Shown here in pieces: positions 1 through 64,000 of a stretch of 64,000 nucleotides of DNA. Made by a program: the position numbers and the translations under genes. A model generated the notes under the pieces. The model saw nothing but the letters and a program-made list of their open reading frames with translations. It did not search any database and was not told where the DNA came from. Location of the stretch: contig OX638157.1 of the NCBI GenBank assembly GCA_951804945.1, forward strand, positions 36,456,001-36,520,000. Reading direction: 5' to 3'. Numbering within the stretch: position 1 is the first letter of the stretch; each line of letters starts with the position of its first letter. The stretch comes from Podarcis cretensis. Its lineage: Eukaryota.

Positions 1-487
1 AACAATGTAGCCTGCACCAAGTTAGGTGCGAACCTGTAAATAACAAAGCCCTTATTTGATTTTTATATGTGATAGGAGCATATATTTTGTCATAATCCTC
101 AGTTACTTTTCACAGCAAGCTGAATTGCGGTGAATTTACTTTCCTTTTGGAAGAAAACGTGTGTATGATGGCTGAGAAGTGCTCTATGTGTAAGCGTACA
201 CACAAATTAGTGATGGGAGAGGAATTCATTTTATGTAGGCTATGCTTCAAGAATTGCAGTGTATTTTGAATTTCAGTAAAAGTGAGTTAATGTACATTTC
301 TTTCTTTATCCATTTATGTCTCACTTTTCTAAGAAGTTCATAGTAGTATAAAACTGAGGTCAACACAACTTTTTCAACATTGCATATTTGAGTTCTTCAG
401 GTGTGATCAGGTTGGTTCTTGTCTACATCGATGATGAGGGGGAACACTTGGAACAATTCAGTCTATGCACTATGTGCTGATTGTAGT

Positions 488-630
488 CATAGAATTGTAG
501 AGTTGGAATGGACTATGAGGGTCATCCAGTCCAACCCCCTGCAAGGCAGGAATCTTTTGCCCAGCGCGGGGCTAGAACCCATGACCATGAGATTAAGAGT
601 CTCATGTTTTACCAACTGAGCTATCCCAGA
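488..630 (-). mobile_element. tRNA-Lys-derived SINE with CR1-type 3' tail
   Basis: The reverse complement begins GGATAGCTCAGTTGGTAAAACATGAGACTCTTAATCTCATGGTCATGGGTTCTAGCCCC (degenerate tRNA-Lys CUU) and ends ...TTCCAACTCTACAATTCTATG. Confidence 0.8.
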
Positions 631-779
631 CTCAAAATCCAACGCTGCTTTTTAAGCTCATAGATTTGTCATTCTTTGGAAGGGGGTATTTATATGCTGG
701 TGTGTTTCGAATTTAAGATCTTTTTCTAAAATTTGCAGTAGTGGAGATAGTGGAGGGCAGAGTTACTGGAGCGGATGGT

Positions 780-1620
780 GAACAAGGCAGTTCTGCACTT
801 GCTCTCCGTCTTGCCCACCCTCCAATCTTGGTAATCAGGAAGGTTTACCTGCTTTACCCTCAAGCTGAATGCCAGCTCAGTCAAGACGAGGAGTCAGTTG
901 TTACTGGCCCCCTTGTGCAAGAATAGATCAATCACGCTTGTGCCACTGAAACCTGGTTGGATGAAGTGGGGTGTAAATTACTTTTCCCAGATATATTCTC
1001 TAGGTTTCAAGACACCAGTGTACACTTGAGGGACAGCAAGGTTGTTTGATCCTTAATGATTTGCTCCCCTGCTCAGGTACCCTATTGAGCAGGTAGCCAG
1101 GATAAAGTTTCTGCAGCTGGTGCTGGGAACTCGAAACATGGCCACTACCAAACACTCTTCCTGCTTCAGCTCTGAGTGTAGTATAAAGGACCCCAAGGCT
1201 GATTATTTTCAGAGACTTTAGCATTCACACTGAAGATACATCATTAGGAGGTAGCTCAGGATTTGATGGCCTCCATGACAACTTTGGGCCTCTTTCAATT
1301 GTTTTTGGACCAGCACACATGGCAAGACACATACTGGACTGGTTTTCTTCATTGGACTGGGAAAGGGTGATCTGTGGGGTAAGGCCTACCTTTTGTCTGG
1401 ATCCCTGCCCATGTCAGAATGGAGCTGTCCATGTGGGCCTTGGAAGTTGTGAATACCTTATTGAGGGATGCAGTTGTCTCTACTGCCCTTAAAGCGGGAC
1501 TTGTTGAGAAGCCTAATTTAGATCTTTTGGCCTGAGAGATTATTGTATTCTTCAGCAAGACGGCAAAGCAAGTGGTGATGGGAAAACTCCAGTCACTGTT
1601 GGAAGATCCTGTTCAGATCA
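780..1620 (+). mobile_element. Degenerate L2-clade LINE ORF2 relic (endonuclease region)
   Basis: Residual APE motifs TETWL (~946-960), GDFNIH-like (~1205-1230) and H..GH.LD-like (~1313-1345), with stops and frameshifts. Boundaries approximate. Confidence 0.6.
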
Positions 1621-2170
1621 TTTCCAGTAAAACTTCAGGCCTGATTTTGGAACAGAAGCAGCCTTTTCCCATTGGAAATATAGGGAGAGTGTGTGATCCT
1701 ATCAGTTCTTCTGTAACTCTTAAGCATCTTTCAATACCTTGGGGGAGGGGGTTCCATGCCTGCGGATGGACGCTGTTTGTGTCAAGGGACGTTATTCCTG
1801 AGAATAAGGTGGCACTGGTAATGTACTGTTGATGTACCATTTGTGTCAGAGGAATAACTTGAAGGCAGCACAATCCGCAATCCTTGCATGATGGCATGCA
1901 AGCCAAAAATTATTTTGGTTTCTTCTTTTCAGTATGCCATCTGTCACTTGTACAATATGTAGTAATGGCTGCCAACTTGGACTGCTTTAAAAGGGGGGTT
2001 AAGACAAATTCATGTGAGAATTCCCCCCCCCCAATAATACAGTCATGCAGTGTAGGAACCTGTTTTTTAAATATAGGGAAATTGCAAGAGCGGTTTACAA
2101 TCCGGCATGTGAAACCTGTGTAAATGGGGGGGGGGGGGGAAATGCTACTACTCAAGCACCAGGAGTATGA

Positions 2171-16754
<14,584 letters not shown>

Positions 16755-17706
16755 ACTTTTTTAAAGGAGTGGAATGATTTTGGACCGTATCTGGTGTATA
16801 ATATTTTTGTCACGCACCTGCTGAATTGTTCTAACCTACACAGAATGGAAGGAGTAAAAATGGTTGCCTTCAAAGTTTTACTTTTTTTATCCTGCTGACG
16901 AGTATATAATATAAAGTAACGTATTACTGGATATAGGTGGCTCAGTTAAAAGAAAAACTAAGCACTGCTAAAATTGAAAAGTATCCTTTATCTACATACC
17001 CCATTTTAAACTAATTTATATGGAATCTGAAGGCTTAACACCCATTGGAGCAGGTGTGTGGCAGAAATATTACTTTAAATTTGTCTTGTTGAGATGACTA
17101 TCTCAGACAGCAAAAATGCTGTTTTAGCACTGGATCCTTTTCACTGAGCACAAAGAGTTGTTGGGGCTTTAACATCTGACTGATTTTGATACAGAGATGA
17201 TTCTACCCTTTGGAAGTATGCAATGTGAATCACTATTTGCAGACAAACCTGCAATACATATATAATGCTGTTGTAGAGAATGGGACTTAAAATATGAAGC
17301 AAAATAACGAAACATAAGGTGTTCAATTAGCTTGTTGTGTCTCCGAAATTCACTGCACGTGATCAGTTTGGTGTTCTTGCACCACAGTTTTTAAATGAAG
17401 GAACCAGTTAGAACATACTTTGTTTTTATTAAAATTTGAAAAGAAATCAACACTGCTGTTCAGGAGATGAGCATGATGACAGCATCATTTGGCTGTACAT
17501 GTTAAAACTGTAATGCAAGAACCAAATGAAATTATGCACTGTGATGTGGCACCAACTCATTAAAAAGACAGCATGTATTTTTCACGTACAGTGAAAATAT
17601 AAATGAACATAACTATGGCTTGAAAATTCAAAGAGGGGAACTCCTGACTTCCAATTTGTGACTGATCGAGAGACTAATTGTTTAAAACCTCAGCAGGCCT
17701 TGTTCA

Positions 17707-17846
17707 NNNNNNNNNNNNNNNNNNNNNNNNNNNNNNNNNNNNNNNNNNNNNNNNNNNNNNNNNNNNNNNNNNNNNNNNNNNNNNNNNNNNNNNNNNNNNN
17801 NNNNNNNNNNNNNNNNNNNNNNNNNNNNNNNNNNNNNNNNNNNNNN
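17707..17846. other. Assembly gap (140 N) in the NAA15 3' UTR
   Basis: Run of N. Confidence 0.99.
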
Positions 17847-17950
17847 CTTTTAACGGGCCCGAGATTTTTTTTCAATAACAGACAAGCTTCTTATTCCTGC
17901 AGTTACAGATGTAATTTCCTTTGTCAAACATAAGGTACCAAATATAATGC

Positions 17951-17956
17951 AATAAA
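17951..17956 (+). terminator. Candidate NAA15 polyadenylation signal (AATAAA); a second one at 18138-18143
   Basis: AATAAA about 1.2 kb after the stop, with an upstream TGTA (~17910) and GT-rich sequence downstream. Confidence 0.5.
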
Positions 17957-20019
17957 ATGTTTTGAAAAAGAGCTGTGTGGCTATAGAATTTGCAAACTGC
18001 TGTCAGAAGAGATGTAGTGCAAGACCAGTGTAACATGAATTACTTACAATAGCTTTTTGTTAGTGTTGGTGAAATCCCACAATGCATAATGCAGCAGTGC
18101 TTGGAGACACTATTTCCCCTTCCTGCCCCTCTTCTCCAATAAAGCTAACCCACAATGGCTGCTGTTGTGAACAGTAATTTGCAACTTGGCAGTAATGGTT
18201 CCGTTCCTAGAGTTAATAGTAAATATCTCTGCAAAATACAACATCTTTATGAAGACTACAAATTTAAATGAGAACTTTTATAAGCTATGAAGTTTGGGAT
18301 AAGAAATCTAAGGCACAGTGTAGAAAATGGTAAAAATAATTTGTAGTATGAGAAACTTGACAGTTGACACTTCATGGTTTTCACTGCTGTACATCTCTTT
18401 AGAGAGATCATTACTCTTTCTGTGATAAGAAAAAATGTTAAAGGAAAGTATTGACTTGTCATTCATCTAGAGCCTTGCCCTTTTGGCATATATACATCTC
18501 TGAACAAAAGAAGTTTGTCATAACTTTGTGTTAACTGTACTACAATATTTTCATGGACTAATATTTCCAAGAAAATAATTTTGCTGTCTGCTACTGAGAC
18601 ACTCTGCTACGTTACATTCAAACCAAGAGCTGAATATCACACCTAGTCTGCAAATATTCAGTGTTACCTATCTGGAAACCTTAGTATCCTATGTGCTTGT
18701 TTTTCTTCCCCTTAACTTAGCCACTTTATTATCCTGCAACCCTTCAGGAAATACTTGCTGTAGTCATGATATTCCATGGAAACTACTCTAGAATTAGCCC
18801 TATTGTCTTTCAGGATGCCACATTATTTCTAAAGTGCTCTGCTAAGAGATGGGCTTGGGTTAATAATTTACACCTTTGTTTTTCCTCTTCCAGTGATAGT
18901 TGGTCAACTAAAACTCTCTTAAGTGCTGAGATCTTACAACATAGATCACTCATTTGTGGCTTTTGTTTTTAGCAAGGATAGCATGTTTCATTATAGTTAC
19001 AACTGTGTGATCTTGCAGTGACATAAATTTTGGAGGTAGGTATATAGTGGGTATCATATACACATAAAAAGTCACAGTAATCTGGTCATTACTATTTAAG
19101 CAGCACGCATGCACACCTTTTGTAGTGGGTCATTAAAAAATTATCAGTGTAACCTATAGGAAGGCAAAACCAAGGCAGCCCAGAGGCATAATAATCATGC
19201 TGGTCTACTTGGAAACACATTTCACTGATTTTGGTGGTACTTGCTCTGTTGTAAGCAAGTATAGGGTTGTGTTAGGTTTTTTAAAATATATTGTCCACTT
19301 AAGCAGGCAGAGGAGCTGAGCAAGGGGTGGTGCTCCATTGCACTTTGACCCCCTGAGAAGCAAAATTAATTATGCAAAACAAGTGAAGATGGACAAAGTT
19401 GCTGGGTTTTTAGAAAAAGGAATATGAGGAGCTTGGAGGAGGGTTTCTGCTGAAAAGCACTGGCTCCAGCAGGAAAATAGAGAACAATATGTAAATAGAA
19501 GCTACTGCTCAAAGGCTCATGTATTGCCCAGGATAGCTGATCTTTGCCATGAGCTGGAACTACAGGTAAAAAATAAGACACTGTTCCTGCATCTTTTATA
19601 ACTCTGTAGAAGGGCGATTCAGCAGGTTGACCTGAAGTTTCCTTTTTGGCAGCTTCCTACCAGTACCGAAATTCACTCTCCTATCTACCCAGCTGTTTAA
19701 AGGCGCAAGAGCGTGGTCTACTTTTTCACCCTTTTCCATCAGTTGTGGGAGCAACAGATCTTTGCTAGGAAGAGCCCTGTTGGTCCAGTGCCCAGCCGGA
19801 AGCTGATGTTCATGGCTTTCCCCACAGCTAATGCCAGAGGCGCTGCAAGTTTTAAAGCTTGGTCTGGGGGGGAATTGGCTTTTCTGGGAACTTTCTGCCC
19901 ATCAGTCTCGCCGGGTGACTCCCGCTTGTATATCTGGGGACGAGAGAAAGAGACAGCCAGGGGTGGGAAGCGCTCTTGTACTGAGGAGACTGGCACGAGC
20001 TTAGCGCTGACCAACAATG

Positions 20020-20830
20020 ACAGCCAGATGGCCGCTGCCGCCCCCAACCCGCCATTTAAAGCCGCGTCCATAACATCCCACTTCTCGCGAGCTTTCGTGT
20101 TCCCGTCGTCCCTGTTTCCCCCCCGCTGAGGCGACCGGAAACGCCCCTTTCCACGGCCTCGCCTATCAGGCCCGGCCTATGCCGCGAAAGGGGCGGAGCT
20201 GTTCCTCCTACGTGGCTTAACACGCGTGAAGCGGCAGCCGCCGCCCTTAGGTGCGGAAGCGAAGCGGTTTGTCAGGGAGGGGGGAAATGGGCACGCGCGA
20301 GCGAGCGACGGGGGCGCGCGGGCCTTTTTCTCCTCCCTGCCGCGACGCGAATCCCTCCGCCAGGTTGGGCCGGAGCGACTAAGCCGCGAGGGACTCGGCG
20401 CAGCGGAAGGCGCCTTCGCGGGCCCGGAGGATATGGCGGCGGCCGAGGTGGAGTCGTCGCTGGAGCTGAGCCTGTCGAGCAGCTACGCGGGGCCGGGGAC
20501 GTTGCCCCCCGCGCGCTCCCGCATCTTCAAGATCATCGTCATCGGGGACTCGAACGTGGGCAAAACGTGCCTCACTTTCCGCTTTTGCGCGGGCCGCTTC
20601 CCGGAGCGCACCGAGGCCACCATCGGGGTGGATTTCCGAGAACGCGCCGTCGAGATCGACGGGGAGCGCATCAAGGTGCGGAAAACCGAGGTCGCCTCCT
20701 CGGGCTGCTTTTTCCCTGCCAGGCTCAGGGGCTGTTCTGCCGGCTGCCTTGCAGCTGGCGCGTGGTAGATGCAAAGTGCAGGTGTGTGCAGAAAAGGCAG
20801 GTCCTTTGCCTCGGCAAGCGACGTCTGCTG
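20020..20830 (+). promoter_or_regulatory. CpG-island promoter and first exon of RAB33B
   Basis: Abrupt GC/CpG enrichment. GC box GGGGCGGAG (~20190), ETS cores CCGGAA (~20136) and GCGGAAG (~20253), palindrome CACGCGTG (20221-20228), BANP/Kaiso-like TCTCGCGAGC (20083-20092), YY1-like ATGGCGGC overlapping the start codon. Confidence 0.85.
20433..20675 (+). CDS. RAB33B: RAB33B coding exon 1
   Basis: [45 protein letters not shown]...DGERIK. Confidence 0.95.
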
Positions 20831-22615
20831 AGATTTCCTCTGCTGCAATACTGTTATAGCTGCAGGTGGCGAAAGATTCCTGCACTGCCGCGGGTTGGAC
20901 TACATGACCCTCGTGGTTCCTTCCACGAGGGTCATCTTATACCAGGCCACCTGGCAGAACAGAAGTGGGCAACTCCAGTCCTGTTGCTCATCCATGCTGT
21001 GTGGAGCTGACACACGGTCATTTGTTATACTTGTATCTCAGCTGCTTCCCCTGAATCAAGATTTGTGTTTGCAACAACCTGAGTAAGGTAACTTGAGGAA
21101 GCCCCTGGTGAGCTTCATCGCTGAGCCCTATAGTTGCACCTGTAAACATTCTGTTAGTTGCACCTCTGAGCCCCTTGGTCTAACTAACTGTTGTTCATGT
21201 GCTGAGTGCTGAACATGTATTAACATCACACAGTTTTGAAGATGTGCTCATATTTAGTCAAACCTGTGGCCTATTGCATCTCCTTATCCTAGTGTTTAAA
21301 TAAGCTCACAAAAGTTTGCAGACACACAACGCTAGTTTGTTACGGCCTTGCAGAATTCTCCATCCCACCTCTAGCAACATGTGGTTTCTATGCTGGGTGC
21401 AGAGAGGTAGAGCTTCCATGCAACCAGCTGCATGGAATTCCTGGTTACCAGCTAGTGCTTACCGTATTTTTTGCTCTATAAGACTCACTTTTTGCCTCCT
21501 AAAAAGTAAGGGAAAATGTGTGTGTGTCTTATGGAGCGAATGCAGGCTGCACAGCTATCCCAGAAGCCAGAACAGCAAGAGGGATTGCTGCTTTCACTGT
21601 GCACCGATCCCTCTTGCTGTTCTGGCTTCTGAGATTCAGAATATTTTTTTCCTTGTTTTCCTCCTCCAAAAACTAGGTGTGTCTTATGGTCTGGGGCATC
21701 TTATAGAGCGAAAAATACGGTAAATGGAAAGTTGTGTCATCCTTATACATGTACAGTATGTTAAGCAATGACACCTCTGCTTTTTAATTGAAATGTAAGC
21801 ATGCTGATTTTTAAATCACATAGATCCTAATTAAACTTAATTCTCCTCTCACAATGTGAATTTCTTGGCAAGCTCTTAATTCCTGCAATACCTTCATCTA
21901 CAGTAAAAGACACACAATTACTAATATTTAGTATAACTGTTTTTGAAAAGCTGATGTATAAAAAGGTGTTTGCAGGAAGCTTCACAGCAAAAGTTTTCAT
22001 TTATGTTTTGTTGCCGTTGCTGAGATATAAAACCACTGACCTCAAACACCCTCATGAACAGAAATCATAGCAATATAAAAGTACTGTTGAGTTAAAGTTG
22101 AAATTATGTCTTTCCACCAGCATGAGTGAAATCATTTTTTTTTCTTGTTTCTCTCCCCTTCTCGGTACATCTAGATTCAGCTCTGGGATACAGCAGGGCA
22201 GGAGCGATTCAGGAAGAGCATGGTACAGCACTATTACAGGAATGTACATGCAGTCGTTTTTGTATATGATATGACAAATATTGCCAGTTTCCATAGTTTG
22301 CCACTGTGGATCGAGGAATGCAAACAACACTTGCTCACCAATGATATACCCCGGATTTTGGTTGGAAATAAATGTGATCTGAGAAGTGCAATTCAGGTCC
22401 CTACGGACATGGCTCAGAAATTTGCTGACACTCACAGCATGCCACTGTTTGAAACATCTGCTAAAAACCCTAATGACAATGATCATGTGGAAGCCATATT
22501 TATGACCCTGGCTCATAAGCTCAAGAGTCACAAGCCACTCATGCTTAGTCAGCTACCCGATAACACAATTCACTTAGAACCTGCAGTAAAACCCGCCATG
22601 CCATGTTGGTGTTAG
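20433..22615 (+). CDS. RAB33B: Ras-related protein Rab-33B (227 aa, 2 coding exons)
   Basis: join(20433-20675,22175-22615); AAG|gtgcgg donor and ctag|ATTCAG acceptor. G-box motifs [27 protein letters not shown]; C-terminal CWC (CXC prenylation). Synteny with NAA15/SETD7. Confidence 0.97.
21462..21720. mobile_element. Tc1/mariner (pogo/Tigger-like) MITE in the RAB33B intron
   Basis: TA|CCGTATTTTTTGCTCTATAAGA ... TCTTATAGAGCGAAAAATACGG|TA; 22-bp TIR with 1 mismatch. Confidence 0.88.
22175..22615 (+). CDS. RAB33B: RAB33B coding exon 2
   Basis: [27 protein letters not shown]...PAMPCWC*. Confidence 0.96.
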
Positions 22616-25600
22616 CTCACACTATTTTTGTAGTCATCACTTTGGTCTGTTTGCCAGTGCTTTGAGAGTATGGTGTTGGTAATGTTCCAGTTTAGTAGAA
22701 ATTACATTGAATCTGCTGGGCACTTTATTGTATGTCCTCACATCTGGATGTGTGCCACTGTTATCTCTGCACTTTGTTAACTGTGTCGTCTAAATTACTG
22801 AAGATTTATGGAAGTTAGATTTGTGAAGCTTGACTCTGGTCCCATTGAAGTAGCTTAGTTCTGAGATCTTTTCTCCACTAAAATAGAAATGTGTAGGTTA
22901 GGTCAAATCACTGATGCCTTTAGCATTCAATTTGAGCAGATCTCGGTTCTATAGAAACCCAAAGAGTAGTATGACTTGATAATTTTAAGTGAATTACTTT
23001 TAGATAATGTTGTAAATTGATTTGTGAATTGTACTTCTATCATATGTCTTAATCATGCAATGGAATGAAGACTCGACTTGAGCACAAGTGTTAAGTCACC
23101 TCTTGCCTTCATCTCATTACTTTACCTAAATTCTAGGTTAGTTAATTATGAAAGCAAGTGAAGCTCTCCGGAGTTTACTTTCTGTGTAAAGTTATGTTTG
23201 ATGGCCCTCATAGTTTTGTATTCTTCTTTATATGTGAGACAGAAATGACATTGGAAAAATATCCAGGGTTATCTTTTGCACAATAAAATGAAATCATGTG
23301 AATCTCATGGAACATTGGAAATTGCATTGAAAACTGAAGCTGTAGTGGATTGTTTATTTCTGATGTAACCACAAGAGATCAGAAAGTATCCACTCAATTG
23401 TGGCATTGCTCTGGAGGCGAAGCCATCAATAGGAACGCCAGATCTTGTAGTTCAGATTCTCCCTAAATACTGTAACTTTTTAAAAAGCTCTAACAAAATT
23501 CTAAAAATGTATCATTTATATTCATAACATTATGATGTAACTTAAGGTGTATTGTCTGACTTTCATTATTAGCAGTGGTTATAACCTACACAACATACAA
23601 AATGCCAAAATGTGAGAGTTGATTGGGGTATTTTTACTACCCCAATGGAATACTATGAAGCAAATGGCCAAGGTAAAAGTCTTAGGAATGCATGGTTTAT
23701 CCTACTAAAAACAAACAGTGAAATCAAATGTAGACTGTAAATAATATAGGGAAAATCATATGCTATTCTGTGTGGTTGACTCACTATGTTTTGCTTTTGA
23801 AATAGCATACAGTAGGAGCAACTGAACTTCAGAATCTACAATTTGTAAAAAAAAAATAACTACTTGTGTGCCTTAGCTATGAACATATGGAAGGGGCGGT
23901 CTATATCATCTCATAGTATCAAAAATAAATACATAAAATATGAATGAAAGTGGCTGTTTTCCATAAGTAGTATTTGCAGCTTGTTTTTAGTAACAGTTAA
24001 GAGGTATCTTCAAATCTATTTGCAGCACAGAGTGTCTAACTATAAAGTGTTTAGAGATGAACTTACAAGATTTCTTGCTTGATGATTTTGCGTAGACATT
24101 TCTGCTATAATAACTGCCCTCCACCTCTGGGCAGCTCAAGCTAAAGGTGTAAGGGATAGGTGGGCTTTCCTGTGTTCATTGTGTAACATGCACTACTGGC
24201 ACAAGCGCCCGATTCAGCCTTCCAGTACTGAGTAATTGGCAAGTGGAGAAATCCTGGTGCCTATCTTCATCACCTTGCACAAATATAGCTCCAGCCTTGT
24301 ATATCTATTGTTGCTAATTAGGACCATCACCCATTAAAGAAAGGAATTTGAGCTTTTATTGACTAATAAAATATTAAAGCTACAAATATTGAGGAAGGGA
24401 TAAAACAGTTCTGTAGAAAATGGCATACGTTATTTGTGTGAATGACAGATAATGGGGGTTGATTTTAATTACATTTAATCTTTGTACTCTTGCTCTTCCC
24501 TCCACTTGGAAAGCTCAAGTCGCTAACAGTAATGTGTTATTAGAATCCTGTTAGCAGTGGCTGCCACCTGGTGTTTTTTAAGTATTAAAAACAAATATTT
24601 TACAAATCAATCAGTGTTAATCAACTAGGACAGCAGGAGACAACATGGTGCCCTCTAGATGTTGTGGATTACAACTGCCATCATTCCCAGTCAGCTTGAC
24701 GAGTGAACAGGGATGGTGGTACTTGTAGTCCAAAACATCTGGAGGCTACCACAATGGCTGTTTCGGAAGTAAGCATTACAAACCTTAGTATAAGTGAACC
24801 TTGTGTAGGAGTTAATCTTAACTCTGTTGTTCAGTACCATATTGTAACCTTTTTGATCCTCATTCTTTATTTATTTCACATGTGTCCTACATTTCACATT
24901 TTGTGGTAGCTTACGTATAACTTTTGGTTACATAAAAAGGGAAAGCAATGAAATTCAAGATACCGTTACATATTATTCTAAGAGAATGGAGTATCAGTAT
25001 TATAGGCTAACACTTAAAGAACAATTGACTTAATATTCCAAATCCAATTTGCTTATATCTACTGTGTGCTGCTTATTAAATGTCTTACTAAGTTTTAACC
25101 TTTACTGTAATGTTATTGAAGGCAGACATATTAGTACAATTACTGTAATTGTAATTGCCAAATACTAGGTGCTATTCTGTTGTACATTAGCATAGTGAAG
25201 TATAAAACACTAGCTTTTATGTTTAGGAAAATCTATTGATTGCACCTTAATCAGTAAAATGCAAGGAACACAATCCACTTGCATTGTGGGCCAAATGTGT
25301 GAGAGGATTGTGTCCAAGTTTATATAGAATTATTATTATTTTGCTTATAACCAGAAGTGACAGGGTTTTTCTTGTTTAGTTTTTCTACAACACTTGAAAA
25401 AGGGAAGTTCTTTTTACTCTGTTTTGTGTCTTTACTTTTGGTTTATGCACTTTCTAGAAACCATTTATTTAATACGAAGACTCTTCAGTGATTTTTAATG
25501 AAAAAATGTTCATAAATGTATATTTCTAAAATATTTCTCAAATATAGTTTACACTCCTCTTTAGAGGACTCACCTGTTTACTTCATTTTCTTAACCCATT

Positions 25601-26071
25601 TAAGTAAAAGATAGCTTTTAATGCAAATGTAATTATAATGTGTGCATTAAATCATATCCTAAAGAAAGTAAAAAATAAAAACCAGGGTTTTATAATCAGA
25701 AGGAAGAAGGTGTTGAAGAATAAATCATGTGGACACAACATATAGGACAACATCCCTGTATTGCTCCCAGGATAGGTCTGGTAACTAATGTTGGATTGAA
25801 CCCATAAATACTGATAAAATGGTTATTTTGAAACTGTTTAAACTGCTATAGTATAGTATAGAATTGTTCTATCTTATTATTGCAAAATAACATTGAGCAT
25901 TGTCATCTTATCAGCACCGGTTACGTTGATAGTATCTTAAACAGAGTGTTGTCAATCCAAAATGCTTCCCCATTTAATAATGCTTTACCTACAAAATGTC
26001 AGTTGTTCTTTCTAAAATCAAAAGGAAAGATTTATTTAAATTACCACAAGTATGTGCCACTGTCTTAAACT

Positions 26072-26077
26072 AATAAA
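26072..26077 (+). terminator. Candidate distal RAB33B polyadenylation signal
   Basis: AATAAA followed by a T/GT-rich tract (ttctgcttttgtctcatttt). Proximal AATAAAs at 23282, 23924 and 24365. Confidence 0.4.
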
Positions 26078-26713
26078 TGCTAGCAAGTAAAATTCTGCTT
26101 TTGTCTCATTTTTCCCCACTGTAATTGCCTGTCAGTTAGAAACATTCACATTGTTATGAGTGTTGTGAAGCTTCCATGTCCTGAAAGATTCTTGCTTGCC
26201 TCAGGCAGCTACACCTATGGCTATTTAAAAAGTGTTTTATTTCTGGAGTTATATGTGTATTTGTCTTTAAAAAATGAATCTGTGGAAGAGAACCAATGGG
26301 CAAGATGGGATATGTTCAAATTGATTTCTTTAGTTTAGGCCAGATGGAGCATATGATATGAAAGCTGATGCCTCTTTAATGAAATACTAATTCCATACAA
26401 AACACAATCCATAAATTCTAACAGGGGGCATTGGTGAAATCATTGGAGTAGAGTGCATTGGCTAATATTCACAGTATTTAGCTGCCCACTCTTTGCTTTC
26501 TGTGCTAGCAGTGAAACCAGTTATCACACGGAATCTTATGGTTTCTGCACACCATTCTCATTTGAACAAGCAAATTTGCATTTGGAAGACTCATTTGCCC
26601 ATGACAATTTTTCTGGTTCAAAGGATGCTTGCTATTATTGAAGATTCTATTACACAGCAGGAGTCAAATAAACACCATGGGGCTAAATTAAAATTTATGA
26701 AAATAGAATTAAG

Positions 26714-26719
26714 TTTATT
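26714..26719 (-). terminator. Candidate polyadenylation signal of the MS4A-like gene
   Basis: Minus-strand AATAAA about 155 nt after the stop, preceded by TGTA and followed by a T-rich tract. Confidence 0.55.
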
Positions 26720-26874
26720 AACTGTACAGAAAATAGGTCACCAGTCTTGAAATTCTGAGGATCTCTTCAGAGTGGTCAGTCATTTCTTAACTTTTAAGAA
26801 TTGTACAAACGTCTCAGTAACGTTCTTAAGTTATAAAGAGCTTTTTAAAAAACTTATTCTCCTAGAATTTATAT

Positions 26875-26978
26875 TTAAGTCATCCTGATATACGGAGGTG
26901 GTTTGGGCATATCATCATCAGCTTCCATAACTAAATCTGAAAGTTTTACAGGAGAATTAAAAATTGTATCCACTTGAC
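26875..26978 (-). CDS. MS4A-like gene last coding exon (not in ORF track)
   Basis: gttttctattctag|(G)QVDTIFNSPVKLSDLVMEADDDMPKPPPYIRMT*; phase matches the previous exon. Confidence 0.8.
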
Positions 26979-29900
26979 CTAGAATAGAAAACACACAGTG
27001 AGCATATGTAGCTGCAGAAAGCAAACTTTGCCTTGATTACATGTGCTAGTTACATGCAGACTAGACTATTGTAATACACTGGTTGTACATGGGGCTGCCT
27101 TTGAAAATGGTTTAGAAACTTCCACTGCTGCAGAAGGCAGCTGCCCAGATTCTTGCAGGGATCAGGCATTGGGAACACCTAATACCCATATTTTACCAAT
27201 TGCATTATCTGCCAATTCATTTCTGTGCCCCATTTAAAGGACTGGTTTTGACACTTAACCTAGCCCTAGACAATGTAGGGCTTTATTTGAAGGACAGCCT
27301 ACACTCTCAGAAATCTGCCCAGGACGGAACATTGGCTTCAGAGGCCTGGCCTTGGTCCACCATCAGTATCTTATTGTGGGCACCAATGAGACATATTTTT
27401 CTGTCTTCCTCCCAAGGAATATTACCAGGGCTTTATTTTTTAATTTTTTCTGTTCTACCCCACTATTGATTAAAAGAGCTATGTTGGGTTTTACAGTTCA
27501 AAATTAATAAGAACAAATTAAACTAAAACCAGCAGTAAAGTAATGTGCTGGATTTTATTTTTAACCACTACTGCCTAGTTTTTGTAATTGTAGTTAGATT
27601 GCTTTTATGGAAATGGCTTTTAATTATTATGATGATTTTAAATAATATTTATATAGCCCAAATGTCTTCCTTACATATTCATTATTTGACTTACATATTT
27701 AGTAAATCCGAAATTAATTTTCAAGTAAAACAGTGAGAACACCTACATACCAGATGGAATGCAAACTAATTCCGCAATTTGTAGCTGGTCTTCATTAGAT
27801 TCTAGCCGTTCCTAAGAATGAAAGCATGAGATTGCTAAATAGGTTCACCTGAGAATAGCACTGATCTTAGAATGTGCAGTCTTCGAGACAAAAACGGTTT
27901 CATTTTGGAATTTGGCTACCAAAAGTAATTGCAATGGTATAATAATGAACAAGACTAAAAATAAAAAGTTCTGCAGTTCAAGAAAAAGAAGCTATTCGTC
28001 GTATAATGCCCAAGACAGTTTACCGTATTTTCCTTTACAAAAGTATTTCTTAATTTTTTTGCAGCTACCATCATCATAATTAAGATATTTATTTCAAACC
28101 ATTTACATTTAATAAACCTGATAACAAGCTGAACAAACATATCTAAGAGATGCATAAATATGGCACTTATCAAACAATGAGAGGTCATCCTTAGAAGTGG
28201 TAAATGCTACATAATTGACAAATCTTAAACACAAGCGGTGGCATTCACTCAGGGTACACTGACTGAAATTAATGGAACTTATTTAGTCAAGTTCATTAAT
28301 TTCAAAGGATCTACTCTGAATTAAACTTAGCTGAATACCACCCATAGAACTGTGAACCTAGTAAAAAACATTTCATGCACAGACCTGTCAAGAAAAACAT
28401 GCAGAAGGGGCAGTTATATACAATTTATACCCCACTCCTTAGGAAGTGCACAGAAGCTTATATAAGGATGGCAGTTATTTACCATCAAGCACTGATGAGG
28501 TTCATAGTTGTTTAGTGTATACAGTGCTATAATATGAGGTGTCCACAAATCATTTTTTTCCAAATGACAATTCAAAAAATTAGTTTTGTGTGCATTTTGG
28601 GCTTAACTAGTTGAAGAGGGGTGGGTTAAGGAAATACGGCAACGTCATATCAAACTGTCCAAAAATGTTTTTACAGAATCCCAAAAGGCTTTCCTTCCCA
28701 GTACAAGACAAGTAAACCCACCATTTTTAATGGCAATGTTGCTACTTACAAGTCCAGTGACACTGTCATAGCATGAACAACGTGGAAGACTTCGGCAACT
28801 CAAATAAGCAATAATCAGCACAATAAAAGCACTGAAAAGCGATGCAATCAGTAGTGTGATGTTGGCTCCTTCTACAAGTTTACCAAGCACAAATGCCTGC
28901 AACACAGAAAATGAGCACACACACCCTTTATCCAACCTTAGAAGTGGTGTGGGTATCGTTTTTAAAACACCTGGACATTCTCTTTTTTATATTTTAATTA
29001 TTTTACATGAAAAGGAATGACAAGTGAAAAACAACAATAAATAGTAATTGATAAATAGTTGAGGAACCACGTATATGATTTATACATATATACAAACTGA
29101 TGGTGTCAATTAATATCCTCAAATTGGGTGGATAAAATGAAAGTAATATATATAAGGCAGACCAAACCCTGATCTGCCCCCAGTGCCTGTGCCAGTAGGA
29201 GGCATCCTTTACTATGGAACTCCCAACAATACCTGCCATAAAAGGCATTTCAGGACCAAGAAGGGAGCAGAGTTGAGCCATCCAATGATTTTGCCTCTGC
29301 TGTGCCAGCCTGGACCTTGTTCAGTAAAGAAACACACAGAGATTTTCCTGCACCATCTTCTGCCCTAACTGATGTGAGTGACAGACCTTTGGGTGTGCTA
29401 GTTACTCTGTCGCTCCTAAACTGTGTGCAATGTATTCAAAAGGGCAGAAACTGGATAGTTTGATACTTACAACGGCTGGGTGATGATAAGAGGACACATT
29501 GTCAAACTCTTCATATTTTTCACCATACTCTAATGTTATAGACGTATAGATGATTACAAGTAGAGTGACGAAGCAGGAAAATACAGAAGCAATTATCATT
29601 GCATTCACCTGTACAAAAGGTATGGGGATAGAGAAGACCAGAGTTAAATTTGGGCTTCAAGTCAAAGGATGAAAAATAGTTCCACATATGCCTCTTATGC
29701 AATCTTTGTACACTACAGTAATTTATTTTCCAGAGTGTCTTTGAGGGAACATGCATTCACAATACAATTTCCGAAATGTGGGTATGAATCAGTGAAAATC
29801 AAACCTTTGCTTTCCCAATTACTGTAAATGGAAATCAACATACTTATATTTATATTTCATCTTGTGTTTTTAGGGAGTGTGTGAAGGTGTCTGATGTTTT

Positions 29901-32900
29901 AAGCCTATTCCCACACATGCCTTTCTTGGAAGCAAGATCAATTTAAATGTATGGGACTTTCTTAGAAGCAATAAAGCTGCCAGAAAGAATACATTTGAAC
30001 AAAAAGTACTGAGCAAAGATATCTGTGGATTTGGGCAATCAACAGAAGGGATGTTACCAAGGCAGCCAAGAAACCAAATAGGTAGAAACCATTCAGATTT
30101 TCTAGGAAAGCAGCATAGTGGATCAAAATAAGTTAAGTGGGGAATGTTGTGCTGCATTCATTAGAAAGAGATTGGCTGACCCAGCTGCTGGTCTGGTCTG
30201 TTCCACTTCTGAGTGAGCAAAGGACCCCTCCAGGAATCACACAAAATCACACAATTTGACATTACCATCCAGTCTAGATTTGAGAAGGTGATGGTGACCA
30301 GTTGCAGCAGAAAAAAGATGGTCAGCTGCTGTGTTTTCCCAGCAGGTTTTAGGCTTAACTAAGACCCATTTCTACTTCAGCCATTACAATCATCACCCAA
30401 GGTCAGTTAATGCTCAAAGTATGGATGATGTGCATGAATCTTTTAAACATCCATGTCTGGGAACTCCAATTATGGGTGTTTAAAAACATGCCCAAAAACT
30501 ACCATTGTGCTTGCTATGTAAAGGGGATTGAAGGCCAAAGGTGGAAAAGGTGGTTAGGAATTTTATTCCCTCCCCTTTAACATAAATAATAATTTTACAT
30601 ATGTATAGATAAAATTTGTGCCGTGTTTTCTAAAACATGTATATTCTTACCTTTCAACTGTAATGTGTTACTACAATCCAGCCATTTGGAGCAACACAGA
30701 GAGAATGATTGATGAATTTAGAGACAGACTGAAGAAATTTTGAACTGCTGTTGAAGTGGTCCTCCTTGAGACCTTTAATCTGTTGTGGTTTTTAAACTCT
30801 AAACCCCAAAATCGTACATGTATGATCACTTTAATTGTAGCCTATGATGTATATCTCCAAACACTTCAGGGCAGAGATTAAAGTTTGTTGTTGCTTTTTG
30901 TTGGCCTCCATCTGTCTCGAGGGACAATGGAGTGTGCCTTCGGGGGTGAAGTCAAACCACTGTGCAGCACCAAAGTGACCTCCCAGGGGTGCAAGCCTGG
31001 GCAGTGTGTATGGGGGTCCTGGGCTACCCATATGATAAGAACCTCCATCTCAGCCTTGTTGATGTGGTCCCAAATGAAAGTAGAGCAATATGTTTGGCAC
31101 CAACGTGGCTGCAAGAGTTGCTGGAAGGAGGCATACAAGGTGCCATCCAACCATCTTAGGGACTCCACTCCAGATTTTTGTAGAGTTTACTCTTTAGCCT
31201 TTTCTTTTCCCAAATATACCCTGCAAAGCAGCAGACATTTAGGATCAGAGTTTTCCTTCTCCTAGATGGGCTACTTTCCCATGTTGATGAGCCCCATCTG
31301 CCCCACAGACATGAAGTAAAAGTTATGTAAATAAAAGGTGTATGTATTTATTACTTATAGAAAGTCGGCTGTATGATTTGTCCCCATCCACTTTAAACAA
31401 AATACAATAGAAACATACCAAAACAGGATTCTTTCTCATTGAAGAAAACAAAGCCATAATTCCAGGAATAGCCATAAACTACAAAACAAAAGGTAAAGGG
31501 GATTAAGTTGGGGGGCAATGCCCAACTTTAGCATATAAAAAGAAGTGAAAAAACATTAACTTCAGGAAGATGAAAACAAACTACAGGTTTTATTTTATAG
31601 TTTTAACTGATTTTTACTTTTTTGTTACATCCCCGTAAACCACTTAGATATGATTGTAGTTAAGCAGTGTATAAATATACGGTAAATACACTGGTTGGCA
31701 AGTGGTTTCTAAGACACCAGCTCCCGATCAACAACCAGCAGATCTATGAAGCACAAAGGCTGAACGTGGTTTATTCCATAGTAAGTAAACATCTTTCCTT
31801 TAGGCACGATTTCAGAGAAGGTCATTTTGACACCAGAGAGGGAACGTAATTGTTCAGCTGGCTGTTAAACGTGGGCTGGAGATTCTTGGTCAATTTCACC
31901 AGATGCTTTTTCTTATATAGGTGAAAATGTGATTGACACATGAGGATAGTAAAGTAATCGACAGCTATCAGATCACTAGCCCGCCATGCTACAAGGGCAA
32001 GGAGTTGGGTATGTGAAACACACAAAGGAGGCATATTAGATGTGCACCTTTCAAAGTGTAAATCATACTTTCACCCATTGCATTTCTAACATTAGCTTGG
32101 GACCCAAGAAAAGAAAAAGTAAAAAAAATATTACAGCAAAGTGATTGTACCATAGTAAAATGCTGCCACTAAATTATTTGAAGTCACTACTAACAATCCC
32201 AGCTTCTTCTTGCTTGTAGCATCACCACCACAGCTCCCATGTACCACCCTAAAATAGTGTTTGTAATTACTACAATCAGCTAGTATAATCTGAACAGTTC
32301 AGCTTCTGCAATGCAATTTTCTCCCGGAAATCATTCACTTTTCTCAGTCCTGTTCTCCCCTCCTGAGGTAAAGTAGAGGTCCTACAAGTATCATCCACTC
32401 TCCCAATTAGCCCCACCCACTCAAAACACCAGCTTCACCTATGGGTGCCCCCTCCTTTCAACTTCACTAGCTAAATGAAATCTCCATGTTCAAAAGCAAA
32501 ATATTTCTGAATATCAAATGTGGAAAACAAACATGTCCCCCTCGTAAGTTCCTGCAGGCAAAAATGTAAGACAGTGCCGTCTTGTTATCAGCCCCACAAT
32601 TATGGAATTTCTTCTAACTCACAATTTGAGTTTTCAGCCCCAGGTGAAGAATCACTTATTTGCCCAGGCTTTTGGAGGCATCTACTACACTGTTGATTTG
32701 GATTTCTATTGGTTTTAATGTAACCTGCTTAGGGTTTGCCTTGGCATTTAAGAACAGGTGGGAAATAGTTTAAATATATAAACAGAAAAAACTTCCCATT
32801 GGCATTTGACTGGCCACAGCTGGAAATGGAGCACTGGAGAAGATGGAGATAAGCAACTAGCCTAAGACCACAAGCCATATGAAGTGCAAACACCATAAAT

Positions 32901-33795
32901 CATTTCCCCCTTCCAGTTATTTTATCTCCAAAAAACATTAAATTCTCCTATGTTTCCCAGGAGAAAGAAAAGTCCTCATTCTTCTCTCACCCAGACCAGT
33001 CCAGAGCATTCCTTCTGTGAGCCCGATCTTCAGCTCCCCCACTTCCAAATTGAGGAGATGCAAGTCAGATATCAAAGGCAGCTGCAGTCACACTTGCCCT
33101 CTAGGCCAGGCTTCCTCAACCTCAGCCCTCCCATGATCCTTAGCTAGCAGGACCAGTGGTCGGGGATGATGGGAATTGTAGTCTCAAAACATCTGGAGGG
33201 CTGAGGTTGAGGAAGCCTGCTCTAGGCTCTTACCACAAAACAACTAGGCCAGCACTCAGGGACGGCCCAAGGTGTTTCAGCACCTGAGACCAAATGCTCT
33301 GCTGTCACCCCTGCAATGGGGGAGGGACTCTTTAAGGGCATATTCTCAGCAACAGGGGTCTCCCAGCGGCTGGGCAAAGCCCCACGACACTGTCCAGCAG
33401 AGGGGGGAGGAGAGATCTGCTGGCTTGTGGAATATAGAACCACAAATTACCTAGAACAGTGAACAAATTCCCTGTATCATACTAAATTGTACAACCCTCC
33501 CTGCTGTACTTCCGAAATCTACTAAATACTTTTTTTATTGCAGCAAGCATTTCAATTGAAATTTGATTTTATAACTTTATACATTGTTAATAAAAAGGGT
33601 GTGTAGGGGGATAGAGTTTATATAGCTTACCACTCCAGCCCAGATGGGTATCCTAGATTTGCTCAGTGCTGAGTCCCTTCTGAAAGCACCATCAATTAAT
33701 CCACCGATGATACAAACTGTAGCACAAGCTATCTGGAGGAGCCCCAACAGAACCATACTTTTCTGATTGAAGATGAAATATCTGTAGCGATCCAT
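26875..33795 (-). CDS. Uncharacterised four-transmembrane CD20/MS4A-like protein, 224 aa, 6 coding exons, C-terminal PPPY motif
   Basis: complement(join(33795-33631,31478-31419,29608-29471,28896-28750,27811-27751,26978-26875)) = 165+60+138+147+61+104 = 675 nt, an open frame ending TAA. All introns are GT-AG with strong donors (gtaagc, gtatgt, gtaagt, gtaagt, gtatgt) and pyrimidine-rich acceptors; phases 0,0,0,0,1. Four hydrophobic segments, with LGLLQI and PIWAG motifs resembling CD20-family TM1/TM2. Confidence 0.88.
27040..27350 (+). mobile_element. Degenerate L2 LINE fragment
   Basis: LVTCRLDYCN motif and LHYLP...FKGLVLT, typical of the L2 ORF2 C-terminus. Confidence 0.7.
27751..27811 (-). 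CDS. MS4A-like gene coding exon 5 (61 nt, not in ORF track)
   Basis: ctttcattcttag|ERLESNEDQLQIAELVCIPS(G)|gtatgt. Confidence 0.8.
28750..28896 (-). CDS. MS4A-like gene coding exon 4
   Basis: tttctgtgttgcag|AFVLGKLVEGANITLLIASLFSAFIVLIIAYLSCRSLPRCSCYDSVTGL|gtaagt. Confidence 0.87.
29471..29608 (-). CDS. MS4A-like gene coding exon 3
   Basis: ttttgtacag|VNAMIIASVFSCFVTLLVIIYTSITLEYGEKYEEFDNVSSYHHPAV|gtaagt. Confidence 0.88.
30885..31305 (+). mobile_element. Interspersed repeat, possibly an RTE-clade LINE 5' region
   Basis: Contains gttttccttctcctagatgggctac...gatgagccccatctgccc, which resembles RTE-family 5' sequences; assigned by recollection only. Confidence 0.35.
31419..31478 (-). CDS. 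MS4A-like gene coding exon 2 (60 nt, not in ORF track)
   Basis: ccttttgttttgtag|FMAIPGIMALFSSMRKNPVL|gtatgt; completes TM2. Confidence 0.85.
33107..33219. mobile_element. hAT MITE with perfect 25-bp TIR and perfect 8-bp TSD
   Basis: CTCTAGGC|CAGGCTTCCTCAACCTCAGCCCTCC ... GGAGGGCTGAGGTTGAGGAAGCCTG|CTCTAGGC. Confidence 0.92.
33631..33795 (-). CDS. MS4A-like gene coding exon 1 (exon acceptor at 33821)
   Basis: tttgaacag|acgtgg...gaaATGG (strong Kozak); MDRYRYFIFNQKSMVLLGLLQIACATVCIIGGLIDGAFRRDSALSKSRIPIWAGV|gtaagc. Confidence 0.88.
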
Positions 33796-36419
33796 TTCAG
33801 CTAATCCACCAGTTGCCACGTCTGTTCAAATTGGGAAGAAGCACGGAGGTTGTTCAAGAGAAGGCTGCCCTTGTGGGTTTTCCTGAACAGAAGATGCAAG
33901 AAAACTCATAAGCACTTCAACAAGCATCATCTGACAAATTGTTCACATGCCTTTCCATTAATAGTATGGACAATCTTCCAATATCCAGACGCATTAAGCT
34001 TTGGATTCTCTGCATATGGAGAGAGCTGGACATCTTTATCCAGTAAATATGTAATTAGAAAACATAAACAAAAACTTAAATGGGCTGGGATGATGGCATT
34101 TTTTAAAAAAACAAAGACATATTTATATCTTTAGGAGATCCCTATATTTGATATCAATATAGAAAACATGGAACTTTCAGGTTTAAAATATACTGATGCA
34201 AAACTCAAATAGTTCATTTGTACCCATGTTTCCAAATAACAAAAGACAAAAGCAAACAAAATTCCAAATAATACAGATTTCTTATCTTCACACTTCCATT
34301 ATATGCAATAGATATCACCAGAAAAATACATTAGAGTTTTAAAAAATGAGAGAATCTGCAGATACAAGACTGTCAAGAAGAAATAGTTCTGTGCTTGCTG
34401 TGTGTTTGAGCCTTCCACCACAGTTTTGCTCTAGAGAATGGCTGGAAACAGATTTGCAGCTGAAAGGTCAGAGAGCACTGTGAGTTGGCTGAAGAATATT
34501 GAAGTACAGACTCTCTTGGGAGATTTGGTGTAAGATAATGGATAATGCTATGAAAGAGCACCTGTTTGCCTTCATTTCTGCTTTGCTTTTAGCTTGTAAA
34601 TAAGCTAAATATTATGAGGACACCCTCCAGAGCTCTCCTGTTCCAACAAACCCAGACACTGTAGCCATATCCCTGATACTTTTTTGTGGGATAACCAATC
34701 TCATATAACCGACATACTTAAGTCTAATTAATGCATGGAGGGCTTAGCTCACCTTAGAAGCGACTAGGTAATCAAACTTTTGTTTCCCTGCAGTCTACTT
34801 GAGAAGCTCACCATGTGAAGAGATTGCACTGGTCCTGCTCAACCGCATGGCTCTTACAGGACACTCATATTCACATATTAACAGTTTAGGAACTTTCACC
34901 ACTGCAACTAAGCCAGGTTTTACTGCCTGTGCAACCTTTTCTGAATGCTGTATAGAAAAGCACATGAATCTGACCTTTGGAGAGTTTGTAAGTAAACCAT
35001 TTTAACTTACCAAACATGTGGTAGTTTTCTTTGCTAGGAGAAGAGGGGCGTTTTAGAACTCCCAATCACCTATGTTAAAGGTTTAACAGCCTATATTTCC
35101 ATGTTTTACTTAGTGGCATATTTTGTTATTTTAAATCTGCTGAGGTTCTCTCACCGAAGAGTATTTGCCCTAAACTTTATCTTGGCATCCAGGAATTCTC
35201 CGTTCACATATCTATTTTTTCCTTGCACCAACACTTCTCACCACGCAGCAGTGGTGCAGTGAGATAAAGTCTTGTCCCAAGGGCACCACTGCCACTCTGG
35301 GAAGTGCAGTGCCATTATCAATTTTGAGGAATAGTCTTTGATCTAAGGAAAGCAAAGCAGCTGTACTTCTCTTCCTGCTCCTGCCCCATACAAGTGAGCT
35401 ACTGGCAATGGAAATATCTCTGTTAGTCTGTTGCAGGAAACACAAGAGCCTTCTGGCACCTTGAGTATTACCTAATTGACCAAGAAGTCCAATTTCCCCA
35501 CATGTGGCTTGAATTGAAATAATGGGCTATTATTCTCCTTCAAGTGTCAATTAAAGCAAACATTATATATAGCACAACTAACTTGTCATAAGGAGTGCTT
35601 TGTATCTAACCATTTTATGTATGTTTCCAGCATTAATCTTGTCATAGTGTGTATTTTTTGCCATTTCATTTCCCATTTTAACCTGTCTTACAGTTTACCC
35701 TCCTCCACCATACCATACACGTATATAAAAATTATACCTATTCCTGCCAATTTAGGAGAACGTGCATCTGATGAAGTGGACTCAGGTCTGCAAAAGCTTG
35801 GACCATAATATATCCATTAGTCTCCAAGTTGCCACAAGACTTGTTTTGGCACTGGGATGTGAAACTTGCCACGAGAAAGGGCAGCTCCACACTCAAAGGA
35901 TGAATTGTGTGTTGCATAATAGGAGACACTGTTATTGCTGATCTCTCTTGCAGAAAGTCCCCACCACCACCATCGAAAGCTAAGTTTGTGAATAATCCTT
36001 CTTTTTTTTGTTTTTAAAGTGTTTAGATATTTCAGAATCTACAGCTGCAGAATTATTTGTTATGGAACGTGGGAAGTGAAATAATCTAAGAAAGTTCTGT
36101 GTGTGATTGCAAAAGGAGGGGGAAAGTCAGTGGACTTTATACACTTCATGCAGGAGAAGCAGGTGAGAAGAGGGAAGGAGCACTTCAATTTCAGGTGCAC
36201 AGGAAGGGCAATTTATCAAAGCGGAATTCAGCTCGTTTGCTCTCTTTGGAAAGTACCTGGCTGCCTAACCTCAGCTCGCTCGCTCGCTCCCTCCCTCGGG
36301 CAATGAAGAGGAAGTTGGAGAAAGAGGAGACTTGAGCAGTTTGCACCTCAGGGCAACCACAGAGGAAGGAAAGCAAAACATACGCAATCCCAGAGTAGAA
36401 GAGAAAGGCACTTACTTAC

Positions 36420-36620
36420 CTCAGCCAGCTTTACCTCTTCCTCTTTATGAGAGACCCCTAGACAGGTGCGCTGGGGTGGGGATGAGTCACCCAGGGGCTG
36501 GCTCTGCCTTGAAAGCCCCATGCAGTTCTCACTGCAGCCTGCCCCACCCCTCTGTTGTTTCAACCAGCCCAACCCTCTGCAGGTGACAACCTTCCTTGTT
36601 GCCTCCCCGCTGCATGCTTT
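36420..36620 (-). promoter_or_regulatory. Candidate non-coding first exon / promoter of the MS4A-like gene
   Basis: Perfect donor GAG|GTAAGT at 36420/36419, locally GC-richer sequence, AP-1 site TGAGTCA at 36483-36489. Splicing to 33821 places an in-frame TGA upstream of the ATG. The 5' limit is a guess. Confidence 0.45.
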
Positions 36621-36717
36621 AACTCCTCATGTGCCGCCCTGTGGAAGTACTGGCTCCTCAAACAACCTAGGTTGATGGAGGGCACTTGGGAAGTTCCCCA
36701 AAGATGGCTTTTAACCG

Positions 36718-36744
36718 CTGTGTGTGTGTGTGTGTGTGTGTGTG
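36718..36744. repeat. (TG)n microsatellite
   Basis: Read directly. Confidence 0.95.
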
Positions 36745-36904
36745 TTGTGTTAAGCAGGGCTTACCCTGCTGGATAGTAAATTCTTATATTCTTACAATTT
36801 TGTGTCAGTTTATATAGACCTAGGTTACCATAGCCACACCCTTTTGCTTCATATTTCAGCCTCATCTCTAACTACTGAAGATAAATGAAAGTGAAATGGG
36901 ATGG

Positions 36905-36919
36905 ATAAATAATAATAAT

Positions 36920-36970
<51 letters not shown>

Positions 36971-37302
36971 TTATTAATACCCCACCCATCTGGCTGGGTT
37001 TCCCCAGCCACTCTGGGCAGCTTCCAACAAAATATTAAAATACTGTAATGCATCAAACATTAAAAGCTTCCCTAAACAGGGCTGCCTTCAGATGTCTTCT
37101 AAAAGTCTAGTAGTTATTGTTCTCTTTGACATCTAGTGGGAGGGTGTTCCACAGGGCGGGCGCTACTACCGTGAAGGCCCTCTGCCTGGTTCCCTGTAAT
37201 TTGACTTCTCGCAGTGAGGGAACCACCAGAAGGCCCTCTGCACTGGACCTCAGTGTCCGGGTAGAATGATGGGGGTGGAGATGCTCCTTCAGATATACTG
37301 GA
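36905..37302 (-). mobile_element. 5'-truncated L2 LINE with (AAT)n(AAC)n microsatellite tail
   Basis: Reverse complement of the same family as 13226-13640; ORF 37107..37310 encodes YLKEHLHPHHSTRTLRSS...APALWN. Confidence 0.85.
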
Positions 37303-40300
37303 TGGTCCATATAAGTATAATTGGTAAAGAGAGAAGAGCCTGTTTATCTCTGTTACCTGAGAGATTTCTTCAGTAAACAGTTACGTTACTCATGTGCATG
37401 CCTTATGGGTCAAGATGAACCAGGAGAGAGGTTTGCTTAACTGTTTCTGTCTCAGTCAATTTGTCTGTTCAGAATCAACCAGAAATAACCAAGTGCTATT
37501 TTGCATGGATTTAAATGAAAGGGTGGGCTGGGGGGAGGGGAGGAGAGAGATTATAATGGCCGCTCACCCTTCTCAGGTGGGTGGCGGTTGCAGACCTTTG
37601 CCCCACCCACCATCCCCAGCAGCAGAAGCCCACTTGTGGCTGGCTATTAAGGAATGCTCTGGCCACCAGAAAGTCAAGATAAAATGGGCCAATTAGAGGC
37701 CCTGCTAGAGAGGCAAAATAACACAATTGTGTACTTCTGCCCTTATGGCCAAACACAGGGGGAAAAAACCTACAAAACCCACCCCAAAAGAGCAAAAAGC
37801 AACCATGCTGGCCCAGTAAGAAGATCTCCAAAATCCATGAGTCAAAAAAGAGCAGCTGCTTGAACCATACCAAATCTGCCTTATTTGCAACTAAGTGACT
37901 TCACATCAATGGCAATGTTTGTTCTGGTGCATTGAATAAGGATGCTAGTTTAGTATTTAAATATTAAAGACTACTTTTAAAGGAGAAAAAATGGTTCAGA
38001 GGCAAATAGCTTCATTCATGTAATGCTTTATTTTCATAACGCAGTTTAAAGCAAGTACATTTTTTGCACCAGAAACATTATCCCTACTTCCTTGTACATG
38101 CATTCATCATATTCATAAAAAACCTCATTCATAACACAGAAAGTGCAACTTTCATTCATGTAAACTTTTCTTTACAGTTATCCATAGTTTTAGAAGTCAT
38201 TTGTAAAATCTATGGATGTCAATAAGGCTCATCGTTCTAGTAACTTATTTTATGTCATCAAGTACTCAGTACGGCATACATGTTAAAATAGTACGGAATT
38301 GCCTGTCAATTGTATGCAGGTCTCTTATCACACCACAAAATGTGGTCTCATCTGAGGAGTAAAGAGCTACCACACCAGGCCACACAGAAACATCTGGATC
38401 CATAGTTTCAAATAAACCAGGAGCGTTTCTTTTTGCAAGAAGCTTAAAGTGAGTAGCAGCTATTTTGAAAACAACATTTAGTTATAATACAATACAAAAA
38501 TTTCACACATCATACAGGAATATAGAGAGAATAATTTTTGAAACACATTTCATAAAGCAAAACAGATCCTAATTGAAAACTGTGAGAAGGCAGTCCTCTT
38601 TTGCAGGACTGTAGAAATTAATGTTCTATTGCAGGTGTGGATCCATCTTGGAAAATGCATATTTCAATATGACAGCTATGCCAAAATGGCAGCTCTCTCA
38701 TTTCTGTATATAAATATCTATATATCATATATGGGAATTTGTGTAGCTGAGGTCAATATATTAGTATGGAAACTTTAAATGCACAACAATAAACAGAAGT
38801 GGATCTACATATTGTTCTGTAATGTATACTATTTCAATATAAACAAGCTACACACTAGCAGAGTTTATATGCACCACTAAGCTGTAATTTGTTTAGCTTA
38901 ATTGTACTTTGTACCTCTAAACACACCCCAGTCAATAAACCTGAATATGAAATCATGGTTTAGCAAATCTCATCTTCTGCTGACTGATTTTACATGACAT
39001 CAAAACCCACTATCCTGGTTTAATTATGGTTTGTTTTGGCACATAACCCCACACACTTGCCTTGCCACAAAAGCACAAGGCAAGGTCAGCACCAGCAGCC
39101 AACTTCTCATCAGCAAGACACAGCCGGATCTGTTGAACAAACCATGGTTAAAATAGACAATGGCTTAACATTATGTGCAAAAACAACCTAAGTTACTGTT
39201 GGCTTCAGTTTACTAAAATGGAAATTTAAAGATTGACAGAGGACAGAGTAATCCAAACCCCCAATCTGTCCTTGCACCTAGCCCTGCCCCACCAGCCTCT
39301 ACCAGTGGGGGACATTTGCCATAGACAGTAAGGAGTGCTCTGGTGTGCCTGCCCAAGTGGTTGGCAGGCAGTAACTACCTCGAGTATTATTGCTGCTGAT
39401 AATAGACAGAACTCCCCCAAATGGGATGTCTCTGGAAGGGCTGGGCCAGCATAGCACCTGCTGGCTCTGGTGTGGACCCTGCTGCCTTCATATGATGGTG
39501 ACAGGCCCAGTCCAGGTATCTTCAGCGCAACAACATGGGAGCAAAAGGGCATTTTTCTCTTTCCTCCCTCCCCACCATAACTTTTGTCTCAGTCAGTTCA
39601 AGTGCTGTTAAAGGCGGCATTGGTTGCACTGCTGCATCAAGCCCTGTCATTGCTGACTAGCGGGGCAGGATCGCACCCTAAATCATTTAAAGCTGTAACT
39701 GGTTGGCAGGTGGGTGTGGTTTTTGAAAATGGCCTCACAGGACAAACCTGGCCTGTTGGCATGAACTTTCCTACCCCTGCTGTAACAGAACTAAGCAAGC
39801 AAAGGCACTGAAGCACTTAAAAGTTCAATTCTAGTTATGACATACTGTACAGCAATACGGCAGGTGCTCTTTTAATATATACATTGAAGAGTTCAAGAAT
39901 TCTACATTCTGAAATGTTCGCCAGGTGTTAGGCTTGTGTTTACCAAGAGAGAAAACAATATCAAATTCAGTCATTTCCTTTGCAGTTTTCATATTTCAGT
40001 CTGGATTGCTTGCAATAGGTTTTCATAGTGCGTTTTTTTCCCTGGCAAGCAGAGTTCAACAGCTTGAGACATGCGCCTAGTTTCTAAAAATTGTGACTTC
40101 AGCCCGATAATAGGTTCAAAAAATCATCCCTATTCACTAGCAGAGGGAACACGCAGGCTGCAGCTATGTCCTTGCCTCCAAATAAGGCCATCTCAGTAGC
40201 AGGTCAGCATGCAGCAATTAAAACATCCTCCCAAATGGAAGAATTTGGGAATAAATATTTGGATAAATAGTGCTGCCTCATCCACAAAATGACTTGCAGA

Positions 40301-42739
40301 TTATAAAACAAACTGTACTGCAAACTGAAACCTTGTTGGTACTAAAGTTATGTGAATGCCTTATCAATGTCCATACTTTTTCCATAAGAATTTTCTTTCT
40401 ACTGACAACTGTAACACCAATTGCATCTTACAAGTGCATGGGATCTTCTTAGAGCATCACACGTATCCCTTCTGATGACTTCAATAATAGTGTGTTACAG
40501 CTATAGGACAGCTGCATTGGCATTCACTGTACATATAGCAAAATGTTTAAACCGTTTGCTACTAATGTCCCTCAGCTAAAGAACTCTTCCTGCTGAATTT
40601 GCCTGCTCCTTCATCACCTATGCAAGTTGCTCCACAAGCAAAGGCTGTGCATTCTTGCTACCTGAACACCATTGTCCACAGTAGTTATTACCTGAACATG
40701 TACAACGCAATCTACATTCCAAGTAGCTGAAATAACTCCTCTTTGTGGAAGTCCTCAAATTCTGCAAGTTCTTTGGCACAACAAACTGGAAGGACCAACA
40801 TGCTAAGTTCAGCACCAATTTGCTCCTTTGCAGCTAAGCAAACCCTTTTGTCTAGATAAAAAATTGTTAAACTGAACTATTGTGGATTTTTTTTAGGCGA
40901 GTGTGGCGTTGACTCTCATGAGAGTTTGCCACAATTGACTGCTGCTCATTAACTTTCTTTTGTGTCCAAGTTCCTTCAACTTGTTCCTTCCAGCATACCG
41001 TTTTACTTCAATGCATATTTGTGCTCCAGACTTCTTTGAAGAATTTCCCCACTCCACCACGATTTTTGCAAGTTTTGCCAATAAATGTCTCAAGATGGCA
41101 CATCAGCATTTTCAAATTCTGAGCTATAATATAACCCAAATTATAAGATGTATTATTACCATTATTTGTAAGGAAGCACAAACTGCCATCATTTGGATCC
41201 TGACATAGGATATACAATCATAATATATGGGAATCTACTACTGAAGTGTTAGCAAAAATATCTAAATCACCCCATAACTTTGACATTAAAAACTCACTTT
41301 TATGGGAAGAATGAACATACATTTTAACAACAACAAGAATCTATAGTCTGGTGTCTGCACAGCATTTGAATACCCATAGAACACTGGGAAACTGTAACAA
41401 AACTGTCATTCAACATTTAACCCTATGGCAGCTAACATTGCTAATATTCCAGAGAAATCTCCTGTTCATATACAGGGAGTACAAAGTCGAAAATCCCTTT
41501 AAAACTAAGTTCTGAAACTTATATACTTCTGTTTCCTGCAGAAAGATTGCATTGAATTTGTACAGAAAAATTTCAAATTCCAAGCCATATGACTGACTTC
41601 CAGCAAGACATATCTCAAGAGAACAAACTAAAATAATATAATACCACCAAGGAAATATACAATGGCCTATTACAAGCTTCCCCAAATGTTTTCCACTATA
41701 ATGGCTGTGCTGGCTGAGGCAGATTTATTTTTTTAACAAAATTTATACACCACTTACCCAAATAAAATTTCTAAGCGATTTATGAAGAGCAATTAAAAAG
41801 TAACTATTAGAAAGAAACATTAGAAACAAATTGAAATTAATGGAAGTTTTATTCCAAAACAACTAAAAGGCACCAAGCTGAGAAGGCTGGCTTATTAAAA
41901 TGAGCAATTACCTTTTTAATAGTCATAATCATACAAATTACAAACACTGGAAAAGTTAAAGATTTTATCTAAGTTACTGTGTATAATAGTGATTATCACT
42001 ACCCACATATTCTATACTTGATCCCAGTTTTCCAAATAGCTTGCAAAAGAAATGGGAATCATTTTAGGGTTCTCATAATTATTCAGTAATGACTTTTTAT
42101 TGGATCCTGTTTCTGAGGCATGGTAAATCCTCACCTTCTTACTCCTAATGTGGTCTATCTAAGTCTTCATCACACTTGAGTCCCCAGATTTTTGGTCTAC
42201 AGCTTCCATATCACTGACCATTGGCTAAGCTGCCTGGGTATGATGGGAGCTGTTGCCCAATAGCATCCAAGGACTGATGGTTGAAGAACTCTGGTCTGTA
42301 TAAGTTGTTCCTTATGACAATTTCCAGAATAAACTAATTTGGTGTCTTTTGCATTATGTTCCTTGGAGGATTATGTAATCAACAAGTATATTAAACACCA
42401 GTAATAAAATATGTTAAAACTGCTCACAAATGAACCTCATGAACCTCAAAATCAAAAGCCAATATACCTTCTCATATGCAATACTAAAACTTTTGGATCA
42501 AAACAGAAGAAAAGACTAGGAGGTTTGCAAGTCTGCCATCTTAGAATCCATGCATTTTCCAAAATGGCTGCATACCTGAAGCCGGCTGTAACACTGTCTA
42601 CAATCCTGCAGAAGTTGACCTTTTTATTTGCCTTCTCTTTGCCTTTTGGCACCCCAACAAATATTATTTCACTTATTGTTGACATTGGATGTTAAATAAT
42701 AGGAAGCAGAGTTTATAAGAGTCAGGGGTGTTCATATAC

Positions 42740-42745
42740 TTTATT
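42740..42745 (-). terminator. Candidate SETD7 distal polyadenylation signal; another at 38027-38032
   Basis: Minus-strand AATAAA at the end of an AU-rich, UTR-like stretch about 7.3 kb past the stop. Confidence 0.4.
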
Positions 42746-43656
42746 AACATTTGATGATAAAAATGCAAAAGCTTTATATATGTTCCTTATCACCCTGATG
42801 CCTCCTTTATTGTAAGATAAATTCTGCTTAAATTTAAATGTATTTTAAAATGTTCCATCTGCTTGTTTAAACTTCTACACTGTGCTTTCTAAAAAATAAA
42901 GTTACTAGTCTAAGTCTTCACTGCCATAAAAATAATGTGCATACAGCTATGATATATATACTTGTACAGTTAAAAAACAACACAAAAAACAAACCCAACT
43001 TCCTGCACATGATTTTATGGCTTGGATATTTCATTGCTTTTAAACTGATAATATCACAGCCCACCCACACCTCCGCATAGCAGTTTTTAAAATTACTGTA
43101 TGCTCATTTTGGTTTTTGATTAAAAAGCTTGGGACCGAGTGACCGGAGACGAAGTTGGCAAAACATGGACTTTGTACCTAGCTATACGTGCAATAAAAAT
43201 ATAAGAATGTTGTCGCACTGCAGTTTGATTGGTTACAGCCAGGGGCCACTGCAAACCACAGCACAATAGCCATTGCAGCTGCATCGGAGGGTGAGAGGAA
43301 GGGAAGCAGAGGTGGAAGCAGGCCAACCAGCAGATGGGCTAGCAGGTGGCAAGGCTAGGGGGGCAGCAAACAGGCTTCTTTCTCACACTTCCCACAGCAG
43401 ACTGGAAGAAGTGAAGGGGACAAAGAAGTGCCTTTCTTTCCTCCCCGCTGCCAGCCAATGGAGGGAGGTTGTTGAGGGAAGTGAGTGAGTGGTCCAGGTG
43501 AGTTGGGGTGTTTTGGCAAGTTGTGATTTGGGGAAGGTCTAGGGGGAAGCAGTGGGTGGCTTTGGTGAGAAGCATAGGAGCCAACTCAATTATTTACTGC
43601 ACACTGCCATTGAAATGGTGTCCGTGCACCATGTCATGTGATTGATTACGTGGGGC

Positions 43657-43905
43657 AGAAGAAGAAGAGGAGTTTGGATATGATATCCCGCTTTATCACT
43701 ACCCGAAGGAGTCTCAAAGTGGCTAACATTCTCCTTTCCCTTCCTCCCCCACAACAAACACTCTGTGAGGTGAGTGGGGCTGAGAGACTTCAGAGAAGTG
43801 TGACTAGCCCAAGGTCACCCAGCAGCTGCATGTGGAGGAGCGGAGACGCGAACCCGGTTCCCCAGATTATGAGTCTATCGCACTTAACCACTATACCACA
43901 CTGGC
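43657..43905 (-). mobile_element. Squam3-like tRNA/CORE SINE
   Basis: Minus-strand head GCCAGTGTGGTATAGTGGTTAAG...GGTTCGCGTCTCC, CORE-like GGGTGACCTTGGGCTAGTCAC, (CTT)n tail; flanking TTACGTGGG repeats at 43646-43654 and 43911-43919. Confidence 0.85.
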
Positions 43906-44027
43906 AGGGCTTACGTGGGCCTCCCAATATTTTATTCACGTTGACACCCCTGGCGAGGGGGTTTGATGGGGATGTAGGTGGGTTTGGTGAACAAAGCAAG
44001 CTTGGCCGCAGTCCCTAGCTGTCTACG

Positions 44028-44790
44028 TAAGAACGTAAACATAGAGTTGCTGGATCAGACCAAAGGTATAACTAACCCAGCATCCTGTTCTCATAGTGGC
44101 CAATCAGATGCCTTTGAGATCACATACATGGGAGGAAGCATGTTGCCTCTGACAGGTCAGGCAGAACACAGCCATTGTGACTAGCAGCCATTGATAGCCT
44201 TATCCTTCATGAATTTGTCTAACCCCCTTTTAATGCCATAGAAGTTAATGGCCACCTCTACATCTTGTGCGAGGCAATTCCATAGTTTAACTATATGCTC
44301 TGTAAAGAAGTCCTGTCTGTATTGAATCTTCAAAGTTCCAGCTTCATTGGATGGCCCCTGGTTCTAGGATTACAAGAAAGAAAAACTCCCTATCCACTTT
44401 CTCTAAGCCATGCATAATCTAATACACCTCTGCTTTGCTCTTCCCCGTTATTGGCCTGTTCTCTAAACTAAAAAAAGCCCCAAAAGGGTGTAATCTTTCC
44501 TTACAGGGGAGGTTCTCTTTTTCGAAACATCTTCCACCTCTACAGTGTTCCTTTTGAGGCAACACAGCCAGAAATGTACACGGTATTTCAAGTGTGTTCA
44601 CACCACAAATATGTAGAACAGCATTATGATATTAGCCGTTTTATTCTAACTCCTTTCTCTTATTATCCCTACCATGGAACTCACTTTCCCCCCACAGCTG
44701 CTGTCCACTGGATCACTACTGTTACTGAGCTATCTGCTTTGACCCCAAAGTCTTGTTCCTGGTTAGTTCACTGCCAGTTCAGAATGCTTC
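44028..44790 (-). mobile_element. Older CR1 LINE 3' fragment
   Basis: TAAGAAC-type tail and degenerate CR1 ORF2 C-terminal sequence. Confidence 0.7.
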
Positions 44791-45482
44791 TAAACTAGAT
44801 TAAGTTCAGAAACCTCTGTGTCAGGAGACAAAAGCAGAAGATAACCATGGTTATTGGGAAGCAAAGATGATGTTTCCATCTTGCAGCCGTTAAAAAAAAT
44901 GATTATTGGTGCTTGCTACAGAACTTTTTATGGGTATAACAAAATATTCTGTACTCTAAGATCCTAAAATAGACACATACTATTCCATTAGGAGCAGTAG
45001 GAACTATCTTCTGAATGCAGTAGATGGTGTGCATAGAAATTTCTTGGTAGAAGTCACAGGAGATACCAAGTCACAGTCTGTAAAGCAAAGGGTAGAGTTC
45101 ACTCAAGTGCTCTCTTCCCCCAATCAATATGTGAAAAATAATTTAAAAACCTTTAGCAGCTGCTACCCTCAAGCACACATAAGAACATAAGTTATCAAGT
45201 GACTGTGAGAAAAATGACCATGTTTAACTTCGTTCATGTGAAGCATCACAACGTTTAGATTACCGGTAATTCTATGCCCACTCACTTTGAACTGACTTTC
45301 CTCAACATGCAGGTAGCTCCCTGTACATATTACATACACAATTTCTGATCACTTGCAGGAGAAAAGTCTGCAGGCAAGAAGATGATTGTGTTCTATATTG
45401 AAACCCAGTAAGTTGCCTTGGACTTGGTTTTCCAAACCTAGTTCTAGCATATTTTCTCAGTTTTACTTCTGTAGGCTAACTT

Positions 45483-45820
45483 AAAGGTAAAGGTAAAGGT
45501 ACCCCTGCCCGTAGGGGCCAGTCATGTCCGACTCTGGGGTTGTGTGCCCATCTCACTTAAGAGGCCGGGGGCCAGCGCTGTCCGCAGACACTTCCGGGTC
45601 ACGTGACCAGTGTGACACACGGAAACGCCATTTACCTTCCCGCTAGTAAGCGGTCCCTATTTATCTACTTTCACCCGGGGGTGCTTTCGAACTACTAGGT
45701 TGGCAGGCGCTGGGACCGAAAGACAGGAGCGCACCCCGCCGCAGGGATTCGAACTGCTGACCTGATGATTGGCAAGTCCTAGGCGCTGAGGTTTTACCCA
45801 CAGCACCACCCGCGTCCCTC
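45483..45820 (-). mobile_element. Sauria SINE with 12-bp TSD and small internal deletion
   Basis: TSD GTAGGCTAACTT at 45471-45482 and 45821-45832. Confidence 0.93.
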
Positions 45821-48429
45821 GTAGGCTAACTTCCCACCCCCTAATTCATAAAGTTGATAGAATATGATGCACTTACAAGACAGTAGTTGATATTTCTCTC
45901 CCTCTGTTTTAAAAAAGTGAAGAACATGATTCATTGCAGGAGTCTAACAGATGCCCCTCCCAATCCACAACCCTGGACATTCTGTGCTACCTTTTTGCAA
46001 TTTGGTGCATTCACAAAAACAGTCCACCCAGAAACAAATACACACACATGCACTTTGCTGGCTACATTTTTCTCCTGTGCAGCAGCAGCAGCAGCCTCAC
46101 CATTGTGATTGGCAAAGGCACAAGGCAGGATTCTTTGAGGGCAGGAGGTCTGAAAAATGATAAACTAGCCACCTCCCCCCTGCTCCTTGCTCCATTTACT
46201 GCAAAACACAAACAATGAAGATAAAAATGGCTGCTACCATTTTCTTCAACAGTTATTGTAAGTACAAGTCAGTATATGTGGAAGAATCTATTTTTTTGTG
46301 ATTGGATATTGACAAATACCATCAAACTTTACACCTCCAACAAACACAACTATAGTCTAGTTTGGCCACTGTTAAGAGAACACAATGCTGGATGAGACAG
46401 CAAAGCAATTCTTATTAGAAAGTCACCACAACTACAGGAAGATCAGCAAAACAAACAACTTCAGTGTGTCCTGTTTTGGAAAAGTATTGTGCCAATTCCA
46501 ATACAACAGAGTGAGAATCCAAGCCACATGAAGCGCCAGAGAGTAAACACTTGTCTTGCTCTTCAGATTCAAATAATTATTTTTGTCCTTTCGTTTGTCC
46601 TTTCTCTAAGTGCTATTATTGCCAATATTGTCAAACCATGTGTTTTGTGGGGTGGGTTTTCTCTAGAAGTAACATTAATAAATTCGTCATTTTTCTGAAT
46701 GCAAAGTCAGACTGCACACAAACCACAGAAAGGGCAAGACCTCTCCGAATAGGATTCTCATATGTATGCATCAATGTATGACTAAGCCTTGCATTAAGAC
46801 AAAAGGTTAAAGCTAGCGGAGAAGGAAGCTCAACAACAGTTGTCAAGTATCCGAAAGGCTGCCATAAAGCAGAAAAATAACAATTTCACACAAAAACATG
46901 TGGGGTTCAACTTGCCGCAGAGCAGTTTCAGCTTGACTTATCAGCCAATATTTCCTATTTCTCAAAACAGGCAATGGAGCTGGCAAGACAGCTGCAGAAT
47001 TTACTTCCCTATACGGGTTTTTAAATGCAATGATGAGTATTAGTCAAATGTGGTTTATGTCTACAGAGTCACATTGCTTCAACAAGTATCAGCAGAGTTT
47101 TCCAAGGTACTGTAACTCTTTTCACAACTTTGTTGCTGCTTTTTAAAATGAAACTTGAACCAAATGGAGCTTTCCAGAATTATCCCCATCCCTCACCTTA
47201 AGAGACCATGCAGATTCTTTAGCAGAGCTTTCAACAAACTGGTAACCTCAGATGTTGTTGGACCACAACTCCGTTCAGCCCCAGCCAGTTTGGCTAATGG
47301 TCAGAAATGATGGGAGTTACATTCAAAACCATCTGAAGAACACAGGGCTGGGAAAGGCTGTTCTAGCTCAATATTCACATCTCCTAGAAAGGAACTCTCT
47401 CTTTACCAGTAAGAAAGTGCTCGGCTTAAGTGTTAGCACTTCGCATGAACAGCAAACTGCTTCTGAAGAAGAATTAAAATAAAAATCACAAGCAATACCA
47501 AAAATCATGAAGTGAAAATTAGCCGGAACATATCCCTATCTAAATAGACCACAGAGTGCATTGTAGTCATGCAGAGTTCAGGAGCACATAACAGAAAACA
47601 TTTCTTCACTACTAGAATAGTAAATCAGTAAGAATATCCAGTAGGAATCTTTCTAGCATTTCTGCATCTTAACAGACAGCATATGCACTGTGCTCCTAAG
47701 CATGTTTATTCAGAAACAAGTGAGCTCAATGGGGCTCTCTCAAAGTAGTATTTCAAAAGAAACTCCATGCAGGCAAACTCAGGAAGGATATTACAAGTAG
47801 ACCACGCCTCCTATCAGATGGAGTAATTTCACTGAAACAATACCCAAATAGTGGTCTATCAACTTGAATAGTATTTATCTACTAACAGCAATTAGTGTTG
47901 TGCTTAAGTGCTTGTGCATTTGCAAAACAGACTTTTCCTCTTCTGTTTGCACCAATTTGTAGAAGCAGCATTATAACATTTCAGCCTTTTTTCAGTTCAC
48001 TTCTATAAGTGAGGATCAGTTCAGCCTCAAAAAGCCCAGCTGAGCCAATCAAACCTCATCTGTGTCAGCTATTTGCTATAATTGAGGGAGCTAAAAAATA
48101 CATTCTATAGAGTAAAAAGCTGGGAGTGCCACCAAAGCTTCCATCCACTGCTCTTTTGCTATGAAATCACATAAACTGCTTTTGATTTACTCATTTAGAA
48201 AACAAATCTAAAAAACAGTCAAACTTAGTAAATTGCCCAAAACATTTTGGAGGAAACCATCCTTGTTTAGTTTGGTAAGGAAAAACTTACTAGACCCTCT
48301 GAGAAAGGTTTCTACCAATGTGCAATTTTACTATTTTATTTTATACATTTCATTGCAATTTTGAGGCTTGCCTTTTCTTCTCTTGTATTTGGTGCTTCCC
48401 GTTCTTTTCCCCTCTCTCTATAAGCGGAT

Positions 48430-48649
48430 AGTCAAAACAAAATTAAAAAATTCCTTCCAGTAGCACCTTAAAGACCAACTAAGTTAGTTCTTGGTATGAG
48501 CTTTCGTGTGCATGCACACTTCTTCAGATTTTTTTATATTTTTTAAAAAATTCTTTTAATTATTTTTTTTTAAATTTTTTTTAATTTTTTAATTTTTTTA
48601 TTTTGTTTTGACTATGGCAGACCAACACAGCTACCTATCTGTAACTGGA
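48430..48649. mobile_element. Penelope-like element fragment with 13-bp TSD, containing a hammerhead ribozyme motif
   Basis: TSD TCTATAAGCGGAT at 48417-48429 and 48650-48662; inverted ends ATAGTCAAAACAAAA / TTTTGTTTTGACTAT; tagcacctt...gagctttcgtg...ttcttcaga typical of vertebrate Penelope repeats. Confidence 0.8.
48494..48530 (-). ncRNA. Minimal hammerhead ribozyme motif (Penelope-type)
   Basis: Minus strand: aU-CUGAAGA-A-GUGUGCAUGCACAC-GAAA-GC-UC-auac. Conserved core boxes with palindromic stem II; stem I truncated. Confidence 0.6.
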
Positions 48650-50030
48650 TCTATAAGCGGATGTTCAGTGTGCAGATAACGAACATACACAAGGAAATTT
48701 TCCCATAGGAGAAACTAAAAGTGTAATCCAATATATGTCTACTCAAAAGTAAGCTGCACTGAGTACAACAAGGCTTACTCCCAGATAAATAGCCACAAGA
48801 CTGCAGCCTGAGAGCCATTTCCCCCCAAAGGAGTATGTGCACATTTTTCTAGTTACAAGCATTTTTAAGCAAGTGATCCACTAACACTGCAGATACTGAT
48901 AAATCTGCTTTAAAAGGTAAGTGTCAGTATTGCAGCTGACCTGCAGGGCCTTGGAAGCTCTTTTCTTTCATTATAATATTGTGTCACCGATCACAGTTAA
49001 ATGCTAGTTAAGAAATATAAAATGTATTTATTTTCTAATTTCCAAAAAGCTATTTGACATGACATGTTCTACAGCAGAAATTGGGGTTTTTGCTATTAAC
49101 CTTTAAATTACTCATTTTCTTCCAGTTCTTTGTTTACCTATGTATCAAAATAAATCTACCCTGATGGATTCCCACCCAACCATTTAGAGACAGGAAAGGG
49201 GGTGAAAAAGAAAAGGAAAAAAGTTTAGCAAGCAAAAAAACCTCATGGTACAACCTTGATTCACTTATTTTTATGCTGATTATAATCATCCACATATCTT
49301 TATAAATTACTCTTTCACATTTCAACTTTATATTTTAAAAAGTCATCTAGAAATCACCCAGGTGCGAACATCATAATTAAAATCATACTAGCTCTGGTTT
49401 TCATAGGCACATTTCTTAAAACAGTTTGTCCGCAGAGCCATAAAAACCCACATTGCTGTTTAAACCTCTGTGCAGTCTCCTAAAAGTGTTTGTCTTTTAG
49501 CGAAACGACAGTGTTAAGAGAGAGGGAATCTACAAAGGACAGCCTTCTGTGCACCAAAGATAGAAATTGTTCTAAAGCAATATTCTCAAAGGTTTTTTGA
49601 GAGCAAAAATTATGCTCCTTTTCTAGAATATTAAAAACAGCACAATTCTATTACCATCACAAAATGGCATGTGTACAAAATGCTGCTGCACAATAACTAC
49701 TAGGTATTTTTTGGGGAGGGAGGGAGGACTCCAAACACCCTATCCCCCCCCTTCCTAGAATTTGGCAACTTTGCATATGATACAGAATGGTTGCCAAATA
49801 ATCACACTGCTTTGTATGGCATATTGAATAGTTTTTTACAACACTAGCTAAGTTTTTAAAAATTGCTTGAACTTAAAGGTTAAAACTTGTTATTAGGGAA
49901 AATAAACCCTCTCTGGCACGGAGTGAAGGGTTGCAGGACAGCCATAGAGAAACCCTGGCTGTCCTGGTTTTCAGTATCAGTATCAAGGGTAGTGCATAGA
50001 TCCATTGTGAGGAGGGAAACTGTACGTTTG

Positions 50031-50211
50031 TCACTTCTTCTGAGTAGCCTGGAAGGCTTTCAGTTCAACCTGATACCAGCCTGGAGCTTCCGGCCCATTT
50101 TGTCCAATGGGATTGTGGTCGTATCCATAAGCCACTGTTAATTCTTCATCCTTCTCAACAGCCCTAATAGTGCGGATACATTTAATCAACCCAAAACGAG
50201 GATGAACAAAC
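50031..50211 (-). CDS. SETD7: SETD7 exon 8 (last coding)
   Basis: tttctag|[32 protein letters not shown]...FQATQKK*. Confidence 0.95.
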
Positions 50212-53200
50212 CTAGAAAGGAAGGAAGCATACACAGTCAGAAAAAGGAAACTCAGCAAGCCCAAACGATGTATTCATTTTCTTGAAAGCTTTACATATGT
50301 CCTGTGTGTTTTTTAGATAAAGGTGACGCAGCACTACCAGAGAACACTATAGGAGTGTCGCTGACCACTTTTTTTTCTGCAGCAAAATATTCATATCGTA
50401 AAACCTTCGTTGGCATCCCATACAACATCCAAAACAAATCAATAGAGAATTGCCACTTCCCCAGTGGCACAAAACATTTGCTAAAAGAAAGGAGGCAGAG
50501 CAGTCTATCGTCACATCTCTTGGTCTCCAGGGAGATCAGACGTCTGCAGTGTATTTCAACGACAAAAAACCAAATAGAGATATTTAGCCAGCAGCAAAAT
50601 ATTGTTAAATAGCAACAACAAAAGTTTTGGAAAAAGTTACAGTTAAGCAGTCCGTCCACTGTGGATAACACAGGAGAGTGGATGGGACTAAGAACAGAGG
50701 GCAGCGGAAACAGCTCTCTTGACTCATAGTAGGGCCACCGCTGAACACAGAGGCAAAACTATGAAGATACACCTCAGCATCTTCTTCAACGAAAGATCCT
50801 GCCACCTACCTCCGAGCAAAATGTTTGTGGCTCATGCAGGATTTTCCACTTAGATAAGGGGTGCCTAACCTTTTCTGGACAGAGGGTTGTATTCACCTAT
50901 TATCAACCCTCGGGAGTCACATGTTAACGTGGGCACGAACAAAGCACACAACTGGGCACAGTTAATGAGTCTGCCTTCCAAAAGGGTCTCCCAACAGCAA
51001 TTCTACACCGTTTAAAATAATTTATCTTCATTCATTAAATTTGGTTAAAAACCATTTAATTAAAAAAAATGGTAGGTTTTTTTAGGAGGAGGGCCCCAAA
51101 AAATCTTCAGGAGCGGGTGGTCAGGGCTAGCCACCCCTGACTCAGAGCATGATGGATAAGTGCCATTTTCCAGGAATGCTTCCCTTGCTTTCAACTGTAT
51201 TTTTCATCAGTTTTCCCCACCCACTTGATATAGTGCTGTGGTTGCAGTGATCCTTTGATATCATCTGCTATCGCATTGGCAGATACCGTTCTGACACCTG
51301 AAAAGCAGCACCTTCATAAAGCACAAGTTTAATACTTACGAGTCATAGACACTATTTGGTGTGAAAGAATGATTTGCCTTGTGCCCCAGTGAGGCACAGT
51401 ATTTAGCTGCGTGGTTATAGGGTTCTGGTACATCTATGACTGTTTCGTCATCAAGGGATATTGTGTTTCCATTCAGAGCCCAGTCCCTGCCATCCACCTA
51501 AAACAGACATTGTTGCAGTGTCAACTTTGTGTTTTTGTCAGACTGAAGATACAATGCAGATTTTTCTTGTGTTATATGCTTTAAAGGAGAGAGACCAGTG
51601 GTATTCAATCACGCTTGCAAGTACAGTCATACCTCAGGTTAAAGGTTAAGTCTTTTCAGGTTGCACCCCACGGCAACCCGGAAGTACCAGAAAGCGTTAC
51701 TTCTGGGTTTCGCCACTTGCACAGATGCGCAAAATGACATCATGTGCATGCGCAGAAGCTGTGAATTGTGACCTGTGTGTGCGCAAACGCAGGTTGCGTT
51801 CCTTTCAGGTTGCGAATGGGCCTCTGGAACGGATCCCATTCGCAACCAGAGGTACCACTGTACTCTATTAGGAAACAAATTTAAGAGAAGGAAAACATGC
51901 CACTCCAATAGTCCTGACCATAGTAAGTTTCCTTAACTTCTTGCCCTTTCTGCTTCATTACCTCTGCACAATAAAAATCAGTTTTACAGCAGACTTGTGG
52001 CATACCTACTGAAATCTGTAATCGAGTAAACAAAATCATCCTTAATTTTCTAAGGCTTGCTGGACTGATATTAAAGAAACTGAGAAGCAAGATACACTTT
52101 TAACAAGACAATTCTCTGTAGGGAACCTTTGGATGTTCAAATACTTGTCAGATCCCATAATGACTACAGGATCCTTGACCATGCATTATATGACACTTTT
52201 TTTACCTAATCCTGATGAATACTGAAGCATTTTTGAAATAACAAGGTGAACAAGCAACAAAAATGTTTCCAAAAAGGAAGTGTTTCAGAAGTAGCAATGA
52301 AAAGTTCTCACTTCACTTTACCTCCTGGTGTGTAATTCGTACGCCATTGTAAAAGGACATAACTGTGCCAGCCTCAGCAGATACTTTAGTAAATAACCCT
52401 TCTCCTGCGCTGGAAATGAGAGATGCATCTACATATACCCTGATGAAAGGAAAGAGTAAAAAGAAGGTACAGTGTCATTATTACTACTCTGTAATACACT
52501 AATATTTTTAGAAAACTATTTTATTAGTTTATGTAAATTTAAGATTATGTAAATTTAAGATCATTAATTTTGGGCCATGGGAAGAAATACTAGCACAGGT
52601 GTCAAATGTGACAAAGCCTCTGTGTTTAGAAAAAAGGAAAAGTGTATCAGCGCTTTGTCCAACAAAATGCAGAGTCCCATCAAGTTTCTGTCCCTGCCAA
52701 ATCCTGATTATGTATATTGAGGATCATCTTCTGAACAGCCAAAGAAAAGTATTGCAATGTTTTTTTGGGCGGGGGGTGGGTGGAGAAACAGTTATTTGTA
52801 GCCACAGAGATATATTAAACAAAGAAATACTTTAGTACAGTATCACAGTTTTTCACTACTGTACTTAAAAATTCATTTAAAAATCACTTTTAGAAGAAAT
52901 ATAAAAGTTTCCTCCTAATAGTTACAGATTTTTCATACCAATTCATGTTTTTAGGAAAACATTTCAATTCAATTAAGCTCATGCAAGATAACCATCAAAT
53001 TAATGAGCTAATATGATGTCATTTGCACACAAGTAGTTCTGTTTGCAATTCAAAGGAATAAAGTGTTGCTGAATGCTGTCTTAAAATGCAAAGCAGAACA
53101 ACTAAATTGTTTCTTTGCAAATATTTAAGAAAGGGGGCAAAATGATACACATAAATTATTCTACCTCTCCGATTCATAAGGATCAGGAAGAAGTGCATTT

Positions 53201-56200
53201 GTAGAAATGCAAGATGAAGTAGATTTATCAAAACTGTATACTGGGCCTAAAAACAAAGCAAAACAAAACAAAAAAAGGACACAAATTAACGGACAATCAA
53301 GATGAAGATGCAGGTCTCTCTCTTATTAAAGTGTTATGCATTCAACACACCATAAGGAAATTAAGTTTTTAAAACAAGACAGCAAAGATATTGTATTTAG
53401 GTCTGTCTACTATATAATAAAACAGTGCTCTGCATAATTTTTTTTCACCATTTTCATTTCTCCTCAAAACTGCAAGCAGTATTCAGTCACCTTTGTAACA
53501 AATATGAGTTCAGGTTTATACATGCTAGAAATAATGTTTCCCAACAGTGCTTTAACATTATATTTCCCCCCTGAATATGTAAAACCAAGTTTAAAATGTA
53601 TGCACCCCACATCAACGATGTGTGGTCAGTGCATATTATCACCAACACTTTTCCTTAACAAAATCAAAAGCAGCAGCAATTGATATAGACCTGGGACCCA
53701 ATTTCATTACCTTTTACCAAAGGAAGTGGAAAGTAAAATGTGTCTCAACTGATATATGGTATTTATACTTTGCATACCAGGTCCAAATTCAAAATGTAAT
53801 GTGAAGCAACCCTAAACTACCATCCCTTATATTTCTTCTGGCTCGGAGTGTACAACCCGCTCCAATCCATTTTGTCAACACACCATGGCAGCTCTAATTT
53901 TAGTAATTCTATCTTGCAGAGTGGAGGGCATTGGCACAAGAACAAAATTGGAGCAATGTGAAAAAAGAAAAAACTGAAAGCATTGTTTGCTCAAAGTTAT
54001 CTTCAAAATGGTGTGTGGAAGCCATGCTACACAACACCATTTTGCACATCAAGGAGAACTTACTGCCTGGCAGCACTTCAAATTGTGGCTTCCCCTCTTC
54101 TACGGATACAAGAGTTGCCAGCTTTGCTTCCAACATTTCACCATCTATGAAGTGTCCATAATAGGCCATCTTCCCATCAGGGTACACATAGGCTATCTTC
54201 TCGCCAGTCATCTCTCCCTCTTCATTAACTTCTCCAACCAGATGTCCACCATCCTGAATGAGAAGCATTAATATTGGTACAATAAATGCTGCACCTTTTT
54301 AAGAGGGAAATGTTTATGTGTGCACACACATTTTTGAAACCTTTCAATAGCAACACAGATATTGCACTGCATCCAACTAACTTTTTCTCAGAGAAGACCC
54401 ATTGAAATTAATGGACCAAAGCTAATCATGTCAATGAGTCTACTCTGGGTATAATTTAGATGGATACCACCCAAAAGTAACAACTGTGCTAATCAAAATA
54501 CATCTATAATATTTTTGTTTCATAGGTACCAGCTGCAGCTTAGGTTCTTTAAACCTCACTTCCTGCTGCCTCTTATCTTTTGCTACCCTGTACAGATCTC
54601 AGTGAGTTGTGTTTATTCCAGCAATCCAGTTCTGCTATAACAAAGCCCTGTATAAATCCAGGGTATTTCTACAAAAAAGGGGGGTGAGGACTCTTCCAAA
54701 CAAATTGCAGCCAAATTAACCATAAACCAAGTAAAATAACTGAACAGTATTCTTTAGCTCTTCAATCCATAAACATATAGATGGATAAATAAACAACTCA
54801 CAGAGGAAATGTGTTTTTTTTGGGTTTTGTGAACCAAAGATAAAAATTTTAAGGCCTTGTTAGAGATCCATTAGAGATTCATCTCTAAGATTTTGACAGC
54901 CTGTTCACTATTTTATTGAAAAGCACAGAACAGACACTTCTCTGAACAGGTTCTTTGCATCTCTAGTCATGCCTAGTAAGTTATATATATATTTTTAACT
55001 TCCCAAGATTATCCAGTTAAATGCTGATATTTATAAACACACATTTTACACAGAAGTCACCTTGACCTCCCTCCTTTGGGGGGCTGGGGGCTGGGGAGGA
55101 CAGCAAAAATATAGATGTTTAAAAGCACACTGAATCCTTTTTTCTGGCTTCCGAGTTCAGAACATTTTGTTACAGCAGACTGATGTCTAAAGCATGTACA
55201 TAGTTACTATTCAGTATTTATTTAGGCAAAGTGTCACTAGCTTGAGTGGCCTGAATAGAGCTATTCATTTGTGAAAGCCAGAAGCAACCCTGCTATAATG
55301 GTTCTAAATTAAAGACAATAGAGAACTATGTTCAGCAAAGTATTTATGAAGAAAAGCACCCCTCTTAGAATGGAAAGTAAAACCCACAAAGTCCCCCACA
55401 GGTTTGACTTAAATCTTTAAAAAGATGCACATGGCTGAGAAAGGCACATGGTGTGTTTTACTCTCATGTACACAGTTTGCACACAGCAGCAACTTGTGGA
55501 AGGCAAATGTATCTTACCATGCTGCATCTGCATCCAAATTATGAGAAGCCACAACCACCACAAATGTGAAAAGGATTGCTAGGATTCCGGCAGGCTGACA
55601 AATCACAACCCTTTGCTCTCCTTTGCAGGTGGAAGTTATGCAGCCCAGCTGCCTCTCTCAGCAACACAACAGGATTTGTCTTCCCCATGTGTCAGATATC
55701 ACTTCATCCCCTACTTGGCTGCCATACCTCCCCATTTAGGTTTATAACTCATTTCCCACCTTGCATATTTGAAAAAGTCCAACGTACTTACAGGGTAGTA
55801 TATCCAACAAATCCCACATCGAATATTATCTTTGTATTGCCCTTTGAATATCAGTCGCCCATCAGCATCATATTCCTGGGCTGGCCCATTTAGTTCTCCA
55901 TCTACGTAAGTGCCATGAAGAGCCCCTCCATCTTCATATGTATATACACCCTGGCCTTGCAGAGCATCATCCACATAATAGCCTTCTAATGTGCTGGTAA
56001 CGAGAAAAGGGTAGGGCACAGGGATCAAGAGTATCTAGGTTATTTTGCGAAATGTTCTCAAAGTAAAAATGTCTCATTACCTTAAGGACACTCTCCCCAC
56101 AATGCAGAACTGCTTGGGCTTCAACATCAGCCTCAGCCACTTTGCCTTCTGTACCATCATCTCAGGTAAGTGAGCAACCGGACCTTCTTGCTAGTGGCCC

Positions 56201-57527
56201 AGTGACTCTAGCATTCTGTACCTGCAGAGGTCTGTCAGGCTCCCTCTCTGGTTCATTTTCATCACAAGTTGAAAACATTTCTTTTCTGGGCAGCCTTTAA
56301 CATCTCGAGTTTTACTGTCGCTGGCTTTATATACTTGCAGATCACTGCTCATAATCTCTTTATGGAAGTGTTTAAAATGTGTGTTGCTTTTTAATTTGAT
56401 TTTTAAAAAATGTTTTACTGGAGGCTAAACCCCTGCTTGCTCTGCTTACCAACCCACCTGCCATTCCCCCCACATTAACACTTTAGCGCTTCCCCCTTCC
56501 CACCCCATGCAACTATTAAGCTTGATTTTCCCTCTCCCCAACCCCCTTTCTGATACCACTTCTCTCTTCTAGAGTGCAATCCCACTTTGTCCCCCTGTTT
56601 TCACCTTCACCTCCATGCTTATGCCTCCCCCACCTTTTGTGCAAGCTCCCTTGCACACAACCCCCCCCCCGATAACCTCATATTATACATCTCCCATAGA
56701 TTGTATTGCTAACTGCCCTTTTTAGCTTCTGCCCAATTATGAAGTCACTATCCCCTGCATTCTTCAGACTCTTTCATGTCAGTTTTCATGTTCAACCCCA
56801 TTCCGATGCCACCTGCTTCCTCCTTTCTTGCACCCCCATTTTCACCATCACTCCCTTTCTACCTCCATCGCCTCCTTACTTTTCTGAACTGTCCCTTGCA
56901 CACGGATTACCCCCATTTCCAGACTTCATCCTCTCTCCTGTTTACAGTCTCCCTTGTGTGCACGCCCCATGCTATTACTGTATGTTTAAGGTGACTAGAA
57001 CCTTAAGAGCAAGCCTGTCAGTTATCTTGCTCAGTTAGAGAAGGTTACATCCGTTGATGGATGCTGTACATATAATTACTATACTGGACATGGAGCTTTG
57101 TGTTGAAGACAACACATGGTACCAGGAGTGAAATACATTGCGGGAAGGTACTATGGAATGTTTCAGGGCTCTAATGAGGCAGCTGAGGAATGGAAGAGGG
57201 AGAAGTTTTCAGTGTCTCTCCCTTCTTGCTCTACTCAAACAGCATTAGCAGAGTGAACTGCAAGGGTAAGGTATGGTAGGAGACGTATTAACTTTGTCTT
57301 ATTTTCACAATCATAGTCTGGGGGGGGGGGAACAAAGTTATAAAAATATTTGAAGTATTAAGCAAACAAAAAAAGCTATACCCAAAGGAATGCCTACCTT
57401 CCATCAAAGAAGAAGAACTTTCCACGGCCATTCTTCTCTCCATGCACAAAGTTCCCCTCAAATCTGTCTGTGGAGGAGTATGTGACCGTACAGAACCCGT
57501 GCGGCATCCCATCATCATCGAGTGCAC
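50031..57527 (-). CDS. SETD7: Histone-lysine N-methyltransferase SETD7 (SET7/9), coding exons 2-8; exon 1 not found in window
   Basis: complement(join(57527-57398,55993-55792,54253-54064,53246-53165,52439-52322,51497-51340,50211-50031)); lengths 130/202/190/82/118/158/181, GT-AG introns. MORN repeats ([24 protein letters not shown]) and SET motifs HKANHSF and ELTVAYGY; C-terminus ...FQATQKK*. Confidence 0.97.
51340..51497 (-). CDS. SETD7: SETD7 exon 7
   Basis: gttttag|[52 protein letters not shown]|gtaagt. Confidence 0.95.
51624..51860. mobile_element. Tc1/mariner (Tigger-like) MITE
   Basis: TA|CAGTCATACCTC...GAGGTACCACTG|TA; same family as 4358-4590. Confidence 0.85.
52322..52439 (-). CDS. 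SETD7: SETD7 exon 6
   Basis: ttcatcag|[39 protein letters not shown]|gtaaag. Confidence 0.95.
53165..53246 (-). CDS. SETD7: SETD7 exon 5
   Basis: tttttag|(S)[26 protein letters not shown](R)|gtagaa. Confidence 0.95.
54064..54253 (-). CDS. SETD7: SETD7 exon 4
   Basis: cattcag|[26 protein letters not shown]...EVLPG|gtaagt. Confidence 0.95.
55792..55993 (-). CDS. SETD7: SETD7 exon 3
   Basis: ttaccag|[15 protein letters not shown]...GICWIYYP|gtaagt. Confidence 0.95.
57398..57527 (-). CDS. SETD7: SETD7 exon 2
   Basis: ttattag|(G)[42 protein letters not shown](S)|gtaggc. Confidence 0.95.
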
Positions 57528-58541
57528 CTAATAAAAATTGAAAAGAGGCCAGTGAGACCAAGATAATGATACTGCAAGAGTTCATTCAGATGTACCTTCA
57601 TGTTGATTGGACGTGGGGTTTTCTGCTTTAGCACAAGCTCCGACTCCTAACTCAGCCTCTGTTCCTCTACTGCTGCACAATCCTGGCTCAGACATCAGCA
57701 TGGATTACTGCCTTTACCCTCCATGCTTTGGCCAAACTACTCACTTTTAAGAAACCTTGTTTTCAGATAGCCAGCATATTTATTAACTTAATTGTTTCTT
57801 TGTCCTTCCCCTTCTTAACTTAAAACACTATTCTGGATGTGGGGGCTGAAGAACAGTTGTGCAATTGCCCTAAGAACTAGCCAGCCAGTGTTCTGCGTAG
57901 CTGGGAAGCTTCAAGAACTTATTCACACACCGACACACCAAGTACAGTACAATAGAACCATGTCAAATTCACAAAACAAAATACATGAAGAGTGTACATA
58001 TACAGAAACATAATGCAGTATAAAAATAAATAAGATCAGAGTGCTACAAAGTAGTATAATGCAAAATTCCAAACACCACAATGCATACACAATCATTTGT
58101 CCAAGTTCACTCACCTCCATTTCACATAAAATTCACTACCTCAAACATTACCATCTATACAAAAACCACTCATACCCAACAATATCACAACTCACATACA
58201 AAGGGTCACTGCCAAGCATATATATAAAATACACTCCTAATGTCTGAAGCACTCATGAACTCATGCCCCACTCCCATGGGACAATCTAATTCTCTTCTCC
58301 CATCTCTCACCTGAGAAGGGTCCAGATCTATACCAGAGCAGGTTTTCACCCTGAAGGGTACAGAATCATAACACATGTCTTCTGTTTTTATTTTATATTT
58401 GTTGTATCATTGAAAACAAACAAATAAATATTTAAAGAATAACAGGTGTGGTACTGCACAACCTCAACATCTGATAAAGAACCATCAGCACTGGTAGCAT
58501 CACCCTCACACTCAAGGTGCCCCTTAACGTCACCATCACCT

Positions 58542-58680
58542 CATAGAACCATAGAATTCTAGAGCTGGAAGGGACCCTGAGGATCATCTAGTCCAACGCT
58601 CTGCAATGCAACTGTCCCATATGGGGATCGAATCTGCAATCTTGGCATTATCAGCACCATGCTCTAACCCACTGAGCTAA
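58542..58680 (-). mobile_element. tRNA-Ile-derived SINE with CR1-type tail
   Basis: Reverse complement TAGCTCAGTGGGTTAGAGCATGGTGCTGATAATGCCAAG...TTCGATCCCCATATGGG (degenerate tRNA-Ile), then ...TTCCAGCTCTAGAATTCTATG. Confidence 0.78.
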
Positions 58681-61368
58681 GCCACTAGTCCCCAAATTGT
58701 TGCAGCCAGCCAGATGCTAGGCTCTCTCCCTCTGCACCAGCAACTTGGCCTGGTTATATGTGATGAGTCAACTCCCATCATTATTTAGCGTCAGCTATAA
58801 CTCAAAGTCATGCCTGACATAGTTTCCTTGAGTACAGGAAATTCCATAGCCTGTATGGGCCATGCCACCAGTCTGCAGCAGAAGGAAGGGATGTAGGGCT
58901 ACTCTGTCGCCCTGGTGAGGGGCCAAATCCATCGCATCTCCCTTCTCTCATCTGGCAACAGCTGTTTCGTGAAGCTGCAGCAGGAGACTCCATCAGTTCT
59001 GCTTAGAGACCAGCTGTCATCCTTTGCACTAGCAAATGCACTACAGTGAGGAGAACTACAGCTAGTTTTGCTAAGGAGCTGCTGCAGTGTTTATTAGTTG
59101 TCCTTCCCCAGTGCACAGCCTGGTCATACAAAACCAGAAACCCTAACCCCAACCTGCAGCACCACAAAACTTGGGATACATGTGAGGAATGTGTTTTGAT
59201 CCACATGTATCCTATATGCTTCTCATACTTGAGACAACTGTTCGCTCATGAAATGGTTAACGTTCTTGAGGAGAAGAAATAAGAACCAATCAAGCTTCAA
59301 GCATTTTTACATGCGTTCAAATATCTGTCTTCACAGTTTGTGACAGACAGCAAAAGCACAGGCTGTTTTAGAAGACTCTTACAGGGACTCCAGTACTGGT
59401 ACTTGGCTGATCTGTAGGAATGGGTCGCACAAGCCATCCAAGAAAGCATAAATTGTGTAACTGTCAGTCCTCAGGCAAAGCTCACTTGTAACTTTATATC
59501 AGTCTGCAGTGGCTGAACCGAACTTGACATTTGTTCCACACAGTCTCGTTCAGACCACTGAATTATTTTTTTCCATTTTGCTTTTTAGCAGGCTTGGAGT
59601 CAGCCTCTTAGGCTGTGTACACATTATCGTTTACTCTGGAACCACTGTGATCTCACCACTGGTGTCTGAACCCATGTGCAGATGGCCACAATCTGTCTCC
59701 ATCCTATAGTTTATTGAGAAATACTGCTATATGCTTTATTAATACTGCAGATAAGCTGGTGTGTACATCTGAGAAGGAAGATTGCACAGCAAAAGTGGCC
59801 ATGGCATGGGAGCAAGAAGGGAGAGAGATTGAGAGGGAGGAAAGGAGTGATTGAAAACTTTTAAGTTAATGGGTATATAGCCTTAGTTAAGGAGCAAATT
59901 CGAAACCTTGATCAGATTTTGCTTAAAGCCTCTGGAACTCAAGATCATAACAGATACAAGATAGTAACAAGCTGGGTGGATGAGAACAAAGGGGCCTGCA
60001 GGCAATCAAATGACACTTCCATGTCAAGGTGTAGAGACTGACGCAAGCTGCACTGATAAACTAAGGATGAGTGAGCCCAAACAGCCATGACTGTCATTCT
60101 GCTGTTTTAATCTCATCTCTGCAAATAATGATACTCACTGTTGAACTATACACACACCAGAATGTATTTCCTACCCGAGAAGGAAATAACTGAATTCTGT
60201 GTTTGCAGCAAGAGGAAAGTGTGGTGAGTTGAACATTCAGAAACAACATTATTATTTTTCTTATTACAGCCAATGAAAGTCAGTAAATTATGTTTATTCT
60301 CAAAACACGCACACGCACACACACTTCTAAAGTCTTCTGCAGTAGCAGAAGGAGCAGAGTGCTTAGGACACACTTTGTAATTAATTACACTAGTGTAACT
60401 TCCTAAAACCTGTTGCACACCAGCACTACTGCAATGCCATACCACCACCAAAGGCAGATATACTGCTGTTCATGTTGAAGGCTGGGGCTCTACAATAGCT
60501 CAAAATGGTTTTGAATCATTAGTAATTAAGAAGCTCACTTACACATATAAATACTTATATAAATTCTCACAAATGGAAGCTTCCCTTTCCCAGCTTAAAA
60601 CTGCAGCTGCAAAAAAAGAGAGTTTTGCGAGGTGAAATGATGGAGTAGGGTGGGTGGAATGGCAATCTTTAAGAGTTGGATAGGGTCACAGAAAAACAAA
60701 ATTCACTCTGATATGGGCAACTTAGGGCCACTTGGTTTCTGAACTAAAAAACAACAACTGATTTTAAGAGTCTTGGTGATGTCACAAAGGCATCATTTCC
60801 CATGACCTGCATAATTATTTTATTTTGGCCCACTATTTAGATTTTTTAAAAATGAACAGAGGTTGCATAAGTGTCTATTATACCACTGGGGGGGGGGGGA
60901 GCCTGAATCCAGCTTGAATAAGCCAACACTGCATTGACTTGCAGACAGAGATTTTGTGTATGGGGTAGGGGGATGCACAGGCATGCACACATTTGAAATA
61001 ATTTCTTCTTCTGCCCCACCTGTTGTAAGGCCAGTATCAGGTTTCTTACCAGGACACTTTCAATACACCCAACTGCCCATCAACCCTTCCACATTTCCAA
61101 CTCTGCTGTCACTTCTGCAATTTTGTTGCACTTCTGAATCAAATCCTGTTGACTAATAAAGCTCTCCTGGCAAGAATAGAAGACAAGGAGGAGCTGCCAG
61201 GGTCCAAACCAAATGGAAATGTTAAGGATTCCCAAATTAGTCAATGATCCCAAGGTTCAGATCTACACTACAGAAAGAATGCTCAAAACATATATATATT
61301 ATGACATATATTATATGTAAGTTGTTGAAGCAAGCTACATATTACTATAATACTTGAAATTACAAAAT

Positions 61369-61428
61369 TCCTGTTAGGGAGAAATCCTGTTAGGGATGAC
61401 ATTTCTCCTGTTAGGGAGAAATGTCATC
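61369..61428. repeat. Triple 12-mer repeat with a perfect 14-bp hairpin
   Basis: TCCTGTTAGGGA at 61369, 61385 and 61406; stem GATGACATTTCTCC (61395-61408) / GGAGAAATGTCATC (61415-61428). Confidence 0.85.
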
Positions 61429-62287
61429 ATACTAATACAAGTATTGTCCTAATAGGGCTTTAGGGATTTTTCTAATGGGTCAGTATGGTTACCTTTACTT
61501 TCTGTATTCATGTGTAAGTGCTTGAAACACAAATAATTAAATATTTACAAAAGACAACATCTTTCCACAGCTCCAATCACTATGTTTTTAGATCACCAGC
61601 ACTCAATACAGTATCCCACAATTTCTATCCTAAAGTTTGCCACAAGGATCTGGAGTGGAAATAGAATTTCAAATTGGTAATTTTATAAATCAAAATTGAG
61701 TTTCAGCTTCAGTGCTGCTCATTTTGCTTTCTGGCCCCTATTTCTTCTACCAAATCCCTCCTATAGGCAGAACCTCTGCCTTAGCTTGCACAGATGACTG
61801 TAACCCCAGTACAATTGTTCAAGCAGCTCTGTTCTGCTTTTATTTGTTAGAGAACAATAGAGCTCATTTTCACAGCATTTATTTTTTTCATAGGAAAAAA
61901 AATGCTTCAAAATACAGCTGCAGTCCCACCCACAAACCGTGCACAGGCAACCCCCGCATAGGTTTCAATGGAATTTACACATAACTAGGGGCAGAATTCA
62001 ATAATGAATTGAGTTACTCCTTGGAATTTAAGTGATCATTTAAATGTAGTCAACATAGGAATTAAGTCAGCGGCAGCCAAGCATACTTCACACTGGACTA
62101 AAGAGAAAATCTCTGGCCGCCAACACCATTATAATTTCCAAATTTAATAGTGCCAGGTTTACAACATAGCTGCTCACTTGCACGCCAAGAGTGAAGCAAT
62201 CCATACAATACACTGCATTGATTCTACATGCCACACTAGAACTACGTGGATCCTTTCAGGACCAAAATCTATGGACATAACACAATA

Positions 62288-62844
62288 TAGCATCTAGATC
62301 AAGGGAAGTAATAGTGCCACTGTATTCTGCTCTGGTCAGACCTCACCTGGAGTACTGTGTCCAGTTCTGGGCACCACAGTTCAAGAAGGACACTGACAAA
62401 CTGGAACGTGTCCAGAGGAGGGCAACCTGGTCAAAGGCCTGGAAACGATGCCTTATGAAGAATGGCTAAGGGAGCTGGGCATGTTTAGCCTGGAGAAGAG
62501 GAGGTTAAGGGGTGATATGATAGCCATGTTCAAATATATAAAAGGATGTCACATAGAGGAGGGAGAAAGGTTGTTTTCTGCTGCTCCAGAGAAGCGGACA
62601 CGGAGCAATGGATCCAAACTACAAGAAAGAAGATTCCACCTAAACATTAGGAAGAACTTCCTGACAGTAAGAGCTGTTCGACAGTGGAATTTGCTGCCAA
62701 GGAGTGTGGTGGAGTCTCCTTCTTTGGAGGTCTTTAAGCAGAGGCTTGACAACCATATGTCAGGAGTGCTCTAATGGTGTTTCCTGCTTGGCAGGGACTC
62801 GATGGCCCTTGTGGTCTCTTCCAACTCTATGATTCTATGATTCT
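62288..62844 (+). mobile_element. Young 5'-truncated CR1 LINE with 6-bp TSD
   Basis: [18 protein letters not shown] motif; ORF 62448..62774 (LGMFSLEKRRLRGDMI...WNLLP...FKQRLD); (ATTCTATG) tail; TSD ACAATA at 62282-62287 and 62845-62850. Confidence 0.93.
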
Positions 62845-63329
62845 ACAATACTATTTCCAGGAGTAGTGTTCAAAGACGAATATCCAAAGTTGAAAAACTA
62901 TGCCACTGTCCAGAAAGATTAAAGGGAAAAAACCCCGAACATCTATCTACCCTTTCTAACAATTTCCAAGTGATACACATTTTAATATTTTCCATAGATG
63001 TGGATCTATAATATTATTGAATGGCCAAAAAGCAGGAAATTAAGAAACCAGGGCACTAAAGCTAGTCAAGCTTTGCCATTTTAGCCATGCATCTTTTCAC
63101 ATTTCATAAAGCCCCAGATCAATAAATCAAGCAATGATAGCATCATGAAAAGGCTCAACTTCATTAAGCCTTTGTGGTTGCTGAAAACATTTTTGACAAT
63201 GCAAATTGTAATTACATTGCTAGAATGCATTATAGGTGGGCCTGACTTTGAAAGACAGTTTCAGCTGGTGCAGAAAATGTTGCTAGATTATTAATAGGAA
63301 CCAAACATATATAACGTTGGTTCTGGCAT

Positions 63330-63560
63330 GACTGCACTGGCTTCTGGGCTGAATTCAAGGCTCAGGACCTTGCAGAACATCTCTACCCATATGAGTCTGT
63401 CTGGAGGCCTTCCTGGAAGTGTCCCCTTGCAGGAGTACAGAAGCTGTTAGAGGGTCTTCTCAGTAGTGACTCCCCTATTTATGCAATGCTATCCCTAGGA
63501 AGGCTCACTTGGAACTAAGATATTATCAGAGGCAGGCAAAAACTATTATTTACTCCCAGG
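63330..63560 (+). mobile_element. Degenerate L2 fragment
   Basis: LHWL motif followed by remnants of the ...FSVV.P.LWN-like region. Confidence 0.5.
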
Positions 63561-64000
63561 CATTTTATTGTTGATGTTTTCTCATCTCCTGCAGGGGTGG
63601 GGTTGTTTTTCACCCAGTTTGTTGTTTTTAATATTATAGTGGTACAAGTGGCTGAATATCTTAACTTTTTTGATACTTATGTGTCTTTAGAGTAGTCTTG
63701 GGTTTTATTGCATGTACTTTTCTGTATCCTTTTGATGCAAGTGGCCTTAAGACCCTTGTGGTGAAACACAATTAATGAATAATTTAATTATTATCCTTAG
63801 AACAGAGAAAGATTGTGCAAGCATTCACATATTTTCAACACTCGGTCAAATTGTGGAAAGACCCCCACCGGCCCCTCAACCACACATTTGCCTAGGAGTG
63901 GGGAACCTGTAGCCTTCCAAATGTTGAACTACAACTCCCATCATTCCTGTGGGCTGCTGCTTAGGGGAGCTGTTGTCCCACAACATCTGGAAGACCACAG

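Follow-up and report, generated by a model that had tools for sequence, protein, structure and literature searches.

Proteins of the CD20-like family have both termini in the cytosol. Among them, FcεRI β and sarcospan are complex subunits, the former in the IgE receptor and the latter in the dystrophin-glycoprotein complex. LAPTM4A, LAPTM4B, LAPTM5, NDFIP1, and NDFIP2 are small multi-pass membrane proteins in which cytosolic (L/P)PxY motifs recruit NEDD4-family ligases and direct endolysosomal sorting. ENTREP, a protein with a CD20-homology region, binds to and activates ITCH through its PPxY motifs; these motifs bind the WW domains of ITCH and drive the endosomal sorting of CXCR4, and both PPxY and LPxY are listed as WW-domain ligands (PMC8811627). 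ENTREP consists of 450 amino acids, is described as a single-pass protein, and has a tail of approximately 340 amino acids containing two PPxY motifs 42 amino acids apart (PMC8811627).

A sequence-only reading of the window, the 64-kb stretch of Podarcis cretensis DNA that was analysed here, had proposed that six minus-strand exons with canonical splice sites and matching phases form an uninterrupted gene for a CD20-like protein between RAB33B and SETD7. Indeed, all introns were of the GT-AG type, the frame was open throughout, and all 12 of the anchor peptides were found on the minus strand where that reading had placed them. The coding part of exon 1 (33631-33795, minus strand as for the following features; residues 1-55) begins with the ATG and encodes the N-terminus MDRYRYFIFNQ, helix 1 with LGxxQI, loop 1, and PxWxG. 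Exon 2 (31419-31478; residues 56-75) encodes helix 2 and the short, putatively cytosolic loop RKNP, exon 3 (29471-29608; residues 76-121) encodes helix 3 and an acidic, histidine-containing outer loop 2, and exon 4 (28750-28896; residues 122-170) encodes an invariant GAN motif, helix 4, and a juxtamembrane Cys box. The putative cytosolic tail continues in exon 5 (27751-27811), which covers residues 171-190, including the conserved ELVC, and base 1 of the Gly-191 codon. The coding part of exon 6 (26875-26978) covers residues 191-224 with FNSP, an acidic stretch, and the C-terminal motif, and ends with TAA.

The donor sites of exons 1 to 5 were GTAAGC, GTATGT, GTAAGT, GTAAGT, and GTATGT, respectively, and each acceptor AG was preceded by a pyrimidine tract. 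The first four junctions are in phase 0, and the fifth is in phase 1, where a Gly codon is split as G/GT. The Kozak ATG and downstream AATAAA seen in that reading were both present: the sequence around the ATG at 33795 is GAAATGG, with a TGA in the same frame further upstream, at 33828, and the first AATAAA (26714-26719) is located 156 nt downstream of the stop codon (TAA, 26877-26875). More poly(A)-like signals were seen at 26380 and 26241. When public orthologues were searched against the window by tblastn, exactly six colinear matches and no others were obtained (E 1.5e-32 to 2.7e-08). No second copy or tandem family was detected in the 64-kb window by this search, and a tandem CD20-like family at the locus was thus ruled out for the window. 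The gene is solitary, as had been proposed; its one copy is flanked by SETD7 and by a gene of the Ras family that resembles RAB33B. Rfam gave no RNA family in the window, and a run of N occupies 17707-17846.

The five predicted junctions were also checked against RNA, and all five were found in transcript assemblies of two related species, drawn from four studies. Spliced contigs from four runs contained the joints 26978/27751, 27811/28750, 28896/29471, and 29608/31419, all of which appeared as CT..AC on the plus strand. For the junction between exons 1 and 2, loose contig ends at 31479 continued into the plus-strand sequence from 33632. The depth of the spliced contigs reached 1854 in the relatives. 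At the 3' end, the contigs of runs X1 and X5 stopped at 26731 and 26713, and those of X9 and X10 extended past 26700. Furthermore, isoforms annotated in other species skip exactly residues 56-75, 76-120, or 121-169, each a complete exon in the model. The six exons make up a genuine gene that is expressed and spliced.

Comparison with public proteins indicated that the locus is very probably an intact and transcribed lacertid orthologue of vertebrate zgc:113425. The exon peptides of the window were identical to the 224-aa RefSeq protein of Podarcis raffonei (LOC128421083) at 219 of 223 residues with identical exon placement, and they begin at residues 1, 56, 76, 122, 171, and 192 of the 224-aa lacertid RefSeq proteins; the window DNA is accordingly that of a lacertid lizard. 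Full-length analyses were performed on the 98%-identical public orthologue P0177, and the window protein was compared exon by exon; the identity to P0177 was 20/20, 45/46, 48/49, 20/20, and 32/33 for exons 2 to 6, respectively. N112, R160, and V207 are species-level substitutions in the window protein. At two sites that are otherwise constant in lacertids, the window protein alone among them is changed: C160R, which falls in the Cys box, and D207V; position 160 is Cys in the other lacertids, and some birds and turtles also have Arg there. The match to the zgc:113425 group was the best one, colinear and full-length, with a common exon structure. The public predictions represent the same gene, with 224 amino acids, the same six coding exons, and 96-98% identity among lacertids. 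They are entered as XP_053259308 (P. raffonei), LOC114604310 (P. muralis), and LOC117053341 (Lacerta agilis), and further entries are LOC118083416 (Zootoca vivipara), LOC100555997 (Anolis carolinensis), and XB5734924 (Xenopus). The zgc:113425 orthologues of amphibians and fishes show 45-58% identity to the lacertid protein.

The gene had been regarded as hidden and unnamed. This holds in that the ORF track misses it, but the gene model is already public in RefSeq and UniProt: RefSeq predicts the 224-aa protein in Podarcis, Lacerta, Zootoca, Anolis, and approximately 200 further clusters, where it goes by LOC numbers or by zgc:113425, the name of a zebrafish clone. The novelty is therefore low, and since the model agrees with the RefSeq predictions in sister species, its annotation value for the lizard genome is routine. 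The biological content of the sequence-only reading is correct. Its suggestion that the gene was kept in reptiles and perhaps other non-mammals is borne out by orthologues in cartilaginous fishes, ray-finned fishes, coelacanth, amphibians, turtles, crocodiles, birds, and squamates, that is, in every non-mammalian class of jawed vertebrates. The gene tree agreed with the species tree; squamates, birds, amphibians, ray-finned fishes, and cartilaginous fishes each formed one clade with 98-100% support, and the lacertids clustered together. The gene has thus been passed on vertically, in one copy, from the ancestor shared by all jawed vertebrates onward.

A possible absence from mammals, also raised by that reading, was consistent with the inspected protein-database matches. 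No mammalian copy was present among the best 120 matches of each of two protein searches. The exon 1 search gave 41 relatives, and the 22 of them inspected by name or sequence included no mammal. The evidence for the putative loss in mammals consists of this absence from protein databases. Separately, a frog orthologue is labelled 'SET domain containing 7' in UniRef by mistake, and this entry is the sole hint that the gene may occupy the RAB33B-SETD7 position elsewhere.

Membership in the CD20-like superfamily was supported by the Pfam CD20 profile (PF04103), which matched the 98%-identical orthologue P0177 with 79.2 bits (cut-off, 27.9 bits; E 4.6e-22; profile positions 2-156 of 156). The window exons themselves were also matched in colinear order, exon 1 at profile positions 2-39 (26.7 bits, E 6.5e-06) and exon 3 at positions 61-98 (E 0.017). 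In a profile search of solved structures, FcεRI β was found at E 1.4e-3 with the LGxxQI and PxWxG motifs aligned. The four hydrophobic helices expected from the sequence appeared as four long helices in the AlphaFold model of P0177 (residues 11-38, 49-69, 73-110, and 119-157), with a block-mean pLDDT mostly of 74-93. The tail of approximately 65 residues was disordered in the model, with a pLDDT below 50, so that a docking surface there has no structural support. Foldseek gave FcεRI β (8y81_B) at E 1.9e-4 with a TM-score of 0.71 on the target, followed by CD20 (6y90_A) and sarcospan. The nearest model in the Atlas structure search was a TMEM176 cluster (TM 0.63), and no usable match was obtained in the Atlas when only the tail (residues 158-224) was searched. 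The predicted four-helix bundle is most like those of FcεRI β, CD20, and sarcospan. By analogy with the topology of the family, both termini were assumed to be cytosolic, which fits the acidity of outer loop 2 and the presence of basic residues behind helix 4.

We also examined the constraint on the sequence. The divergence from one relative (organism A) was 1.4% in exons and 3.7% in introns (one-sided p = 0.02), although this exon-versus-intron test is weak (p = 0.02 and 0.14); indels relative to organism A amounted to 0 in exons and 68 gap letters in introns. The identity between the lizard and shark proteins was 51-53%, and 25 columns were invariant in the alignment of 60 species. The mean majority fraction was 0.97 for the N-terminus, 0.85 for the Cys box, 0.83 for the inner loop, and 0.77 for the C-terminal end, and it was 0.73 for helix 1, 0.78 for helix 2, and 0.52 for outer loop 2. 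On the assumed topology, the most conserved parts, namely the N-terminus, the Cys-rich box after helix 4, and the C-terminal (P/L)PxY/YxxΦ, appear to be cytosolic.

The N-terminus contains an invariant R-Y-R, which is an RxR pattern. The Cys cluster previously noted after TM4 corresponds to the conserved CRSLPxCxCYD (28765-28797; residues 155-165), which directly follows helix 4; S157 and P159 are invariant, and C155, R156, L158, C161, C163, and D165 are present in at least 90% of the sequences. This box is a putative palmitoylation site. As for the two N-glycosylation sequons proposed for loop 2, NIT was found in 34 of the 60 orthologues, with N133 invariant in all 60, whereas NVS was nearly private to this species (2 of 60). 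The C-terminal PPPYIRM (26881-26901; residues 217-223) is a PPxY overlapping a YxxΦ, and its PPPY (residues 217-220) corresponds to 26901-26890. In 152 full-length orthologues, the C-terminal motif was PPxY in 81, LPxY in 32 (PPxY or LPxY in 113), and xPY in 26, and YxxΦ was found in 147. Y220 is invariant, and P218, P219, and R222 are present in at least 90%. Cartilaginous fishes and some others have PAPY, SAPY, or PVPY instead of the canonical PPxY; hence, PY together with YxxΦ is the more universal feature.

A PPxY/LPxY motif on the presumed cytosolic side, as expected for a ligase adaptor, is present in the protein. In the mechanism that we propose, the helix bundle would reside in either the plasma membrane or an endosomal membrane, with partner membrane proteins probably at its side, and the active parts would be the conserved cytosolic ones, that is, the N-terminus, the probably palmitoylated Cys box, the acidic stretch, and the (P/L)PxY-x-R-Φ at the end of the tail. 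NEDD4-family HECT ligases (through their WW domains), the μ subunits of AP complexes, or both would bind to this last motif, and the protein would then guide how it and its partners are sorted and ubiquitinated, like ENTREP/FAM189A2, LAPTM4/5, and NDFIP. Inferred largely by analogy, this trafficking and NEDD4-family ligase adaptor mechanism as a whole is tentative, and our confidence in it falls short of even. The C-terminal motif could also serve SH2 or PTB readers after tyrosine phosphorylation, and the relatives with solved structures work as parts of receptor or glycoprotein complexes rather than as ligase adaptors. In a wider view, which we consider less likely than not, the protein would represent a separate ancient CD20-like lineage that was already present in the jawed-vertebrate ancestor and was lost on the mammalian stem, and it would act as a compact membrane adaptor, its terminal PPxY/YxxΦ tail bringing in NEDD4-family ligases and AP complexes and so controlling the surface level of its partners. 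If this is true, a regulatory module present in all non-mammalian vertebrates is missing from mammals.

The same fold would also suit a role as accessory subunit in a surface complex of several chains, in which the bundle stabilises or chaperones its partners and the tail tyrosine is a phospho-signalling or endocytic signal rather than a ligase dock. The closest solved folds and sequences, FcεRI β, CD20, and sarcospan, point in this direction, as do the good conservation of helices 1 and 2 (0.73 and 0.78) and the invariant N-terminal R-Y-R; RxR-type patterns retain unassembled subunits in the ER. However, no partner is on record, the single tyrosine motif does not make an ITAM, and the identity to MS4A proteins is only 14-20%. 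We regard a subunit role as possible but unlikely; it is compatible with the adaptor mechanism, and both could hold.

The formation or regulation of an ion-conducting oligomer, as proposed for some MS4A and TMEM176 proteins, seems quite improbable. The common CD20-like fold, the TMEM176 cluster as the nearest Atlas model, and the abundance of Asp, Glu, and His in outer loop 2 would fit such an activity, but the helices have no conserved charged or polar pore-lining pattern except for Q21 and N72, and the strongest conservation is apparently cytosolic. Channel activity is disputed for the CD20-like family. Finally, the window-only C160R and D207V could be taken as signs of a decaying or non-functional copy, or the exons as a chance set of ORF fragments. 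With an open frame over six exons, canonical splice sites, spliced transcripts in relatives, 98% identity to the orthologue, and R160 also in some birds and turtles, the probability of this is close to nil. Homology and constraint, together with the evidence for splicing and expression, ruled out chance ORFs or a pseudogene.

In its degree of conservation, the gene is comparable to many membrane proteins that have been studied well, and its N-terminus is nearly invariant. Literature searches with zgc:113425, XB5734924, and five LOC identifiers found no function or paper for any zgc:113425 entry, the one hit being a chance match to a PubMed number among cited references, and those for a CD20-like protein linked with RAB33B and SETD7 found only unrelated papers. 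The gene most likely has no name, paper, or assigned function because humans and mice lack it. What a minimal CD20-like protein does when its tail is of the ligase or sorting type is a tractable question in zebrafish, Xenopus, and chicken, and the gene offers a second one, namely what changed in mammals upon its putative loss.

Among known systems, the MS4A proteins FcεRI β (MS4A2) and CD20 (MS4A1) have PF04103, the four-helix bundle, LGxxQI (helix 1), and PxWxG (ahead of helix 2) in common with the lizard protein. In contrast, the low identity to MS4A proteins given above, the single-copy locus, apparently outside any MS4A cluster, and a tail ending in PPxY/YxxΦ set the lizard protein apart, as does its having neither an ITAM nor a long disulphide-bonded outer loop 2. 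Regarding an MS4A grouping, the profile match to FcεRI β reached only E 1.4e-3, and the window has no other CD20-like sequence. Sarcospan resembles the protein in its CD20-like fold and similar size (9c3c_n and 8yt8_S, TM-score 0.61-0.65 on the target), whereas the identity is 11-13% and sarcospan belongs to the dystrophin-glycoprotein complex; to our knowledge, it has no terminal PY motif. ENTREP/FAM189A2, with FAM189A1 and FAM189B, combines a CD20-homology region with cytosolic PPxY. Compared with ENTREP as described, the lizard protein has four helices and a tail of approximately 65 aa with one terminal PPPY, not a tail of approximately 340 aa with two spaced PPxY motifs. LAPTM and NDFIP proteins have unrelated folds and belong to unrelated families, and their likeness to the lizard protein lies in the architecture and the proposed action.

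The sequence-only reading had proposed six exons on the minus strand at 33795-26875, and all 12 of its 12 anchor peptides were located there in the proposed order. Exon 1 (33795-33631) starts with an ATG at 33795 in the context GAAATGG, downstream of an in-frame TGA at 33828, and is followed by the donor GTAAGC. Exons 2 (31478-31419), 3 (29608-29471) and 4 (28896-28750) are phase 0 at both ends, exon 5 (27811-27751) ends one base into a Gly codon, and exon 6 (26978-26875) ends with the stop TAA at 26877-26875. An AATAAA on the same strand lies at 26719, 156 nt beyond the stop. All acceptors show a pyrimidine tract and AG, and all donors begin with GTAAG or GTATG. Single exons were used for the searches, and the public orthologue P0177 (LOC128421083 of Podarcis raffonei, 224 aa), which was the top match to the window, served as a stand-in in full-length analyses. 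When orthologues were searched against the window by tblastn, exactly six colinear matches were obtained (E of 1.5e-32 to 2.7e-08 for P0177), and the rest of the 64-kb window gave no further match better than E = 1.8. The structure read from the raw sequence thus reproduces the RefSeq model exactly. Since the gene model is already public in the sister species and across vertebrates, the gene itself is no discovery.

Subsequently, the predicted splicing was examined using contigs assembled from small runs of two related organisms, A (runs X1 and X5) and B (X9 and X10); these came from four studies, covered parts of the stretch and were all from species other than that of the window. In 26700-32699, one contig in each of the four runs skipped the intervals 26978|27751, 27811|28750, 28896|29471 and 29608|31419, which are bounded by CT..AC on the plus strand, that is, GT..AG on the strand of the gene. 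Contig depths reached 1854. Contigs of X1 and X10 also extended past the exon 2 acceptor, matching the plus strand from 33632 at the end of exon 1; accordingly, all five predicted junctions are present in assembled transcripts of the two organisms. The RNA label of the runs is a guess, and the excision of GT-AG introns shows that spliced RNA was the source of the contigs. Introns were covered as well, by low-depth contigs, which pre-mRNA or contaminating DNA could explain. Alternative 3' ends are likely at 26380-26719: contigs of organism A end at about 26713-26731, near the first AATAAA, and those of organism B extend about 270 nt past 26700, toward an ATTAAA at 26380.

Public annotations in lizards, snakes and sharks include isoforms that lack residues 56-75 (exon 2; P0174, P0195, P0203 and P0059), 76-120 (exon 3; P0206, P0209 and P0223) or 121-169 (exon 4; P0011), and the exon 2 skip recurs from sharks to lizards. 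Each of these skips deletes one transmembrane helix, and the reading frame is kept because exons 2-4 begin and end in phase 0. Within intron 2, the summed contig depth at 30900-31300 (both strands) was several hundred or more in all four runs, with peak bins from 329 (X10) to 1753 (X9). The region yielded many short contigs, only 88-95% alike and irregularly joined, and resembles an abundant, transcribed interspersed repeat. No second copy was found within the window, and its ORFs on either strand had no Pfam match.

Exon 1, searched against 1.84 billion representative proteins, had 41 relatives (38 at < 1e-10), with shark and teleost entries under names such as "uncharacterized protein zgc:113425" and those of birds under LOC numbers. 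Searches with a shark (P0010) and a lizard (P0121) orthologue found 202 and 224 clusters, respectively, and the best 120 of each were examined. Among these were chimaera, sharks, rays, bichir, sturgeon, gar, bowfin, teleosts and coelacanth, and, of the tetrapods, caecilians, salamanders, frogs, turtles, crocodile, tuatara, many squamates and birds. A few public names were evidently wrong: '50S ribosomal protein L23, chloroplastic' (Podarcis lilfordi and Varanus komodoensis), 'SET domain containing 7' (Leptobrachium, probably from the adjoining gene) and 'Membrane-spanning 4-domains s...' (Phrynosoma).

The 90% cluster of P0177 includes proteins of P. muralis, P. lilfordi, Lacerta agilis and Zootoca vivipara. 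The exon peptides of the window start at residues 1, 56, 76, 122, 171 and 192 of the lacertid proteins and, exon by exon, are identical to P. raffonei at 219/223 positions and to the other four at 214-219/223, which marks the window as DNA of a lacertid lizard distinct from all five. Three residues set the window apart: N112 (codon 29500-29498; Asp in other lacertids), which yields an NVS sequon; R160 (28782-28780; Cys in other lacertids), inside a cysteine-rich box; and V207 in the tail (26931-26929), which is Asp in other lacertids and in the reads of both related organisms. At codon 207, all four runs show this difference from the window (A>T at 26930).

Exons 3 and 4 differed from organism A at 4/287 positions and introns at 163/4387 (one-sided Fisher p = 0.02); for organism B the values were 8/284 in exons and 78/1767 in introns (p = 0.14), and both are weak tests. 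Exons contained no indels, and introns contained 68 (A) and 42 (B) gap letters. Far stronger evidence comes from the deep cross-species comparison. Across a 60-species alignment, the lacertid protein shared 45-58% identity with its amphibian, coelacanth and fish counterparts; 25 columns were invariant and a further 41 were at least 90% conserved. In the maximum-likelihood tree, squamates, birds, amphibians, ray-finned fishes and cartilaginous fishes each formed one clade with 98-100% support, crocodile grouped with birds, coelacanth adjoined tetrapods, and long branches were absent. Judged from these sequences, the pattern is that of a gene passed down vertically in single copy and kept under purifying selection.

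No mammal appeared among the best 120 of 202 (P0010) or the best 120 of 224 (P0121) clusters, lists that include amphibian orthologues at 57-63% identity and fish at about 50%. When 22 of the 41 exon 1 relatives were inspected by name or sequence, every one with an assignable origin came from a fish, bird or squamate. Annotated mammalian genomes are numerous, yet none is represented among the listed matches; from this absence from protein sets, the gene was likely lost on the mammalian stem.

In the window, NAA15 (near 6.7 kb, NatA auxiliary subunit domain) and a two-exon Ras-family gene read earlier as RAB33B (20.4-22.6 kb) are on the plus strand, and SETD7 (SET7_N domain at 53.9-54.3 kb) is on the minus strand. 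The CD20-like gene therefore shares the strand of SETD7, lies downstream of it, and converges with RAB33B. By tblastn, it is the sole CD20-like sequence in the 64 kb. The interval 20000-22000, which covers the first exon of the RAB33B-like gene, has the highest GC in the window (0.526) and long overlapping ORFs on both strands, in keeping with a CpG-island promoter; 17707-17846 is filled by 140 N, either an assembly gap or masked sequence.

The proposed CD20-like assignment was borne out by profile and structure. Exon 1 alone matched Pfam CD20 (PF04103) at E 6.5e-06 (profile positions 2-39), exon 3 matched positions 61-98 colinearly, and P0177 matched the entire profile (E 4.6e-22, 79.2 bits; cut-off 27.9). 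Precomputed PF04103 was present on all the best-120 clusters. The AlphaFold model of P0177 (mean pLDDT 66.8) has four long helices at 11-38, 49-69, 73-110 and 119-157, with block means mostly 74-93 inside helices; outer loop 2 is short, and pLDDT falls below 50 in the tail from residue 160. In PDB, the top Foldseek match was FcεRI β (E 1.9e-4, TM-score 0.71 on target), followed by CD20 and sarcospan, all CD20-like proteins. An Atlas search placed the protein in its own cluster, "zgc:113425", with a TMEM176 cluster as the closest structural neighbour. Among solved structures, a 60-orthologue profile also picked out FcεRI β (MS4A2; E 1.4e-3), with the LGxxQI (helix 1) and PxWxG (before helix 2) motifs aligned between the two. 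Taken together, these findings place the protein in the CD20-like family, and the assignment stops above the level of MS4A, TMEM176, sarcospan or ENTREP.

Conservation peaks on the predicted cytosolic side: the mean majority fraction was 0.97 for the N-terminal MDRYRYFIFNQ, 0.85 for the Cys box CRSLPxCxCYD after helix 4, 0.83 for the inner loop, 0.77 for the last ten residues and 0.52 for outer loop 2. The tail carries ELVC, (R)IFNSP, an acidic stretch and a terminal motif, which was PPxY in 81/152, LPxY in 32/152 and xPY in 26/152 full-length orthologues; an overlapping YxxΦ was present in 147/152. In the 60-species alignment Y220 is invariant and Arg is found at +2 in at least 90%.

A literature search found no paper on the function of the zgc:113425 gene. 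We tentatively propose a small membrane adaptor that would use its tail to recruit HECT ligases and/or AP complexes, a reading somewhat short of even odds. Such recruitment would control sorting and turnover of the protein itself and of partner proteins, and its position in the membrane would be tuned by putative palmitoylation of the Cys box. Slightly less probable, and compatible with an adaptor, is a structural role within a surface complex, of the kind that FcεRI β and sarcospan have; a channel role is a minor alternative. For the adaptor, the comparison lies in the tail. WW domains of the NEDD4 family take PPxY and LPxY as ligands, ENaC has PPxYxxL as its extended PY motif, and YxRΦ is similar to the AP-2-binding signal of TGN38. 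ENTREP (FAM189A2), which has a CD20-homology region, binds and activates ITCH through PPxY-type motifs and directs CXCR4 to endosomes (PMC8811627).
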